From NCBI GenBank assembly GCA_964575955.1, contig CAZNTG010000003.1, positions 72,662-136,661 of the forward strand: DNA of 64,000 bases, written 5' to 3'. The translations under genes were made by a program, and so were the position numbers. The notes beneath the pieces are model-generated. The model did no database searches and was not told where the DNA came from. It was given only the letters and a program-made list of their open reading frames with translations. The DNA comes from an uncultured Thermoproteaceae archaeon. GTDB lineage: Archaea > Thermoproteota > Thermoprotei > Thermoproteales > Thermocladiaceae. This document shows positions 1-64,000 of the stretch, piece by piece (positions within the stretch are counted from its first letter, which is position 1; every line of letters starts with the position of its first letter).

Positions 1-504
1 ATACCTACAAGAAGACTAGAGATTGAAAGTTTTGCAATATGTGATGGTGGTGAGATACCTGTAGAGATGTTTGAAATAGATGAAGATCATGTTAAGAAAT
101 TCTTAAAGAAGGTATTTCACAAGTTTGGAAGAGTTATAGAAAATGCTAATGGTATATCTTTAGAGTTTAGCATATGTTCATGGAGATTTGCAGTTGGATT
201 AGTATATCTATTAGCAAGATTTGGAATTAGATCAAGAGTTGTATCTAGCGATGATGGTAGTTTTAAGGTTATCATAGACATACCTGAGAGTGTTGAGAAA
301 TTTGTAAGATTTATAGATCTTGAAGAGTCTATGTACAAGTTTGAGACTTATCGTAAGAGCGTTATCGTTCCTATTCCAGGAACTGATCTTGCGTATGTTA
401 AGATTGTTAAGATTGAAGATGTTGGTGAACGTGATGTCTATGATTTTGAAGTTCCTCCGTTAGAGAACTTTATTGCTGGTTGGTCACCAATATGTTTACA
501 TAAT
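1..504 (+). mobile_element. Intein 1 in NrdD (C-terminal part only)
   Basis: VYDFEVPPLENFIAG (block F) and ICLHN|T junction; LAGLIDADG-type block H remnant LVYLLARFGIRS. Confidence 0.9.
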
Positions 505-3222
505 ACTGGTGCTATCGGTCTTAATGCTATTGATCTATACTTAGCACCATACATTGCACATGACAAGCTTGATTATGAGCAGGTTAAGCAATGTATTCAG
601 AGGTTCATATATAATCTAAACTATACTACAAGAGTTGGATATCAGACACCATTTAGCAATGTAACATTCGGTCTAGGTGTTAAGGAGTACTATTCAGCAC
701 CTGCATATGTTGGTGGTAGGATTGTTGGTAAGTTGGGAGATTATGTTGAGGAAGCTAAGCTAGTATTGAAAGCATTTTGTGAAATACTTCTTGAAGGTGA
801 TGCTTATGGTAGACCGTTTAGTGTTGCTGGTGATGAGATTACAATAGCTAGATTAGATGGTAGGTTAGTGATAGATGAGATTGGTAAAATTATTGATAAG
901 CTATTTGAAAAATATGGAGACTATGTTCTAAAGTTTGGAAAATATGAAATATTACCATTGGCTGGTCTTGATGTTAATTTGGAAGTATTAGGTATCTCCA
1001 ATGCAGTACCAACATTCCAAAAGGTGCTATATTTGGCAAGACATAGAGAGGATAGTGTTATTGAGATTAAGACTGATAGAGGATTTACAATCAAGGTTAC
1101 AGATTCACACTCTGTACTTGTATGGGAAGGTGGTAAAATAGTTGTTAAGGAGGCTAAAGATTTGAAGATAGGCGATGAACTTGTTGCATTAATATCACTT
1201 CCAGAGTTTGGAAGAGTAGATAGGTATGAGTATGTGAATATTGCAAAACTATTGAGAGAACATGTTCAAAATGTTGAGGATGTGTATGTTAAATCTCGTA
1301 GTGGAGAAGTATTACCATTATCTGAAGTTGATGTATCAGTATTGACAGATGAGGATGAGATATTTACAACTAGTGATAGGGTTGTAGTACCTGCGGTTAT
1401 TAAGCTAGATGAAGAGTTTAGCTATCTACTCGGAATATTCACTATGAGAGGTATTTTAGAGAATTGTAAAGTCGTATTTAGATTTAATATTGATGAGTTT
1501 GATATTGCTAAGCGTGTAGTATCGATATTTGAGAATGTGTTTGGAATTAAGCCAATATTAAGATTCTATGGTGATAGTATACTTGTTGAGGTAGATTCTA
1601 GAATAGTTTCAGAATTGTTTAAGATATTTAATGTTGATCATATACTTGAATCTTCACCAATAGTTAAGATTTCATTTATATCAGGTATTGTAGATTCTAT
1701 ACAAGACTTAGAGCTTGATAATGATGAAGTTGTTTTGAAGTTTAGTAATAAGAAGTTGATGTATCTCATAACTTATCTACTTCTAAGTCTTGGAATTGAA
1801 GTTTATGCAGGTGATAGTGGTCTAGTATTGAGGTATAGTCCTCTATATAGAGAATTCTCTAGATTTAGCATCAAGCTATCTAAGACATGTACAGGTAAGT
1901 CTGTGAGTTGTGTAGTTGCTGATGGTTGTGGATTTGTAGGCAGGTTGAAGGTTGTTGACATTAGAAGGGTTGAGTATAGTGGTTATGTGTATGACTTTAC
2001 TACATCTAGTGAAAACTTCCTTGCAGGTGTTGTAGTTGTACATAACACATTCCCAATACCAACAATAATACTTACTAATGATTGGATTAAGATAGTTGAA
2101 AGTGATGCAGAGCTTAGTGATCTATTTTGGAGATGTGTTGCTGAGCGTGGAAGTTTCTACTTCCTAAATAGTCTGACAAGTGATAGAACAGGAATATTCA
2201 GCTTCTGCTGTAGATTGACTGTTGATGTTAGAAAGGTTGTAGAGTATCTACATATGAGTAGAGGTGTATGGGCATTACCACCAAGTACTGGAAGTATTGG
2301 ATATATAACGATAAACCTGCCTAGAATTGCTATTGAAGCATCTATGAGAGGAGATGCTGAGAAGTATGTAGATGAACTACTTTATGAGTATATGAATATT
2401 GGTAGAGAAGTTCTAAATATACTCAGAGCAAGATATACAAAATTGCATAAGTTAGGTTACTATCCACTAACCAGACTGTACATAGATGAGCATGATCCAT
2501 TTAAATACTACTATAATACTATTGCAGTTACAGGAATGGCAGAGTATGTATCTATAATATTGAATGAGCCTAAACTATGGTTTAGAGAGATAAGTTTTGA
2601 TGGTAGAGAATATGTTAAAGATGTTATTAGAGTATATAAGAGAACTTTTGAATATATGGGTAAGATATTGGAAGAGTTTGAAGAAGAGGATAGAGTATTA
2701 TACAACCTAGAACAAGCACCTGCAGAGTCTAGTAGTTATAAGTTTGCTAGACTTGACTGGGAGAGATATCCAAAGTTTAGAGAATTCATACCACACGGTG
2801 TTGATCCATTTACAGGACGTGAAGAGCCATATTACACAAGTCAGAATACTCCACCATATACATCATGGAGAATTCAAACACAGATAGCTGTTGAGTCTGA
2901 AATTCAGAAGTTATTTACAGGTGGTGTAATGAAGCACATATTTGTCCATAGACCTGTAAAGAGTGAGAAAGTTAGAGAGTTGGTACTGTCTATATGTGAG
3001 AAGACTGATATAGTATATCTAAGCTATGCACCAACACAGAGTATATGTCTAGATTGTGGATATAGAACTACAGAGGTAATTTGGGAATGTCCAAAGTGTG
3101 GTAGTAAGAATGTTGAACAGTGGACTAGGATTGTGGGATATTATAGACCTGTTAGGAGTTGGAATCCAGGTAGAAGAACAGAATTTGCTATGAGAAGAGA
3201 TTTTGCACAAGATTTTGCATAA
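1..3222 (+). CDS. nrdD: Anaerobic class III ribonucleoside-triphosphate reductase with two inteins (5' partial)
   Basis: Frame is open from base 1. QTPFSNVT, GRPF|TFPIPT after splicing, SFCCRL, TGSIGYITINLPR, YNLEQAPAES, CLDC..CPKC zinc ribbon and glycyl radical motif RIVGYYRPV. Confidence 0.96.
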   Translation: MPTRRLEIESFAICDGGEIPVEMFEIDEDHVKKFLKKVFHKFGRVIENANGISLEFSICSWRFAVGLVYLLARFGIRSRVVSSDDGSFKVIIDIPESVEKFVRFIDLEESMYKFETYRKSVIVPIPGTDLAYVKIVKIEDVGERDVYDFEVPPLENFIAGWSPICLHNTGAIGLNAIDLYLAPYIAHDKLDYEQVKQCIQRFIYNLNYTTRVGYQTPFSNVTFGLGVKEYYSAPAYVGGRIVGKLGDYVEEAKLVLKAFCEILLEGDAYGRPFSVAGDEITIARLDGRLVIDEIGKIIDKLFEKYGDYVLKFGKYEILPLAGLDVNLEVLGISNAVPTFQKVLYLARHREDSVIEIKTDRGFTIKVTDSHSVLVWEGGKIVVKEAKDLKIGDELVALISLPEFGRVDRYEYVNIAKLLREHVQNVEDVYVKSRSGEVLPLSEVDVSVLTDEDEIFTTSDRVVVPAVIKLDEEFSYLLGIFTMRGILENCKVVFRFNIDEFDIAKRVVSIFENVFGIKPILRFYGDSILVEVDSRIVSELFKIFNVDHILESSPIVKISFISGIVDSIQDLELDNDEVVLKFSNKKLMYLITYLLLSLGIEVYAGDSGLVLRYSPLYREFSRFSIKLSKTCTGKSVSCVVADGCGFVGRLKVVDIRRVEYSGYVYDFTTSSENFLAGVVVVHNTFPIPTIILTNDWIKIVESDAELSDLFWRCVAERGSFYFLNSLTSDRTGIFSFCCRLTVDVRKVVEYLHMSRGVWALPPSTGSIGYITINLPRIAIEASMRGDAEKYVDELLYEYMNIGREVLNILRARYTKLHKLGYYPLTRLYIDEHDPFKYYYNTIAVTGMAEYVSIILNEPKLWFREISFDGREYVKDVIRVYKRTFEYMGKILEEFEEEDRVLYNLEQAPAESSSYKFARLDWERYPKFREFIPHGVDPFTGREEPYYTSQNTPPYTSWRIQTQIAVESEIQKLFTGGVMKHIFVHRPVKSEKVRELVLSICEKTDIVYLSYAPTQSICLDCGYRTTEVIWECPKCGSKNVEQWTRIVGYYRPVRSWNPGRRTEFAMRRDFAQDFA
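820..2046 (+). mobile_element. Intein 2 in NrdD (409 aa, Ser-start, LAGLIDADG-like insert)
   Basis: Starts SVAGDE, block B IKVTDSHSV, ends VYDFTTSSENFLAGVVVVHN|T; removal restores GRPFTFPIPT. Confidence 0.93.
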
Positions 3223-3224
3223 TT

Positions 3225-3803
3225 TTAATATCTTGGAGCTGACTTTATAATTTCTAAAGCCTGTACAACTCTTCTAAGAACTTCTAGATCACGTATCAAT
3301 CTCTCGTATGTAGTATCATCAATCTCGCCTCTATTCTTAGCTGATTCTATCTCTTGTAGAAGTATGTCTATCTTTTCAGTACTTATAGTCATGGTATCTA
3401 TTGATCTTATCCAATGTTCTTTAATCATATTTTCAATCTCGTCATACTTACGTTTCAACTCTTCGTATAGTGTGCTTATTCTTGATATAACTTCATTTAA
3501 TGTTGCAAGTCCTGAACTGTATGTTTCTTCATCTATAATCTCTAACTCTCTCTTAACTCTCAACATCTCTATCATCTGTTTTGCAAGATCTAGCTCATTT
3601 TTCAATTCTTCAATCTTTGAGTATATTAATGCATTATCAATATCCCATCTCCTCTTCAATTCTTCTACAGCTCTCTTATACTCTTGCCATAGTTGTGAAA
3701 CTTTTTCAAGAAGTTGTTTATACTCTTCATACTTCCTATTTACAAATTCTTGAATTGCCTCTATATACGTGCTTAATCTTCTTTCTAATTCTGATGTCGA
3801 CAT
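3225..3803 (-). CDS. Coiled-coil protein with CdvA-like G-x-I-x3-Y helical-hairpin motifs
   Basis: All-helical heptads; KRELEIIDEETY and RGEIDDTTYERL motifs; paralog of the adjacent gene. Confidence 0.75.
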   Translation of the reverse strand: MSTSELERRLSTYIEAIQEFVNRKYEEYKQLLEKVSQLWQEYKRAVEELKRRWDIDNALIYSKIEELKNELDLAKQMIEMLRVKRELEIIDEETYSSGLATLNEVISRISTLYEELKRKYDEIENMIKEHWIRSIDTMTISTEKIDILLQEIESAKNRGEIDDTTYERLIRDLEVLRRVVQALEIIKSAPRY

Positions 3804-3812
3804 AGTATATCA

Positions 3813-4568
3813 CTAACTTAGAAGACTTTCAAGCTCACGTTTAAGTCTCTCATATACCTCACGACTAATCTTACCATCTCTTAACAATTCGTCAAGTCTT
3901 GTAAGTATAACTCTCATCTTACCAACTTCAGGTGTTGGTACAACTGTCAGCAATTTCTTAACATGTGATATTATTCCACCTGAAATATATTCAAATCTTC
4001 TATACAACTCATCAAACACTCTTCTAAGTTTTGATAATCTATTCTCAATCTCTTCTCTAAGTTTACTATATTGCTCATCATCTAGTATTCCAAGATCTTT
4101 ACGATAATCTAACTCTTTTAAATCTAGTTCATACATCGATATTATTCTTTTTAATAGTTCTAGATGATGTTCTATCAATATTCTCTGCTTATCAAATTGT
4201 GTTCTAGTATTATTAACATATTCTTCATATTCTCTCCACTTTCTATCAAGTTCTGAAACTCTATTTTCAAAATCTTGAATAATTTTTTCAAGATCTTCAA
4301 TAATCATATCTTCATACTCTCTAGAAGGCTTTACAGCTACTTCTACAGGTTTTGTCTCTACAGGTTTTACTTCTGCACTTTCTATCGTCTGAACTTGTTG
4401 TGTTTCTGGTTTTGTCTCTATAGCAGCCCTATGTCTAATATATATTGGACATGTAATGTAGTCAAGAAAGCAATACCATGCATATGGATTAACTGGCTTG
4501 TTAGTAAATGAGCATATATACATATCTCCCTCTCTCCTTAATGCTGGACATACAGCACTTCGAGACAT
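3813..4568 (-). CDS. N-terminal Cys4 (putative Zn) domain fused to a CdvA-like coiled coil
   Basis: CPALR..YIC..WYC..TCPIY, EVKP-rich linker, RKDLGILDDEQY and DGKISREVYERL. Confidence 0.75.
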   Translation of the reverse strand: MSRSAVCPALRREGDMYICSFTNKPVNPYAWYCFLDYITCPIYIRHRAAIETKPETQQVQTIESAEVKPVETKPVEVAVKPSREYEDMIIEDLEKIIQDFENRVSELDRKWREYEEYVNNTRTQFDKQRILIEHHLELLKRIISMYELDLKELDYRKDLGILDDEQYSKLREEIENRLSKLRRVFDELYRRFEYISGGIISHVKKLLTVVPTPEVGKMRVILTRLDELLRDGKISREVYERLKRELESLLS

Positions 4569-4573
4569 ATGTA

Positions 4574-5305
4574 TTACCTAGACATGGGGTGATATATACT
4601 ATCCTCATTTAATAAAGATACAGTTTTAATATAGTCTAAATGTGTTCCAATATCGATAACATCATCTTCTAAACATTCTAAATCTATGTAACTAACATTA
4701 ACTTTTCTACTAACAAGCTCTCTAAATAGAATATTCATATCTACCATATCATACATAGTTTCAAGATGTTCCAATATTGGATATATGGCTTCAAGATTTA
4801 TGTAATATATTCCTGATATAGTACTAAATTCAGGTTTTTCAACCCATCTCAATTCTCCATCACTTACAATAATGCCATATTTAAACTTTCTACGTATAGT
4901 AAATATTGTAAGTATACTACCACTATCTATACAAGTTTCAACTTTCTTCATAATATTTTCAATACATCGTTTAGATATGTATAGATCCCCGTTAATTAGA
5001 ATTATGTTCTTAAACCTATACTTCAAATATACATTTTTTAAATGTCCTGCTGTACCTCTTAATTTAGAATCTACTAATGTTTCAACATTTAGATATTTTA
5101 GATATCTTTCGTATGGATATGCGCAATATCCTAATACTATGACAATTTTAGAATCTTTCAATACTTCTCTTATATTTTTCACAATGTTTAGTAATGTGCT
5201 GAATTTTCTAGATATAGGTACGAGAGGTTTTGGTGTTATGTATGTTAATGGTTTTAATCTCTTACCTGCACCTGCTGCTAATACTACTACATCTATAATA
5301 GTTAT
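4574..5305 (-). CDS. Sugar-phosphate nucleotidyltransferase (NTP_transferase), probable ATA/ATT start
   Basis: In-frame LAAGAGKRLKPLTYITPKPLVPI lies upstream of the tracked GTG; GTAG, INGD, EKP and DIGT motifs follow. Confidence 0.85.
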   Translation of the reverse strand: MTIIDVVVLAAGAGKRLKPLTYITPKPLVPISRKFSTLLNIVKNIREVLKDSKIVIVLGYCAYPYERYLKYLNVETLVDSKLRGTAGHLKNVYLKYRFKNIILINGDLYISKRCIENIMKKVETCIDSGSILTIFTIRRKFKYGIIVSDGELRWVEKPEFSTISGIYYINLEAIYPILEHLETMYDMVDMNILFRELVSRKVNVSYIDLECLEDDVIDIGTHLDYIKTVSLLNEDSIYHPMSR

Positions 5306-5309
5306 GCAC

Positions 5310-5636
5310 CTATAGGTAGTCTTCTAGACCTATCTTCTTTAATTTAGCTCTAACTTTTTCAACATCTTTCTCAAGTTTCTTAGCTTCCTTAACTATGTCT
5401 ATCTCTGGAGCTTCTTCATGTCTCTTACTCTTTAGACATTTTCCATCAGGTGATAGTGCACGTGCCATACATGATGCAAATTGACATCTAGCACCTATGC
5501 ATTGATCATTTGTTAATGTACATATTACCTGTACATTACTTCCTCTTCTAATTATTCTAAGACACTTCTTTAAACATCTAAAATCTGGACATCTTGGTCC
5601 TTCACATTCTTTTAGTCCTTCACTATTGGTTTTCAT
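5310..5636 (-). CDS. Cys-rich hypothetical protein (putative metal binding)
   Basis: Nine Cys in the N-terminal 70 aa followed by a charged helix; in an operon-like run. Confidence 0.7.
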   Translation of the reverse strand: MKTNSEGLKECEGPRCPDFRCLKKCLRIIRRGSNVQVICTLTNDQCIGARCQFASCMARALSPDGKCLKSKRHEEAPEIDIVKEAKKLEKDVEKVRAKLKKIGLEDYL

Positions 5637-5677
5637 TAATGTTACATGTATTATATCTTGACTAGTACTTAATAACT

Positions 5678-6640
5678 TTACTTTTCTAAAACCTGGCTTT
5701 GCAATATTTCTGCTTCTCTTCTACACCCATTTTCAAGTAGAAATCTGTATACTTCATATGGTTCTGGTACATTACTACCACCTCTCTTAGTACATTTTAA
5801 TGCTGAGTATGCAGATGCTATCTTTCCAGCAATTTCTGGTTCTACACCTAGAATTCTCATGTATGTATATACTGCTGAATATACATCACCAGCACCTGTA
5901 GTATCAATAACATTAACTTTAAATGGCTGTATTAGATATTTAGAATCTTCAATAATTATAAGACTACCTCTATCTCCTAGAGTTATTATAAATTCCCTAC
6001 ATTTATCATATAGATCTCTAATCTTATGTTCAAAATTTTCTGTCTTAAACATTAGATATGCTTCTTGAAAATTCATGAACATATAGTTAAATCTTATATC
6101 AAACTTTTCAATAAAATCTATGCCTAGTTTAGCAATTTCTGTTCTAAGTCCTAAAGATATAGATTTTACATTTATACTACTAATCTTCTCTAACACCTCT
6201 TTCAATACTTCAATCTCAGATAATACTACATGTACATGATCTACATTTTCTAATACTTTCAAATCTTCATCCGTCAATGTTAGATATTTATTAGCACCTG
6301 AATTTCCTATCATATACTTCACACCTCTATTATCAACTATGACTATTACAAATCCTGTTGTCTCATTTACTCTCTTTATATGTTTAATATCAATGTTGAG
6401 AACTTTCAATCTATCTATCAGGAAATCTCCAATCACATCTAGACCACATGAAGCTATTAGAATTGAGTATCCGCACAATTTTGATATTGTTATTGCATAG
6501 TTTGTAGCTGCACCTCCTGGAGCTATATACGCTTCTCTACATGTTTCTCTAGAGTCTGGCTTAGGAATTTCATCAACTCTTACATATATGTCAAGATTTA
6601 GATGACCTATAGATGCTACTCTAGGTTTCACATTATCCAA
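5678..6640 (-). CDS. PfkB family carbohydrate kinase
   Basis: PGGAATN and DTTGAGD signatures. Confidence 0.92.
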   Translation of the reverse strand: MDNVKPRVASIGHLNLDIYVRVDEIPKPDSRETCREAYIAPGGAATNYAITISKLCGYSILIASCGLDVIGDFLIDRLKVLNIDIKHIKRVNETTGFVIVIVDNRGVKYMIGNSGANKYLTLTDEDLKVLENVDHVHVVLSEIEVLKEVLEKISSINVKSISLGLRTEIAKLGIDFIEKFDIRFNYMFMNFQEAYLMFKTENFEHKIRDLYDKCREFIITLGDRGSLIIIEDSKYLIQPFKVNVIDTTGAGDVYSAVYTYMRILGVEPEIAGKIASAYSALKCTKRGGSNVPEPYEVYRFLLENGCRREAEILQSQVLEK

Positions 6641-6651
6641 CTTTTAAATAC

Positions 6652-7188
6652 TTGAAGATATTTATTAAAGATGGTAATCTCGTGAGGTTTAGTGAAGAAC
6701 ATGTTGAAAAGCTTCTCAGGATTCGTAAGATGTTAGAGAGGAAGATTAGAAGATTGAAAGCTCAATTAAGATTTTATGAAGAACTTCTAAGATATGTAGA
6801 TTCAATACTTAGACAATCATCAATAACAACAGCTGATAAATATCTTATTGAGAAGCAAAAGATTGAAGAGAGGATTAGTAAGTGTGTTGATATTGAGAGA
6901 AGAGATGAATATGTTGAAATTAGGCTAAAATTTCCATTGAAGAAGGATGATTGGAGATTTAGAAAATATGTTAAAGAGAAGTATTTAGAAAAATTTAAGA
7001 GTGAAGATCTTGAGAGAGTTAGAGAAGGTGAGATTGAGAAGGAGTATATGTTTGATTATGAGGTAGTCACTAGAGAGGATGGAACTATTGAAAGTTTAAA
7101 ATTGTGGAATTGTGATAATATTAGACTTGAGAGGATTGTCAAGATTTTAGAATATATATGTAGAAGAGCTAGACAAGAGTCAGGTTAG
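6652..7188 (+). CDS. Hypothetical protein with N-terminal coiled coil (start uncertain)
   Basis: Long ORF with coding-like composition; overlaps the ligase stop. Confidence 0.65.
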
Positions 7189-9044
7189 ACTACTTCACTA
7201 ATCTTCACCTTTCTCTGCCTCAGATACATCTCATATATCTCTTTAACTGTTGTTGCTTGTTCAGGTTTTTTATCAAATCTATACCTACCTGTAAATCTTG
7301 GAAATCTTATTGCAAGTCCAAATCCTGGTTTTACACTATTCATAGCACATGTATGTAATGGACTTAGCGTTATCTCTGCACCAACAATCTCTAAGACTAG
7401 TGAAGGTACAAACCACACATCTGGTTCCATCTTACTTACAACTCTTGGATGTTTGTGAGGTATTTTGTATGGTTCTAATATTTGTTGAAGTTTTACAAGA
7501 TCTTCATCTGTAAATCCACTACCTACCTTACAGACTGTGTAGAACATGTCTGTATCTGGATCATATGCAGCCATTAGTAATGCACCATACTTACCTGCTC
7601 TTCTACCTCTACCGTAGAATGCTCCGACAACTACTAGATCTAGTGTGTCTGTTAGCTCACTTCTATAATCTCTCTTATACTTAATCCATAGCCATCCTCT
7701 AGAACCCATCTCATATATTGCATCCATCTTCACAGATTTACATACAAGTCCTTCACATTCTTCAGATATTGCTTCATGGAAGAACTTTTCTAATTCTTCA
7801 ACATCATCGATAAGTCTCCATGTTGCAATTTCTACATTTTCTGTAGGTTTTACAATTTCTATAAGTTTTCTTCTCCTATCTATTAGTGGTGTATTTGTTA
7901 GATCTTGACCGTCAACATATATTACGTCGAATAGGAATAGTTTAACAGGATATTCTTTCATTGCTTCTGCAATGTTGTGTTTTCTCCTTCTATGCATGAG
8001 TTCTTGAAATGGTTTAAATTCTCCAGTATCTGGATCATACGCAACAATCTCACCTTCGACTATGTATTCTCTAGCGTTTATTGCCTCTTCAACATATTTA
8101 ACAACGTCAGGATATGCATGTGTGATATCTTCAAGTCTTCTACTAAATATCTTAATTCTACCATCTCTAGTCTTATGAATTTGTGCTCTCTCACCATCAT
8201 ACTTATACTCGCATAAAGCTATACCTCCAAGTTTTGACAATATCTCACTTGCAGAGCTCAATCTCTCAGCTAGCATTGGCTGTACAGGTATTCCAGGTGT
8301 TACGCGTATTTCCTGTAGAGCTTGTGGTCCTTTCTCAGCTAGTAGTTTTGCAATATATCCTAAATCTGGATATACGTGATATGCTTTCTCAAGTTCTTCT
8401 CTTCTAACTTTAAATACTGTAGATAATGCGTCTAGTATAGTCATATCTGCTATTCCAAGTCTAAGTCTACCTACTACAAATCTAGCAATGTATTTAGCTT
8501 CTTCAGGTTTTGCATCACTAAATAATGATGCTAATAACTTAACTTTCAGATCCATAGCACCTTCACCTGTAGCTTTAGCAATCTGCATTAAAGTATCGTA
8601 AACTCTGCTCATAGTTAATTCTCTCTGAACCTTACCTGTACCTCCTCCTAAAAATGCTAGTATTGTACCTTGCTGTGTCTGTTTCTGTGTCTTCTGTAGT
8701 AGTACTCTTCTAGCAACTTCACCTAAATCACCAATCTTCTTATACAACTCTTCAATCTGTTTAATAGGTAGACCTGAAGCATGTGATAGTGCTCTCATTG
8801 TAAGTCTCTCACCAACACCAAGTTCAACACCTTCCCAACTTGGTCTTAAGTCTCCAAGTATGAAGTATATTACCTTATCTATAACATTTGGAGAACATTT
8901 TCTCAATAATAGTGAGAGTAGTTTAGCCATTGTTGTTCTTTGTGATGTAGCTTCAATAGCTTCGAGAACCTTAACTACTTCACTAAATTTCAAATCCTGT
9001 TCCTGATCTGTAGTCTTAACACGATTAGAACTCATACTACTCAA
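7185..9044 (-). CDS. lig: ATP-dependent DNA ligase
   Basis: [26 protein letters not shown] and IRFPRF motifs. Confidence 0.97.
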
Positions 9045-9064
9045 TAATTATAACTATATCCTGA

Positions 9065-9622
9065 TTAATAAGGTCGCTTCTTTTCAAGAAGCATCTCTAG
9101 ATATGTCTTATGTACAATATCACTATCTTTCAAACCTATACTCTCTGCAAAATCTTTAATATTTTTAATACATTCATCTATTAGAGATCTATCATTTACA
9201 ACACACTCTATCTCTACAAAATTACCTAAATCTTTAACATAGTCTAGAGATATTGTTAAATTCTCTTTCTGAAATACACGTCTATACTTCACAATTTCTA
9301 TAACCTTCCTGAAACCTAACCTCTCTAAAATTTTAATACAATTTTCATAATTATCAACTTCTACACTAATCTCCTCTCTAGTCTTACCTTCACTACACAT
9401 TCTAGGTCCTTTATATGTCAATATGTATGATGTTCCTCTTTCAGATTTTTCAATTCTTAATCTCAAAGCTTCATCACTCTTTGCAAAATCTCTACATGGA
9501 TGTGCAAAGTATATATCTATCTCCTCTACTACGTATATCTGTCTACATTTACTATCTATCAATTTTTTCTCAATATTTTGAATATTATTTTCAACTTTAT
9601 ACTTTATCTCAACTTCATACAT
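9065..9622 (-). CDS. cyaB: CYTH domain protein (class IV adenylate cyclase family)
   Basis: EVEIKY, LRLR, LTYKGP, FVEIE. Confidence 0.9.
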   Translation of the reverse strand: MYEVEIKYKVENNIQNIEKKLIDSKCRQIYVVEEIDIYFAHPCRDFAKSDEALRLRIEKSERGTSYILTYKGPRMCSEGKTREEISVEVDNYENCIKILERLGFRKVIEIVKYRRVFQKENLTISLDYVKDLGNFVEIECVVNDRSLIDECIKNIKDFAESIGLKDSDIVHKTYLEMLLEKKRPY

Positions 9623-9636
9623 ATATTAAGTATGTA

Positions 9637-10230
9637 TTAGTCTACTATTTTAATCTTCTCTTTCAAACTATTTAATATTTCTAGTAGATTTTCAATGCTG
9701 AGTCTATTCATTATAAATTCTCTCAATAGTATCAGTTCTGTAGTGCAGTATGTTATTATGTTTGTATCTATTCCCTTATAGTTTAGTATTATGTATGCAT
9801 AAGATTCTTCATTTATTTCTCTATATACTTCAATATTCTTTAAAATATTTCTTAACTCTTTATCTTCTATTTTTGACATGTTTTCTCTACCAATTATGTC
9901 TATTCCAGAGCATACATACTCGACTTCTAGTATGCATGGTGGTTTATACATGTCTACTATCAGCATCTTCCTACTTTTCAATTTCTCATTTGAGTACTTC
10001 TTAACGTATTCGTATGGTATTGATGTTACGTATGTTAATTCTCCTCTAAATCCTGCATATATACATACTGTTGCTGGTTCTTTAGTGATCTTTCCTGGTG
10101 ATGTTAATATCATTGCAAATGCGTTACATCTATCTCCAAATGTTCTAAATACGTATATTGTAGCTATGTTAAATATCTTATTTAATTTTTCTTCTGATGC
10201 GCTTACAGCTATTATAAATGCATCAATCAT
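9637..10230 (-). CDS. Hypothetical protein
   Basis: 197 aa ORF co-oriented with cyaB and lig. Confidence 0.6.
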   Translation of the reverse strand: MIDAFIIAVSASEEKLNKIFNIATIYVFRTFGDRCNAFAMILTSPGKITKEPATVCIYAGFRGELTYVTSIPYEYVKKYSNEKLKSRKMLIVDMYKPPCILEVEYVCSGIDIIGRENMSKIEDKELRNILKNIEVYREINEESYAYIILNYKGIDTNIITYCTTELILLREFIMNRLSIENLLEILNSLKEKIKIVD

Positions 10231-10295
10231 CCTATAGTACTATATTTAAAGTCAAGTTTTATAAAGAAGTATCTACAGGAATAGATAGTGTATAG

Positions 10296-10631
10296 ATGAG
10301 TGAGAGTATTGTTAAGCTTATTGATGCAGTAAAGAGGGGAGATGCATCAGCATTTTTGAGACTTGTTAAGAGAATTGAAGAGATATGTAGAACATCTATG
10401 ATTAGTAGAAGAGAGGCCTGGCTTGGTAAAGATCTAGTACTTGTAAACTACTGTACATACATGCTTATAGATAGGAGAGAGGGTGCTGCATATGTTCTTG
10501 TTAGAGGGAGAGAATATTACACAGTTATTAGACTAGACATAACATCACTATTAAATCAGAGTGAGAGAGAGATAGCAGAGACATTATGCATATATGTAGA
10601 TGAGATAGAGTCAGTATCAAGAACAATATAG
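10296..10631 (+). CDS. Hypothetical protein
   Basis: 111 aa ORF with TTTATAAA upstream; directly precedes a C/D sRNA. Confidence 0.6.
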   Translation: MSESIVKLIDAVKRGDASAFLRLVKRIEEICRTSMISRREAWLGKDLVLVNYCTYMLIDRREGAAYVLVRGREYYTVIRLDITSLLNQSEREIAETLCIYVDEIESVSRTI

Positions 10632-10682
10632 ATGATGTCGGCCTGCCAACACTGATAGATGATGTGGAACCGGTGTTACTGA
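10632..10682 (+). ncRNA. C/D box guide sRNA
   Basis: ATGATGT-cggcctgccaaca-CTGA-tag-ATGATGT-ggaaccggtgtta-CTGA; GC-rich guides in an AT-rich context. Confidence 0.85.
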
Positions 10683-11356
10683 TCTCTACTACTCTTTAGA
10701 AAGTATTTGGGGTTGTGTATAGCTATGTCTATAGTTTTCAACATCCCGTAATCAAGCATAGTTTTGATAAGTCTATTCCAATCTACTCTCCTAATTATCA
10801 ATATGACAATTATGGTAATTATTATTGATAAAACTACAACAACACCTGTAGGTAAAACCTCACCCATTACCTGTCCTGATAAGGCTACAAACTCTGTTAT
10901 TACAAACTTACCTGATAAACATGCTAAGAAGAATTTTAATGGACTATATTTTAAAGCTCCGACAATTATGTATAAAACATCGTCAGGTAATGGTGTAGCT
11001 GCAAATAGAAAAATTGCAAAAAATATACCCTTATCTGCAAGTTTATTAAATAGTTCTATATCTCTATCATTAACTTTACCAACTATAAATCTTCTAAATG
11101 ACTTTCCTATAAGATATACAACAATTTTTCCAAGTGCTGCACCTAGGCTTGATATGAATACTATTAGAAGTATTGTAGGTATGTTATTTGAAAACATTGA
11201 TGTATATACAAATATTATTGCTAAGTATGGAACTGTTAGATAAGGTACACAGTTTGATAAGAATGATATAATTCCAGTAATTACAATTATGTACAGTATA
11301 CCACTACCAAGGACATGTTTTAAATATTGTGAAACTGCATGAAGTATTGATAACAT
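10676..11356 (-). CDS. VTT/DedA (SNARE-associated) membrane protein
   Basis: Hydrophobic helices; GAALGKIVVYLIG and FAATPLPDD. Confidence 0.8.
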   Translation of the reverse strand: MLSILHAVSQYLKHVLGSGILYIIVITGIISFLSNCVPYLTVPYLAIIFVYTSMFSNNIPTILLIVFISSLGAALGKIVVYLIGKSFRRFIVGKVNDRDIELFNKLADKGIFFAIFLFAATPLPDDVLYIIVGALKYSPLKFFLACLSGKFVITEFVALSGQVMGEVLPTGVVVVLSIIITIIVILIIRRVDWNRLIKTMLDYGMLKTIDIAIHNPKYFLKSSRDQ

Positions 11357-11364
11357 TATAATTC

Positions 11365-12669
11365 TTACTTTTTAGGTGCAGGCTTTCTTTCACCTCTAGG
11401 TGGTGCTGGCGGTGGTGGAGGTGGTGTTGGTGCTGTTCCTTTAGTCTCTGCTTTTCTTGGTGCTGGTTTTGCTCTAGCTTTAGCTTCTGGTTTTCTTGGA
11501 GGTGGTTTTGCGTATAGTGTCTTAATCTCCTGTATTCTCTTCATTAACTCTTCCTTCAACTTTGGTGCTATGAAGTTTCCTGTAAATGCATCAGCTTTTG
11601 CAGCTATTGCTAATTTTGCTGCTAGTGCTCTAGCAATTTTACCTCTCTGCCATCTTGGTGCTCTGAATATTTCAGGGAATTGGAATATTACTCCATGCTT
11701 AGGTGGTTTACCTCCTGTTCTTAATGCTCTAAATAGTGCTTTTTCAGCTCCAAGTACCTGTATTGTTGATGCTGGTAGTAGTGCAAGTTTTAGTAATCCA
11801 CCTGCAAGATTTATCAATCTTGCACCTAGTAGTGAACCTACAAGCTCTCTAATATTTGGAGCTACTTCTTTCATAGCTTCATCAATGTATTCTGCAAGTT
11901 TTCTTCTTGCTTCAAGTGCTGTTATGAATATTCTAGCGTATGATCTTATAGCTTCAAGGTCAAATTCTGCCATTTCAGCACCAACACTCTTCTCTGCTGC
12001 TTCTGCAATTCTCTTAGCTCTCTCTTCAGATATGTTTGGAATTATCTTTCTAATATTCTCAACTGTGAAGTTTGATCTATGACCAAGCTCGTATAGTAGT
12101 CTCACGTAGTCTCTATGATCTCTAACAAGTTCTTCAAGCTCTGGGAAATGTAGTCCATACCACTCTCTTAATCTTGAAGCCATCAAGTTCATCATCTTAT
12201 CACAATCATCAACTGCACTTATTGCATTTGCGATGAATAGGTCTCTCTTCTCTGCTGCTTTCCTCAACTTTAATCTTGTTTGAAGTACTGTTAAGTCATA
12301 TACTCTCTTATAGTACTCTTCAAAACTTTCAATTCCATAGACCTCCTTCAAGTACCTGTCTAAGAAATGTTCTCTAAATAGTTCACCACCCTTACTTGGA
12401 ATTTCTGCTCTAATTTCAACATCCTTAACTACAGATGCTAGATTTCTAGCAAGTTCTTTATGTTCTAGAATTATAGTATCGTAACCCTTACTCTTCAACT
12501 CTTCTACAAGTTTAACAAGTTCAGGAATTACCTCACCTTTCTCAATACTTGTAAGCTTTTGAGCAACTATCTGGTCAGTACCTTCATAAAGTACTTTACC
12601 AATAACATTACCTTCCTCATCGAGAGCAACAACTCCCAGAGTATCGGTAACTATGTAGGCTGTAGGCAT
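11365..12669 (-). CDS. nop5: C/D box RNP subunit Nop5 (Nop56/58)
   Basis: REWYGLHFPEL, PASTIQVLGAEKALFRAL, PPKHGVIF, RGKIARALAAK. Confidence 0.96.
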   Translation of the reverse strand: MPTAYIVTDTLGVVALDEEGNVIGKVLYEGTDQIVAQKLTSIEKGEVIPELVKLVEELKSKGYDTIILEHKELARNLASVVKDVEIRAEIPSKGGELFREHFLDRYLKEVYGIESFEEYYKRVYDLTVLQTRLKLRKAAEKRDLFIANAISAVDDCDKMMNLMASRLREWYGLHFPELEELVRDHRDYVRLLYELGHRSNFTVENIRKIIPNISEERAKRIAEAAEKSVGAEMAEFDLEAIRSYARIFITALEARRKLAEYIDEAMKEVAPNIRELVGSLLGARLINLAGGLLKLALLPASTIQVLGAEKALFRALRTGGKPPKHGVIFQFPEIFRAPRWQRGKIARALAAKLAIAAKADAFTGNFIAPKLKEELMKRIQEIKTLYAKPPPRKPEAKARAKPAPRKAETKGTAPTPPPPPPAPPRGERKPAPKK

Positions 12670-12730
12670 TATACTGATTACAGGTATGTAAGTATTTAAA
12701 GATATTTTCGTACTATCAAGAATCTTAAAA

Positions 12731-14596
12731 CTATCCTGAGATTATCTGTGATATAGCTCTTCTAACATCATTAACATCTGCTCTACCTCTCAACTCTCTC
12801 ATACATATTCCAAGAAGCTTATTTACATCTCTAACATCTACATTCTGTATAAGTTTTCTAACTTTCTCTAAAACTTCCTCATACTTCAACTTCTTCAAAT
12901 TTAACTTCTCTACAACTTCTATAGGTTTCATACCTGTCTTTGAAACTTCTTTTAATATCTCAGGAATAGCTTCTTTAACTATTACATCTTTTGCTAGTAG
13001 TTCTATACATTGTTCAATATGTTCTTCAGATATTTTTGAGATATCTACACCTTCTTTCTGTAAGTTTTTCAATGTTATTAATATTGTTGATATTATTATA
13101 CTTGGAGATACTTTATCTCCATACTTATCTATTAATCTATCGATAAATTCTGCATGTGGTGATTTTACAGCTTGTATTGCTAATTCTCTACTAACACCCA
13201 TAGATACATACCTCTCAACTCTACGATCTATAGTCTCAACTTTCATCTTCTCAATCTCGATAACTATCTTTCTAGTATTTATTGGTCTAAGATCAGTCTC
13301 AGGATACATTCTTGCACTTCCTGGTCTTGGTCTCATGAATCTTGTAGTTCCATCAGGATTTGCTGCTCTAGTCTCTTCAGGTACACCAACTAGAGCATAT
13401 TTCAATCTCTTAACAAGTACATCTACAGCATCGTATAGCTCTGTCTCTTGAATTCCTGCAATTATTATGAATGGTCTACCTCCAGTTCTCTCATATATCT
13501 TCTGTACTTCATCAATAGTTATTCCATATGCTGGAAGTTCATCACTGTGAATTATTCCTTTAAGATATGTCCATGCTCTAACATAATCTGCAAGTTCTGT
13601 TCCAAACCTCCTGCCTGGCTGTATTTCAACTTTTAATAATCCTCTAAAACCTTCTGGAAGTTTTAATGCTATAATCTTACCTCCAGACTTTATAATATCT
13701 TTCAATATTTTCGATTTTGTGTTTGTAAATATGTCAGTTATATCTAGTACATCTTCTGTAATATCTTCCTCTTTAACATTTCTATTTCTAAGTTCTTCAG
13801 CTATCTTGAGTAAGTTTAACTGTCTCTGAACTTCATACTCAATTATCTTAGGTATTAGTGATAGATCTGGAACACCTTTAATTTCTGTTTTTGCACCCTT
13901 CTCAATAGATATGTTTAAGTCTTGTCTTACTGTTCCTGCTCCACGTTTTGCTCTACCTGTAAGTTTTATACTATATCCAATACATGCAGCTATCTCAGCT
14001 ATCTCCTGTGGTGAATATGTTAGTGGTCCTGTAGATATTTCTACTAGTGGTATTCCAAGTCTATCAAGTCTATATACTACGTATGTCTCTGTCTCTTCTA
14101 TCTTTCTAGCAGCATCTTCTTCAAGTGCTATAGTCCATATAGGTACCTTGTAGTTGAAGAATGTTGCTAATCCATCATGTGCTATCAGTATTGTTCTTTG
14201 AAATCCTGAGACGTTTGATCCATCAATAACTATCTTCCTCATCACGTAAAGTTCATCAAACACCTTTGCATTGAACATCTTTGCAATCATTATAGCTGTC
14301 TCTAGTGAGAATGGGTCAGGTTCGTGTGGTGGTTCTTCATCAATCTCTACTAGACATGTAGTGTCGTAGTAGCCTTCATATATGTATGTCTTTCTTTTTC
14401 TAAATTCCCAAAGTGCTGCTGGATCAACTTCACCAAGCTCGCTTAATGTTGGTCTTAATCTACGTACTATCCTGAAGTGTGGTGGATCATTTCTAATTAC
14501 TGTTGGACATTCGCAGAATAGTTTTCTAGGTGAGTCAAGTTGTACATGAATTTCTAAACCAACTTTCAATCCTAAATCTCTATAGTCTATCTTCAT
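12731..14596 (-). CDS. gatE: Glu-tRNA(Gln) amidotransferase subunit E
   Basis: GLKVGLEIHVQL, MRKIVIDGSNVSGFQRT, RPRPGSARMYPETD; ATG 14596 sits 31 nt from a TATA box. Confidence 0.96.
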   Translation of the reverse strand: MKIDYRDLGLKVGLEIHVQLDSPRKLFCECPTVIRNDPPHFRIVRRLRPTLSELGEVDPAALWEFRKRKTYIYEGYYDTTCLVEIDEEPPHEPDPFSLETAIMIAKMFNAKVFDELYVMRKIVIDGSNVSGFQRTILIAHDGLATFFNYKVPIWTIALEEDAARKIEETETYVVYRLDRLGIPLVEISTGPLTYSPQEIAEIAACIGYSIKLTGRAKRGAGTVRQDLNISIEKGAKTEIKGVPDLSLIPKIIEYEVQRQLNLLKIAEELRNRNVKEEDITEDVLDITDIFTNTKSKILKDIIKSGGKIIALKLPEGFRGLLKVEIQPGRRFGTELADYVRAWTYLKGIIHSDELPAYGITIDEVQKIYERTGGRPFIIIAGIQETELYDAVDVLVKRLKYALVGVPEETRAANPDGTTRFMRPRPGSARMYPETDLRPINTRKIVIEIEKMKVETIDRRVERYVSMGVSRELAIQAVKSPHAEFIDRLIDKYGDKVSPSIIISTILITLKNLQKEGVDISKISEEHIEQCIELLAKDVIVKEAIPEILKEVSKTGMKPIEVVEKLNLKKLKYEEVLEKVRKLIQNVDVRDVNKLLGICMRELRGRADVNDVRRAISQIISG

Positions 14597-14621
14597 TATA
14601 TTTGAATAGTTGAGCAAGTAG

Positions 14622-14627
14622 TTTAAA
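14622..14627. promoter_or_regulatory. Palindromic TTTAAA TATA box between divergent gatE and mazG
   Basis: 30 nt from the + strand ATG (14652) and 31 nt from the - strand ATG (14596). Confidence 0.6.
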
Positions 14628-14651
14628 GCGGTTGCGATATTATACTACTCC

Positions 14652-14945
14652 ATGACTACTTTCAGAGAATTTCAAGAACTTATGAAGAAGCTATACTATG
14701 AGAGAGATAAGTCTAGAGGGGTTGAAAAGACCTATATGTGGCTTGTAGAGGAGGTTGGTGAGCTTGGTAGAGCGATATTGAAGAATAATGTTGAGAATAT
14801 TAAAGAGGAAGTTGCTGATGTTATTGCATGGTTAGCAAGTCTATGTAATCTTCTAGGTATAGATATGGAAGAGGCTGTAAAGATGAAATATCCTGGTAAA
14901 TGTCCAAAATGTGGATCAATACCATGTAGATGTAATACGAGGTAG
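14652..14945 (+). CDS. MazG-like nucleotide pyrophosphohydrolase
   Basis: EEVGEL and EEVADV; C-terminal CPKC..PCRC. Confidence 0.9.
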   Translation: MTTFREFQELMKKLYYERDKSRGVEKTYMWLVEEVGELGRAILKNNVENIKEEVADVIAWLASLCNLLGIDMEEAVKMKYPGKCPKCGSIPCRCNTR

Positions 14946-15007
14946 AGATTAGACACTTGAGCGTATCTTTATAAGTTAGATAGAACGTAGAGTCTACATA
15001 GAAGTCT

Positions 15008-16114
15008 GTGATGTCTCGTGAAGAACGCATAGCTGAGGATATCATAGAGGATTTAGAATTTAGAAAACTTCAACTATTAGGAAGATCTTCAATTGCTGTA
15101 ACAATACCTAAGAAGTGGGTACAGGCACTTGGATTAAAACCTGGTGATGTTGTAATACTTAAGAGAGCTAAAGATAGCATATTAATACAACCATACGCTC
15201 AGACTGAGGAACAATCACCAAACAATACTATGAGAGAGGTCACAATATCTACAACACATCTAGCTAGATCATTGAGAAAAATTATGGGACTATACTTATC
15301 AGGTATATCTTCAGTAGTTGTAAAGTTTCAAGAAGATAATCCAGGTGTTAAGCAGATTGTTAAGAATTTCATACGTGAAAAGCTTCCAGGTGCCGAGATT
15401 GTTGATGAGAGGTATAATATGATGATTGTTAGATTTTTAACAAATCTTGAAGAACTTCCAATACGAAGAATTTTGAAGAGGATGAGTAATATGGCTATTA
15501 ACATGCTTAGAGAAGGTTTGAAAATTCTTGCAGAGTCTGATAAAGATATAGTTATTGATCAATTGCCTGACTCATCTGTTAAAGATGAAGAAATTGATAG
15601 ACTGTACCTGCTAGTTTACAAACTTGTAAATCAAGGTATTCTAAATCAGAAACTATTATCGAAATTGGAGATTGAAGATCCTAGAGAGCTTATAGCTGCT
15701 CTAATAGTTGCAAAGTCTATAGAGAGGTGTGGTGATCATGCTACACGTGTTATAGATCTATCAAAAGCTATACTATCTATAAACGTGTCATTAAGCTTAA
15801 GTACTGACGTATTTCAAAAACTTGCAGATCTTGGTCAATCTGCATGTTATATTCTTAGAGAAGCAACTCAATCATTTGTTGATAAAGATGTTGAACGTGC
15901 ACAGGAAATATTGGAGAAGAGAGTTGAACTTAGAAAGGTAAGTATTAAGCTTGTAGATAACATAATGAAGCATGCCTGTCCATTATGTATGGTTAAGGCT
16001 AGTGAACTATTAACATATGTCATACTACTAATTGAAAGTATTAGAAGATTCTTAGCATATAGTTACGATATTGCAGAAATAACGATAGATACATACTCTA
16101 ATAAGACTGAGTGA
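15008..16114 (+). CDS. PhoU family phosphate uptake regulator with AbrB N-terminal domain
   Basis: RKLQLLGRSSIAVTIPKKW; DEEIDRLY and IERCGDHA. Confidence 0.9.
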   Translation: MMSREERIAEDIIEDLEFRKLQLLGRSSIAVTIPKKWVQALGLKPGDVVILKRAKDSILIQPYAQTEEQSPNNTMREVTISTTHLARSLRKIMGLYLSGISSVVVKFQEDNPGVKQIVKNFIREKLPGAEIVDERYNMMIVRFLTNLEELPIRRILKRMSNMAINMLREGLKILAESDKDIVIDQLPDSSVKDEEIDRLYLLVYKLVNQGILNQKLLSKLEIEDPRELIAALIVAKSIERCGDHATRVIDLSKAILSINVSLSLSTDVFQKLADLGQSACYILREATQSFVDKDVERAQEILEKRVELRKVSIKLVDNIMKHACPLCMVKASELLTYVILLIESIRRFLAYSYDIAEITIDTYSNKTE

Positions 16115-16716
16115 AAAGTATGTCAGATAGGAGAGGTGTCAAGATTTTGATAATGAGTGACGCACATATACATGATAGAGCTGATGAAGTTCCAAAACAG
16201 TTTGAAGAATTAATACATAGTGAGAAACCTTTCGACATTGCTGTATATGGTGGAGATTTTACAGATGAAGATGTGTATAGGTGGTTTAGATCACTAGCAC
16301 ATACAACATATGCTGTTCAGGGAAATATGGACTATCTAGACCTTCCTGAACATGTAACATTCATGCATCCACTATCAAACATCAGATTTGGAGTTATACA
16401 TGGACATCAGGTTAGACCTAGAGGAAATATTGTACAACTAACAGAAATTGCAAAGAGAATGAATGTAAACATATTGATAAGTGGTCATACACATAGCCCA
16501 TTCATAAAGATATTCAACAATGTACTACACATAAATCCTGGATCATTAACAGGAGCTTGGGGTGGAGGTGGTGGATCAGGAATACCAAGTATGATAATTC
16601 TCACATTGTATGAAAATGGTGTTGAAGTAAGACATTACGAATTGAGAAGAGGTAAGATTTCACTAAACATATATAGGTTTAGCTATAGAGGTGATATGTG
16701 GAGTGAAGTTGTATGA
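16111..16716 (+). CDS. YfcE/Vps29-like metallophosphoesterase
   Basis: SDAH, GD, GNMD, HGHQ, SGHTH, NPGS. Confidence 0.9.
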   Translation: MKSMSDRRGVKILIMSDAHIHDRADEVPKQFEELIHSEKPFDIAVYGGDFTDEDVYRWFRSLAHTTYAVQGNMDYLDLPEHVTFMHPLSNIRFGVIHGHQVRPRGNIVQLTEIAKRMNVNILISGHTHSPFIKIFNNVLHINPGSLTGAWGGGGGSGIPSMIILTLYENGVEVRHYELRRGKISLNIYRFSYRGDMWSEVV

Positions 16717-17489
16717 GACTTATAGCTAGTTTAAAGCTTAGAAATTTAGAAGGTGTTAAGAAGTTTGAGAAGATATTAGAGATATTGTCAAATATAAAAT
16801 TTGAACTAGACTTAACAAAGTTTATAGTTAGTGAAGATTTTCAAAAATTTATACCATTAATAGCATCTGAGATTGAGGATATATTTAGAGATAGGATTTC
16901 ATATATAAAAGTATTGAAATACCAGAGTAAGGATGTGATTGAGAGATTGTTAAATCTTCTAGACTATCTAAATGTTGATAGAGTTATATTGAAAGTTCCT
17001 GAAGATGTTGACCATATGGTTGATATTGTTGATGAAGCTTCAAGGTATGGAGTTAAGACTGTGTGGAGATTTAGTAAGATTGAAAGTTTTGAAACATTGT
17101 CAGATATTGCTAATAGTATCGCACCATACAAGTTGAGAATAGCTATTGATGTTGCAGGTAGGAGATCTGTTAAAGACTTTACTAGAGAATTATTGATGAG
17201 TAGTGGATATGTTGAAGTAATATACTTAGACAATAAGGATGGCAGTAGTAGAGGTTTACCAATATTTCACACATCTGGAAAGATAAATTTTGTTAAAATA
17301 TTCAAAATTTTGAAATGTGTTGGATATGATAGAGATCTAGTACTAAACTATAGACCTAGATACTACCTTGACTATGTTAGAGATATTGAACTTGCAGAAT
17401 CTGTAATATCTTCAGTTGGTTCAAGTGTTGTTGATAAGTTTACTAAAAAGCTTGTTGAAGATGTTATGAGAGAGATGATGAATCTTTAA
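16713..17489 (+). CDS. Divergent xylose isomerase/AP endonuclease 2-like TIM barrel protein
   Basis: C-terminal GLPIF..GKINF..IFKILK.VGYD pattern. Confidence 0.5.
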   Translation: MRLIASLKLRNLEGVKKFEKILEILSNIKFELDLTKFIVSEDFQKFIPLIASEIEDIFRDRISYIKVLKYQSKDVIERLLNLLDYLNVDRVILKVPEDVDHMVDIVDEASRYGVKTVWRFSKIESFETLSDIANSIAPYKLRIAIDVAGRRSVKDFTRELLMSSGYVEVIYLDNKDGSSRGLPIFHTSGKINFVKIFKILKCVGYDRDLVLNYRPRYYLDYVRDIELAESVISSVGSSVVDKFTKKLVEDVMREMMNL

Positions 17490-17513
17490 TTTTAGAATTG
17501 TCTTAATCTATAT

Positions 17514-18458
17514 ATGTCATATAGGAGGTTTAAAAAGAGAAATCTACTAACACTACTAGACTACTCTCCTAGTGATGTATTGAAAATTTTAGAAATTTCT
17601 AAAGAAATGAAACTTCTATACTATTCAGGTTATAGACTAATTAATTCACATGTTGGTAGAGTATTGATGTTAATATTTGAAAAGCCTAGTACTAGAACTA
17701 GAGTTAGTCTTGAAGTTGCTGGTTATGAGCTTGGTATGCAGGTTATTTATGCAAGTCCATCAGAGCTTCAACTTGGTAGAGGTGAGCCAATTAAAGATAC
17801 TGTGAGAGTATTGTCTAGATATGTTGACTGTATTGCAGCTAGAGTATATAGTCATCAATCTCTAGAAGAGATGGCTAAGTACTCAGATATACCTATAATA
17901 AATGCTCTAAGTGATAAGTATCATCCACTTCAAGCACTTGCAGATGCATTAACAATATGGGAGTATAAGGGAAGGTTAAGTGGTATTAAACTTGCATTTC
18001 TAGGTGATGGAAATTCAAATGTCTCTAGAAGTCTAGTTGTTATTGGTTCTAAGCTTGGTTGGGAAGTTAGAATTGTAGGTCCACGTAGATATTGGCCTGA
18101 TTCAAAACTTCTTAAAGATGTTGAAGATGATTGTAGGAAGACTGGTGCAAATATCATACTTACTGAAGATGTTGAGGAAGGTGTGAAGAATGTTGATGTT
18201 GTTTATACAGATGTGTGGGTTAGTATGGGATTTGAGAGTGAAGCTCAGGAACGTATTGAAGCTATGAGAAAGTATCAGGTTAATATGGAGATTATGAATA
18301 TTGCAGGTAGAGATGCAATATTTATGCATTGTCTACCTGCGAAGAGAGGTCAGGAAGTTACTGAGGAAGTCTTAGAATCTGATAGAAGTGTTGTGTGGGA
18401 TCAGGCTGAGAATAGGCTACATACAGCTAAGGCAGTACTATACCTGTTAGTACCTTAG
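17514..18458 (+). CDS. argF: Ornithine carbamoyltransferase
   Basis: FEKPSTRTR, HPLQ, DVWVSMG, FMHCLP. Confidence 0.96.
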   Translation: MSYRRFKKRNLLTLLDYSPSDVLKILEISKEMKLLYYSGYRLINSHVGRVLMLIFEKPSTRTRVSLEVAGYELGMQVIYASPSELQLGRGEPIKDTVRVLSRYVDCIAARVYSHQSLEEMAKYSDIPIINALSDKYHPLQALADALTIWEYKGRLSGIKLAFLGDGNSNVSRSLVVIGSKLGWEVRIVGPRRYWPDSKLLKDVEDDCRKTGANIILTEDVEEGVKNVDVVYTDVWVSMGFESEAQERIEAMRKYQVNMEIMNIAGRDAIFMHCLPAKRGQEVTEEVLESDRSVVWDQAENRLHTAKAVLYLLVP

Positions 18459-18967
18459 ACTTTACTAGAAATTTGTTTAAGATTTAACTTTATCTTTCTC
18501 ATAAATAGTTTAATCTCTATAGCTACAATCAATGTTATTATTATGAAAGATTGTAGAAATGTACAGTATGTACATATCGCATGTACATCATAAAGCTCTA
18601 TGTATAGTAAGTATGGTATTAATGGTACACCTATAACAGATAGTATCAATATAGCATCAATCAATCTCCTATCATACAGTATGTAGTATATGCATAATAT
18701 TGTCTTAGTTGTAAACCATGCAACAGCTATCAATGCTATAGGTATGTCATATCCTCCAACATGTATATAGGAGTATGGACTTGTAGCAACTCTAGCACAA
18801 TTAATCTCAATTCCAAATAGAGATCCTCTACATAGTAGTGGATTTTCATGAAGTGTATACACAACATTATAATACATCAACGTTATTATCCAACCAATAA
18901 TATTCGTAATTACCAGTATGTAATCTAGAATTAGCAACGTTTTAGGAATCTTGAAGTTATTTACCAT
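18455..18967 (-). CDS. Vitamin K epoxide reductase (VKOR) family membrane protein
   Basis: Loop Cys pair, CARVATSPYS and CTYC active site. Confidence 0.88.
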   Translation of the reverse strand: MVNNFKIPKTLLILDYILVITNIIGWIITLMYYNVVYTLHENPLLCRGSLFGIEINCARVATSPYSYIHVGGYDIPIALIAVAWFTTKTILCIYYILYDRRLIDAILILSVIGVPLIPYLLYIELYDVHAICTYCTFLQSFIIITLIVAIEIKLFMRKIKLNLKQISSKV

Positions 18968-19052
18968 GTTCTCAAACTAGAATTTTAGACAAGGTTAAAA
19001 TGCTTTTCTAAAGCCAAGGATTTTTAAGATATTCACAATCTATCTAATAAAC

Positions 19053-20117
19053 ATGACTTGGAAAATTATAGATGAAGAAGAATTCGAAGAGGAGGAAGAG
19101 GAAGTAGAGGAAAGTGAAGAAGAAGCTGAAACTGAAGAGGTTTCTGAAGAAGGAGAGGAAGTAGAAGCATCTGAAGAAGCGGAAGAGATTGAAAAAGAGG
19201 AGGAAGAGGAGAAGAAGAGTGTCCAGGTTCAGAGGCAGGTTAGTAGAGAGAAGGTTAGAGAAGTGAAGATTTACCGTGTACCTTTTGGTATTGATAAGCT
19301 TGATGATGCTCTTGAGGGTGGTGTTCCTAAGGGTAGTTGGGTTGTTATTGGTGGTGAACCTGGCACAGGCAAGTCTATCTTGGCAATACACTTTGCCTGG
19401 AAAGGTCTTGAACTTGGTGATAAAGTCATCTACGTCACTACTGAGCAGGAGTTTTATGATGTTATTGTTCAAGCTAAGCAGTTTGGTATGGATTTTGATG
19501 AGTATAATGTTTTTAATCTTGCAGAGGCCATACAGTGGGATCGTGCTGATCGTGAATGGACTTTTGAGAAGCCTAGTAAGACACCTGACATCGTTGTTAT
19601 AGACCTCTTCGGTCTAAGTCGCGTAGCACGTTTTGCACTACAGGAACAGCTTAGTAGTGAGAAGAAGAGTACTAAATCAAAGAAGAGTTATGTACCGTGG
19701 AGTATTGATACTCTAATCTTTGCTCTAGACAAGGCTTATGAAGTTCTTGAAGTTGAGAAAGGTCAACATATACGCCTAATCATAGACTCAATGTCAACCT
19801 TCTGGGTCGACAAGCCAGCAATGGCTAGGAGATATAGCTATCAGCTGAAGCTTGCATATCATAGGAGCAACATTACAGCATTCTTAACAAGTCAATATGC
19901 AATGACTACAAAAGGAATCTTCGGCTTCGGTGTAGAGCACATTGCAGATGTCGTAATGGAGACATGGATGACAGATATCAAGACAAGTAGAAAACTTGAA
20001 CGCTACCTCGCAATAAAGAAGGCAAGAATGACAGCAATAAAGCATAACTTATTCAAGATAGATTTTGTGAAGGAAGGTAACATAAGTAGACTAGTTGTAG
20101 AACCTGTAAAACTGTAA
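19053..20117 (+). CDS. KaiC-like RecA-fold ATPase with poly-Glu N-terminal extension
   Basis: GEPGTGKS, YVTTEQ, IIDSMS, GVEHIAD, IKKARMT. Confidence 0.9.
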   Translation: MTWKIIDEEEFEEEEEEVEESEEEAETEEVSEEGEEVEASEEAEEIEKEEEEEKKSVQVQRQVSREKVREVKIYRVPFGIDKLDDALEGGVPKGSWVVIGGEPGTGKSILAIHFAWKGLELGDKVIYVTTEQEFYDVIVQAKQFGMDFDEYNVFNLAEAIQWDRADREWTFEKPSKTPDIVVIDLFGLSRVARFALQEQLSSEKKSTKSKKSYVPWSIDTLIFALDKAYEVLEVEKGQHIRLIIDSMSTFWVDKPAMARRYSYQLKLAYHRSNITAFLTSQYAMTTKGIFGFGVEHIADVVMETWMTDIKTSRKLERYLAIKKARMTAIKHNLFKIDFVKEGNISRLVVEPVKL

Positions 20118-20120
20118 GTA

Positions 20121-20669
20121 CTACTCACCTAAAATATTTCCTTCACAATCTACAGTTATAACTATAGGACCAAAATTTTCAACTCTCAAAATCCACATAG
20201 CTTCAGGAATTCCAAGCTCTTCTAAAAACATTACATCAATAACCTCTTTAACATGTATTGCTGCAACAATACCACAACCTCCTGGAAATATTCCATATGC
20301 ACACACTCTATCTCTAAATATCGGTACTACTCTTCTAGTAAGACCACCTTTCCCAACAATCATCTTGACGTTGGCAAGTTTTAATAATCTTGGTATATAC
20401 TTCTCCATCCTTATACTTGTTGTCGGTCCAATAGACACTATATGCCATTTATCATTCTCTCTCCTAACTACAGGTCCTGCATGATATATTACACATCCTT
20501 TAAATATGTCTTTACTAATCTTACCCTCTTCTAGTAGTTTTATTATAACTCTATGTGTTAAATCTCTAGCTGTTATTAATGTTCCAGATATATATACAAT
20601 ATCGCCAACATGTAGATTTTTAATATCATCATCTTTTAGAGGTGTTTTTAAGTATTTCACATTCGCCAT
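20121..20669 (-). CDS. Fumarate hydratase/tartrate dehydratase beta subunit
   Basis: TARDLTH, YHAGP, GPTTSIRM, VGKGG, LGIPEAMW. Confidence 0.92.
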   Translation of the reverse strand: MANVKYLKTPLKDDDIKNLHVGDIVYISGTLITARDLTHRVIIKLLEEGKISKDIFKGCVIYHAGPVVRRENDKWHIVSIGPTTSIRMEKYIPRLLKLANVKMIVGKGGLTRRVVPIFRDRVCAYGIFPGGCGIVAAIHVKEVIDVMFLEELGIPEAMWILRVENFGPIVITVDCEGNILGE

Positions 20670-20711
20670 ATATCAGAACTTTATAATATAGCATTATAAT
20701 ATTTTTACGAT

Positions 20712-21677
20712 ATGTTTACTGTAGTTGACCTATTCTGTGGTGCTGGTGGTTTTAGTCGTGGATTTAGAGATGTTGGTTTTAAAGTGAAGCTTGGTGTTGA
20801 TATTGATCCAATATGTGTTAAAACTTTCAGTTTCAACTTCCCTGAAAGTATTGTTCTTCAATGTGATATTAGAGAATTGACAGGTAGAGACATAATTAGA
20901 CTTGTAGGTAAAGTTCCTGACGTTATTATTGGTGGTAGTCCCTGTGAACCATTTACAGCTGTCAATCCTAGAAGGATGGAAGATCCATTAGATAGACTAT
21001 ATGTTGATGAGCTTGGTCAACTCACACTTCACTTTATACGTATTGTTGGTGAAATTCAACCTAGAGTATTTGTATTAGAAAATGTTCCAGAACTTTCACA
21101 AGAACCGTTGAGGTCTGCTATTAAAGAAGAATTTTCTAGAGTTGGATATTCAAAAATATTTTTCAATATCTTAAGAGCTGAGCACTACGGTACTCCAAGT
21201 GTTAGAAGGAGAGTTTTTATAAGCAATATTGAACTAAGACCTGAGAGGGTTAGAAAAATTAAGACTGTGTGGGATGCTATTGGTGATTTACCACCACCAG
21301 ATTCTGCACCTATTCCTAACCATGAGTATGTTCATATTAGTGAGAAGAAGCTTAGAAAGATTAGAAAATTAAGATTTAATGAAGCATTATTAAAATTTAG
21401 AGGTCATGAAGGTATGTTTAGAAATTTTGTAAGATTAGATCCTAACAAACCTGCACCAACAGTTATGGGATGTTCGAGATTTATACACCCATACGAGGAT
21501 AGATTACTAACAGTTAGGGAACAAGCTAGACTTCAAGGATTTCCTGATGATCATGTATTTCTAGGTCCAAAAGATGCACAGTTTAATCAGGTTGGTGAAG
21601 CTGTGCCTGTTCCACTTGCTAGAGCAATTGCAAGATGTGTTAAAAAGTTCCTAGTTGAATCTGATCATAGTGTTTAA
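20712..21677 (+). CDS. DNA (cytosine-5)-methyltransferase, orphan
   Basis: DLFCGAGG, GGSPCEPF, ENV, RRRVF, TVREQARLQGFPD. Confidence 0.93.
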   Translation: MFTVVDLFCGAGGFSRGFRDVGFKVKLGVDIDPICVKTFSFNFPESIVLQCDIRELTGRDIIRLVGKVPDVIIGGSPCEPFTAVNPRRMEDPLDRLYVDELGQLTLHFIRIVGEIQPRVFVLENVPELSQEPLRSAIKEEFSRVGYSKIFFNILRAEHYGTPSVRRRVFISNIELRPERVRKIKTVWDAIGDLPPPDSAPIPNHEYVHISEKKLRKIRKLRFNEALLKFRGHEGMFRNFVRLDPNKPAPTVMGCSRFIHPYEDRLLTVREQARLQGFPDDHVFLGPKDAQFNQVGEAVPVPLARAIARCVKKFLVESDHSV

Positions 21678-21799
21678 TTAAGTCATGAAATGCAGCGAGG
21701 AAAATATTTAAATAAGATACACGATATTAAGAAGGGGGACCCACCATTGTAATATATGTATCACCAGAGAGGAAAGCAGCAGAAAAGTCACTTGCAGCA

Positions 21800-22153
21800 G
21801 TGTTAAAAGAGTTAATGTTTCGAGAGCTCATAGATGGTGATGCTATAATAGGTGCAGTAGTCCTTGATGCATCAGGATCGCCAATAGTACATCATCTACC
21901 AAACACATTGACAATGAAGTCAATACGAAATCTCTCACCAATAACAGAGATTGTTGATAGAGCTAAGAAGATAAGTGATGATCTGTTAGGAAAGTTCAAC
22001 TATGCAGTATTCCACTTTGCAAACTTTAAAGTAGCATTTTTCGATGTTAATGGTAAGGGAACATTAATAATATTTGTAAATCCTGTGTGGCATATTGAAA
22101 ATCTAGTAACTAAAATTAAACAGTTCTTAGTGAAGCTAGCAAGATTTATATAA
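21800..22153 (+). CDS. Roadblock/LC7-like domain protein (may start upstream at ATT 21746)
   Basis: Helix followed by IIGAVVLDASGSPI, then beta strands and a C-terminal helix. Confidence 0.6.
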   Translation: MLKELMFRELIDGDAIIGAVVLDASGSPIVHHLPNTLTMKSIRNLSPITEIVDRAKKISDDLLGKFNYAVFHFANFKVAFFDVNGKGTLIIFVNPVWHIENLVTKIKQFLVKLARFI

Positions 22154-22191
22154 CACGTAGACTTCTATTAAAAGGCGTTATTAAAGAGTAT

Positions 22192-23430
22192 CTATTTTCC
22201 TCTTCCTAATCTCTCATGTGCTCTTGCTAATTCATTTCTTGCAAATGCTATAAGTAGATTTAACTCTCCTGCAAGTACTGCAGCACCTATAATTTCTGCA
22301 AATTTTAGAGCATTAGTACCGGGGGGATTTCCTGATCCAGCAACTCCAAGTATTTTTAACGCTTCTTGCTGTGTTGGTAATCTTGTACCACCACCAACAG
22401 TTCCAACTTCTAGACTTGGTAATGTTATTGTGAAGTAGAGATTTCCTTCTCTATCAACTTCTGCCCATGTAAATCCCATGCTTGACTCAACTATCTGTGC
22501 AACATCCTGTCCTGTTGCTATAAATATTGCAGCTATAATATTTGCAAAATGTGCATTAAATCCATAAGATGCTGCATATGCTGATCCTAGAAGATTTTTT
22601 CTATGTACAATATCTACAACATCTTCTGGTTTTATATTAAACTTCTCCTCTAGATACTTTCTAGATATTCTAGCTTCTGCAATTACAGTCTTACCTCTAC
22701 CAAGTATGAGATTTAGTGCATTTGGCTTTTTATCAACACACATATTTCCACTAAGTGCTACAAGTCTTGCTTTTGGAAAGTTCTCAATTATGTATCTTAC
22801 AGCTCTATCTACAGCTATTGTAACCATATTCATACCCATTGCATCCCCTGTTGTGAATTTGAATCTAAGCCATACATTATTTCCCATAATATACTTCTCT
22901 ATATCTATCAACTTTGCATGTCTACTTGTTGATTCAGCTATCTTTTTTATATCATTAAAATTCTTATCAATCCATTCTAAGAATTCTAATGCGTCTAAGA
23001 TACTTTCAAATGAGAATACTGGTGCTCTTGACATGAAATCTTTAATAACTCTAACATTTACACCACCATTATCTGTAACAATTTTACAACCTCTATTTAC
23101 AGATGCTACAAGTGCACCTTCAGTTGTTGCTAGTGGTATGTAGTATAGACCTTTAGCATATTCACCATTTATGAGTAGTGGTCCTGCAATTCCTAGCGGT
23201 ATCTGTACTACACCTATAGTATTTTCACAATTTTTACCAACAACATCATTAAAATCTATACTATAACTTCCAATGTGTTTTAACTCAACATTACATAACT
23301 TCTCTATTACTCTCCTTCTTACATATGTTGCGGAGTTTGAATTTTTTAATATATTGTCAAGTTCGTGCATCTTAACCTTGCCATTTAGCACATCTTCAAT
23401 AAGCTTCTCCATCATACTTACCGGTTCCAT
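22192..23430 (-). CDS. hmgA: HMG-CoA reductase (NADPH, class I)
   Basis: CENTIG, ATTEGALVAS, DAMGMNM, GTVGGGT. Confidence 0.96.
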   Translation of the reverse strand: MEPVSMMEKLIEDVLNGKVKMHELDNILKNSNSATYVRRRVIEKLCNVELKHIGSYSIDFNDVVGKNCENTIGVVQIPLGIAGPLLINGEYAKGLYYIPLATTEGALVASVNRGCKIVTDNGGVNVRVIKDFMSRAPVFSFESILDALEFLEWIDKNFNDIKKIAESTSRHAKLIDIEKYIMGNNVWLRFKFTTGDAMGMNMVTIAVDRAVRYIIENFPKARLVALSGNMCVDKKPNALNLILGRGKTVIAEARISRKYLEEKFNIKPEDVVDIVHRKNLLGSAYAASYGFNAHFANIIAAIFIATGQDVAQIVESSMGFTWAEVDREGNLYFTITLPSLEVGTVGGGTRLPTQQEALKILGVAGSGNPPGTNALKFAEIIGAAVLAGELNLLIAFARNELARAHERLGRGK

Positions 23431-23481
23431 ATGTAGACTTTTTAAGAGAATAGTTATATTCGATTTTTCTAGTCACAAACT

Positions 23482-24609
23482 ATGCAGAAAGTCTATGTTA
23501 AGTCTATATCAGTAATTACTGCAGGTAGACACTATGATAAAGGTTTGAGAGAACTTGCAGGTAGAGTGCTTATAGATGCATTAGAGAAGTGTGGTGACTA
23601 TGATCTTGACTATGTTATTCTTGCTTCAGCATTTTCAGAAGTTGTCGAAGAACAACTTCTCTCTTCAAGCTATGTGTGTGAGTATGTTAGTCTAGAACAT
23701 GTTCCAAATATTAGAATAGAGCTTGGAGATGCTTCTAGCTGTGCAGCTATTGGATATGCATATCAACTTATAAAGTCTGGTCATGCTAATAAGATTGCTG
23801 TAGTTGGTGTTGACAAGATTGCAGATTTTATAAGTGTTAAAATTAGTAAAGTACTATCACATCTATGCGATTCCACATACGAGTCTTATTATGGTGTAAC
23901 ACCTGCTGTACATGCAGCATTAATGACTAAGAGATACATGGAGAAGTATGGATGCAGTTATGAGGATATTGCTATGTGGAGTGTGAAAATGCATGAGCAT
24001 GGTAGTAAGAATCCATATGCTGCAATGAGAAGAAAACTATCTATCAGGGATATTATGAATAGTGAAGTTGTCTCTGATCCAATAAGACTTTTTGATACTG
24101 CATTACCACTAGATGGAGCTTCATGTATAGTATTAAGTTCAGAACCTAGTAAGGAGTTTAAGATTAGTATTGAATATTTTAGAACTGTATCTTACAACAC
24201 TCCAATAACTATGAGAGAAGATTTGACAAGATTATACACATTAGAGAAGTGTAGAGATGTTGTTAGTAAATTTTCACCAACAATATTTGAAGTATGTGAT
24301 AAGTTTAGCATATTTGGAATATTGAGTATAGAATCTCTAGGTCTATGTGAATATGGTAAAGCTTTCAAACTAGTAGCCGATGGCAGGTTTGATCCTGGGA
24401 GTGATATTGTAGTTAATGCTAGTGGAGGATTGAAATGTCTTGGATATACTGGTGGTGCATGTGGTATGTATCTCACAGCTATGTTAGTGATGGAACTTCT
24501 ACAGTTAGAACCATTTAAAGATGTTGGTGATCATGATGTTGGACTTGTATGTGATATTGGTGGGTCTGATAGAGTGAGTAACGTATTAATTCTTAGACGA
24601 GAGTCGTAA
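23482..24609 (+). CDS. Thiolase-family protein of the mevalonate cluster, catalytic motifs substituted
   Basis: Thiolase fold motifs (KNPYA, DGAS, VNASGGLK); gene order thiolase-DUF35-HMGCS. Confidence 0.85.
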   Translation: MQKVYVKSISVITAGRHYDKGLRELAGRVLIDALEKCGDYDLDYVILASAFSEVVEEQLLSSSYVCEYVSLEHVPNIRIELGDASSCAAIGYAYQLIKSGHANKIAVVGVDKIADFISVKISKVLSHLCDSTYESYYGVTPAVHAALMTKRYMEKYGCSYEDIAMWSVKMHEHGSKNPYAAMRRKLSIRDIMNSEVVSDPIRLFDTALPLDGASCIVLSSEPSKEFKISIEYFRTVSYNTPITMREDLTRLYTLEKCRDVVSKFSPTIFEVCDKFSIFGILSIESLGLCEYGKAFKLVADGRFDPGSDIVVNASGGLKCLGYTGGACGMYLTAMLVMELLQLEPFKDVGDHDVGLVCDIGGSDRVSNVLILRRES

Positions 24610-24612
24610 GTC

Positions 24613-25038
24613 GTGCCAGACTATTCAATACCTGTACCTAGATATTGGAGAAGGATTGGTGAATATTATAGACTTGAAGCTTCTAGATGTTTAAAATGTG
24701 GAAAAGTATACTATCCGCCTAGAGCTAGATGTTCTTGTGGTAGTACAAGTTTAGAGAAGATTAGTCTACTAGATGGCAATTTTATACTTAGAGAATTTAC
24801 AGTTCTACATTCAGTTCCTGTAGATTTTGAAAAACAGAAACCTATAATTCATGGAATTGTTGAGAATGTTAATATGAATATTAGATTAATAACTCAAATA
24901 TCTGACGTATTAGACATATCTAAACTTCATAAAGATATACCTGTTGAACCAATATTTAGAGTTGTTAAGAGAGATGGTAATATTGGAATAATATGTTATG
25001 GTACAAAATTTAGACCTAAATCTATCGAAGGTGTGTAA
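24613..25038 (+). CDS. DUF35 Zn-ribbon/OB-fold scaffold protein
   Basis: YWR..YRL..RCLKCG..YPPRARC.CG and YGTKFRP. Confidence 0.9.
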
Positions 25039-25040
25039 GT

Positions 25041-26087
25041 ATGAGTTTTGGAATATCTGGATGGGGATGTTACATACCTAGGTATAGGATAACTACTAGA
25101 GAGATTGCTAGAGTGTGGGGTGATGATCCATTAAGAATTCGTGATCTATACTTAATTGAGGAGAAGACTGTTGAAAACTATGATGAAGATGCAGTTACAA
25201 TGGCTGTTGAAGCTTCTAGAAGAGCTATTGTTAGAGCTGGAATATCTCCAAAAGATATTGATGCAATACTTGTAGGTACTGAATCTAAACCCTACGCTGT
25301 TAAACCTATAGCGTCAATACTTATAGATGCTTTAGGAGCTAGATATAATGTTCAAGCTGTTGATTCAGAATTTGCATGTAAAGCTGCTTCAGATATGATG
25401 ATTTTAGCATATCTAAGTGTTAGAGAGGGTAAGTATAGTAATGTTCTTGTAGTTGCTACAGATGCTAGTCAGGGAGAGCCTGGTGAACATCTTGACTATA
25501 GTGCAAGTGCTGGTGCAGCCGCATTTATAATATCTAGAAACGATGTATGTGCAGTAATAGAAGACTTCTACTCATACTGTTCAGATACTCCAGACTTCTG
25601 GAGAAGAGATGGTTGTCTATTTCCAGTTCATGGTGAAGGATTTACAGGTGAGCCAGCATATTTTAGACATATAATATCTGCAGCTAGAGGATTGATGGAG
25701 AAGATGGGTCTTAAACCATCAGATTTTGACTACGTCATAATACATCAGCCAAATGCTAGATTTCCTGTACGTGCAGCATCTATACTTGGTTTTCCAATTG
25801 AGAAGGTAAAGCCTGGTCTTGTAGTTGATAGAATTGGAAATACGTATAATGCATCTGCACTTCTAGGACTTGTAAATGTTCTAGATATAGCAAAACCTGG
25901 ATCTAGAATACTGCTAGTGACTTATGGTAGTGGTGCTGGATCTAACGCATTTAGCATATATGTTACTGATAAGATTGAAGAGAGGAGAGGTAGAGTTGAA
26001 ACACTTCAAGAAATGTTGAAAATGAAGATATATGTTGACTATTCACTATATTCGAGATTTAGAAAGCTTATAAAAATGTTACAGTGA
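25041..26087 (+). CDS. Archaeal HMG-CoA synthase
   Basis: [33 protein letters not shown]. Confidence 0.95.
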
Positions 26088-26180
26088 CAATCAAGTCCTT
26101 AAATATACACATTATTCAAACATAGACCTCACGTAGTTATTTTAAAAATCCAGATCTTAAAATAGTAATAGTGGATAAAC

Positions 26181-26486
26181 ATGCCTAGAAGACAGACATC
26201 TAAGGTAATTGAAAGGAAGAAACAGATACTCGAACTACTACTAAAAGAAGGTGAATTACCAACAAATGAGATTGTTAGAAGAACTGGACTAAGCCATAGT
26301 CAAGTATTCTATGCATTGAAACTACTACAGAGAGATGGTCTTGTAAAAGAGATCAAGAGAGGAAAAGTAGCATATTGGAGAGCTTCTGAAAACGTAACTC
26401 CAGAACTATTACAAAGACTCTCATCATCTGATGGTGGTGAAGTTAGAGAGGAAGGTTCTGAAAGTGAAGAGTCAGGAGAGTTATAG
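26181..26486 (+). CDS. Winged helix-turn-helix DNA-binding protein with acidic tail
   Basis: ILELL..GELPTNEIVRRTGLSHSQVFYALKLLQRDGLV. Confidence 0.85.
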   Translation: MPRRQTSKVIERKKQILELLLKEGELPTNEIVRRTGLSHSQVFYALKLLQRDGLVKEIKRGKVAYWRASENVTPELLQRLSSSDGGEVREEGSESEESGEL

Positions 26487-26528
26487 TAGGAGAAGATTAA
26501 TTAACCATGATTAAAACTATTAACAAGA

Positions 26529-26578
26529 TTGATGAGGCGAGGCAGCGCCCGAGAGATGAGGAGCCTGTCTCACACTGA
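26529..26578 (+). ncRNA. C/D box guide sRNA overlapping the 5' end of the riboflavin kinase ORF
   Basis: TTGATGA-ggcgaggcagcgc-CCGA-gag-ATGAGGA-gcctgtctcaca-CTGA; the D guide is complementary to the conserved 23S GUGAGACAG. Confidence 0.85.
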
Positions 26579-27254
26579 TCAAGATGTCTCATCATTACTA
26601 AAATTCACACCATATGTACTTGCATTAATGAGACTTAGAATAACTGAGGACTCTTATAGAGAATTATCATTAAATGATTTAGCTAAAATACTCTCAACAA
26701 CTGTACAAAATGCACATAGAATTGTTAAGAAGCTTGAAGAGGAGAATATTATTGAGAGAAATGGTAAATTAGTAAAATTTTCAATTAGAGGTCAACAGGT
26801 AGTTAAATATATAATAAACACAGTTAAGCAATATCTAGAAGATATGACAATAATAGAATTAGCAGGTACTGTAGTTTCAGGACTTGGAGAAGGGAGGTAT
26901 TATATGAGTATTGAAGAGTACAGGACGCAGTTTAAAGAGAAGCTTGGATTTGAACCATATCCAGGAACACTAAATGTTAAATTATACCCTGACTATATTA
27001 AAAATAGACTACTACTATCAAAACTTCCAGGAATTATGATTCACGGATTTGAGAAAAATGGAAGAAAATTTGGAAGTGTAAAATGTTTTAAAGCAAGAAT
27101 TGAAAATTTTGAAAATATACCATGTGCAGTATTGATAATAGAGAAGACTCATCATGGACCTGAAATTATTGAAGTCATAGCTCCTGTAAAACTTAGAGAT
27201 GAGTTAAAGCTTGTAGATGGATCACCAATAAAGATTAGAGTATTCATAGACTAG
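26529..27254 (+). CDS. ribK: CTP-dependent riboflavin kinase with N-terminal HTH (RbkR type); start uncertain
   Basis: GTVVSGLGEGRYY, PYPGTLNV, IEVIAPVKLR. Confidence 0.92.
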   Translation: MMRRGSAREMRSLSHTDQDVSSLLKFTPYVLALMRLRITEDSYRELSLNDLAKILSTTVQNAHRIVKKLEEENIIERNGKLVKFSIRGQQVVKYIINTVKQYLEDMTIIELAGTVVSGLGEGRYYMSIEEYRTQFKEKLGFEPYPGTLNVKLYPDYIKNRLLLSKLPGIMIHGFEKNGRKFGSVKCFKARIENFENIPCAVLIIEKTHHGPEIIEVIAPVKLRDELKLVDGSPIKIRVFID

Positions 27255-27258
27255 TACT

Positions 27259-27348
27259 TGGCGCCGGGGGTGGGATTTGAACCCACGCCCCCTGTACGGG
27301 GACGGGATCTCGAGTCCCGCGCCTTGGGCCTGGCTCGGCCACCCCGGC
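27259..27348 (-). tRNA. tRNA-Ser(CGA), CCA encoded
   Basis: Cloverleaf with CGGGA-CT-CGA-GA-TCCCG anticodon arm, long variable arm and GGTTCAAATCC; begins directly after the Mer-like stop codon. Confidence 0.97.
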
Positions 27349-28350
27349 TTAGATACCTTTTAGCTGTCTAGCTATTTCTGATATGTGACTTATAGCTTTT
27401 TTCTTATCTTTCCCCAATGGTGATCCTAGTATTATATGTCTAACTCCTATCTTAACTATCTTCTCAATTTTGTTTAAACACTCTTCTGGTGTTCCAACTA
27501 TTGCTAATTTATTAACATCTTCTTCATTTATAATTTTACATGCTTCTAATATATTTCCTCTAGATATTTCATATCTAATTTTCTCAACTTTACTATAGTC
27601 CATTCCTATCTTTTCAACACTTTCTTTACTCATTCCTGATAGTATATATGCAATTATTGGTTTTGCAGCTTCAATAGCTTCATTTCTATCTTCATCTACT
27701 GAGAAGCATGTACATACAGCTATGTCTATCTTATCTATAGATCTTCCACTTCTCTCTAAACCTTCTTCAACATATCTAACACATTCTCTAACATATTCAG
27801 GATCTGACGCATTTATTAGAACTCCATCACCAATCTCACCGGCAAGTTTTAACATTTTTGGTGCTTGTGCACCAATGTATATTGGTACGTCTATTCTACT
27901 CTTAATATTTAATTTTGCATTTCTTAATTTAAATATCTCACCTTCATAATTTAAAATTTCACAATTTAGAAGTCTTCTAATTATCTCAACACATTCTTTA
28001 ACAGCTTTTAGAGGTTTTACTCTTTCAATACCTATAGATTCTAATGTTGTTTTATCACCTGCACCTATACCGAGAATTATTCTACCTCTAGATAACTCTT
28101 GAAGTGTTGCAACAGCACTTGCAGTCCATGCAGGATGTACAACATATGGATTTGTTACACCAATACCCAACATTATCTTCTCAGTATTTAATGTTAGCAA
28201 TGTTAAAGTTATATAGACATTCTTATTATAGTAGTGGTCTGTAACCCATATTGAATCTAGATTGGACTCTTCACAAAGTTTAGCAATATTAACAATTTTC
28301 TCTAAGTTTCCTATTGGTAAAATTTCAATTCCAATCTTTATAGATTTCAT
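27349..28350 (-). CDS. F420-dependent LLM oxidoreductase, close to methylene-H4MPT reductase (Mer)
   Basis: WVTDHYYNKNVY, GVTNPY..HP, LGIGAGD, IYIGAQAPKML, DGVLINAS, GSPLG. Confidence 0.8.
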   Translation of the reverse strand: MKSIKIGIEILPIGNLEKIVNIAKLCEESNLDSIWVTDHYYNKNVYITLTLLTLNTEKIMLGIGVTNPYVVHPAWTASAVATLQELSRGRIILGIGAGDKTTLESIGIERVKPLKAVKECVEIIRRLLNCEILNYEGEIFKLRNAKLNIKSRIDVPIYIGAQAPKMLKLAGEIGDGVLINASDPEYVRECVRYVEEGLERSGRSIDKIDIAVCTCFSVDEDRNEAIEAAKPIIAYILSGMSKESVEKIGMDYSKVEKIRYEISRGNILEACKIINEEDVNKLAIVGTPEECLNKIEKIVKIGVRHIILGSPLGKDKKKAISHISEIARQLKGI

Positions 28351-28387
28351 ACATATATAGAGACTATGTGCGATATTTCAATACGAC

Positions 28388-28960
28388 CTACCTCATTAAA
28401 GCTCTATGAATAAGCATTACTAGTTGAGATCTTTTAATAAGTTCATCAGATATGTCCACTGTATCTCCTATATTTCTATAGATTCTACATAGCATATACA
28501 TGAGTAGGAAGTATGTTAACCATACTAGATAGTATACTAGAGTTCTAATCTTCTCATAATTTTCTTTCCACCATCTCATCTCACTACATTCATCAATCTC
28601 TAGACTAAGCACATCAACTTTACTAAGCATTCTAATACAGGATGCTGCATCTTTCTCAAGATTTTGTAATTCTTGTAGAAATCTTCCTTCATTAAATAAT
28701 TTTAACGCATTTTCAAATGTTTGTTTTGCTTTTGATACTATTTGTGAAAATTCATCCAAAATCTTATCAGTAAGTCTATGTAATCCTCTATTTTTTCTCT
28801 CCTCTTCTAAATACCTATCTACAATATCTTTTAAGGTATTTACAATATCTTCAAATTCTCTACCTCTAGGCTTTATATTTATTCTTCTAAGAATCATTTC
28901 TAAATTATCTAGTATGTTATCTATGCAGAATATGAAATCTTTAATCTGTTTAACTGCCAT
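28388..28960 (-). CDS. Hypothetical helical protein
   Basis: 190 aa ORF in an operon-like run. Confidence 0.6.
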   Translation of the reverse strand: MAVKQIKDFIFCIDNILDNLEMILRRINIKPRGREFEDIVNTLKDIVDRYLEEERKNRGLHRLTDKILDEFSQIVSKAKQTFENALKLFNEGRFLQELQNLEKDAASCIRMLSKVDVLSLEIDECSEMRWWKENYEKIRTLVYYLVWLTYFLLMYMLCRIYRNIGDTVDISDELIKRSQLVMLIHRALMR

Positions 28961-28962
28961 AT

Positions 28963-30228
28963 CTATCTCAATAATCTTAATGCAATATCTACATATATCT
29001 TTGAAGCATCTACAACATCTTTCAATCTTACATACTCGTCAGCCTTATGTGCAACATTTACATCACCAGGACCGTATGTCACAGCCTGTATTCCAACTTC
29101 TTGATAATATCTCGTGTCTAGACCACCTGTACATACAACCTTTCTAACATCTATATTTAGAATATCTTTTATAGATTTTTCAAGTGTCTTAACAAGTTCT
29201 ACATTTGGATTTACGATAGCTGGTGAAGATTTTTGTACTGTCTTAATATTTATTTGGATATTCATTTCTCTAGCTTTTGAATATAGATAGTTATATAATT
29301 CCTGCTCTACATCATCTACATTTTCTTCAGGTATTACTCTTCTATCTATTGAAAATGAGAAGTATCCTGTAACCATGTTTATCTTACCACAACTCTTTAC
29401 ATCACCTCCAAAAACTATTGTAGCTTTATTACCTCCTTCAATATCATACTCATACTTACTTACAACACTTTCAACCCTGCTTTTCAACTCGTCTATTATC
29501 TTGTTTAGAAATTTAATACCAATTTCAAATGCGTTTACTCCGAGCCATGGTGTAGCTGCATGTGCCTGTTTTCCAAATATCTCAACTATAAGCCATATCA
29601 ATCCTTTATTTCCAATAACTATCTTATCTAGCCCCGTTGGTTCACATACAATTACGAAGTTTGGTCTAACTTTCATCTCTCTAACTAAGTATCCTGTTCC
29701 TGTAATTCCACCAATCTCTTCATCAGGAACTAGAGCTATTTCAACTCTACCATTTAGAATATTTTCAAAATCTTTCAAGGCTAATAGCGTCAATATTGCT
29801 GATGTTATACCGCCCTTCATATCATCACTACCTCTACCATATAGCTTATCGTCAATTATTACTGGTTTGAATGGGTCTGTAATAGTCCAACCTGTTCCTG
29901 GAGGTACAACATCATAATGACCATTTAGATGAAGTACTCTATCTCCAGATCCAACATTTGCAATAAGTATATATCTAGGATATTCTACATATTCAGGTAT
30001 ATGCTTTCTAACATACTCATCAGGAACTTTAATTATCTTTGAAGATATTCCATACTTACTTAATAGTTCTTTAACATAGTTACAAAATTCTAAGTATTTT
30101 TCACCAGGTGGGTTAACTGTTGGTATACTTACAAGATCTTTCAATATACTTTCAGCAATATTTTTCATATTTTCAATTTTTCTCAATATTTGATCTCTCT
30201 CAATCATGTATATATCTCTACTAACCAC
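28963..30228 (-). CDS. M20 family metallo-amidohydrolase (ArgE/DapE-like)
   Basis: NGHYDVVP, GRGSDDMKGG, PDEE, AHKADE. Confidence 0.92.
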   Translation of the reverse strand: MVSRDIYMIERDQILRKIENMKNIAESILKDLVSIPTVNPPGEKYLEFCNYVKELLSKYGISSKIIKVPDEYVRKHIPEYVEYPRYILIANVGSGDRVLHLNGHYDVVPPGTGWTITDPFKPVIIDDKLYGRGSDDMKGGITSAILTLLALKDFENILNGRVEIALVPDEEIGGITGTGYLVREMKVRPNFVIVCEPTGLDKIVIGNKGLIWLIVEIFGKQAHAATPWLGVNAFEIGIKFLNKIIDELKSRVESVVSKYEYDIEGGNKATIVFGGDVKSCGKINMVTGYFSFSIDRRVIPEENVDDVEQELYNYLYSKAREMNIQINIKTVQKSSPAIVNPNVELVKTLEKSIKDILNIDVRKVVCTGGLDTRYYQEVGIQAVTYGPGDVNVAHKADEYVRLKDVVDASKIYVDIALRLLR

Positions 30229-30728
30229 TATTTTAACATCTTATCTCTAATATTCTTGATATAAAGTTCGAATGTTTTTAATGCATAGTATTGATCTTCT
30301 GTTATTGACATATCTGGATTAATATTCATCATAATTCTTAAAGCTTCTTCACATTCTAAATTGTTTGAATATATTAAGTATGCTGATAGTACTGTTGGTG
30401 TTCTTCCAAGTCCACCAACACAGTGTACATATACTCTATATCCATCTTGTATAGATTTTTCGATCTTCTTACATATGTCTAGTAGTGTATATTCATCAGG
30501 TGAATATCCATCTTTTGTTGGATATCTATATATTTTCATATCTAAATTCTCAACTATTCTATATACATCATCTATAGACATATCTGCATAATATTCATAT
30601 TCCCAATCTTCAACTAGTGATATTATTATCTTAATATTTAAATTTCTAAGTTTTTGATAATCATCTTTAAGTGGTATACATCCTCCAGCAACTTTATCAT
30701 TAATCCAGTACATTCTTGGTAAGACCAT
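30228..30728 (-). CDS. Dual-specificity/tyrosine protein phosphatase
   Basis: HCVGGLGRT (CX5R) motif. Confidence 0.92.
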   Translation of the reverse strand: MVLPRMYWINDKVAGGCIPLKDDYQKLRNLNIKIIISLVEDWEYEYYADMSIDDVYRIVENLDMKIYRYPTKDGYSPDEYTLLDICKKIEKSIQDGYRVYVHCVGGLGRTPTVLSAYLIYSNNLECEEALRIMMNINPDMSITEDQYYALKTFELYIKNIRDKMLK

Positions 30729-30762
30729 ACTTATAATGTGTCTATACTACTACCTATTAATA

Positions 30763-31695
30763 ATGTATCCAAAGCGTATAGTTGTAGCAACTAGACCTAG
30801 CAAGCTATCTCTAATACAGACTGAGATTGCTATTAATTGGATTAGAAGATATTTTCCAGATATTGAATTTATAATTAAAACTTTCAAATCTACAGGAGAT
30901 AAAATACTTGACAAACCACTCTATGAGATTGGTGTTAAGGGAATTTTTGAGAAAGAGATTAATCTTGCAGTACTTAGAGGTGATGCTGACATTGCTATAC
31001 ATAGTTTGAAAGATCTTCCAGCATCTATAGATCCTAGACTAGAATTAGCATGCTATCCTCCAAGAGATAGTCCATATGATGTTCTTGTTGTTCCAAAGAA
31101 TTTTGAACCAGATATTGATAAGTTAGATAGAAATTCTAAAGTAGGAACTTCAAGTATTAGAAGAAAAGTATTTTTAAAATGTTTAAGAAGTGATATAGAG
31201 GTAGTACCAATTAGAGGCAATGTAGATACTAGAATAAGAAAGTTACTTAAAGGTGAGTGTGATGCATTGATAATAGCTGAATGTGGATTAGATAGATTGA
31301 GAGGTCATATTCCAGAAATTGAAGAGGTTAGATATTCGAGAATTAGTTTAGATAAAATACCGCCAGCACCTGGACAAGGAATAATTGTCGTTGTATGTAA
31401 GAGAGATGATGTAGATCTTCTAAAAATGTTAAGAGAATGCTCTCATAGAGAGACAACTATCGAAGCTATATGTGAAAGATCTTTCTTAAAATCATTTGGA
31501 GGTGGTTGTCATACACCTATAGGTTGTCTAGCTACATGCTCAGGAAATTTCTTAACGATAAGTGCATATTTTGCAGATAGAGAGACATATAGGATATATA
31601 GAGTATCTATATGTGGAAGTTCTGAAAATCCTGAGGAATTAGGTAGGAGATGTGCAGAAGAGTTGAAAAGATTAATAAAGAGTGGTGGTATGTAG
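30763..31695 (+). CDS. hemC: Hydroxymethylbilane synthase
   Basis: ATRPSKLS, HSLKDLP, GTSSIRR, RGNVDTR, GGCHTP. Confidence 0.96.
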   Translation: MYPKRIVVATRPSKLSLIQTEIAINWIRRYFPDIEFIIKTFKSTGDKILDKPLYEIGVKGIFEKEINLAVLRGDADIAIHSLKDLPASIDPRLELACYPPRDSPYDVLVVPKNFEPDIDKLDRNSKVGTSSIRRKVFLKCLRSDIEVVPIRGNVDTRIRKLLKGECDALIIAECGLDRLRGHIPEIEEVRYSRISLDKIPPAPGQGIIVVVCKRDDVDLLKMLRECSHRETTIEAICERSFLKSFGGGCHTPIGCLATCSGNFLTISAYFADRETYRIYRVSICGSSENPEELGRRCAEELKRLIKSGGM

Positions 31696-31712
31696 TCAAG
31701 ATATTTTAAGTA

Positions 31713-32096
31713 GTGCATAACTATACTAGTCTCAGTATGAAAGTTTTGAAAGATAGTGTAACTATACCAGGATTAGGATCGAGAAGTATGACTTTCAAAT
31801 TAAACTTTCCAGAAAAATTTGAAAATGAGTATAAGGTAGTTATAGATGCTATAAAGTACTTCATAGAAAATGGTGAACAGGTAGGTGATGTAGATATTGG
31901 AAATTTCATAGTTGAATTCTTCCTACTTAGAGAAGAAGATTTAGGAGAATACTACAGATCATACTACATAGCGGTATTACGTAGAATCGATGCTCCAGGA
32001 ACAGAATGTTTAGCAGTTTATAGATTTGTTATAGATTATGAGAAACAGAGTGTAGATATTGATGATGTAAGCTATTTAGCAGGTATTAAGAGGTAG
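31713..32096 (+). CDS. Hypothetical protein
   Basis: 127 aa ORF downstream of hemC. Confidence 0.55.
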   Translation: MHNYTSLSMKVLKDSVTIPGLGSRSMTFKLNFPEKFENEYKVVIDAIKYFIENGEQVGDVDIGNFIVEFFLLREEDLGEYYRSYYIAVLRRIDAPGTECLAVYRFVIDYEKQSVDIDDVSYLAGIKR

Positions 32097-32694
32097 AACT
32101 TAACACAATCTTACTCCTATACACACGTACTAGTAGACTTATAGAGAATTTTGTAGGCTTATCAACATGTCTAGTCATTCCAAAAATCTCAACTTTAACA
32201 TCGTAAACTCCAGGCTTAATTATACAAGTTCTTAAAAGTGGTGGCATTGGTACAGGTTCTGACTTACGTGTAAATGGAATTACTATAGGCATTCTAAACC
32301 AAAATATACACACAGGAATTCTCACTGTGAAGTTTCCTCTAGAAAGTTTCTTTTCAATACTCACTCTCACGTATAGATATCTAAATGCTCTACTAACATT
32401 CACAGAGTAGAATGATCCTATAAGAGCTACTGGTTCTTTAATAATAAGACTCGCACTACATACTTTAACATATTTTACAAACGTATCTGCACTTATATTA
32501 CCAAGATCTACAATACATTCCTTAGCTTCTATCAAGGTTTTATTTCCTATAAATTTAACAGGAACTACAGTACCTGTTATATGTGCTACTTTAACACTCT
32601 CTTTTTGAAGTATCATATATGCTGCAATACAGACAATAGTTATTACTAACACTGCCAATATTATAGCAATGATAAGTCTACTAGCTATCTTCAC
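32086..32694 (-). CDS. Membrane-anchored hypothetical protein with beta-rich domain
   Basis: N-terminal hydrophobic helix; basic, beta-strand-like remainder. Confidence 0.6.
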   Translation of the reverse strand: MKIASRLIIAIILAVLVITIVCIAAYMILQKESVKVAHITGTVVPVKFIGNKTLIEAKECIVDLGNISADTFVKYVKVCSASLIIKEPVALIGSFYSVNVSRAFRYLYVRVSIEKKLSRGNFTVRIPVCIFWFRMPIVIPFTRKSEPVPMPPLLRTCIIKPGVYDVKVEIFGMTRHVDKPTKFSISLLVRVYRSKIVLSSTS

Positions 32695-32738
32695 AATTTT
32701 TTAACTACGTCTAATCTTTTAAATACTTCGAACTGCTA

Positions 32739-33356
32739 TTAATCAACTACATATCTATGAAAACCTAAGTAGATATCTACTAATGATGTAAATAGTGATA
32801 TTGCAAGTATGCTAGATCCTAATGTTCCAAGTATGGTCATATATTCACATGGTCTCTCCACTATAAGTCTTCTTTTCACATATGGAGCATCTATAAATCC
32901 AGGTGGGGTAGCTATTATTAGACATGGTTTTAGGATATTTACATTACTAATTATCTTATCTAGAACTTTTGGAGATGCTCCAACAACTACTATAGAATTC
33001 TCACATATATTCAATATTTTATCTATCTGATCTACAAGTCCTTCATTATAACTTCTTCTTAGAGATGACAGTGATACTACCCTATTCTTTAATCCATATC
33101 TCTCCAATTTATATCTTATACCTGTCTCTGTTAATAGAGAATCACATAGTATTGTTCTACAATTTCTTAAAGCTTTTATACCTTCTTCAATAGCTTTATC
33201 ACTAATTTTCACAAGCTTACCTGCAATTACGAGACCTAGAGTCTGTACTACTCTTACTCTTACATACTTTATCTCTGGAGGTTCATCACTATCTTTATAA
33301 TACATTCTATATATTTTTCTTAATGCTTCTAACGTTTTTATATCGGTTGTATACAT
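32739..33356 (-). CDS. Divergent precorrin-8X methylmutase (CbiC/CobH-like)
   Basis: AIEEGIKALR..ILCD, VVGASPKVL, IIATPPGFI; adjacent to cbiH. Confidence 0.7.
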   Translation of the reverse strand: MYTTDIKTLEALRKIYRMYYKDSDEPPEIKYVRVRVVQTLGLVIAGKLVKISDKAIEEGIKALRNCRTILCDSLLTETGIRYKLERYGLKNRVVSLSSLRRSYNEGLVDQIDKILNICENSIVVVGASPKVLDKIISNVNILKPCLIIATPPGFIDAPYVKRRLIVERPCEYMTILGTLGSSILAISLFTSLVDIYLGFHRYVVD

Positions 33357-33358
33357 TT

Positions 33359-34120
33359 CTATGTGTATATCTTTGTTATTAACTTCTCTATTTTCTCTCT
33401 ATAACCTCTCTCTGCTACTAGCCATTTTCCAACTTTTTTAACTTTTGATGAGCATATTATTACTATACAATTCATATCTATATCTTCAACATCTATATCT
33501 CTCAACGTTCCAACTTTTATATTTTGACCTTCTCTCATTGCATTTTTAACAACTGCTATTATTGTATCTTCTCCCTTTATTTTCCTAACAATTTCAAATA
33601 TCTTTAATATATTTTTCTTCTTTTTTCTAGATATTGGATTATATATTGCTATTGTATAATCACCTTCTAGAGCTTTTATTAATTTGTGCTCTATCTCTTC
33701 CCAAGGTATTAGAATATCACTTAGATTTAGGATCACCATATCTCTCATAAATGGTGCTCCAAGTAGTGCTCCTGCAGCTAGAGCAGCTGTAACTCCTGGA
33801 ACTATCTCAATCTCTACACCCATATTCAATGTCTCGTTTAACTCTATACACAGTCCTGCTAGTCCATATATTCCTGGATCTCCACTACATATTAATGCTA
33901 CATCTCTCTTCTTTGATTCTCTAAGTGCTATTAGACATCTCTTAACTTCATCTCTCATACCTGTTGTGTATATTATCTTACCTTTCACTAGATGTGCAAT
34001 ATATTCAATATATCTTCCATATCCTACAACTATGTCAACCTTGTTTAATATCTGGATTGCTTTAAGTGTCATATATTCACACTTTCCAGGACCTATACCA
34101 ACTATGTATAGTTTAGCCAT
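33359..34120 (-). CDS. cbiH: Precorrin-3B C17-methyltransferase
   Basis: VGIGPG, SGDPGIYG, PGVTA, LSDILIPWE, YNP. Confidence 0.92.
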   Translation of the reverse strand: MAKLYIVGIGPGKCEYMTLKAIQILNKVDIVVGYGRYIEYIAHLVKGKIIYTTGMRDEVKRCLIALRESKKRDVALICSGDPGIYGLAGLCIELNETLNMGVEIEIVPGVTAALAAGALLGAPFMRDMVILNLSDILIPWEEIEHKLIKALEGDYTIAIYNPISRKKKKNILKIFEIVRKIKGEDTIIAVVKNAMREGQNIKVGTLRDIDVEDIDMNCIVIICSSKVKKVGKWLVAERGYREKIEKLITKIYT

Positions 34121-35624
34121 AGTTAGATTCTGCAATCTCTTTAAGCTTTTTCTCTATAAGATTTCTACTACTTTTAACTTTACCTATAAACCATTTTAAT
34201 GCTTTTTTAATTATTAAAAACTTCTTATCATTCATATAATCTTCTATAAGTTTTTCAGCCCAGTAAAGTGCATGGTCAAGACATGCCATTAGAAGTTCTA
34301 CATGGTATGGCTTTATCTTTCTAAACCATTCTTCTCTTCCAAGTCTGCTAGGTCCCATAGGTACGAAGAACATTGGAACTATGAGACTTCTATACGGTCT
34401 TAATCTTTTGATTAACTCTACTGTTGCTTTAACATCATCTTCATCTTCTTCAGGTAAGCCTACGATTATTGTTGCTGCTGGTATGATATTATGTTCATGA
34501 AATAGTGAAAATGCTTCTTCAACAATTTCAGGCCATTTCTCAATTGGGAATGGTTTAGATTTTGCTGGCATATGTTTTCTCATTAGTTTAACACTACCAC
34601 TCTCTACTCCAACTTCAACTCCAATAAATTTTTGATATTCACCATCTATGAGTATTTCTGCTAGTGTGTCTATAAGCTTCTTATTAGCTATAGCTGCTGC
34701 TAATGTACAGTGACTCCAACCTACCTGTTTCCAATACTTTTTAGCTAGTATGTGTAGTTTAATTACGGCATTCTCGTTAGGTATAACTGTGTCAGATCCA
34801 TAGAGTAGAACATCTGTACAGCTGAGAATTCCATGATTAACTCCCTCTCTAACATTTACCTGTATCTCCTTCTCTATAAAATCTAGAGGATACCATCTAA
34901 CAGGTCTACTACCTACTGAACAAAATGCACATTTTCTAGGACATCCTCTACCAATCTCAATTAAACCATTAACACTTGCATGTAGTATAGGTACAAGTTT
35001 ATCAAGTGTTAAATTATCTTTTATACCCATCTTTATGTATGATGGTACTTCTCTACCCTCTAATATCCTTTTAACAACTCTAGATACCACAATCTCCTCT
35101 CTATCTCCATTGCTGTCAACTATGACATCTATAGAATACCTATCTATCAGATCGTACATATGTAACCATTGCCATACTGCAGGTCCTGTAACTATAATCT
35201 TAAAATCATACTTATCCTTCAATCTACATACAGATTCTATAAACTCTCTAAAGAGTATGGCATTTAGAGGTTCCTTATCTATAAATGCCGTCCAGGTAGT
35301 TGTAGGTGGATTTAGACCAAACCAATCATGATGTCTTATTATGAGAACTTTCGCACCTTCCTCAATATATTTTGGAACATAGTCTGGATCAACAACTGCA
35401 GCATTTATACCATCATGAACAAGTCTTGCCTCTATTCTTCTAAGTCCATAAGGTGCTTGCCATACGATACCATTATCATGCTTCATTGGAGGACAAAATA
35501 GCCATTGTAGAAATTTTCGAGGAAGAATGACAGGCATTGTTGTTCCAAATCCAAGAAATTCCTTACCATGATGATTCGTCATTAGACTTCTATCTGTACT
35601 AAGTATAACGTCAAACCTATTCAT
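34113..35624 (-). CDS. Radical SAM protein with B12-binding-like N-terminal domain
   Basis: APYGLRRIEA, EIGRGCPRKCAFC, GVESGS. Confidence 0.9.
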   Translation of the reverse strand: MNRFDVILSTDRSLMTNHHGKEFLGFGTTMPVILPRKFLQWLFCPPMKHDNGIVWQAPYGLRRIEARLVHDGINAAVVDPDYVPKYIEEGAKVLIIRHHDWFGLNPPTTTWTAFIDKEPLNAILFREFIESVCRLKDKYDFKIIVTGPAVWQWLHMYDLIDRYSIDVIVDSNGDREEIVVSRVVKRILEGREVPSYIKMGIKDNLTLDKLVPILHASVNGLIEIGRGCPRKCAFCSVGSRPVRWYPLDFIEKEIQVNVREGVNHGILSCTDVLLYGSDTVIPNENAVIKLHILAKKYWKQVGWSHCTLAAAIANKKLIDTLAEILIDGEYQKFIGVEVGVESGSVKLMRKHMPAKSKPFPIEKWPEIVEEAFSLFHEHNIIPAATIIVGLPEEDEDDVKATVELIKRLRPYRSLIVPMFFVPMGPSRLGREEWFRKIKPYHVELLMACLDHALYWAEKLIEDYMNDKKFLIIKKALKWFIGKVKSSRNLIEKKLKEIAESNYG

Positions 35625-35874
35625 ATAGTTTACCTAGTTCAAATTCAAGTAGTTTTTCAGCTTCTTCTTCAGAATTTACAACCCATATTGATAAAGATGG
35701 ATATATGTTTCCCTTTATTACACGTCTTAGCTCACCTATGATTTCACCAATAGTTTTACATGACTTTACTACAATTATTCCTATTCTAAAACATCCTTCT
35801 GAAAGAGCTTTTCTGACCTCTATCTCAGCTTTATCAAGTTCTGTATCTTTAAGTATAAACATCTTCTGTTTCAT
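35617..35874 (-). CDS. Hypothetical protein
   Basis: 85 aa ORF overlapping the radical SAM start codon. Confidence 0.6.
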   Translation of the reverse strand: MKQKMFILKDTELDKAEIEVRKALSEGCFRIGIIVVKSCKTIGEIIGELRRVIKGNIYPSLSIWVVNSEEEAEKLLEFELGKLYE

Positions 35875-35916
35875 GTAGAAACCATAGTCTCTAAATGTTT
35901 AATAAGTACTACGTTA

Positions 35917-36900
35917 ATGATATTAAAAATGATGCGTAACGAAACCATGACTATAGCTAAGAGATTAAGAGAATTATTAGAGGAAGAAGCATCAAAAATT
36001 AATGTAGACGCAGTATTGCTTAGTGGTGGTTTAGATTCATCGATAACAACATACCTACTAAGACATTCAGATCCTACAGCTATCACTGTAATCTTGTTAG
36101 AAAATCCTGGAAAGGATGAAGAATATTCTATTAAAGTATCTAAGAAACTATCAGTTAAACATATAATACTTAAAGTAAATGTTAAATATGCTATTTCAAA
36201 AATTCCAGATATAGTAAAAATATTGAAAACATTCTCACCAATGGAAATACCTAACGATATACCTATTTTAATAGCGTTAGAATATGCTAAAAGTCAAGGA
36301 TTTACGACACTAGCAACAGGAGATGGAGGAGACGAACTATTTTGTGGATATTCATATATGACTAAGATGAGCTATGAAGAACTTGAAAAATATATTCAAA
36401 ATCTTCCCAAGTTTTGGTATTTTCCAACATTTAAACTATCTGAGAGGTTTAATATAAATTCATTATCGATATTTCTTAAAGATAGAGTCATAAACTATGC
36501 ACTAAGTATACCAGTAAAATATAAGTTGTATAGAGATGATAATACTATAATTACAAAGTATATTCTTAGATTAGCATTTCAAGACGTACTACCTAGAGAT
36601 GTTGTATGGAGAATTAAAGAACCTATTGAGTATGGTTCGGGATTTACATATATCAGAAAAGTTATTGAAAACATGATTAGTGATTATGAATTTCATAGAG
36701 AGGTTAATAGAATTATAAAAGAGGATAATGTTAAGATTGTATCTAAAGAACAACTATACTACTACAAGATCTATAGAGAATTTTATGAACCACCTCATCA
36801 ATATTCTAAAACTAGTTTAAGATGTCCTTACTGTGGTGCTGATCTAAATCCTCATAATTTAAGATATTGCTATGTATGTGGATCCTGTATAGATGTTTAG
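35917..36900 (+). CDS. Asparagine synthase-related ATP pyrophosphatase (no glutaminase domain), C-terminal Zn ribbon
   Basis: LLSGGLDSS, TGDGGDELF.GY, KYILRLAF, CPYC..CYVC. Confidence 0.88.
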   Translation: MILKMMRNETMTIAKRLRELLEEEASKINVDAVLLSGGLDSSITTYLLRHSDPTAITVILLENPGKDEEYSIKVSKKLSVKHIILKVNVKYAISKIPDIVKILKTFSPMEIPNDIPILIALEYAKSQGFTTLATGDGGDELFCGYSYMTKMSYEELEKYIQNLPKFWYFPTFKLSERFNINSLSIFLKDRVINYALSIPVKYKLYRDDNTIITKYILRLAFQDVLPRDVVWRIKEPIEYGSGFTYIRKVIENMISDYEFHREVNRIIKEDNVKIVSKEQLYYYKIYREFYEPPHQYSKTSLRCPYCGADLNPHNLRYCYVCGSCIDV

Positions 36901-38555
36901 AGGAAGTGTAGTTTGTCGATTATCAAAGCTTTACTTAGATCGTGTATGTTTATTATCTTTATGAAGAGTCCACCTCCGATACGTGATAATTTCATTAGTA
37001 GATCATCATCACTATTTTCTCCAATAGCTATTGTTGATATTGTTGCTCCCTGTCTACGTAGTCTAGTTACTTCTCTTATACATAGTTGTGCATTTACAGT
37101 TCTACCATCTGTTACACATACTACATGTTTTGCAGTACTACGTGATTTTGATAATACTTCTCTAGCTCTCTCAAGAGCATGTGCTAGATTTGTACCACCT
37201 CCAGCATATACGTAACTTAGCATGTATAGCATATGTTTCCAATACTTCTTAACTTGGTGTAATGTCCATAATACGTCTGCTCTAAAGTTGAATAGTATTA
37301 GTGAGAGTCTATCGTTAGTATTCATTAAGAATTGTACATATTTTGATACAGCATCTTTTGCAATATCTATCTTCTGTGTACCCCAGCTAAGCTCTCTCAT
37401 ACTTCCTGACACGTCTAGGCATAGTACTAGGTCTATAGATTTCACATTTGCATACTCTTTAACTATTATATCTTTTGTTGTTATCATTTTACCCATTAGA
37501 GATTTTCTACTAATGTTTATTGCTGTCTTATATAGATCTATATTTGAATAACTATCTCCAAACTTATATTCTCTCATATTTACTACATATGTCGGATATC
37601 TATCAGATCCTACAAATTTCATTATCTTTATCTGACTCATATCACTTGAATATCCTTTTGTTTTTCTTCTAAACTCTTCAAATAATCTCTTCTCTTGATG
37701 TGTTATTCTTCCATATGTTGTTCCTGTAAATCCATAACTCTTTAAGTATTTTTCAAGTTTTTTCAATACTTGAACTTTCTTTATAATATTTGCATCATAT
37801 CTAACGAACATATTTATTAACTGTGCTAGATTCATGAAGTTTGCAGCACCAATACCTCCATAAAATGCTTCGTATATTGTTGATATCATTTGTTCAACTT
37901 CATCATTTTCAGGAACTTCTTCAACTTCTCTATTAATAATCTCACCTATAGAACGTATACCACCTCTAGATCCGTAGTGTAGTGATGATTGTCTAGACAT
38001 CTCATGAAGCATTTTACTACCTGCAAAATCTATCAACTCATCACTTGTAGATCCTGATAGTGTAGACTCTTCAAAGTTTGTACCACTACCTTTACCACGT
38101 CTTTTCTGTTGTTGCATATATTGTTGTAGTTGTCTCTCTTCACCATACTCACCTTCACTTCCTGTTCCTCTTCTATCTCCTCTCTTCTTATCACCTCTAC
38201 CTTGATCTGATAGTCCTTCTCTAATTGTTTGTTCAACTTTCTTCATAACTCTATTGAAGGCATATTCAAATGCTTCTTCTAGAACTAGCTTCTTCTCTTC
38301 AGGACTTTGAGTTTCAACTGATAGATATAGGTTTTGAATACCTATTCTAGTAACTATTTCACGGAATTTTTCTTCATCAACATTTCCACCTTCGAGTAGT
38401 AGTCTGAAGTATATGTCTGCTACTGCAGCTTCATAACTTCTTATAGATCCAGGTCTTATAACGCGAGAGTCTGTCTGTAGATATTCATATACGAGTTTTA
38501 GAATATCTGAGATTAATGATACTGGGTCTAGTCTCATTATATCACTATTACTCAT
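36897..38555 (-). CDS. VWA domain protein, MoxR partner
   Basis: MIDAS DVSGS, GGTN, TDG; Gly/Gln-rich linker. Confidence 0.88.
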   Translation of the reverse strand: MSNSDIMRLDPVSLISDILKLVYEYLQTDSRVIRPGSIRSYEAAVADIYFRLLLEGGNVDEEKFREIVTRIGIQNLYLSVETQSPEEKKLVLEEAFEYAFNRVMKKVEQTIREGLSDQGRGDKKRGDRRGTGSEGEYGEERQLQQYMQQQKRRGKGSGTNFEESTLSGSTSDELIDFAGSKMLHEMSRQSSLHYGSRGGIRSIGEIINREVEEVPENDEVEQMISTIYEAFYGGIGAANFMNLAQLINMFVRYDANIIKKVQVLKKLEKYLKSYGFTGTTYGRITHQEKRLFEEFRRKTKGYSSDMSQIKIMKFVGSDRYPTYVVNMREYKFGDSYSNIDLYKTAINISRKSLMGKMITTKDIIVKEYANVKSIDLVLCLDVSGSMRELSWGTQKIDIAKDAVSKYVQFLMNTNDRLSLILFNFRADVLWTLHQVKKYWKHMLYMLSYVYAGGGTNLAHALERAREVLSKSRSTAKHVVCVTDGRTVNAQLCIREVTRLRRQGATISTIAIGENSDDDLLMKLSRIGGGLFIKIINIHDLSKALIIDKLHFL

Positions 38556-38624
38556 GCTCCTACAATATATTGAGTGTATAGCGGGGTTATAAAGTGTAGT
38601 CTGTAGTTTATGATTATTCTAGAC

Positions 38625-39689
38625 CTATCTTTTGAACATCTTCTTAGCTATTAGTAATGCTTCATCAAACTTTTTCAATAGATACTCCTTCTTCTCTTGT
38701 TCAGATGAGAAGTTTCCACGTACAGTAGATATCATGTTTTCTATTAGAGAAATCTTCAAATCATTTATTGATGGTTCTCTACATTCAATCCATGCACGAG
38801 ACATAGCATTCGCTAGTGAGTATATTGCACTTCTAATACTTGGACCAACCTCTATATTTGCATCTTGTACAAGAAGCATTAAGTATGTTGTAACTACCTC
38901 AACCATGAAGTCTGGAACTTTTGTGCCTAGATGCTCTAGCAGTGCATTTGATTTCCACTCTAAAATACCTCTTAGAACTTCTCTATCAGGATAGTTTATC
39001 TCTATCACTTTCATTCTATCAGCAAGAGCTTCGCTAAGCTCATAAACTCCTGAATATTCAGCAGGATTTGAAGTTGCAATAACTAGAAAGTCACTTCTAA
39101 TTCTAAATCCTCTAATAAATACGTAATGTTCCTGTAGTGCTTGTAGTAGTGCTGCTTGACTATATGGGTTTAATCTATTAATCTCGTCAAGTATCAATAT
39201 TCTACCATGTGCAAGTACTAGTGGTCCAGGTATGAATGCTAATGGATGATCTAGACCTGCCTGTAGTGCAACTGCAATATCTATATCACCTGTAAGTTCT
39301 GTAGCTGTCATATGGCTATGACATGCAACTTCTATGTATGGTGGGTCAGATATTGCCAATATTTCTGCTATAGTTTCTGCAAGTGTTGTCTTACCAACAC
39401 CTACAGGACCCATTATTAGTACATGTCTACCAATTGCTAAACTACTCAATAGGTCAAGTGCAACATCTCCAAGACCTTTAAGTACTTTATCAAGTTCTGA
39501 CAATATGTTTCTAATACCTTTAGTCCTGATAGCTTCAGCGATAAGCTTCTCTACCTGTATTGGTTCACGTTTTAGCAAGTCTGATAATCTTGGAAGATTT
39601 TCTAACAATTTATCATTTATACCATGATGTTCAACTTTCGACTGTTGACCTCTACCTATGTCCTGTGGAGTCTTTCTAAATCCGACCAT
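38625..39689 (-). CDS. MoxR family AAA+ ATPase
   Basis: GPVGVGKTT, LDEINR, QAALLQALQE, ATSNP, LSEALADR. Confidence 0.92.
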   Translation of the reverse strand: MVGFRKTPQDIGRGQQSKVEHHGINDKLLENLPRLSDLLKREPIQVEKLIAEAIRTKGIRNILSELDKVLKGLGDVALDLLSSLAIGRHVLIMGPVGVGKTTLAETIAEILAISDPPYIEVACHSHMTATELTGDIDIAVALQAGLDHPLAFIPGPLVLAHGRILILDEINRLNPYSQAALLQALQEHYVFIRGFRIRSDFLVIATSNPAEYSGVYELSEALADRMKVIEINYPDREVLRGILEWKSNALLEHLGTKVPDFMVEVVTTYLMLLVQDANIEVGPSIRSAIYSLANAMSRAWIECREPSINDLKISLIENMISTVRGNFSSEQEKKEYLLKKFDEALLIAKKMFKR

Positions 39690-39819
39690 TATGTCTACAG
39701 TAGCGAAATAGTGAATGTAAAATTAATAAATATTGAGGCTTTAGCACAAGTATATCCACGTGAGAGGAAGATTAATAAGGAAGTACCGAATCTGTATGTG
39801 GAGAAGACAGTTTGAATAG

Positions 39820-40155
39820 GTGATAAATATGTCCTCTACAAGGAGAACAACAAACTACATTGAGGAGACAGATATAAGTGAGTTTGACCTTAAAGCAAAA
39901 CCAGCAGATCCTAAGACAAAGTGGATTCAGAGAATTATAAAGTCCATAAGCATGTACTACAAGAGATGTCCATACTACGATATGAAGACTAGAATATGCT
40001 TCATAGCCTATGATAGAGAATCAAACATATGTCCAAGAGATGGAAAGTATGAAGGCTGTAAAATTCTTGAAGAATTTCTATCAAAAAAGTATGATGAGAT
40101 TAAAGCTAGTGGTAAACCACTACCATACGACTTTAGAGATCTTGCACTAGTCTAA
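39820..40155 (+). CDS. Cys4 hypothetical protein
   Basis: CPYYD..C..CPRDGKYEGC; GGTG SD-like sequence near the start. Confidence 0.7.
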   Translation: MINMSSTRRTTNYIEETDISEFDLKAKPADPKTKWIQRIIKSISMYYKRCPYYDMKTRICFIAYDRESNICPRDGKYEGCKILEEFLSKKYDEIKASGKPLPYDFRDLALV

Positions 40156-40260
40156 ATAATGAAGTGTAAGATATTTTAAAAAATCTTAAAATGTTAGATT
40201 CAGGATGATAATGTTTTTAATGTTTAAAATATATTTGAGAGGCTTATCCATGAGTAGATT

Positions 40261-41592
40261 ATGCAGAAATATAAAGTTGAGCCAGGCAAGTTGCTGAGAG
40301 TTGAAGGTCCAGCAGCTGTCAGAGTTATAGATGGTGAAGTTTATGTACTAGGGATAACGTATGGCGCAGATTCAAGATTTACAGTACTACGTGCTAGAAA
40401 GGTTGTTGTTAAACCATTACGTGAATCTATACTGGAAATAACTTTAGGACCTGATGGAAATGTGGAAGAAGCTAGAAGTGATGAAGAAGTTATTGATATT
40501 TGGGAAGAAGCTACATCTAAAATAGAGTTGAAAGGTATATCCGTGATTTTAGGAGCTATGGATGTTGGAAAGACAACAATGACAGTCATGATAGCAAATA
40601 AGGCTTCTAGAGCAGGATTTAGAGTTGGTATAATAGATGCAGATCTAGGACAAAATGATCTAGGACCACCAGCAACAGTAGATGCAGCAGTGCTAGAACC
40701 TGGAACATATATAACACATCTGAGAATGTTGAAACCTATAAGAGCAATGTTTCTAAAAACTACAAGCGTTGAGAGAGTGTGGCAAGATGTTGTAAATGCT
40801 GTACATAGATTAGCGAGATATCTCATAGATAATGAAGGTGTGAGTACTGTAGTAATAAATACTGATGGTTGGGTAACAACTGAGAAAGCTGTTGAATATA
40901 AAGTTAAGCTATTGGAGAAGTTAGAACCTAGAAATGTGATAATTATTCGTAGAAGTGACGAAGTAAATCAACTATTATCAACTATTAGAGAGAAGTTTCA
41001 AGATAAGATAAACATAATTGAACTTCCAGCACCACCAGCTGCTAGAGTTAGAACTAAGGAAGATAGGAGAATTCACCGTGAGATGGGATATGGTAAATAT
41101 CTCACACCACCAAGAGATATTACACTAGACTTGAAGAAGTCTCCTATAGTGAACTTCCCAATTTGTAGTGGTATAAAGGCTAATCAAGACTTGCTAAATC
41201 TAGTTAGGAAGTTTGTTAAACATCCAATAATGTACTGCGAACTTCTTGAAGGATTTATGATAGCAATAACATCACAATCTGACAAGAGAGAACCTGAAAT
41301 TGTTACAGTTCCAGGTGGTGGTAAGATTATAGTACTATCAAACGGTTGGGAGAGAGGCATACTTGTAGGACTTGAAGATGAGAATAACTTCCTACTAGCA
41401 TTAGGAAGATTGAAAAAGATATACTACAATAATCAGAAAGCTGTAATTACAGTATCTAGATCATTTTCAGATATTTCAAAGATTGATCATATTAGATTAG
41501 GAATGATTAGACTAAATGAACAATATGAAGAGATCGAGAAAGTTAATTATATTGCTAAACTAGAAAATTTACTAAAGAGAAAAGCTACATGA
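40261..41592 (+). CDS. Clp1/Grc3 family polynucleotide 5'-kinase
   Basis: GAMDVGKTT, DADLGQ, INTDGWV. Confidence 0.9.
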   Translation: MQKYKVEPGKLLRVEGPAAVRVIDGEVYVLGITYGADSRFTVLRARKVVVKPLRESILEITLGPDGNVEEARSDEEVIDIWEEATSKIELKGISVILGAMDVGKTTMTVMIANKASRAGFRVGIIDADLGQNDLGPPATVDAAVLEPGTYITHLRMLKPIRAMFLKTTSVERVWQDVVNAVHRLARYLIDNEGVSTVVINTDGWVTTEKAVEYKVKLLEKLEPRNVIIIRRSDEVNQLLSTIREKFQDKINIIELPAPPAARVRTKEDRRIHREMGYGKYLTPPRDITLDLKKSPIVNFPICSGIKANQDLLNLVRKFVKHPIMYCELLEGFMIAITSQSDKREPEIVTVPGGGKIIVLSNGWERGILVGLEDENNFLLALGRLKKIYYNNQKAVITVSRSFSDISKIDHIRLGMIRLNEQYEEIEKVNYIAKLENLLKRKAT

Positions 41593-41638
41593 TGAAGGTC
41601 TGTAGCGCTGAAGATGTGATGACCATGCTGAAGTCTGA
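41589..41638 (+). ncRNA. C/D box guide sRNA (C box contains the Clp1 stop codon)
   Basis: ATGATGA-aggtctgtagcg-CTGA-agat-GTGATGA-ccatgctgaagt-CTGA; both guides 12 nt. Confidence 0.92.
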
Positions 41639-41650
41639 GAATTATCTGAT

Positions 41651-41893
41651 TTATTCCTTCCTTTCAAGAACTCTTATACCTCTCTCATGGCATATATTCA
41701 CTATCTTCTGAATATTCATCCAAGATTTTGATTTAATAAATACTAAATTACCAACAATTTCAAACTGCACACCTAGTCTAGATATGACATCTTTCAACTT
41801 TTCAAATGTTGCCACACTCATCAGAGCTACATAGTATCCTTGAGGATCTCTCTTTCTACCAATATGAATCTCGTAATCTCCTATCTTAACCAT
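41651..41893 (-). CDS. Small hypothetical protein
   Basis: 80 aa ORF overlapping the end of hom. Confidence 0.6.
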   Translation of the reverse strand: MVKIGDYEIHIGRKRDPQGYYVALMSVATFEKLKDVISRLGVQFEIVGNLVFIKSKSWMNIQKIVNICHERGIRVLERKE

Positions 41894-42936
41894 GTTGTAG
41901 ATAATTCTATAAGTTCACTTAATACATTTACAGCAGTTTCAAAAGGTCCACCACCAATACCTTTTATAAGTATATTATTGTAGTCTGTAATAATTCTAAC
42001 AGCATTTAATAGATATTTAACCTGTGCTAAATCATCATTTTCATCAAGTTCTACAGGTTTTACACCTATATAATTCTTCTCTAAGTCTAGCATAGCTATA
42101 AGTTTTATAACTTTTCTACGTTCTCTACACTTTCTAATATAATCTTCATCTAGCCCTGTAATACCTATTCTCTCAACATCATTTAAACTTACGTCAAGAC
42201 CTACAGTATTTGCAATAATTACTATCTTTGCAGCAGCATCAATACCTTCAAGATCTAATGCTGGATTTGCCTCCATAACTCCTATCTTTCTAGCTTCTTC
42301 TATAGCATCTTTAAGAGATAGATTATCATAGAAAACTCTTGAAAGTATGTAATTTGTAGTTGCATTGAGAATACCCTCAACCTTCTTTAAACTATGTGCA
42401 GCTAGATGTTTTAAAGTATCTATTAGAGGTACACCACCAAAAACTGTAGCTCTATAACCTATAAATGCTCTTCTAGATTTAGCTAAGTTCATTAAATATC
42501 TAAACTTCAATACTAGTGGTGCTTTATTTGCAGTTACAACACTAATACCTCTCTTAAGTGCCTTTATAATGTTTGTAAGACCAGGTTCACCATCTTCATA
42601 ATTTGCAGGTGTTAATTCAATTAAAAAATCTGGAATTGTCTCATCGAGAACATCCTCAACATCATGAGATATCTTACCAATACCAATCTTTGCAACACTA
42701 CTTCTAGGTGCATTTAAAAACTTCTCAAGTTCATCTCTACTAAATCCATCATATTTATATGAAAATCCTGAAGAGTCTGCAATAGATACAATACTAAACT
42801 CAATACCGTACCTAGATCTAATATAATCATACTTATCTAGTATTAACTTAACAAAACTTCTACCAACATTTCCAAAACCTACAACACATATTCTACAAGT
42901 TTTACAAGTATTAATTTTCATGACAAATCGTGACAA
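41881..42936 (-). CDS. hom: Homoserine dehydrogenase
   Basis: GFGNVG, VVTANKAP, GILNATTNYIL, DLEGIDAAAK. Confidence 0.92.
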   Translation of the reverse strand: MSRFVMKINTCKTCRICVVGFGNVGRSFVKLILDKYDYIRSRYGIEFSIVSIADSSGFSYKYDGFSRDELEKFLNAPRSSVAKIGIGKISHDVEDVLDETIPDFLIELTPANYEDGEPGLTNIIKALKRGISVVTANKAPLVLKFRYLMNLAKSRRAFIGYRATVFGGVPLIDTLKHLAAHSLKKVEGILNATTNYILSRVFYDNLSLKDAIEEARKIGVMEANPALDLEGIDAAAKIVIIANTVGLDVSLNDVERIGITGLDEDYIRKCRERRKVIKLIAMLDLEKNYIGVKPVELDENDDLAQVKYLLNAVRIITDYNNILIKGIGGGPFETAVNVLSELIELSTTWLR

Positions 42937-43019
42937 TATGAAGACTATTAAAAATTACGTTTACAAACTGTGATAATAGGGGGAAGAAGGGGAAGATCGG
43001 TTCTCGCTATCTTCTTCTA

Positions 43020-43120
43020 TGGCGGGCCCGCCGGGATTTGAACCCGGGACCTACGGGTCTCTCCTCCCATATTGTTGGGATTAAGAGCCCGCCGCTCTAA
43101 CCAGGCTGAGCTACGGGCCC
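43020..43120 (-). tRNA. tRNA-Lys(CTT) with 23-nt intron at 37/38 (43059-43081), CCA encoded
   Basis: Anticodon arm GCGGG-CT-CTT-A|intron|A-CCCGT; complete BHB (CUCU/GGAG helix, UAA and AGA bulges, UCCCA/UGGGA helix). Confidence 0.97.
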
Positions 43121-43220
43121 TCTTTACTGTCTCTACTTCAAGATACTTGGTGTTTATAAGTCTTACTTTATGTTGGGTGTCTATGGATAGTTTAATAAGT
43201 GTTTTCTATATGTTTCAGGT

Positions 43221-44099
43221 GTGTCTGCCGAATCTATAGCTATATTAAATCAGATGGTTGGTATTCTATTTTTCCTATTTATACTACTGCTATTTCTAGA
43301 ACCAACTTTGAGATTTAAAGCATTGCAAATGGCTAGACTTAGACTTTTACAGGAGATGGAGCTTAAGTATGGTTGGAGAGTTATAACTATGATACATAGA
43401 GAGGAGTGTGTTAGATTTTTCGGTATTCCTGTGTACAGGTATATAGATATTGAAGATTCTGAAGCAATTATTAGAGCTATAAGATCTACACCACCTGAAA
43501 GACCAATAGCACTCATATTACACACACCTGGTGGTCTTGTACTTGCTGCAATGCAGATAGCTATGGCATTAAAGAGACATCCAGGTAAGAAGATTGTAAT
43601 AATACCACACTATGCTATGAGTGGTGGAACTTTGATAGCTCTTGCTGCTGATGAGATACTGATGGATAGAAATGCTGTACTTGGACCACTAGATCCTCAA
43701 CTATCTTTTAAAGGTCAGATGGTTCCTGCTCCAAGTATTTTGAAGACATTTAAGATTAAAGGAGATAAAGCTAGTGATGAGATACTAATATTGGCAGATG
43801 TTGCTCAAAAAGCTTTAAGAGAAGTTCAGGAATTTATAGTAGACTTACTTAAAGATAAGATGGGTAGAGAGAAAGCTGAAGAAATTGCAAAAACTCTCAC
43901 TGAAGGTTATTGGACTCATGACTATCCAATAACTTTCGAAAAAGCTAAAGAACTTGGACTACCTGTTCGTGATGAAGTACCACCAGAAGTGTATAGACTT
44001 ATGGAACTATATCCACAAGCTGGAATAAATAGACCCGGAGTTGAATATATACCATACCCAGTAATACCGCAGAGACGTAGAGAACAGTCACATAGATAG
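43221..44099 (+). CDS. ClpP-class serine protease (SDH family)
   Basis: LHTPGGLVLAA, AMSGGTLIALAADEI, WTHDYPI; N-terminal TM helix. Confidence 0.9.
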   Translation: MSAESIAILNQMVGILFFLFILLLFLEPTLRFKALQMARLRLLQEMELKYGWRVITMIHREECVRFFGIPVYRYIDIEDSEAIIRAIRSTPPERPIALILHTPGGLVLAAMQIAMALKRHPGKKIVIIPHYAMSGGTLIALAADEILMDRNAVLGPLDPQLSFKGQMVPAPSILKTFKIKGDKASDEILILADVAQKALREVQEFIVDLLKDKMGREKAEEIAKTLTEGYWTHDYPITFEKAKELGLPVRDEVPPEVYRLMELYPQAGINRPGVEYIPYPVIPQRRREQSHR

Positions 44100-47000
44100 T
44101 TAATATTTTTCTTCAAAAATCTTCTCAATATTTTCATACTCTCTTCTAATTTTCTCAATAATATCTTCACTAGTCTTCCAAAGTCCTCTAACATATGCTT
44201 CATATAGTCTTCTCAATATTTCAGAGTATGCATATGGATTATAGTTTAAAAATCTATTCTTAATATCTATATTCTCAACATATGTTCTATATATCTTATC
44301 GAATACCCAATTAGGAACATCTCCACTCGTTGCTGCAAGACCTAGAACATATTCAACTCTTTTAGAAATTTCTCTACAACCATCATAGCCATGGTTTAGC
44401 ATAGATTCTATCCATTTTGGATTTAGAAGTCTAGTAATTGCTGAATCTTCTATAGCTTCTCTAATATCTTTAATACGTATTTTCTCTAATGTTGTATCTA
44501 TCCAAAATGTTGATACATCACTACCTTTAACATTCTTAACAGCATTTTTCAAACCTCCAAGAAATTCATAATAATGATCTAGATCTGTTATATCATACTC
44601 ATTTGCATATTTTATCTGTGTAATCATGTCAACTTTAGATAATAGATATGTAAATAGTTCTCTTGCTTCAACTGCATGTACATTTTCACCATATGCATAT
44701 GACATATCTTGAATATATGTTTCAGCTAATTCTGAACTATCTCTCCAATTACCTGTTTCAATCTTATCGACTATTCTAGTATTGTAAGCACCATCTTTTG
44801 GTCCAAATATTCTTAAGAGTGCCATATCTCCAAGTTCTTTAATTTTCTCAAGATAGTGTTTTCTAACAAAGTTCATATTAACTGGCTCGTCAAGACTAGC
44901 TACTAATCTTACAGCTCTATCTATCATAGTTATTAAATTTGGAAAAGTATCTCTAAATATTCCACATATAGTTACAACAACGTCAATTCTAGGTCTACCA
45001 AGCTCTTCAAGAGATATTGGCTCTAACTCCCAATGCCATGGTCCATGCTTTCTTACAAGTCTAACACCTAGATAGTGAAGTATTTGACCAATAGTTTCTC
45101 CTCTAGTACCCATAGTTTCAAAACCCCAAAGCACTACACTAACAGTCTCAGGATACTTACCATGTTTCTCATAGTATCTCCTTAGAGTTTCCTCAGCAAT
45201 TTTAATACCTCTCAAATATGCAGCTTTACTTGGAACTAATCTTGGATCAAATGCATATCCATTACAACCTGTTGGAAAAACTTCAGGAAATCTAACTGGA
45301 TCTCCACAAATTCTCGGAAGTATATACCTACCCTCAAGTGCATCTAGAAGTGATTCTAACTCTCTACTAGACACTATGTTCCTATAGATATTGTATAGAT
45401 ATTCTAGTATCTCTCTACCTTCACCTCTATACTTACTGGGTATTAATTTTAAAGCATCTTCAAGACCATTCTTAACTAGTCTATTTATAATTTCTCTACA
45501 TAAATTCTCAACTTCAAAATATATACTACTTAAAGGCTTTCCATTGATAATCTTGTTAGGATTTTCAAAAACATCATCGTAGTTTATACCAATACTTTCA
45601 AAAATTAATCTATATAATGATTTGACTTCTCTATCATATCTAGACACTATTAGTAGATATTCAACTATATCATCAATATTCCAAACGTTTCCAAGTATGT
45701 GAAGACCTTTTGGAATTATACTTCTCTTCAATGTGAATAATCTATCATGAAGACTTTCAACATCTTTAAACTCTATACCTAACTCTCTACACTTCTCCTC
45801 TATCAACTTTATAACAGTGTTAGCTCTCTCAGGATCTTGCACTTTTGCTTCTTCATATTCGTGGACTAGTTCTTCAAGCTCTTTCCATTCTCCATATAGT
45901 TCCGATATTGTGAATGGTGGTGTTGAATGTGTTATAATATATGCATAGCTTCTTCTCTTAGCAATAGTCATCTCTGATGGATTTGTGACATGGTACACAT
46001 ATATGTGAGGTATATCTCCTATAAGTATATCAGGATAACATTCTGATGATAATCCAACCTCTTTTCCTGGCATAAATTCTAAAGTTCCATGAGTACCTAA
46101 GTGAATTATTGCATCAGCTTTAAACTCATTTTGAAGCCATAAATAGAATGTTAAATACTGATAGTGTGGTGGTAGATCTTTTGAATGATAAACTTTATCA
46201 GGATCTTCATGAATACCCCTACTAGGTTGAATTCCAATGAATACATTTCCAACAACAATTCCAGGTATTAGTATATAACCATCTTCAGAGTTTATATTAA
46301 AATCTTCAATACTACCCCAAGTTCTTTTAATATTTTCAATAACATTCTCAGGTAGTGATTTTAGAAGACTTTTACACTTTTCAATATCTACCTTTATAAA
46401 ATCTCTAATATTTCTAGATATGTATTTTGGAGAATTTATACGTCCTTCATTAACAATCTTCTTAACTAGCTCTTCCTTACTTAATACGTCTACACTGTAG
46501 TTTCTCTCTTTCAACTTCTTTAATATGTTTTCAAGACTTGCAAATATGTCAAGATATGATGCACTTCCAACATTATCTTCACCTGGAGGATAGTTGTATA
46601 TTATAATTGCAATCTTCTTATCACTATTATTCTTATATCTCAATGATATCCAATTTACTGTTCTTCTAACTCTCTTCAATAATCTATCATCTATAACTAC
46701 GATATCTTTAAAAATATCATTACTAAGACCAGCAATTGGTATTGGCTCTATAGAACCATCAATTTCTGGTAATGCAACTCCAGTAATTACCTCAATTGGT
46801 GATATACCTCTAGGATCAGATTTCCATTTCTCAACTTCTCTCATATACATTATCAATCCATTAATTAACAACACATTATGATTCAACAACATATTCCACG
46901 TAGGTTCAGAAGGACCACCATATGGACCTCCATTTATCCTGAACCATTGAAGATTTATCAAAATATCTAACTTAACTCTATCTAAAATTTTATCAATTTC

Positions 47001-47810
47001 ATATACTTGTCTTTTGAGATCAAATGAACCACCACCAACAATGATTACACAATTATAACCAAGATCTCTAAACATCTTGTATAATCTTGAAGCAACAGGC
47101 TTACATTGATCAAAATGCATTCCTGAATATACTAAAATACCGATAGTAGGTCTATTTGGATCTAGTCGAATTTTATCAACATCTACAAACTTCTCAATAT
47201 CGGGTATCCATATTGAAAATGGTTTCACATCTTCACTAGGTTCTTCATACTCTACATCTATATTGAAATAATTTCTTAATATCATTTTAATTAGATTCTC
47301 AATATTTCTCTCAGTTCCATAAGTCCAATACTTTACAGCCTTTACATAATTGTGTAGATCTTTCATAAAACCTAAATGTAATATTCTTCCAATCTTCTCA
47401 AACATATTCATAATTTTTTCAATATTTTCAACATTTATATAATCTACATCAAAATCAAGCTCTTTAACCTTTTTTGTAATAATTTCACCCCTAACGTTGC
47501 CTATCTTTAGATATTTCATTAAATTTGAACTTCCAACAACTAATGGTAGTATTATTCTTGCTCTACTTTTACCTATGTTATCTTCCAATATCTTTATAAA
47601 ATTGCTAGTTGGTGTTCTAATGTCTATAAGTATTATATCACTATCTACTATATCTTCTCTTAATCTATCTATAAGTTCTCTATATGAATCTAGCTCATGT
47701 GTATAGTATATTCTACATATTATATCTATACCACTCTCTCTTAATTTCTCTACTGATCTTATTAATGATCCTAAACTTGTTCTTGTAGATATTACTAATA
47801 GCTTTATCAC
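44100..47810 (-). CDS. cobN: CobN/magnesium chelatase subunit H family
   Basis: LPEIDG, YNYPPG, HLGTHGTLEFMPGK, LPTG-like FPTGCN, RPRIDV..GIFRD, LNPKWI. Confidence 0.9.
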   Translation of the reverse strand: MIKLLVISTRTSLGSLIRSVEKLRESGIDIICRIYYTHELDSYRELIDRLREDIVDSDIILIDIRTPTSNFIKILEDNIGKSRARIILPLVVGSSNLMKYLKIGNVRGEIITKKVKELDFDVDYINVENIEKIMNMFEKIGRILHLGFMKDLHNYVKAVKYWTYGTERNIENLIKMILRNYFNIDVEYEEPSEDVKPFSIWIPDIEKFVDVDKIRLDPNRPTIGILVYSGMHFDQCKPVASRLYKMFRDLGYNCVIIVGGGSFDLKRQVYEIDKILDRVKLDILINLQWFRINGGPYGGPSEPTWNMLLNHNVLLINGLIMYMREVEKWKSDPRGISPIEVITGVALPEIDGSIEPIPIAGLSNDIFKDIVVIDDRLLKRVRRTVNWISLRYKNNSDKKIAIIIYNYPPGEDNVGSASYLDIFASLENILKKLKERNYSVDVLSKEELVKKIVNEGRINSPKYISRNIRDFIKVDIEKCKSLLKSLPENVIENIKRTWGSIEDFNINSEDGYILIPGIVVGNVFIGIQPSRGIHEDPDKVYHSKDLPPHYQYLTFYLWLQNEFKADAIIHLGTHGTLEFMPGKEVGLSSECYPDILIGDIPHIYVYHVTNPSEMTIAKRRSYAYIITHSTPPFTISELYGEWKELEELVHEYEEAKVQDPERANTVIKLIEEKCRELGIEFKDVESLHDRLFTLKRSIIPKGLHILGNVWNIDDIVEYLLIVSRYDREVKSLYRLIFESIGINYDDVFENPNKIINGKPLSSIYFEVENLCREIINRLVKNGLEDALKLIPSKYRGEGREILEYLYNIYRNIVSSRELESLLDALEGRYILPRICGDPVRFPEVFPTGCNGYAFDPRLVPSKAAYLRGIKIAEETLRRYYEKHGKYPETVSVVLWGFETMGTRGETIGQILHYLGVRLVRKHGPWHWELEPISLEELGRPRIDVVVTICGIFRDTFPNLITMIDRAVRLVASLDEPVNMNFVRKHYLEKIKELGDMALLRIFGPKDGAYNTRIVDKIETGNWRDSSELAETYIQDMSYAYGENVHAVEARELFTYLLSKVDMITQIKYANEYDITDLDHYYEFLGGLKNAVKNVKGSDVSTFWIDTTLEKIRIKDIREAIEDSAITRLLNPKWIESMLNHGYDGCREISKRVEYVLGLAATSGDVPNWVFDKIYRTYVENIDIKNRFLNYNPYAYSEILRRLYEAYVRGLWKTSEDIIEKIRREYENIEKIFEEKY

Positions 47811-47843
47811 GTATGAATATTCTATATAGTAGTTGTTTAAGCA

Positions 47844-48572
47844 TTAACCTATAGCTTTCTGCAATTGCCAAAATTCTTCTTTTCCAAATCTCATGATTAG
47901 CATAGTATTTCTATGAACTTTAATCTTCCTAAATTTTGATAGTATACTCGATATGTATGGATATTCTTCAATTTCTGGCTCTACATATACTGCTACTAGA
48001 TTTCTATTTTCAACTCTGGTGTATAGTGATACATCTCTACTCTTGGATACTGCGATAATATACATGTTAGCACAACAATCACGTATTTGAGATACTGACA
48101 ATACTAAGTGATCTACGATAACATTATTTTTAATTAATTCATCTGTAAGTATTTCTAACGATTTCTCAACTACGAAATCTCCATCTGTTTGATATATTGT
48201 TGATAGTAGTTCTATTAATGCAATTTCTGGTTTTGGTTCAGTTATTTCTAAATTTTTCTGTAAAATTATGTTGTATATATTTATGAATGATACTATTCCT
48301 TTAAATGTTAGGCATAATACTGAATCTATGCATGATCTACACATTGAGTATGAATCTGATATTGTTATACATAGTTCTTCACAGTTATTTTTTGCAAAGT
48401 TTAGATCAGGTATTAATACTTCTGATATATTATCTGTAGATCTTACATAGGTGAATTTTTCTATAAACTTACTACCTACACATGATGTGCATATACTTCC
48501 GCTTGTGATTTTTAATTCTTCTAGAATTTTTCTAAAATCTTCTATATTTCTAACTCTTGCAGAGATTAACAT
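47844..48572 (-). CDS. Hypothetical protein abutting hypD (possibly a remote HypE/PurM-like fold)
   Basis: 242 aa ORF with zero gap to hypD; the fold guess rests on context only. Confidence 0.55.
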   Translation of the reverse strand: MLISARVRNIEDFRKILEELKITSGSICTSCVGSKFIEKFTYVRSTDNISEVLIPDLNFAKNNCEELCITISDSYSMCRSCIDSVLCLTFKGIVSFINIYNIILQKNLEITEPKPEIALIELLSTIYQTDGDFVVEKSLEILTDELIKNNVIVDHLVLSVSQIRDCCANMYIIAVSKSRDVSLYTRVENRNLVAVYVEPEIEEYPYISSILSKFRKIKVHRNTMLIMRFGKEEFWQLQKAIG

Positions 48573-49793
48573 CTAAAGTCCAAGTTCTTTTGCTAGTTCA
48601 TTTATAAGTATTGTAGAGCCATATCTTGCCCATATTGAGCATGTTCCTTCACTTGATACCATGCATGGTCCTAATGGTCTTGATGGTGTACATGATTTTA
48701 AGAAGTGTTTACAGTCTGTTGGATATGCTAATCCTAGCATTATCTCTCCACATCTACATCCTGGTGGTGTATCTTTAACCCATTTTGACTCATCTAAATC
48801 TTCAATTCCTAATTGCTTATATGCATCCCATCTCTCATACATATCTTTTAGGTATAGTCCACTTCTAGGAATTATACCTATACCTCTCCATGCAGATTTT
48901 TTAACATCAAAGACTCTATTCATAATCTCTCTAGCATATATGTTTCCTCTCCATGTTACAGCTCTAACATATTCTATAACTGTCTTAGCCTCACCTTTCA
49001 ATAGTTGTCTCAATATTTCACATATTGAGAGTAGTACATCTACAGGTTCAAATCCTGACACAACAACAGGAATTCTATACTTCTCAGATAGAAAACTCCA
49101 TGCTTCACCTCCAGTTATAGTAGATACATGTCCTGGAGCTATTACTCCAAATGCAGGTTCTTCGCCATACACTTCTAATAGTTTTGATTTACAGGCTTCA
49201 ATACTGTACTCTGCTGCTGGTGGTGTTAATCTAACAACACTTAGAAAGTATAGTTTTTCAGGGACTTTATTATTTAGAAACATCTGTGCATATGCTGGTG
49301 CTATTGTTTCAAATCCAATTCCTAGAAATATACTATCTTTAGGATTATTTTTAAAATGTTGTATAGCTTCAAGAAAACTATATACAACAACTACATCACA
49401 ACCTGAAGCCTTAGCTTCTTCGAGACTTCTAACACCATTAATCCTCTTTACTGTAGGTACTCTATACGTATCTCCATATGTGTATATTCTAAATCCTTCA
49501 AATGCAAGTTCAATACATTTCTCAACGTAGTATGATGGTGTTATACATACAGGACATCCAGGACCAGCAACAAGTTCAATTTCTGGAGGTACTATACTTC
49601 TGATACCATAGTACACTGTTGTCCATTCATGAGTACCGCAGAAGTTCATTATTCTTATTTTAGTTATCTTCTTCCTCCTCTTCAATTCTTCTAGAAGTTT
49701 TTTAGAGAGTTCTCTAATTCTTGAGACAAGTTCTACATTATTCCTATATATTTCTTCAATTTTTCTTAATCTTTCAATACTTCTCTCAGACAC
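48573..49793 (-). CDS. hypD: [NiFe]-hydrogenase maturation protein HypD
   Basis: CGTHE, GPGCPVC, GFET, PGHVS, GPCMVSSEGTC. Confidence 0.96.
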   Translation of the reverse strand: MSERSIERLRKIEEIYRNNVELVSRIRELSKKLLEELKRRKKITKIRIMNFCGTHEWTTVYYGIRSIVPPEIELVAGPGCPVCITPSYYVEKCIELAFEGFRIYTYGDTYRVPTVKRINGVRSLEEAKASGCDVVVVYSFLEAIQHFKNNPKDSIFLGIGFETIAPAYAQMFLNNKVPEKLYFLSVVRLTPPAAEYSIEACKSKLLEVYGEEPAFGVIAPGHVSTITGGEAWSFLSEKYRIPVVVSGFEPVDVLLSICEILRQLLKGEAKTVIEYVRAVTWRGNIYAREIMNRVFDVKKSAWRGIGIIPRSGLYLKDMYERWDAYKQLGIEDLDESKWVKDTPPGCRCGEIMLGLAYPTDCKHFLKSCTPSRPLGPCMVSSEGTCSIWARYGSTILINELAKELGL

Positions 49794-49795
49794 TA

Positions 49796-51586
49796 CTATC
49801 CTCTAATTGTCTTCTCTATATGTTCGTAAATCATATACTTTATCTCTCGAATTGCTTGTGAAATTACGTTTGGATCAATCTTACCTAGAGGTGTCTCTGT
49901 TTCAAATAGCTTCTTAGGTAGTTCTATCTTCTCTGGATCGTAGCCTTCTCTAAGTTTAACAATCCACTTCTCAATCCATATCTTTCTACCAACCTCTTTC
50001 AATCTTTCAACATCTATGTTAATTCCTATAGATCTAAGTGCTTTTACGACAACATCTTCCTTATATATACCTCTACCAAATAGGCATAGTACCATGCTGT
50101 TCAATATTTGTCTCCAAGATTCTTCTTCAACAATATACTTAGCTATTTCATGTGGTGTTACATCTCTTCTACCTTCTTTAGCAAGTTTCTCATCGTATGA
50201 GTATCCTGCAGAGTCTAGATGACTATGTCTAAAACCTACGACTAGACTAGTCCAGTATGTGGGTCCTGTATGATATCCTGCAGGTTCAACACCTGCTACA
50301 TGTATCGCAAATTCTCTACCTTCAGGATACTTCTCAGCAAGTGCTTTAACACCCATTGCAGCTATCTTATAGAACTCGTTTGGTTGATAAACTATGTTTC
50401 TAACAATTTCAATATAGGTCTTCCAATCACCCCATCTTGGCTCTACAATAGTCTCACTTTTACTAACTATACCTCTCTCATATGCTTCAGTAATCCATGC
50501 AAGGACAACTCCAGTACTGATTGCATCTAGACCATACTCTTCAACTATCCTTATGAGTCTTAACATTCCTTCAGGATCTCCAATACCTAGATTACTTCCA
50601 AGAGCATATATTAGCTCATAGTCGTATGATATGAATGTTGTCTTGTAGAAGTATGGCTCACCTGTAGGTTCTCTAAGTGCTGCAAGATGTATACATGCTA
50701 CAGGACATCCAGTACATGCAATTCTCCTACCTAACATCTTCTCTGCAAGATATTCACCACTAATCTTCTCAGCTTCTTCAAATCTTCCTGATGAGAAGTT
50801 TCTTGTAGGTAATGCACCAAGCTTATTTAAGACTAGAACATTCTGTGGTGTTCCTAGATCATGATATTTTCTTAATGCTGGTGATTGTGTTGCAAGTTCA
50901 TAAATTTCTTTATAAGTTTTCATATATTCTGCAAGGTATTTTCTATCAAGTTTAAATGAACCTCTACCAATAAATACTATAGCTTTCAATTTTTTAGATC
51001 CAAAAACTGCTCCAAGACCCATTCTTCCAAAGTGTCTATATGTATCTACATTGACATTTGCATATCTTACGAGTTTCTCACCTGCAAGACCAATTCTGAT
51101 TATACTTCTAAATCCTGATCCTGTCGTTACCTCTCTCAAAACTCTACCGATAGTTTCTGTAGATTTCATACCCCATAATGATGATGCATCACAGAATTTG
51201 ACTCCCTTATCATCTATGACTAAGTATACAGGAATATTGCTGACACCTTTAATCACAATTGCTCCATAACCTGCAAATCTTATAGCTGCTGCAAGTCTAC
51301 CACCAGCATGACTTTCAGCTACATAACCGCTTAGTGGTGATTTAAATACTGTAACAACTTTAGAAGCCATTGGAAATATGACTGAGAGTGGACCTACAGC
51401 AAATATTATTGGATTATCAGGACTTAGAGGATCCATATCTGGTTTCGATTCCTCTTTATATAGTTGAATTGCGACACCAATACCACCAAACCACTTCTCA
51501 AATAGATCACTCCTATCTTCAACATGCCATCTCTTCCTTGTTAAGTCTATGTATAGTACTTTGCTTGGAAGCCATGGTGGTAGCAA
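49796..51586 (-). CDS. Tungsten aldehyde:ferredoxin oxidoreductase family protein
   Basis: KSPLSG..ESHAGG, GRMGLGAVFGSKKLKA, CTGCPVAC, EYGLDAISTG. Confidence 0.92.
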   Translation of the reverse strand: MLPPWLPSKVLYIDLTRKRWHVEDRSDLFEKWFGGIGVAIQLYKEESKPDMDPLSPDNPIIFAVGPLSVIFPMASKVVTVFKSPLSGYVAESHAGGRLAAAIRFAGYGAIVIKGVSNIPVYLVIDDKGVKFCDASSLWGMKSTETIGRVLREVTTGSGFRSIIRIGLAGEKLVRYANVNVDTYRHFGRMGLGAVFGSKKLKAIVFIGRGSFKLDRKYLAEYMKTYKEIYELATQSPALRKYHDLGTPQNVLVLNKLGALPTRNFSSGRFEEAEKISGEYLAEKMLGRRIACTGCPVACIHLAALREPTGEPYFYKTTFISYDYELIYALGSNLGIGDPEGMLRLIRIVEEYGLDAISTGVVLAWITEAYERGIVSKSETIVEPRWGDWKTYIEIVRNIVYQPNEFYKIAAMGVKALAEKYPEGREFAIHVAGVEPAGYHTGPTYWTSLVVGFRHSHLDSAGYSYDEKLAKEGRRDVTPHEIAKYIVEEESWRQILNSMVLCLFGRGIYKEDVVVKALRSIGINIDVERLKEVGRKIWIEKWIVKLREGYDPEKIELPKKLFETETPLGKIDPNVISQAIREIKYMIYEHIEKTIRG

Positions 51587-51654
51587 GCTCTCTCCAGTCT
51601 CCTCCTGTTATTTAGCTAAAATATTAATCTATCCGTTATGAGATACATCTTGCA

Positions 51655-51957
51655 CTACTTAACAAAATTTCTACTCTTCTTTTCTAAAAATTCAATCTTA
51701 GCAGAAAGTTTACTAATTTGTGTTTTTAGAAATTCTAACTCTACAGCAATATTATCAACAATCTTCTCAATTTCATATATCTTCTCAATATTTTCGATAG
51801 AATTTCTATCAATATCCTCTAATGCCTTCATAACTATGCTATATATCTTATCTATAAGGTCATCATATGTTAATGCTCCTGTATATAATTTCAACTTTTG
51901 AAGTTTCTCCCAAGTCTCTCTTCTAATAGTTATAGATACGTAACCTCTTCTAGGCAT
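51655..51957 (-). CDS. Ribbon-helix-helix/antitoxin-like protein with coiled-coil tail
   Basis: YVSITIRRETWEKLQKLK..TYDDLI followed by heptads. Confidence 0.6.
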   Translation of the reverse strand: MPRRGYVSITIRRETWEKLQKLKLYTGALTYDDLIDKIYSIVMKALEDIDRNSIENIEKIYEIEKIVDNIAVELEFLKTQISKLSAKIEFLEKKSRNFVK

Positions 51958-51963
51958 TTCAAA

Positions 51964-52992
51964 CTATATACTTCTCAACTCAGTTAAAATTCTATAAACA
52001 AGCTCAATCCACATCTCAACATCATATATATTACACATCTCTACACATGTATGAGTGTACTTACATAGGACACATATTGGTAATGTATGTACATTCAATT
52101 CTTGAAGTTCAAGTGCATCTGTTGTACCTCCTGCAGATGCTATCTGTATAGGTATGTTATTTCTCTTAGCAATATCTACAACCTTCCTCAGAAGTTTCAT
52201 AGAGCATATAAACTCATTATCTAGAATTCTAAGTACAGGACCATTACCCATCTTTGCATCACCTGTAATTACAGGATTACAACATGACATAGTGTCTAGA
52301 ACTAGCACATATCTAGGATTGTAAAGTCTTGAAAGTGCTTTAGCACCTCTAAGACCAATCTCTTCCTGTACAGTCCATGCAAATACAATCTTACCATACC
52401 TATAGCCTTCTCTAGAAAATCTCTCAACAAGTTTTAACAATGTGTAACATCCAACTCTATCATCAATACCTCTACCAACAATTACCTTACCTCTATTCAA
52501 TACTTCAAAAATCTTATGTAGACATGCTGGACATGGAGGTTCAATACCCATATTCTTAACATCCTCTTTAGAATCAACACCAACATCAATATACAAATCA
52601 TACCATGGAACTACCTGTAAATCTCTCTTTAACTGTAGATGTGGTGGTTGTATACATATAACACCCTTAATAACGTTCGAATCATTATAAATTTCAACAA
52701 TTTGATTAACTAAAACTCTATCATCAATACCTCCAACCTTTCTAAATCTAATCTTACCATCATGCTCAACATTAGTAACTAGGAGACCAACCTCATCCAT
52801 ATGTGCACATACTAGAGAAATTACATCACCTTCACCAATCTCAACAATTATATTACCTAGAGAATCTTCAAAATACTTAACATTAAAATTCTCAAGAAAG
52901 TTTATTATAACACTCTTAACAGGATCTTCAAAACCTGAAACACCTCTAGCAGTTATGAGAGTTTTTAAAAGCTCAAAATCTATATCTGACAT
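51964..52992 (-). CDS. M42 (TET) aminopeptidase family
   Basis: GVSGFE, AHMDEVG, DDRVG, QEEIGLRGA, GTTDA, YTH. Confidence 0.93.
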   Translation of the reverse strand: MSDIDFELLKTLITARGVSGFEDPVKSVIINFLENFNVKYFEDSLGNIIVEIGEGDVISLVCAHMDEVGLLVTNVEHDGKIRFRKVGGIDDRVLVNQIVEIYNDSNVIKGVICIQPPHLQLKRDLQVVPWYDLYIDVGVDSKEDVKNMGIEPPCPACLHKIFEVLNRGKVIVGRGIDDRVGCYTLLKLVERFSREGYRYGKIVFAWTVQEEIGLRGAKALSRLYNPRYVLVLDTMSCCNPVITGDAKMGNGPVLRILDNEFICSMKLLRKVVDIAKRNNIPIQIASAGGTTDALELQELNVHTLPICVLCKYTHTCVEMCNIYDVEMWIELVYRILTELRSI

Positions 52993-53030
52993 AGTATAGT
53001 GAGAGAAAACAGGATTATTAAACAGTACAC

Positions 53031-53079
53031 ATGATGAAGAGCGCAGTCACTGAAAATTGATGAAACGACAGAGTGCTGA
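53031..53079 (+). ncRNA. C/D box guide sRNA (first of tandem pair)
   Basis: ATGATGA-agagcgcagtca-CTGA-aaa-TTGATGA-aacgacagagtg-CTGA. Confidence 0.92.
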
Positions 53080-53128
53080 TGATGAGAGGAGTGGTGCCTG
53101 TATAAATGATGATTCAACCCCGTCCTGA
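53079..53128 (+). ncRNA. C/D box guide sRNA (second of tandem pair)
   Basis: ATGATGA-gaggagtggtgc-CTGT-ataa-ATGATGA-ttcaaccccgtc-CTGA; shares one base with the preceding D box. Confidence 0.85.
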
Positions 53129-53336
53129 ATTAGCTATAAATTTTGAAAAAGCTACAAGATACTATATGCTTAAACTTGACATATTTAGAAGTATATTCAC
53201 ATGGATTGGAATTATAAATTTAGTAATATTCATACTATTACTACACTACTACAATTTTAATATTATAGAATTAGAATACTTAACATACATACTCTCACTA
53301 ACATTTATAGCACTTGGAAAGATTGATAAAGATTGA
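53106..53336 (+). CDS. Small membrane hypothetical protein or gene remnant (start uncertain)
   Basis: Two hydrophobic segments; the tracked ATG is the sRNA C' box. Confidence 0.3.
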   Translation: MMIQPRPELAINFEKATRYYMLKLDIFRSIFTWIGIINLVIFILLLHYYNFNIIELEYLTYILSLTFIALGKIDKD

Positions 53337-53374
53337 TATAGAGTTAAATAGAAAAACCATCTAAAAAGTTAATT

Positions 53375-53623
53375 ATGAAAATATTAGTAATATTAACACT
53401 ATCACTCTGTGTAGAATATTTAGTAGATATCTATATACCGTATAGAGATTTGAGTACTAGTCTAATACTAATTACAGGTATATTGAGCTCAATAATACTT
53501 GGATATATATTTCTAATAGAGTGGAAAGTTTGTAAAGTTAAGACTAACCAACGTTCAAAACGTAGAACAATGCTTATAAGGACATGTTCGACATATAGAA
53601 CATGGATGATGTTAAGAGACTAG
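53375..53623 (+). CDS. Small membrane hypothetical protein or gene remnant
   Basis: Two hydrophobic segments; the 3' end runs through the XRE promoter. Confidence 0.3.
   Translation: MKILVILTLSLCVEYLVDIYIPYRDLSTSLILITGILSSIILGYIFLIEWKVCKVKTNQRSKRRTMLIRTCSTYRTWMMLRD
53553..53603 (+). promoter_or_regulatory. Two GTTC-N8-GAAC operator-like repeats flanking a TTATAA box
   Basis: GTTCaaaacgtaGAAC (53553-68), TTATAA (53574-79), ATGTTCgacatataGAACAT (53584-603) overlapping the ATG. Confidence 0.75.
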
Positions 53624-55482
53624 CAAGTTTAATTGGTAAGAGAATACAAACTTTAAGACAACGTAAAGGATTAACACTTTCAGAACTTGCTAAAATTGCA
53701 GGTATTTCTAAATCAACACTTTCAGAAATTGAATCTGGTAAAGTAAATTCAACAATAACGACACTCTGGTCTATAGCTAAAGCTTTAGGTATAACTTTTG
53801 GAGAATTAATACAACCCTTACAGGAAGTCTGTGAAGAAGATGTATGTGTTCAACTTCTCAAAGATGGCTATAATGTAGAGATATACTTAATGAAGATCCG
53901 TAAAGGTGTAACATACATATCAAAACCGCATCCTGAAGGAACTAGAGAACACATCATAGTACTTGAAGGAGAGATGATATGTGGACCTCTAAATAATGCG
54001 AAAATAGTCAAACAAGGGCAACTGATAAGTTTCTATGCAGATAGAACACACATATATGCTACATTAAGCAAAGATTCTAAATGTATAGTAGTGGTAGAGT
54101 ATCCTGAAACGTTCGCTACTCCGAACATAGTACTGAACCTAGATTCTGAACTTAGTGAAGAAGAGATAGTGAAAAACATAGAGAAGAGTATAAGAAGATC
54201 TAAATCAGTACACATACTTCTAAAAAATTCAACAGATAACATATATAGAATATTGGATATTATACGTAGCAAAACTATATCAAAAATTGTAAACATTCAA
54301 AGAGATTGTAATGTAGAGTCTATATTTATATTTAATAGAAACTACATAGGAGATATCAAGTGGATTGAAAAATTGTCAAACTGTAACATAGATATCTTAA
54401 ATAAATATGTACATACTATACATAACATCTTCAAGAGTAGAAATATTTCAAATATATTAAAATCTATAGAGTATGAAAACTGGATTTTCAAATTATTAAT
54501 CTCAGAATATTTAACATTCCTAAATAAACCTAATGTAAACTATTACATATCTAACATACATAACAACATATTAAACATTATGAAATGTTTAAAACAAAGA
54601 TATGAAATACTGTATTCAATACTTGAGATAATACGTCCAGGATACGTTAGACCATATCTACTAATTCTACCCTACATATTGAATATTTTAGAGAAAGGTA
54701 GAGAAGTTAGAATATTACATATCGATAATTCGATATACTCATCTAAGCTTATTCTAAGTTTAATACCTGAAAAATATGTAAATAAGATTAGTATAGTACA
54801 CGTATGCTTAGATAGAGATTTAATAACACTTTTAGAAGGTATGTATAAAGATTTTAATAATACTATACAACTTTGCTATAATATTGACATTAAGGATAGG
54901 TATGACTTAGTAGTGTGTAGATATGATGCGTGTAATGTAGATCTTAATAATTTATTAAACGCAGTTAATGATAAGTTAAGTAGTAATTGTAGCTTTATAG
55001 TCTATGGTAATTTTATAAGTAATAATTTGGATGAGCATAGTGTTATTAAGAGTATAGTTATAAACTACCTAACATACATTGTAGATAGTTTAGTAGATTT
55101 AGATACTAATGACTTATCAAGTATTGAGAGGAAAATTATTATGCTTGTAAAGATTTGTAGTGTAGATTCTCTACATTACATACTTTCAGGAAGGTTTTAT
55201 AGAGGATTAACATATTTCTTGAAGTGTTGTAAAGAGATTGTAGATTTATTGAATAAATATGATCTTAATTTCAGAGATGTTAATTTTATACATTACATAT
55301 ATTCTATGTTGGAAATTTTATTGTTAAGGAGTAGAATATCTAACATTGAATATCAGTATTTCTCTATTAATGACATTGTCTATAGATTTGGAGTTTATGG
55401 TTTTAGAGTGTATGAATCTTTCAAAGTTTATGAAACTTATGTTGATAATGGTATGTATGTAATAGTTTTTAGATATTTATGA
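53602..55482 (+). CDS. XRE HTH-cupin regulator fused to a long, possibly degenerate methyltransferase-like region
   Basis: LTLSELAKIAGISKSTLSEIESG; cupin PHPEGTREH..H; later RILHID..RYDLVV..FIV pattern. Confidence 0.85.
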   Translation: MDDVKRLASLIGKRIQTLRQRKGLTLSELAKIAGISKSTLSEIESGKVNSTITTLWSIAKALGITFGELIQPLQEVCEEDVCVQLLKDGYNVEIYLMKIRKGVTYISKPHPEGTREHIIVLEGEMICGPLNNAKIVKQGQLISFYADRTHIYATLSKDSKCIVVVEYPETFATPNIVLNLDSELSEEEIVKNIEKSIRRSKSVHILLKNSTDNIYRILDIIRSKTISKIVNIQRDCNVESIFIFNRNYIGDIKWIEKLSNCNIDILNKYVHTIHNIFKSRNISNILKSIEYENWIFKLLISEYLTFLNKPNVNYYISNIHNNILNIMKCLKQRYEILYSILEIIRPGYVRPYLLILPYILNILEKGREVRILHIDNSIYSSKLILSLIPEKYVNKISIVHVCLDRDLITLLEGMYKDFNNTIQLCYNIDIKDRYDLVVCRYDACNVDLNNLLNAVNDKLSSNCSFIVYGNFISNNLDEHSVIKSIVINYLTYIVDSLVDLDTNDLSSIERKIIMLVKICSVDSLHYILSGRFYRGLTYFLKCCKEIVDLLNKYDLNFRDVNFIHYIYSMLEILLLRSRISNIEYQYFSINDIVYRFGVYGFRVYESFKVYETYVDNGMYVIVFRYL

Positions 55483-56138
55483 TGTTTAGAGAATATTTGT
55501 ATGGTTTGAGAGATTCTTTAACAATAGTTGTTGGTTATATTCCTGTAGCTGTTGTATTTGGATTATCTGCTATTGCTTCAGGATTTACATTTTTTGAAAC
55601 TATTATAACATCTATGTTAATATTTGCTGGTATGAGTCAATTTATTCTTATAAATATGATTAATATCTCTCCAATCTATGCTATAATTCTTGCATCATTA
55701 GTAAATCTTAGACATATTGTTTATGGTTATGCACTATCTCGAAAATGTAGTATTAGTAAGAAGATTTTAGTAGCATTTGGATTAACTGATGAAGTTTATG
55801 CATTATCAATATGTAGAGAAAAATTGACAGAACACTACATTATTGGTTTAATTACAGGAGCATACACATCATGGGTATCAGGTACAGTTCTCGGAACACT
55901 TATTGGAAATGTATTATTGAAAATAATGTTTATATCAAATTTAAAGTTTATATTAATAGCATTATTTATATCAATACTAGTACTATATATAGAAAATGTT
56001 AAAGATATAATCTTAATATTATTAATATCATCACTATCAGCAATACTATACATGTTTAATATAGGAGAAATCTCACCACTAATTTCACCAATAATTGCAC
56101 TAATTCTAGAAAAAATATACAAATGTAGGACAATATGA
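55479..56138 (+). CDS. azlC: AzlC family amino acid exporter
   Basis: IFAGMSQF, VNLRHIVYG, FGLTDEVYA. Confidence 0.92.
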   Translation: MMFREYLYGLRDSLTIVVGYIPVAVVFGLSAIASGFTFFETIITSMLIFAGMSQFILINMINISPIYAIILASLVNLRHIVYGYALSRKCSISKKILVAFGLTDEVYALSICREKLTEHYIIGLITGAYTSWVSGTVLGTLIGNVLLKIMFISNLKFILIALFISILVLYIENVKDIILILLISSLSAILYMFNIGEISPLISPIIALILEKIYKCRTI

Positions 56139-56482
56139 TAAATATAATACACATAATAGCTATAGTAATTGTTGCAATAATAACATACTTAGCAAGATAC
56201 ATACCACTTAAACATGGAGAAAAACTTACTCACAGCAATGAAATTAGTAGAATATTGAGAAGTTGTACGATAGCAATCATAACAAGCTTAATAATAATAT
56301 CAATACTACCAACATATGAAAAACTCGAAATCTCTAAAGCAATACCACTAACAATAAGCATACTAGCAATAGTACTAACATCTAGAAAAATAAATAATAT
56401 AGGTATACTAACAATAATAGGATTTATAATCTATACACTTATTAGAATACTTTTAGAACTAGAAATCAGTATTAGTAGCTAG
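56135..56482 (+). CDS. azlD: AzlD family membrane protein
   Basis: ITYLARYIPL motif; overlaps the azlC stop. Confidence 0.8.
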   Translation: MINIIHIIAIVIVAIITYLARYIPLKHGEKLTHSNEISRILRSCTIAIITSLIIISILPTYEKLEISKAIPLTISILAIVLTSRKINNIGILTIIGFIIYTLIRILLELEISISS

Positions 56483-56526
56483 AAAGTATGGTAAGATTTT
56501 TAATGTAACACATTATCCATTAGTTA

Positions 56527-57447
56527 ATGTTACATGTTATCGATGTAAGTGCTGGGTACTATGGAAGCTGTGTATTGTATGATATTAATGTTGAATTTAG
56601 TAAGGGTTTACACTTCATAATTGGCCCTAACGGTTCTGGAAAGTCCACATTACTTAGAGTTACATCCGGCATATTAATTCCGTGGAAAGGTGATGTTCTT
56701 TTAAATGGCTATTCTATATTTCGTAATCCACGTCTCAAGCGTTATATTGGGTATATGCCTCATGGCGTTGGACTCCTTCCTCACCTGACGGTAAGAGATA
56801 ACTTTTTGTTATACGCTGAACTTGTCGGATTAACTGATAGATCATTCATAAAGTCTCGTATACAGGAACTTTGTGAAATTTTCAAACTTTGGGATATTAT
56901 TGATAAGAGAGTTGCAGAACTTAGCCATGGACAGAGAGTTAGAGCCGGTATTGCACGTACACTTATACATGATCCAGATGTTATTATATTAGACGAACCA
57001 ACATCAGGTCTTGATCCATATTTTGCTATCGAGGTTCTTAACCTACTTTCAAATATTTCAAAATCTAAGGTAGTAATAGTTACTACACACTCACTTAATG
57101 ATTTAAGGACATGTAGACATGCATCAATCGTATTGCTACATAGAGGTAAGGTAATGTTTAAAGGCAACTTTTCCGAACTTGTGAACAAGTTTAAGCCAAA
57201 GCGTAAATTCATTATTCAATTTAGAGGCAGTCTCTCTAAATTATATAGGTGTCTTAGTGAAATTAATCTAGAACCAAGCAGTGTAGATGAGAATCTTCTC
57301 ATAATTGAGACTGACCAATATGACATAGACATACTTCTACTTGTAAACAGATTAACGAATTGTGGTATAGTTGTTGAAAATGTTAGAGAGGATCAGGAGT
57401 ATGTTATGCATAATATTATAAAGATGTTAATCTCAAAGCAGTTATGA
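56527..57447 (+). CDS. ABC transporter ATP-binding protein (export type)
   Basis: GPNGSGKST, LSHGQ, ILDEPTSGLD, TTH. Confidence 0.93.
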   Translation: MLHVIDVSAGYYGSCVLYDINVEFSKGLHFIIGPNGSGKSTLLRVTSGILIPWKGDVLLNGYSIFRNPRLKRYIGYMPHGVGLLPHLTVRDNFLLYAELVGLTDRSFIKSRIQELCEIFKLWDIIDKRVAELSHGQRVRAGIARTLIHDPDVIILDEPTSGLDPYFAIEVLNLLSNISKSKVVIVTTHSLNDLRTCRHASIVLLHRGKVMFKGNFSELVNKFKPKRKFIIQFRGSLSKLYRCLSEINLEPSSVDENLLIIETDQYDIDILLLVNRLTNCGIVVENVREDQEYVMHNIIKMLISKQL

Positions 57448-58172
57448 GTTTCACTAGATTGTATAGGTGGTTTCTAAAAAGGTTATTGATAGAAGATGCT
57501 CACTCATTGCTACTTTCAATACTCATATCAATACTACTGCTTATATTTTTAAGTATGCAATACGTAAAGACTATCTCTCGCCTGATTAAGTTTCTCGGTA
57601 CTGCAGGTGTTGTATCAAATGTTGCTCTTGGAATAGGTACATTAATGGGATTTCTGGCCTCAGTAGCCGTTAGTACAATTGCTTCAGGTATGTTGTTTAA
57701 AGATAGGTCATCAAAATTTATTGAGATAATATTAGCAGCACCATTCAGTTATAGAGAATATTTAGTATCTCTCACATTGAGTATGATATCTCTAGGAGTG
57801 ATTATTAATATCATGATGACTATAGTGTATATATGTGCGATAGTGACTTTCTCATATAACCTACTTACAGTTATGACGAACTACCTAATATATATTGTAT
57901 CCTTACTAATAACTATAATAACGTCCCTACTCATAGTAATTGTAAATTTAGCTTTACTGAGAATAGTTAGAAGACTACGAATTAGTGGTTTAGTATCGAC
58001 ATTACCATCCATCATAATATACTTAGCGATCATATTTCTAGTGAGACCATTTCACACGCATACAACACTCTGGCCCGTATTAACTACACTAATAATATCC
58101 ACAGCAATTGTAATTGCAGTATTAATAATCTTAATACTAAAACTAATAAAGCCTGATACATTACTAACGTGA
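57444..58172 (+). CDS. ABC-2 type permease
   Basis: About six TM helices and DRSSKFIEIILAAP; overlaps the ATPase stop. Confidence 0.8.
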   Translation: MSFTRLYRWFLKRLLIEDAHSLLLSILISILLLIFLSMQYVKTISRLIKFLGTAGVVSNVALGIGTLMGFLASVAVSTIASGMLFKDRSSKFIEIILAAPFSYREYLVSLTLSMISLGVIINIMMTIVYICAIVTFSYNLLTVMTNYLIYIVSLLITIITSLLIVIVNLALLRIVRRLRISGLVSTLPSIIIYLAIIFLVRPFHTHTTLWPVLTTLIISTAIVIAVLIILILKLIKPDTLLT

Positions 58173-58405
58173 CCTTACCTAGCATTAGTTTCTGATAATA
58201 ATCATCCTATAGTCTTGCTTAATTTTCGTTGATTTCTAATGTTTTTCGATCAGGACATAGCTAATCTAATAATTTTTCATCTCCCTCATAGTTATGCTAT
58301 ATTAAATACATGGTATGCATATTGTAGGAATTATCCTCGCTAAATTCAATATAATCTATCGTGAAAAGTATTTCTAAAGAGCTTCAGTAAAGAGAAAGCT
58401 TTGCT

Positions 58406-59566
58406 ATGTCTAGCAAGAGTCAGCAAGATCATCTTATCTTGAGGAATATATTGCTAATTCAAGGTGTTGGTTTTATCAAGGGTATGATTCACTCATTTAT
58501 TTCATGGTTTCTACCAATACTAGTCATGAGATGCTTAGGTTCCATAGTTTTTTCACTTGTTTTTACAATGAGATTTGTAATGTTTTTTTCACATTTACTT
58601 GGAGGTTATTTAGCAGATCTTAGTAGAAAGTGGACTCTTACTTTATCAGATGCTCTTCTAATGTTGTTTCTATTTTGTTTACTTTCATTTCATGGTAGTG
58701 CTGTTGATCTATTATTTCTAGTATTTCTTTGGTATTTTTATTATGCCCTTCCGACAGCTGCTGCTCAGCTGCTTAGGATGGAGTCCGTACCAAGTAGATG
58801 GAGAGGAAAGATTTTAACTATAGCACCTGCATTGACAACAACCTCATACGCGGTTGGTTCAATAATCTTTGGCTACATTTACACAGTGTGCGGTTTTATA
58901 CTTCTACTACAGGTAATGCTCATACTTGCATTTATTGCACTTATATCGAGAATCTTCTTAATTGAAACAACTCATAGAAAGCGAGGTAGGTCTGAATACT
59001 TTAAAGAAGTGTTTTTATTAATTAAGGATAGAAGTTATGTATGGTTTGTAATTACTGCACTATTTATAGGAATAGCGCTTAATGCCAAGGTATTTCTATC
59101 GCCATATATGAAAAATGTGTTAAAACTCAATATAATGACAATTGCAACATTCTACGCGTTGTTTGATGTGATAAGTGCAGTTGGTTCAATATATCTAGGT
59201 CATGTACTTGATGTTCATAGATATGAGATACCTAGAGTTTTTGCTCTATATCTTCTAATCGATAGTATGGTGATAACACTAGCTATGATCTTATCAACTA
59301 TAAATCCAATACTGATTTCTATTATTGCAATATCTGAAGTAATATCATCGACATATTTTGCAGCAATTAGCCTATATGTAGATGAGCGTTATAGAAATGT
59401 TAAGGGAATAGCTCTAATGAGTGCAAGGGCGTTAGTTGACCTAGCTGCATTTACAAGACCAATAACAGGTTTGTTATGGACCTATAGTCCACAACCTGCA
59501 ATAATACTAACAACAACAATACCGCTTACAGCAGCAGCAATGATACTACGAACAAAGATGAGATAG
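58406..59566 (+). CDS. MFS transporter
   Basis: GGYLADLSRK motif A, ESVPSRWRGK, about 12 TM helices. Confidence 0.88.
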   Translation: MSSKSQQDHLILRNILLIQGVGFIKGMIHSFISWFLPILVMRCLGSIVFSLVFTMRFVMFFSHLLGGYLADLSRKWTLTLSDALLMLFLFCLLSFHGSAVDLLFLVFLWYFYYALPTAAAQLLRMESVPSRWRGKILTIAPALTTTSYAVGSIIFGYIYTVCGFILLLQVMLILAFIALISRIFLIETTHRKRGRSEYFKEVFLLIKDRSYVWFVITALFIGIALNAKVFLSPYMKNVLKLNIMTIATFYALFDVISAVGSIYLGHVLDVHRYEIPRVFALYLLIDSMVITLAMILSTINPILISIIAISEVISSTYFAAISLYVDERYRNVKGIALMSARALVDLAAFTRPITGLLWTYSPQPAIILTTTIPLTAAAMILRTKMR

Positions 59567-59793
59567 AGCTAAGTACAAATTCTATTATCCTAAATGTATA
59601 CTAACCTACAGATCGCTAGACTAAGTATTTAATAAAAATTATTTACATAATTCTTCACTTTTTCATAAGACTTCCCAAATATTTAGATCCCTGGATTAAT
59701 TATAACAATATTTGTATCACTAAGGGTATAGCAACGGAATTGATATGATGTTATCTATTGTAAAGTTAAGACATTAATGTATACTTTTGTCTT

Positions 59794-59819
59794 CTTTTGG
59801 TGGGGTGCCCCACCAAAAG
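59794..59819. repeat. Perfect GC-rich inverted repeat
   Basis: CTTTTGGTGGGG-TG-CCCCACCAAAAG. Confidence 0.8.
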
Positions 59820-59996
59820 GTAGTTTAAACACCTACAACTATATCTTATATTTTTCAATTTTGCGTACGGTACAGATGTTGTTCTCCATGTGCGGTACTT
59901 GCGGTACATTTTCAATTTTTCTAGTTTTTCTTCCTTCTTTCACTATATTGTTCTGAAAGTTCTCTTTAAATCTTGAATCTGCAGTATCTACTCTAT

Positions 59997-60323
59997 ATGG
60001 AGAGTCTTGACTCAACTATCAGGAGATTGCATTCAGATGTTATGTATGATTTTCTGAGTAATGCTTGTTCTGATATTGATAGAGATAGTGTTATATCGTG
60101 TATTAGTGATGTCTTGTCAAAACATGGATTTACTATTAGTAGATGTACACTACTATCTATAGATGGAGAAGTTGTTCAAAGTCCTGAATTTGCAAGATAT
60201 GTTAGAGTTGAAGCAAGACATCCAGATACTGGAAACATATCTCACATATTTACTTTCGCTATAATTCGAAGAAGAGATAAGTATGACGTTCTATATCTTC
60301 AATCTGCAGTTATTGTTAAATGA
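59997..60323 (+). CDS. Hypothetical protein
   Basis: ATG 32 nt after TTTAAA; the stop lies inside a C box. Confidence 0.65.
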   Translation: MESLDSTIRRLHSDVMYDFLSNACSDIDRDSVISCISDVLSKHGFTISRCTLLSIDGEVVQSPEFARYVRVEARHPDTGNISHIFTFAIIRRRDKYDVLYLQSAVIVK

Positions 60324-60369
60324 TGATAGCGTCCCGTTACAGATAGATGAAGAAGACAACCGGTACTGA
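60320..60369 (+). ncRNA. C/D box guide sRNA, probably targeting 23S rRNA just 3' of the sarcin-ricin loop
   Basis: ATGATGA-tagcgtcccgtta-CAGA-tag-ATGAAGA-agacaaccggta-CTGA; the D guide is complementary to UACCGGUUGUC. Confidence 0.88.
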
Positions 60370-60373
60370 TAAT

Positions 60374-61921
60374 CTATGTACAGTAGTATTCTAAATCTTC
60401 TTCTAAAGCATCTCTAAGCATTCTTAAACTCTCTAATAAATCATTTAAACTTCTAATAACAAGATCTATCTTATAACCCTTCTCACCCCTTCCATCAGAA
60501 CTTATTAACTCTCTCTTAAACTCCTCAACCTTCAATATATACCTATTAACAACTTCAATACATTTCAAAAGTTCATCCTTACTATTTAAAAATCTTGGTC
60601 TAATTGGTAATTTCACATCATCAATATATATCCATTTAAACTGACTCTCTTTCAAAACTCTTGATAATGGTGTTGCCTCTTCAAAAATGTATGGATTTGT
60701 ACGTAGTAGATATGTATTAAATGACCATTCAAGAGCACCTTCAATATTCTCTTCAATATCTTCAGCATTTGACCAGGGAGTTGCAAGTATGACATACATA
60801 GTCCACTTAACATTACTCTTAGATAATTCTTTTAGACAATTTTCAACAACATTTCTATCATAACCTCTAGAGCTTCTATATAGATCTCTATTACTAAAAT
60901 GTTCTATACCTACATCAACTATAAGCTTACTCTCCATACTTGGACATATTTTTCTAACAATCTTCAATATTGTTGAGACATATTCAGGTCTTGTTTGAAA
61001 TTTTAATGATGATAATACTTTATCTAAACCTCTATTGACAATCTCTTCAAGAAGTAGTTTAAAGTTATGTGGAGTTAAACAATCATCAACAATTACAACA
61101 CTAAATCTTTCAGCATTTTTAATTCTAGTGAATAGATTGTATGCATTTTCTATCTCATTAACAGCTCTCTTATAGTTGAAGTATGTTAACCTTGGTTTAA
61201 TTATCTTTTCAAAAGTATCTTTACCATACTCTTCAACATATCTTAAGACTTGTTCTCCAATACTACAATATATGCATGGATTTCTAAAATATTTTGGACA
61301 TGATGCAAGACTACATAAGATTGGAAATAGTATTGAACCATCTTCAACATAGTTTTCAGGATTCATATCAAATTTTTCAATATTCCAAGATATTGTTGGT
61401 AATTCTCTAGGATCAGGGACTATATCTAACTTGTTTAGTATAATTTCACCATTAGTGTCAATATATCCAACACTCTCTAAATCACCTATAGGATCACCTC
61501 TATCTATCTTGTCTAGAATTTTTATCATTGGTCTTAATGATTGACCATGAACACCTCTCAATATTGCATATGGTTTAAATATTTTTAAATATTCAACAGG
61601 AAAGCATGTTGGTCCCCAACCACCTATTATTATTGGAATATCATTTCTCAATCTCCTAATAATGTTCACTAGTATTAAGTCGTTGTGAATATACATCTTA
61701 TATGATGATAATGCAACAACATCAGCCCATTCTAAGTATTGTTTAATATCTTCTTCAAGTTTTTCAATATCTAAGTTATTTCTATCAACATCATAGTATA
61801 GATTTACGTCAAATATCTTAACTCTATGATTTGAATTTTCTAATATATACTCACCAATGAGTATTAAGTTTAGATAAAGATCAACTTCACCATGTAGTGA
61901 TGGTAGTAGTAATATATTCAT
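60374..61921 (-). CDS. B12-binding domain radical SAM protein with CX7CX2C motif
   Basis: PIIIGGWGPT, CPKYFRNPCIYC, VDDCL, VGIEH. Confidence 0.85.
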   Translation of the reverse strand: MNILLLPSLHGEVDLYLNLILIGEYILENSNHRVKIFDVNLYYDVDRNNLDIEKLEEDIKQYLEWADVVALSSYKMYIHNDLILVNIIRRLRNDIPIIIGGWGPTCFPVEYLKIFKPYAILRGVHGQSLRPMIKILDKIDRGDPIGDLESVGYIDTNGEIILNKLDIVPDPRELPTISWNIEKFDMNPENYVEDGSILFPILCSLASCPKYFRNPCIYCSIGEQVLRYVEEYGKDTFEKIIKPRLTYFNYKRAVNEIENAYNLFTRIKNAERFSVVIVDDCLTPHNFKLLLEEIVNRGLDKVLSSLKFQTRPEYVSTILKIVRKICPSMESKLIVDVGIEHFSNRDLYRSSRGYDRNVVENCLKELSKSNVKWTMYVILATPWSNAEDIEENIEGALEWSFNTYLLRTNPYIFEEATPLSRVLKESQFKWIYIDDVKLPIRPRFLNSKDELLKCIEVVNRYILKVEEFKRELISSDGRGEKGYKIDLVIRSLNDLLESLRMLRDALEEDLEYYCT

Positions 61922-61939
61922 AAATTTTTAACTTTTTAA

Positions 61940-62143
61940 TTAAAATTCTATGATTGTCTTACCCTTACTCTTATATTCTTCAAGTATGCTGTTAGCCCAT
62001 TCAGGTGGTAGTTTAATTACGTATAGATACTTCTTTAATCTAGCCTTCAATTTCACATACTTATCATACCTCTTAACTCTAATCTCATCTGCCTGATCTG
62101 CATATCTCTTCCAGAGTTCTACCAAGAATATCTCCTTAGGCAT
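61940..62143 (-). CDS. rpl38e: 50S ribosomal protein eL38
   Basis: MPKEI..IRVKR..VKLKARLKKYLYVIK. Confidence 0.88.
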   Translation of the reverse strand: MPKEIFLVELWKRYADQADEIRVKRYDKYVKLKARLKKYLYVIKLPPEWANSILEEYKSKGKTIIEF

Positions 62144-62195
62144 CGTATGTTGAAGTTTCTAGGTATAAATAAGCTTTCTCTAAATGATAAAGATT

Positions 62196-62257
62196 GAGTA
62201 CGGCCGCAAGGCTACCTCACTCATTCAGGGGATTTCACACCCCTGTCGTGAGGTAGC
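62196..62257 (-). ncRNA. K-turn hairpin RNA with 3' tail antisense to 16S rRNA h27 (ACA-less H/ACA-like guide)
   Basis: GCUACCUCAC-GA-CAGGGG-loop-CCCCUG-AAU-GA-GUGAGGUAGC-CUUGCGGCCGUACUC; TTTAAATA 29 nt upstream. Confidence 0.85.
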
Positions 62258-62346
62258 TATATCCTCTACGTTTTCCAATATTTAAATTGTTTTTCCTAAA
62301 ATCGAACAACTTATTAATAGGTCTGATATTGGTCTTTGACCTGAGG

Positions 62347-63012
62347 ATGGCTAGAGGACCTAGATATAAGGTTAAGCATAGGAGAAGACGTGAAGGTAAG
62401 ACTAACTACTATAAGAGGAGAAAGATGATTAAAAGTGGTAAACCTAGACTTGTTGTTAGAAAGACAAATTATAGAATTATAGTGCAGGTAGTAACTGCAA
62501 CACCAATAGGAGATTTAACACACGTATGGGCTTCAAGTGATGAATTGAGAGCATTTGGATGGAAAGGAAGTTTAAAGAATACATCTGCAGCATACCTAAC
62601 AGGAATATTAGCAGGACTTAAAGCATGGATGAAAGGTTTTAGAGAAGCTATACTAGACATAGGTCTACACAGACCTGTTAAAGGTTGTAGAATATTTGCA
62701 ACACTTAAAGGTGTTGTAGATGTTGGTATAGAAGTTCCTCATAGTGAAGAGATATTTCCAGACGAATCTAGAATTAAGGGTGAACATATCGCAAACTATG
62801 CAAAGATGTTGAAATCAACAAATGAGGAATTGTATAAGACAAGATTCTCAATATATTTGAAAAATGGTCTAGAACCAGAGAAGCTACCTGAACATTTTGA
62901 AGAAGTTAAAGAGAGAATATTAAGAAGATTTGAAGGTATGTTTAAGAAGATGGGTATAGAACTTCCACCAATACTTAAAGAAGAGGAGAAAGCTATTGCA
63001 GAAGCTGAGTAA
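62347..63012 (+). CDS. rpl18: 50S ribosomal protein uL18
   Basis: [38 protein letters not shown]. Confidence 0.96.
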
Positions 63013-63014
63013 TT

Positions 63015-63470
63015 TTATCTAATCTTTTCAGGTGGTACAATCTTATTAGTTATCAAGTACTGCTTTAAGTGACTTAGATCTCTGAAATATCCACCCTTAG
63101 CCATCCTATACAACTTTCTCCAAGTTTTTGTATCTATAATACCATTATCTTTGAGATATTTTAGATATCTTCTCAACGTTCTAATTCTATTAATCCAAGC
63201 TCTCTTTGGATCTTGTCTTGCAGTTTTTGGACCCTTTCTACTTCCATATCCTCTTCTCCTACCTTTCTTCTTCTTTTCATGTCTAATTCTCCATCTACCT
63301 CTACTATTTCCTTTCTTAGGTTCAACAACAATCAATCCCTCCTTTATTAATCTTCTAACATCTGCTCTAGTTGATACTTCTTCTAACCTTTCCTGTGCTT
63401 CAGGTAGTATTTTAACTCTAGATTCTCCAACACCAAGAATTTCAGCTGCTAATCTCTTTACATCTACCAT
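63015..63470 (-). CDS. rpl19e: 50S ribosomal protein eL19
   Basis: KRLAAEILGVGESRV, GRRRGYGSRKG, LYRMAKGG. Confidence 0.97.
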   Translation of the reverse strand: MVDVKRLAAEILGVGESRVKILPEAQERLEEVSTRADVRRLIKEGLIVVEPKKGNSRGRWRIRHEKKKKGRRRGYGSRKGPKTARQDPKRAWINRIRTLRRYLKYLKDNGIIDTKTWRKLYRMAKGGYFRDLSHLKQYLITNKIVPPEKIR

Positions 63471-63472
63471 CT

Positions 63473-64000
63473 CTACTCACCTCTAGCTTCCTGTATAAGT
63501 TTTTTAACTTCCTCTATATTTGATGCATTCAAAATTTCCATCATATCTCTATATGTTAGATTTATAACCTTGATATTCCTCTCCATAGCCTTCTTAATTA
63601 TCTCTATTCTCTTCCTCTTACTCACTGTAGATGCTATAACTACTGCCTGTCTAGAAGGATCTATCTTATCTAGATCTTCAGGTCTGAAGACTCTAACTAC
63701 TTCAAAACCTGATGGATGTAGACCTCTAACAGCCTTTGGCTGTCTATACCCAACTTTAACCATTGGTGGATAACCCTTCCTCTGATGTCTAATCTTGTTA
63801 TCTAGACCTTTAGGTCTTCTCCATCTCTCCTGTCTCTCAATTCTCCAAAATCTCCACTCATCCATCCTCATCCATCTAGGCTCTCTTCTCTCCATCAACA
63901 TCCTAAGCTTCAACAATCTTCTCTGCTCACTAGGTAACTCACGCTTCAACTTTAACAACAGTCTAAGCTTACTAGCAATTTGCTTAACATCAACACTAGA
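63473..64000 (-). CDS. rpl32e: 50S ribosomal protein eL32 (5' partial)
   Basis: WRRPKGLDNK, GYR.PKAVRGLHPSG; frame is open to the window end. Confidence 0.95.
   Translation of the reverse strand, partial: SSVDVKQIASKLRLLLKLKRELPSEQRRLLKLRMLMERREPRWMRMDEWRFWRIERQERWRRPKGLDNKIRHQRKGYPPMVKVGYRQPKAVRGLHPSGFEVVRVFRPEDLDKIDPSRQAVVIASTVSKRKRIEIIKKAMERNIKVINLTYRDMMEILNASNIEEVKKLIQEARGE

Follow-up and report, generated by a model that had tools for sequence, protein, structure and literature searches.

The window, that is the whole 64,000-nucleotide stretch of DNA that was analysed, carries two adjacent genes encoding the proteins P0002 and P0001. The features of the locus are collected in Table 1. 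The open reading frames were as given in the first-pass annotation, in which the genes had been placed 9 bp apart, and the spacer between them indeed measured 9 nt, reading TGATATACT on the coding strand. The gene upstream of P0002 probably is co-transcribed with the pair. The upper coordinate of that gene is approximate because its true start is uncertain; the conserved GAGKRL N-terminus of its product, as located by tblastn, precedes the first canonical start codon.

Table 1. Positions of the gene pair, its parts and the adjoining upstream gene in the window.
Feature	Coordinates	Strand	Basis
P0001, 192 aa, CdvA-like paralogue without zinc ribbon (fits arCOG03734)	3225..3803	(-)	ORF and translation
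Spacer between P0002 and P0001, 9 nt	3804..3812	(-)	
P0002, 251 aa, zinc-ribbon-bearing CdvA-like paralogue (fits arCOG03733)	3813..4568	(-)	ORF and translation
CdvA-like helical domain, P0002 residues 83-251	3816..4322	(-)	AlphaFold2, hhalign and HMMER
Flexible linker rich in Pro, Glu, Lys, Thr and Val, P0002 residues 51-82	4323..4418	(-)	
Four-cysteine domain ("Zn ribbon" in the literature), P0002 residues 1-50	4419..4568	(-)	
Spacer to the upstream gene, 5 nt, no room for a separate promoter	4569..4573	(-)	
Sugar-phosphate nucleotidyltransferase (Pfam NTP_transferase), upstream gene on the same strand	4574..5296 (upper coordinate approximate)	(-)	

Paralogy, conservation and gene neighbourhood

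The comparison of P0001 with P0002 by BLASTP gave 50.4 bits (E 2e-12) with 43 of 162 positions identical, and the alignments of the two families matched by hhalign with a probability of 98.8% (E 6.7e-17, 164 columns). The similarity is well beyond chance, and by sequence comparison the two proteins are true tandem paralogues. Both translations contain the paired motifs WQEY/WREY, KRELEIIDEETYS/RKDLGILDDEQYS, YEEL/FDEL and RGEIDDTTYERL/DGKISREVYERL together with an aligned histidine (H130/H202). Hence the motifs and the paralogy proposed previously were retained, whereas the essentially gapless alignment claimed over about 100 aa was not, as the alignment is not quite gap-free because of 11 gap positions in BLASTP. 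The turn motif, recorded earlier as G-x-I-x3-Y, had to be corrected to G-x-I-x4-Y on the basis of the translation (G232-K-I-S-R-E-V-Y239 in P0002). Most turns of P0001 and P0002 carry this pattern, as do SHOCT domains and the coiled-coil domain of CdvA. An enzymatic domain is absent from both proteins.

The conservation of the pair was followed in a sample of 151 genomes of the phylum, composed of 19 genomes of the families f1, f2 and f3 (the source genome of the window included) and 132 others. Here f1 is the window's own family, f1 and f2 are two families of its order, and f3 is a related family. All 15 related loci that were complete contained the tandem, and two adjacent matches to the family profile were recorded in all 19 genomes of the three families, the source genome included. 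The synteny of the two genes in relatives, whose lack would have counted against the first-pass annotation, was therefore found to be conserved. The 132 other genomes yielded no match stronger than E 2.3e-10. The named relatives belonged to Thermoproteota, Thermoproteaceae, Pyrobaculum and Thermoproteus records. In the loci of Thermoproteaceae the two frames overlap by 4 nt (e.g., 5998-6723 and 6720-7274 in locus L015), which suggests coupled translation. The copies without the ribbon from f1 and f2 formed one clade with a support of 100/99 in the tree; on phylogenetic grounds, the duplication that gave rise to P0001 and P0002 is older than the split of these two families, and the genes are ancient tandem paralogues.

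The nucleotidyltransferase gene was found beside the pair in 16 of 17 sources and in none of five further genomes (two of the other genus of the own family, one of a third genus and two of f3); it is absent in locus L019. A block of genes encoding PfkB, a small Cys-rich protein, NTP_transferase and the pair has been retained in Thermoproteaceae as well as in the clade to which the window belongs. Flanking synteny was rejected as a functional clue, the neighbours not being constant and the pair itself being always kept. Nothing in the gene neighbourhood of the pair pointed to division, and the earlier statement that ESCRT-III and Vps4 neighbours were missing and that the proteins have no PRC barrel was supported: the Pfam-matched frames between positions 1 and about 12000 belonged to other families.

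Predicted domains and assembly

The searches at E<=0.001 returned 17 proteins for P0002 and 12 for P0001, the queries counted. The annotated addition of a Cys4 domain and a flexible linker to one of the proteins was well founded. The residues C7, C19, C33 and C40 of P0002 were retained by every one of the 17 aligned relatives, and W111, H202, G232 and Y239 were further invariant positions in the family alignment. The AlphaFold2 models reached a mean pLDDT of 77.9 for P0002 and 78.4 for P0001. The four-cysteine domain was modelled as three short strands and two short helices at a pLDDT of about 57-75, and we infer that it binds a metal. The same type of Cys domain occurs elsewhere as a stand-alone protein or fused to a Ser/Thr kinase, and a search of the ESM Atlas with the cysteine domain of P0002 produced no usable match. 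The linker was modelled with a pLDDT of <50 (residues 53-80), and it differs in both length and sequence between orthologues (alignment columns about 55-115).

Each protein is predicted to consist of a long antiparallel helical hairpin and a short hairpin. In the model of P0002, these are formed by residues 83-158 and 164-209 (the long hairpin) and by residues 213-230 and 236-250 (the short, SHOCT-like hairpin), while the helices of P0001 span residues 3-86, 92-137, 142-157 and 163-188. In the models the helices are preceded by the small Cys domain in P0002 and by nothing in P0001, and P0002 ends one residue past its last modelled helix. Neither the Pfam scan nor the AlphaFold2 models revealed a PRC barrel in P0001 or P0002.

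The scans of both proteins against Pfam and NCBIfam gave no match above any cut-off. Searches of PDB sequences with three profiles returned chance coiled-coil matches only, such as haemagglutinin HA2, syntaxin and CHMP1B (E 0.087), and no CdvA chain was present among the matches listed. Foldseek found nothing at E<=0.001 for the model of P0002 (best E 0.75). All fold searches taken together yielded nothing but generic hairpins, which scored under the noise level of helical models, and they did not single out CdvA, ESCRT-I or ESCRT-III.

A heterodimer of P0002 and P0001 was predicted with an ipSAE of 0.72 (median of three runs), when the best of three controls reached 0.00; the comparison covered the heterodimer and these controls, and paralogues often score as partners. 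Between runs, 73% or more of the contacts were the same, and the partner had a pLDDT of 78 or higher. Of 157 solved complexes, 116 reached that mark, as did 2 of 215 mismatched pairs; with our own alignments these figures are approximate. Complex prediction thus favored the heterodimer suggested in the first-pass annotation over the controls. The residues of the predicted interface were 62-65% hydrophobic compared with 28-31% elsewhere in the helices, and their conservation did not exceed that of the remaining helical positions (p 0.47 and 0.05). The two sides of the predicted interface are pseudo-symmetric: equivalent residues of the two chains meet around W111 of P0002 and W39 of P0001.

Relation to CdvA and to published families

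The relationship to CdvA was assessed by profile comparison. A merged profile of 47 sequences matched 24 canonical CdvA sequences by hhalign with a probability of 74% (E 2.8e-5, 107 columns) and with both turns in register; this value was obtained only with the merged profile, and the narrower family alignments gave 4% and 20%. The HMMER cross scores against CdvA were 25.4 and 21.1 bits, compared with no more than 7.6 bits for reversed or shuffled decoys, and four weak genomic matches of the family profile coincided in position with Pfam CdvA matches. The Pfam CdvA family (curated cut-off 30 bits) did not match P0002 at E<=1 and was not among the best 25 of 40 families for P0001, and the NCBIfam CdvA model matched neither protein. 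These comparisons indicate a remote relationship of the helical domain of the pair to the CdvA coiled-coil domain, weak but above the controls, which supports the suspected link to CdvA, although not as a Pfam-level match. At E<=0.1, Pfam CdvA matched 5 of the 47 family members (best E 0.0019), SHOCT (PF09851) matched 14 (best E 0.002) and GvpG (PF05120) matched 35 (best E 7.4e-5). The weak tail of the library search with the family profile contained SHOCT-repeat proteins, 17 of the 61 scanned. Since GvpG and SHOCT match more members than CdvA does, the helical motif may be a generic oligomerising hairpin. The short C-terminal hairpin of the pair resembles SHOCT in the pattern L-x2-L-L-R-x-G-K-I-S-x-E-x-Y-E-x-L-K; however, all matches to SHOCT and GvpG were weak and P0002 fell far below the curated cut-offs (10 bits at E 0.78 for SHOCT, when 27 bits is the cut-off), which speaks for resemblance rather than membership. 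Moreover, the SHOCT domain has no counterpart to the long 125-residue hairpin with its invariant tryptophan.

CdvA of Sulfolobales and other TACK archaea is known from crystal and cryo-EM filament structures (Drobnic et al. 2026, PMC12818579). It is a homopolymer with a three-helix domain, the repeat unit of its filament is an antiparallel dimer, and the filaments need lateral contacts made by the PRC barrel (PMC12818579). CdvA (arCOG04054; PRC and PF18822) and the pair have in common a helical domain, G-x-I-x4-Y turns and an antiparallel dimer, the latter being predicted in the pair. The pair differs in having no PRC barrel, four helices with a break instead of a three-helix domain, and two distinct subunits instead of one. 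Also missing is a C-terminal tail to bind an ESCRT-III partner, and the source genome gave no ESCRT-III match. In CdvA, the C-terminal peptide binds the winged helix of CdvB. An "E3B peptide region" of CdvA, in line with a CdvB-binding peptide, is mentioned in the structural work (PMC12818579). Given no PRC barrel, no Pfam-level match and no ESCRT-III partner, neither P0001 nor P0002 is a CdvA orthologue.

The pair is already known as a type. Two families of neighbouring genes in Thermoproteales were described by Makarova et al. 2024 (mBio 15:e00335-24, PMC10936438), namely arCOG03733 with a Zn ribbon and a CdvA-like domain and arCOG03734 without the Zn ribbon, and were proposed as candidate cell-division scaffolds. 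P0002 and P0001 fit these families as the organism's own copies. P0002 shares with them the four-Cys domain, the linker and the CdvA-like helices, P0001 corresponds to the copy without the Cys domain, and the genes are likewise adjacent (9 nt apart in the window) and belong to the same lineage, Thermoproteales and close kin. Consequently, the suggestion that the pair might be an uncharacterised scaffold had been anticipated, the same reading being already in print (PMC10936438). The published HHpred comparison of Thermoproteus tenax members with CdvA reached a probability of 99 (PMC10936438). In the literature searched, the two arCOGs were named by Makarova et al. alone, in the paper and its preprint. 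Table S1 of that paper lists Pyrobaculum sp. WP30 under both arCOGs with consecutive accessions (PMC10936438), and a homologous tandem with both frames was found in the WP30 record CP012158.1 (E 5e-36), which is locus L015; the link of the window pair to the arCOG tables through WP30 therefore rests on genome name and gene order. The copy in the window differs in its origin from a low-G+C (about 31-34%) uncultured lineage, which is not among the arCOG members in part 9 of Table S1 (PMC10936438), and it showed 33-39% identity to members from Thermoproteaceae. In addition, the connector is described as a "long coiled-coil-like region" in that paper (PMC10936438), whereas in P0002 a disordered 30-residue tether was predicted before the long helix.

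Proposed role and alternatives

The division genes of the same genomes were surveyed. Snf7 was matched neither in the source genome nor in the 18 sampled genomes of f1-f3. Pfam CdvA gave no match in the source genome and at most one weak match (E 4.8e-4) in the 18 others. Tubulin, which covers FtsZ, was searched in the source genome only and had no match there, and the Vps4_C matches in that genome were confined to AAA frames of 554-566 aa at about 25 bits. The earlier view that Thermoproteales possess no recognised Cdv component no longer holds: diverged CdvA orthologues with a PRC barrel have been reported in this order (PMC10936438), and the source genome itself encodes a diverged PRC-barrel CdvA candidate away from the pair, on contig C2 at about 30106-30846. 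Crenactin was present in all 19 pair-bearing genomes and in 56 of 151 overall, many of them without the pair. The phyletic pattern proposed as a check thus came out as the pair in 19 of 19 genomes of f1-f3, with crenactin in all and Snf7 in none.

We proposed, with about an even chance of being right, that the pair is a non-enzymatic scaffold of the Thermoproteales division apparatus built as an antiparallel heterodimer. P0002 and P0001 would be translated from one transcript, as the spacers of 5 and 9 nt suggest, and their long hairpins would pack antiparallel into a pseudo-symmetric four-helix heterodimer centred on the sole tryptophan invariant in both families (W111 in P0002 and W39 in P0001). 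The short terminal hairpins would stay free for end-to-end contacts, when the single four-cysteine head on its flexible tether of ~30 residues might recruit a partner or a surface. The division apparatus would work without ESCRT-III or FtsZ, and the scaffold would act next to the diverged PRC-barrel CdvA, whose gene lies apart from the pair.

Several other functions were weighed against this scaffold. The pair could be a generic SHOCT-type oligomerising coiled-coil adaptor acting outside division and anchoring, for example, the upstream PfkB sugar kinase and the nucleotidyltransferase for the synthesis of sugar nucleotides or envelope glycans. The spacing of only 5 nt that separates P0002 from the nucleotidyltransferase gene, the kept upstream block with NTP_transferase in 16 of 17 sources, and the predominance of GvpG and SHOCT over CdvA among the profile matches (the SHOCT-repeat tail included) are in favor of an adaptor; the inconstancy of that block (0 of 5 further genomes and the gap in L019), when the pair is always kept, makes it possible but unlikely. 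A very improbable alternative is an ESCRT-I-like stalk and headpiece, analogous to Vps23/Vps37, which would serve protein sorting or vesicle formation and not cytokinesis. The published analysis likened the architecture to Vps23/Vps37 and tied the CdvA hairpin to the steadiness box by HHpred (PMC10936438), and a heteromeric helical assembly was also predicted here, Vps23 and Vps37 being paralogues that are joined by long helices and helical hairpins. However, the pair lacks a UEV domain, the genome holds no ESCRT-II or ESCRT-III partners for it, and Vps23/Vps37 were matched neither in sequence nor in fold; ESCRT-I Pfam families were missing from the matches listed for the two proteins, which for P0001 were the best 25 of 40, and both the missing Snf7 and the weak Vps4_C matches noted above are against sorting. 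Accessory factors of the crenactin cytoskeleton, similar to arcadins and responsible for cell shape rather than division, would agree with the co-occurrence of crenactin and with the weak arcadin-2-like gene adjoining crenactin in the source genome. Yet crenactin is distributed far more widely than the pair, it lies on contig C6 when the pair lies on contig C3, and neither P0001 nor P0002 had a match at E<=1 to the arcadin models of NCBIfam; an arcadin identity of the two proteins was rejected, the pair being outside the crenactin cluster, and we give the accessory role hardly any credence. Work on crenactin and arcadins in Thermoproteales division has been described as inconclusive (PMC10936438).

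A different objection concerns the assembly itself. P0001 and P0002 may not bind each other but form separate homo-oligomers, the tandem being a relic of duplication. Given the pseudo-symmetry of the predicted interface around W111/W39, homodimers could adopt this packing as well; the interface residues are not specially conserved, and CdvA itself is a homopolymer (PMC12818579). Against this, all 19 genomes have kept both copies next to each other since a duplication that preceded the f1/f2 split, their frames overlap by 4 nt in Thermoproteaceae, and the heterodimer scored 0.72 when the controls scored 0.00, which leaves separate homo-oligomers rather improbable.

Starting from the preferred heterodimeric scaffold, a more specific mechanism may be considered, although we regard it as speculative and doubtful. 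In archaea that have lost ESCRT-III and FtsZ, the heterodimer would be the building block of a new cytokinetic filament, in which the four-helix units would join end to end into a polymer through their SHOCT-like terminal hairpins and the tethered Cys head would replace the PRC barrel. The filament and the diverged PRC-barrel CdvA would jointly mark the division site and constrict it.

The division of Thermoproteales is a long-standing open question, and the pair is among the few lineage-wide candidates, as has been pointed out in print. The window contributes one more divergent member, and the analysis a model of antiparallel heterodimer assembly, not a discovery of a new kind. If the filament reading were true, the pair would represent the long-sought division machinery of Thermoproteales.

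Tandem arrangement, paralogy and shared plan

The four-cysteine (ribbon-bearing) protein P0002 and its ribbon-less counterpart P0001 were encoded by adjacent genes on the same strand (Table). A gap of 9 nt separated them, the nucleotidyltransferase gene ended 5 nt upstream of P0002, and the P0001 stop lay 2 nt from that of a convergent gene for an anaerobic ribonucleotide reductase, which bears an intein. BLASTP of P0002 against P0001 gave an E value of 2e-12 (43/162 identical residues), and comparison of the two family alignments gave a probability of 98.8% (E 6.7e-17, 164 columns). Judged by sequence comparison, there is no reasonable doubt that P0002 and P0001 are paralogous. The tandem paralogy and spacing noted in the first-pass annotation were thereby reproduced, and all motifs quoted there were found in the translations.

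Genes of the pair and candidate cytoskeletal or CdvA-related genes of the same genome
Feature	Location	Strand	Basis
P0002 gene	window 3813-4568	minus	ORF and translation, 251 aa
P0001 gene	window 3225-3803	minus	ORF and translation, 192 aa
Crenactin gene	contig C6, L004:1261-2571	plus	Pfam Actin, 43.7 bits
Arcadin-2-like 242-aa ORF	contig C6, L004:2608-3336, after crenactin	plus	NCBIfam arcadin-2, E 7.7e-8, far below cut-off
246-aa ORF	contig C2, about 30106-30846, L021:1423-2163	plus	faint PRC-barrel match, E 0.034, then CdvA-type hairpins

One common plan was seen in the AlphaFold2 models (mean pLDDT 77.9 for P0002 and 78.4 for P0001). A very long first helix (P0002 83-158, P0001 3-86) was followed by a reversed second helix (164-209 and 92-137, respectively) and a short hairpin (213-230 and 236-250 in P0002, 142-157 and 163-188 in P0001). 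Three of the four turns carried G-x-I/L-x4-Y, E replacing G in the first turn of P0001; the spacing of the motif had previously been given one residue short, as G-x-I-x3-Y. W111 and Y239 (P0002 numbering) were the only invariant positions in the merged alignment of both families (47 sequences). P0002 additionally contained a 50-residue domain, in which C7, C19, C33 and C40 were invariant in 17/17 relatives and which probably binds zinc, and behind it a tether of about 30 residues (pLDDT below 50) that varied in length among these relatives. The four-cysteine head domain was also observed outside the pair: at the N-terminus of one library protein, the Ser/Thr protein kinase P0113 (301 aa, Pfam Pkinase 123.9 bits), and apart from the pair in 153-aa and 412-aa frames of two genomes belonging to the family of the window (G059:C1:733060-733221 and G123:C3:41419-41589).

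Distribution, gene order and age of the duplication

Close relatives of both proteins were found only in uncultured Thermoproteota, P0002 being additionally related to proteins of Pyrobaculum and Thermoproteus (33-39% identity). A ribbon-bearing gene was directly followed by its ribbon-less paralogue in 15/15 complete related loci, a sixteenth being truncated by a contig end; in the Thermoproteaceae loci the two ORFs shared a 4-nt overlap. Within the 151-genome phylum sample, the adjacent pair occurred in the genome containing the window and in 3/3 genomes of its family (f1), 13/13 of the second family of its order (f2) and 2/2 of a third related family (f3), so that the pairing was conserved in all 18 sampled genomes of f1-f3. 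The other 132 genomes yielded no match better than E 2.3e-10, weak matches occurring in 20 of them. Only 151 hits at E≤0.001 emerged when 1.84 billion representative proteins were searched. In the tree built from the shared domain, the f1 and f2 copies without a ribbon grouped in one clade (support 100/99), therefore the duplication predates the split of these families; the f3 copies stood on long branches and their placement was unsure.

The wider order (CYTH, DNA ligase, a 178-aa opposite-strand ORF, PfkB kinase, a 108-aa Cys-rich ORF, nucleotidyltransferase, pair) was retained in Thermoproteaceae and the window's own clade and partly in one further genus, and was absent from locus L019 and from 4/5 further genomes. 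The pair itself is the sole constant unit of the neighbourhood.

Several features of the flanking genes were also recorded. The conserved 178-aa (6652-7188, plus strand) and 197-aa (9637-10230, minus strand) ORFs flanked the DNA ligase and CYTH genes; neither they nor the 108-aa ORF (5310-5636, minus strand) matched Pfam or NCBIfam. The position and opposite orientation of the 178-aa ORF were maintained in 14 sources. The 108-aa ORF, whose N-terminal half is rich in Cys and whose tail is charged and helical, was kept between the kinase and nucleotidyltransferase genes in 10 sources and one further genome. The conserved N-terminus of the nucleotidyltransferase (…VVVLAAGAGKRLKPLT…; 5183-5300, minus strand) lay upstream of the first ATG, GTG or TTG, in a reading frame that was open yet had no canonical start codon, and the GTG straight after the stop of the preceding gene was in another frame; either the start is non-canonical (ATA/ATT) or the assembly contains a frame error. 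The reductase gene (1-3222, plus strand) matched Pfam NRDD in two stretches (339.8 bits) and was interrupted by an intein (Intein_splicing matched two stretches, residues 304-660 giving the best match). A second intein is suggested by weak LAGLIDADG matches right at the beginning of this ORF, where the edge of the window cuts it off.

Relation to CdvA and the predicted complex

By ordinary HMMER the CdvA link was poor. Pfam CdvA and PRC, and the CdvA models of NCBIfam, were matched by neither protein (for P0001, among the best 25 of 40 Pfam matches listed), in agreement with the PRC barrel having been noted as missing. At E≤0.1, PF18822 was matched by just 5/47 family members, GvpG by 35/47 and SHOCT by 14/47, all weakly (best E 7.4e-5 for GvpG, 0.002 for SHOCT). 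For comparison, 24 canonical CdvA proteins taken from the phylum's genomes were aligned. Against this alignment the narrow family profiles reached probabilities of only 4% and 20%, and the merged profile of 47 sequences attained 74% (E 2.8e-5, 107 columns) with both turns in register. In HMMER cross-scoring the real sequences obtained 25.4 and 21.1 bits, the maxima being 7.2 for reversed sequences and 7.6 for shuffled ones, and four weak matches of the merged profile in the genomes fell on Pfam CdvA matches. From these results the relation to CdvA is real but distant, and it lies inside a wider group of helical hairpins of the SHOCT type. Among 61 scanned tail hits of the library search, CdvA was listed in 7 (2 above cut-off) and SHOCT in 17. 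The rows listed by the fold searches were generic hairpins that stayed under the noise level given for helical models, CdvA not being among them.

Hairpin repeats of the SHOCT/CdvA type were also borne by proteins of great length that contain phage tail tape-measure domains (P0105, P0112, P0131, P0135, P0141, P0160, P0167 and P0173). Such frames (about 1204-1246 aa) exceeded the Pfam CdvA cut-off in genomes of another sampled family, f12, hence matches to this model are not specific to division proteins.

The solved CdvA is reported to comprise a PRC domain together with a coiled coil of three helices, and to form antiparallel, double-stranded filaments with longitudinal contacts through the coiled coil and lateral ones through the PRC domain (PMC12818579). 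Unlike CdvA, P0001 and P0002 have neither a PRC domain nor a tail that could engage an ESCRT-III partner, and no Snf7 match was found in their genome. They are CdvA-like proteins, not CdvA.

The complex of P0002 residues 81-251 with P0001 was predicted in three runs alongside three controls. The ipSAE was 0.72 (0.73, 0.72, 0.72) vs 0.00 for the best control, with run-to-run contact agreement of at least 73% and partner pLDDT of at least 78; the mark of this test was attained by 116/157 solved complexes and 2/215 mismatched pairs, which are rough counts only, with own alignments used. The first helices were antiparallel, P0002 110-114 facing P0001 38-42, and therefore the pseudo-dyad falls at the one tryptophan invariant in both families. 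The predicted interface residues were 62-65% hydrophobic vs 28-31% elsewhere and no more conserved than the remaining positions. Paralogues this similar may also score well in a test of this kind, so the prediction supports, rather than demonstrates, the heterodimer envisaged earlier. It was proposed that the proteins would be co-translated and form a 1:1 antiparallel four-helix unit, whose free terminal hairpins could link units end to end, while the tethered cysteine head of P0002 may recruit something.

Division genes in the genome and prior description

In the genome containing the window (1.52 Mb, 94.7% complete), none of the models for CdvA, Snf7 and tubulin gave a match, and the Vps4_C matches fell inside AAA frames of 554-566 aa. 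The crenactin gene of this genome and the following ORF, on a different contig from the pair, look like a diverged 'arcade' cluster. The 246-aa ORF, neighboured by ORFs of 210 and 154 aa, aligned with canonical CdvA by hhalign (85.5%, E 5.7e-6, 169 columns) and carried the same hairpin motifs as the pair. Diverged CdvA orthologues have been reported for Thermoproteales (PMC10936438), and this ORF is a candidate for one; the earlier premise that the order has no recognised Cdv system is outdated. In the 151 sampled genomes, the pair-bearing families f1-f3 showed no Snf7 match and one weak CdvA match only. Crenactin was present in all pair-bearing genomes and also in many that lack the pair. The evidence for a division role consists of the CdvA relation and this phyletic pattern, which suggest it.

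The pair is already described in print, and this copy adds one more diverged member to known families. Makarova et al. (PMC10936438) assign it to arCOG03733, which combines a Zn ribbon with a CdvA-like domain, and arCOG03734, which lacks the ribbon. In their Table S3 both Thermoproteus tenax proteins match Pfam CdvA with an HHpred probability of 99, and the abstract regards these proteins as likely components of the uncharacterised division system. Table S1 of that paper lists Pyrobaculum sp. WP30 under both arCOGs with consecutive accessions; the WP30 genome record contains the homologous tandem (L015), linked to the arCOG tables by genome name and gene order. The words "heterodimer" and "multimer" are absent from the main text, and the literature search found no other paper naming these arCOGs. 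The first-pass reading was a good one, its observation confirmed, yet a rediscovery: the "uncharacterised scaffold" was a computational prediction already in print. The present analysis adds an explicit control to the CdvA comparison, tabulates the phyletic pattern in another set of genomes, dates the duplication relative to the family split and gives a heterodimer prediction that is controlled and whose interface can be tested. The status of the wider question is unchanged by this window, and what divides a Thermoproteales cell is still worth asking.

Follow-up and report, generated by a model that had tools for sequence, protein, structure and literature searches.

The solved archaeal H/ACA ribonucleoproteins have a GA stem of 10 layers, counting from the pocket-closing pair up to the second G·A pair, and in them the 3′ guide binds the stretch of target on the 5′ side of the U that is modified (PMC4652768). 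Guide RNAs that depart from the canonical form were first described from Pyrobaculum and were validated in 2024 in one Sulfolobus species only (PMC11077068). Specifically, Pyrobaculum has ten families of H/ACA or H/ACA-like RNAs, eight of them without a lower stem, and the GA stems of its H/ACA-like RNAs range from 8 to 13 layers (PMC4652768). In S. islandicus, four atypical RNAs that bear neither a lower stem nor an ACA box co-purify with Cbf5; deletion of three atypical RNAs abolished the pseudouridines assigned to them, deletion of sR136 failed, and the three that were reconstituted in vitro, all but sR148, were active (PMC11077068). sR148 itself is bound by Cbf5 and is needed in vivo for two 23S pseudouridines, which shows that the architecture works (PMC11077068). 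The guides of this organism pair with their targets over 6–11 bp, the proteins of P. furiosus accept atypical guides, and the eight 16S pseudouridines that the study gives, at U8, U58, U477, U747, U930, U943, U1009, and U1162, include none in helix 27 (PMC11077068). The authors of the 2024 study describe the distribution of atypical guides elsewhere as uninvestigated (PMC11077068).

The present study concerns a locus in a 64,000-nt stretch of DNA from an uncultured archaeon (hereafter, the window). Comparative analysis suggests that its minus strand specifies a small K-turn RNA that is probably an atypical H/ACA-like pseudouridylation guide with a single 3′ guide, the predicted target of which is U905 in helix 27 of 16S rRNA. 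This locus, together with three sister RNAs elsewhere in the genome, extends the same design to an uncultured, AT-rich genus of the Thermoproteales.

Results

Anatomy of the Locus

The window RNA is a single hairpin in which a canonical stem, a 3-nt bulge, tandem G·A pairs, and a noncanonical stem are arranged in the order of the K-turn pattern, followed by a single-stranded tail (Table 1). RNAfold returns the same hairpin, with a folding energy of −31.9 kcal/mol and a z-score of −3.55 relative to 200 shuffles. The 10-bp stem, the K-turn (GA/AAU-GA), and the 6-bp stem that a first-pass annotation had read from the sequence are thus all present, and the TATA box that it had placed 29 nt upstream is found at that distance as a TATA-like element. 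The annotation was also right that the window copy has no 5′ pocket: by sequence inspection, the lower stem, the 5′ guide or pocket strand, and the ACA are all absent. The window RNA contains neither the arrangement of a canonical H/ACA guide, with a lower stem of 7–9 bp closing a bipartite pocket and an ACA 14–16 nt from the upper stem, nor that of a box C/D RNA, with C and D boxes at the ends and a guide 5′ of D/D′.

Table 1. Coordinates and conservation of the elements of the window RNA, and positions of the sister RNAs in the same genome
Feature	Position	Strand	Details	Mean pairwise identity
5′ flank				0.28
TATA-like box TTTAAATATT	62277..62286	−	29 nt from TATA start to stem start (19-nt spacer)	
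Long-stem 5′ strand GCUACCUCAC	62248..62257	−	10 bp, noncanonical side; RNAfold and 7-sequence alignment	0.77–0.79 (long-stem strands)
K-turn 5′-strand GA (2n, 1n)	62246..62247	−	A kept in 7/7; G in 4, U in 3 orthologues	
Capped 6-bp canonical stem, CAGGGG / CCCCUG	62226..62245	−	Strands 62245..62240 / 62231..62226; 8-nt loop	0.41 (loop)
K-turn 3-nt bulge AAU plus GA	62221..62225	−	AAU 62225..62223; GA 62222..62221, unchanged in 7/7	1.0 (3′ GA)
Long-stem 3′ strand	62211..62220	−	Last two bases, GC (62212..62211), able to pair with 16S instead	0.77–0.79 (long-stem strands)
Single-stranded 3′ guide, 15 nt	62196..62210	−	Antisense to 16S helix 27	
A/U-rich stretch with short T runs	62182..62195	−	3′ of guide; putative 3′ end of the RNA	
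3′ flank				0.39
Sister 1	C6:530710-530790 (L041)	−	7-bp stem plus 2 G·A, one spacer base, tail	
Sister 2	C6:~5074-5154 (L130, L132)	−	In 4/7 genomes; conserved 5′ flank and 3′ tail	
Sister 3	C15:23854-23934 (L131, L136)	−	In 7/7 genomes; 23-nt tail almost invariant	

The RNA matches no Rfam family in the search that had been proposed as a check. At gathering scores, Rfam recovers two tRNAs and nothing else from the whole window, and none of its H/ACA families matches at the locus. When E values up to 10 were admitted for positions 62050..62450, leuA-Halobacteria alone was returned, at chance level (11.2 bits compared with a gathering score of 47.9), and was rejected. As a separate observation, the two tRNA matches, at 43023..43120 and 27262..27348 (minus strand), span 98 and 87 nt; because these spans exceed the 71 positions of the model, both tRNA genes probably bear introns.

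Complementarity to Helix 27 of 16S rRNA

The single-stranded tail and the three stem bases next to it form an 18-nt exact antisense to helix 27 in the 16S rRNA of relatives. On the plus strand, the corresponding 18-mer (62196..62213) has a single occurrence in the window and did not arise in any of 100 shuffles. Among 41 genomes searched, it is present without a mismatch in 21 that lie outside the genus, and it falls inside the 16S gene in eight of the nine relatives in which 16S could be located. The target in these relatives reads GGGGAGUACGGCCGCAAGGC-U-G-AAACUUAAAGG, and this is the sequence of helix 27, GCAA loop included. The tail together with positions 62211..62212 would form a 17-bp duplex with 16S, leaving the 18th base opposite the target U. 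Neither 16S nor 23S was found in the window's own assembly (1.52 Mb in 15 contigs, ~33% G+C, 94.7% complete), and no 16S was located in the six congeners either; because none of the seven genomes of the genus has an assembled 16S, the target is read from relatives of other genera. The perfect antisense to helix 27 claimed in the first-pass annotation therefore stands as an exact match to the 16S of eight of nine relatives, the organism's own 16S being absent from its assembly. Among the sequencing runs listed for the locus, none is of RNA. Contigs built from two DNA runs and compared with the 16S of a relative are short and fragmentary and break at helix 27; none of the variants listed for that comparison falls between its positions 2305 and 2541.

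We take the helix 27 tetraloop to be E. coli positions 898–901. In the ninth relative (G007), the match ends after 14 nt, and its 16S carries an insertion directly after GCAA. If this insertion is intron 901, then the last A of GCAA is position 901 and the U that follows GGC is position 905. With this anchor and the tetraloop numbering, the target U would correspond to E. coli 905, and not to a position near 904 as had been proposed.

The G007 insertion (L025/L094) lies inside the stretch with which the guide would pair, and it fits locus 901 (E. coli numbering), which is listed for Caldivirga among the introns of Thermoproteales 16S genes (PMC4496867).

Geometry of the Guide on Its Target

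An unpaired U is found directly 3′ of the paired target stretch in the 16S of relatives, and whether it meets the base of the stem depends on how many stem pairs remain closed. The closed stem, with 10 bp and two G·A pairs, has 12 layers, and its base would face G903, not U. When the RNA is co-folded with the helix 27 fragment, the two bottom pairs open, leaving 8 bp and two G·A pairs, or 10 layers, and a 17-bp duplex forms with the U adjoining it; the duplex is predicted at −37.3 kcal/mol, compared with −9.4 kcal/mol for helix 27 alone. The co-fold thus predicts what had been claimed from the sequence, a 17-nt pairing that leaves the U at the base of a stem of 8 bp and two G·A pairs. Both the 12-layer and the 10-layer forms lie inside the 8–13 layers given for Pyrobaculum (PMC4652768), and the U is at the base in the 10-layer form only.

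The seven copies are informative about these bases. Immediately 3′ of the upper 8 bp, five copies have GC and two have GU, and either dinucleotide can pair with the target GC. At the next base six copies have A and the seventh has U, which shows that a pair with U905 has not been conserved. Wobble or compensatory change has preserved the two bottom stem pairs, which indicates that the free RNA probably has them closed and that binding requires them to open.

Conservation, Covariation, and Distribution

The RNA is present in all seven genomes of one uncultured Thermoproteales genus and always adjoins rpl18; in all six congeners, as in the window, it lies between the divergent rpl18 and a 67-aa gene on its own strand. 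A TATA-like element is seen by eye at a similar upstream distance in all six orthologous loci. In the seven-sequence alignment, standard pairs occupy 97.3% of the pair cells, compared with 40–55% when the partners are slid by 1–3 columns. In the long stem, 98.6% of the cells are paired, and compensatory changes on both sides are seen at five of its 10 pairs; the paired fraction for the 6-bp stem is 95.2%. The covariation score was reached by 0 of 500 shuffles, a figure that is not a probability because the seven sequences are related. Four pair columns contain G·U or U·G, where the plus strand would read A·C; the G·U pairs of the 6-bp stem and the GA/GA tandem are likewise confined to the minus strand. 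Together, these columns and the tandem identify the minus strand as the functional one. The 12-nt guide core, CUUGCGGCCGUA, shows no variation across the genus (mean pairwise identity 1.0).

The genes that flank the RNA yielded additional observations. The 67-aa ORF downstream of the RNA (61940..62143, minus strand) is preceded by its own TATA-like box, is found in all seven genomes, and has a weak match to Ribosomal_L38e (E = 0.0012, below the Pfam cut-off). Just after rpl18, and on the strand opposite to it, are two basic ORFs of 151 and 161 aa (63015..63470 and 63473..63958, minus strand), which by eye look like ribosomal proteins.

To place the organism, we compared its L18 protein with those of other genomes: the nearest come from uncultured Thermoproteales MAGs (73–82% identity), followed by Vulcanisaeta and Caldivirga (58–64%). 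Sister-family members in the same order have intron-bearing 16S genes. From the L18 neighbors and these 16S genes, the organism is a relative of Pyrobaculum at the level of the order.

A covariance model (R1) and guide patterns, searches that would miss a guide of another register or stem, turned up no copy of the RNA in the 55 genomes of the order that lie outside the genus. R1 recovered all six orthologues, and a strict K-turn descriptor recovered four of the six. Across 62 genomes of the order, R1 gave four matches outside the genus, with E values of 0.011–0.065, none of which has the guide core at that place. The one R1 match that overlaps a 12-mer, in G012, lies within a 298-aa ORF, and the structure is absent there (z = 0.29). 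Matches outside the genus to the 12-mer and to the K-turn-plus-guide pattern proved, in the 62 genomes, to be 16S itself or to occur at the rate of the reversed-pattern control, and there was no K-turn hairpin in the contexts of the pattern matches that were inspected (20 and 9 loci); in the sister family, a minority of the K-turn-plus-guide matches were inspected one by one. R1 and the guide patterns found no orthologue in 29 sister-family genomes, and upstream of rpl18 at 80 loci of other lineages no K-turn hairpin with this guide was seen, the copies of the genus being the only ones.

Traces of an ACA Box and Related RNAs in the Same Genome

The state of the ACA box varies among the orthologues. 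Two of the seven (G003 and G006) read ...GUAGACA, with the ACA at positions 16–18 from the base of the 8-bp stem; the 15 nt between the closing pair and the ACA are inside the canonical 14–16 nt. Three of the seven have GCA at positions 15–17. In the remaining two, the window copy and one other, the sequence there is CUC, which complements three more 16S bases, GAG. The Pyrobaculum RNAs present the same spectrum, with ANA, NCA, or nothing at this site (PMC4652768).

A K-turn descriptor scan of all 15 contigs returned 118 matches, nearly all of them AT-rich and chance-like. Four GC-rich K-turn hairpins stand out by eye, the window RNA and three more (Table 1). Over 19 nt, the tail of sister 1 is complementary without a mismatch to the 23S of two relatives; there is one wobble against the 23S of a third, and 13 nt are matched in a fourth. 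Its target continues with U-G-UUUAAC, and the guide is kept in six orthologues. The flanks of sister 2 pair on both sides of a U-G-A in a 16S stretch that is identical in five relatives, and as judged from these sequences the RNA and 16S would form a normal bipartite pocket. By our own count, this target presumably lies near E. coli 16S position 757; it may correspond to U747 of S. islandicus. The tail of sister 3 ends in ACA in six of seven copies, its 5′ flank is not conserved, and its best matches to the 23S of relatives are 10–12 bp only, with wobbles. The sister RNAs indicate that the window RNA is one of a small set of the same build aimed at rRNA.

Protein Machinery

The genome encodes Nop10, two proteins of the L7Ae family, and a Cbf5 of 340 aa with the domains DKCLD, TruB_N, TruB_C_2, and PUA; a Gar1 match is weak (E = 1.1e-4, below the Pfam cut-off). 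Inspection of the Cbf5 PUA domain, which had been suggested alongside the first reading of the locus, found it full and not reduced: the match covers 1–73 of 74 positions, and residues 10–330 of 340 align with the P. furiosus Cbf5 of the solved RNP, with a single one-residue gap that lies outside PUA. Because PUA is complete, the loss of the ACA from the window RNA is not mirrored by a loss in the protein. An intact PUA fits both with the ACA of the RNA on contig C15 (sister 3) and with the acceptance of atypical guides by the P. furiosus proteins (PMC11077068).

Discussion

The first-pass annotation had compared the locus with the single-guide pseudouridylation RNAs of Pyrobaculum, and the comparative data, namely covariation, an invariant guide, the co-fold, the ACA of orthologues, and the sister RNAs, support that reading. 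We consider it probable, on these sequence comparisons, that the RNA is an atypical H/ACA-like guide with U905 as its predicted target. In the mechanism that we envisage, the TATA box would direct transcription of a minus-strand RNA of ~65–75 nt, L7Ae would bind the K-turn, and Cbf5–Nop10–Gar1 would assemble on the stem. The guide would then pair with 14–17 nt of nascent 16S (E. coli 888/891–904), a stretch of helix 27 that comprises its 5′ strand, its GCAA loop, and three bases at the start of its 3′ strand. On pairing, the two bottom pairs of the long stem would yield, leaving 8 bp and two G·A pairs with the 10-layer spacing of the solved H/ACA RNPs, and the next base, U905, which is followed by G, would be presented to Cbf5 and isomerized.

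A K-turn RNP could also serve the folding or processing of rRNA and leave no pseudouridine behind. As a chaperone, it would clamp helix 27 of nascent 16S along its 5′ strand, its loop, and a portion of its 3′ strand, so that this helix, near the central pseudoknot, would form later, and it might act around the intron-prone loci 901 and 908. The length and stability of the duplex (14–17 bp and −30 to −37 kcal/mol, compared with −9.4 kcal/mol for helix 27) are in keeping with such a role; a single duplex of this length far exceeds the 6–11 bp of S. islandicus guides (PMC11077068) and could favor holding over turnover. The closed 12-layer stem, which has no U at its base and the bottom pairs of which are conserved, points the same way, as do the position of the target, which straddles intron locus 901 and places U905 between loci 901 and 908 (PMC4496867), and the lack of a helix 27 pseudouridine among the sites given for S. 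islandicus (PMC11077068). Against the chaperone model stand the U directly after the duplex, a placement that recurs in the 23S-directed sister RNA, and the ACA at the canonical distance in two of seven orthologues. Moreover, another sister RNA is predicted to form a standard bipartite pocket around a U, and the validated RNAs of this build are all modification guides (PMC11077068). On balance, we regard a chaperone that makes no pseudouridine as unlikely. A narrower proposal, to which we assign a still smaller chance, is that an H/ACA-derived K-turn RNP has become a dedicated antisense clamp that would keep helix 27 open while the small subunit assembles, or that acts on the exon junction in the 901/908 region of Thermoproteales 16S, where introns are frequent. 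If this were true, the RNA would be an archaeal counterpart of nonmodifying snoRNAs such as U3 and snR30.

A third alternative is that the hairpin is an L7Ae-binding K-turn element of the downstream L38e-like mRNA, or another cis-regulator, and that its complementarity to 16S is incidental. The RNA is on the same strand as this gene and 52 nt upstream of its start codon, and the synteny holds in seven of seven genomes. A separate TATA-like box, TTATTTATA, nevertheless lies between the RNA and the gene, ~25–33 nt before the ATG, the spacing expected for a leaderless mRNA. Furthermore, the spacer that separates the RNA from the gene has diverged, the 12-nt antisense core has not varied, and sister RNAs of the same build occur at unrelated places, all of which makes a cis-regulatory element very improbable. 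We give next to no credence to the notion that the plus strand, which has the helix 27 sense sequence, functions by imitating helix 27 (to be bound by a ribosomal protein, for example) or that the match is a 16S remnant or due to chance, given that the four G·U/U·G columns and the GA/GA tandem belong to the minus strand, the TATA box is positioned for that strand, the 18-mer appeared in no shuffle, and conservation in seven genomes rules chance out.

If the RNA is, as we favor, a pseudouridylation guide, its closest described relatives are Pyrobaculum sR203–sR210. It resembles them in having no lower stem, an absent or degenerate ACA, and a single-stranded 3′ guide by the stem, as well as in its rRNA target and in coming from the same archaeal order (PMC4652768). 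Its hosts differ in belonging to another family and genus, being uncultured MAGs nearest to Vulcanisaeta and Caldivirga. Among the papers listed by literature searches, none connects pseudouridine guides with helix 27 in archaea, or atypical H/ACA RNAs with Vulcanisaeta or Caldivirga.

The comparison with S. islandicus sR148 is similar: both RNAs have a single 3′ guide and are without a lower stem or ACA (PMC11077068). sR148 targets 23S with pairing down to 6 bp (PMC11077068), whereas the window RNA is predicted to target helix 27 of 16S with 14–17 bp and would attain the 10-layer spacing only after two of its stem pairs had opened. With the canonical archaeal H/ACA RNAs (Pyrococcus Pab/Pf; 2HVY, 3HAX, 3LWO, PMC4652768), it shares a K-turn in the upper stem, a GA stem that can reach 10 layers, a 3′ guide that pairs with the target 5′ of the U, and a genome with genes for Cbf5, Nop10, and L7Ae, Gar1 being a weak match. 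It differs from them in that the window copy lacks the lower stem, the 5′ guide, and an ACA 14–16 nt from the stem. An L7Ae-type K-turn and an rRNA antisense element are also features of box C/D sRNAs; in the window RNA, however, the canonical stem is a capped hairpin with no C/D plus C′/D′ arrangement, and the antisense element follows the hairpin on its 3′ side instead of preceding a D box.

Because of the Pyrobaculum and S. islandicus precedents, the architecture and the mechanism are already known (PMC4652768, PMC11077068). What appears to be new is the lineage in which atypical H/ACA guides are found and the 14–17-bp length of the single-guide pairing. The helix 27 target is probably new as well, as the sites mapped in S. 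islandicus do not include the predicted pseudouridine (PMC11077068); the Pyrobaculum families were compared by their descriptions. The seven orthologues, in addition, capture the ACA box in varied states (ACA, GCA, and nothing) beside a Cbf5 with an intact PUA domain. If confirmed, the RNA would add one more site and one more lineage to a known mechanism, rather than a new mechanism.
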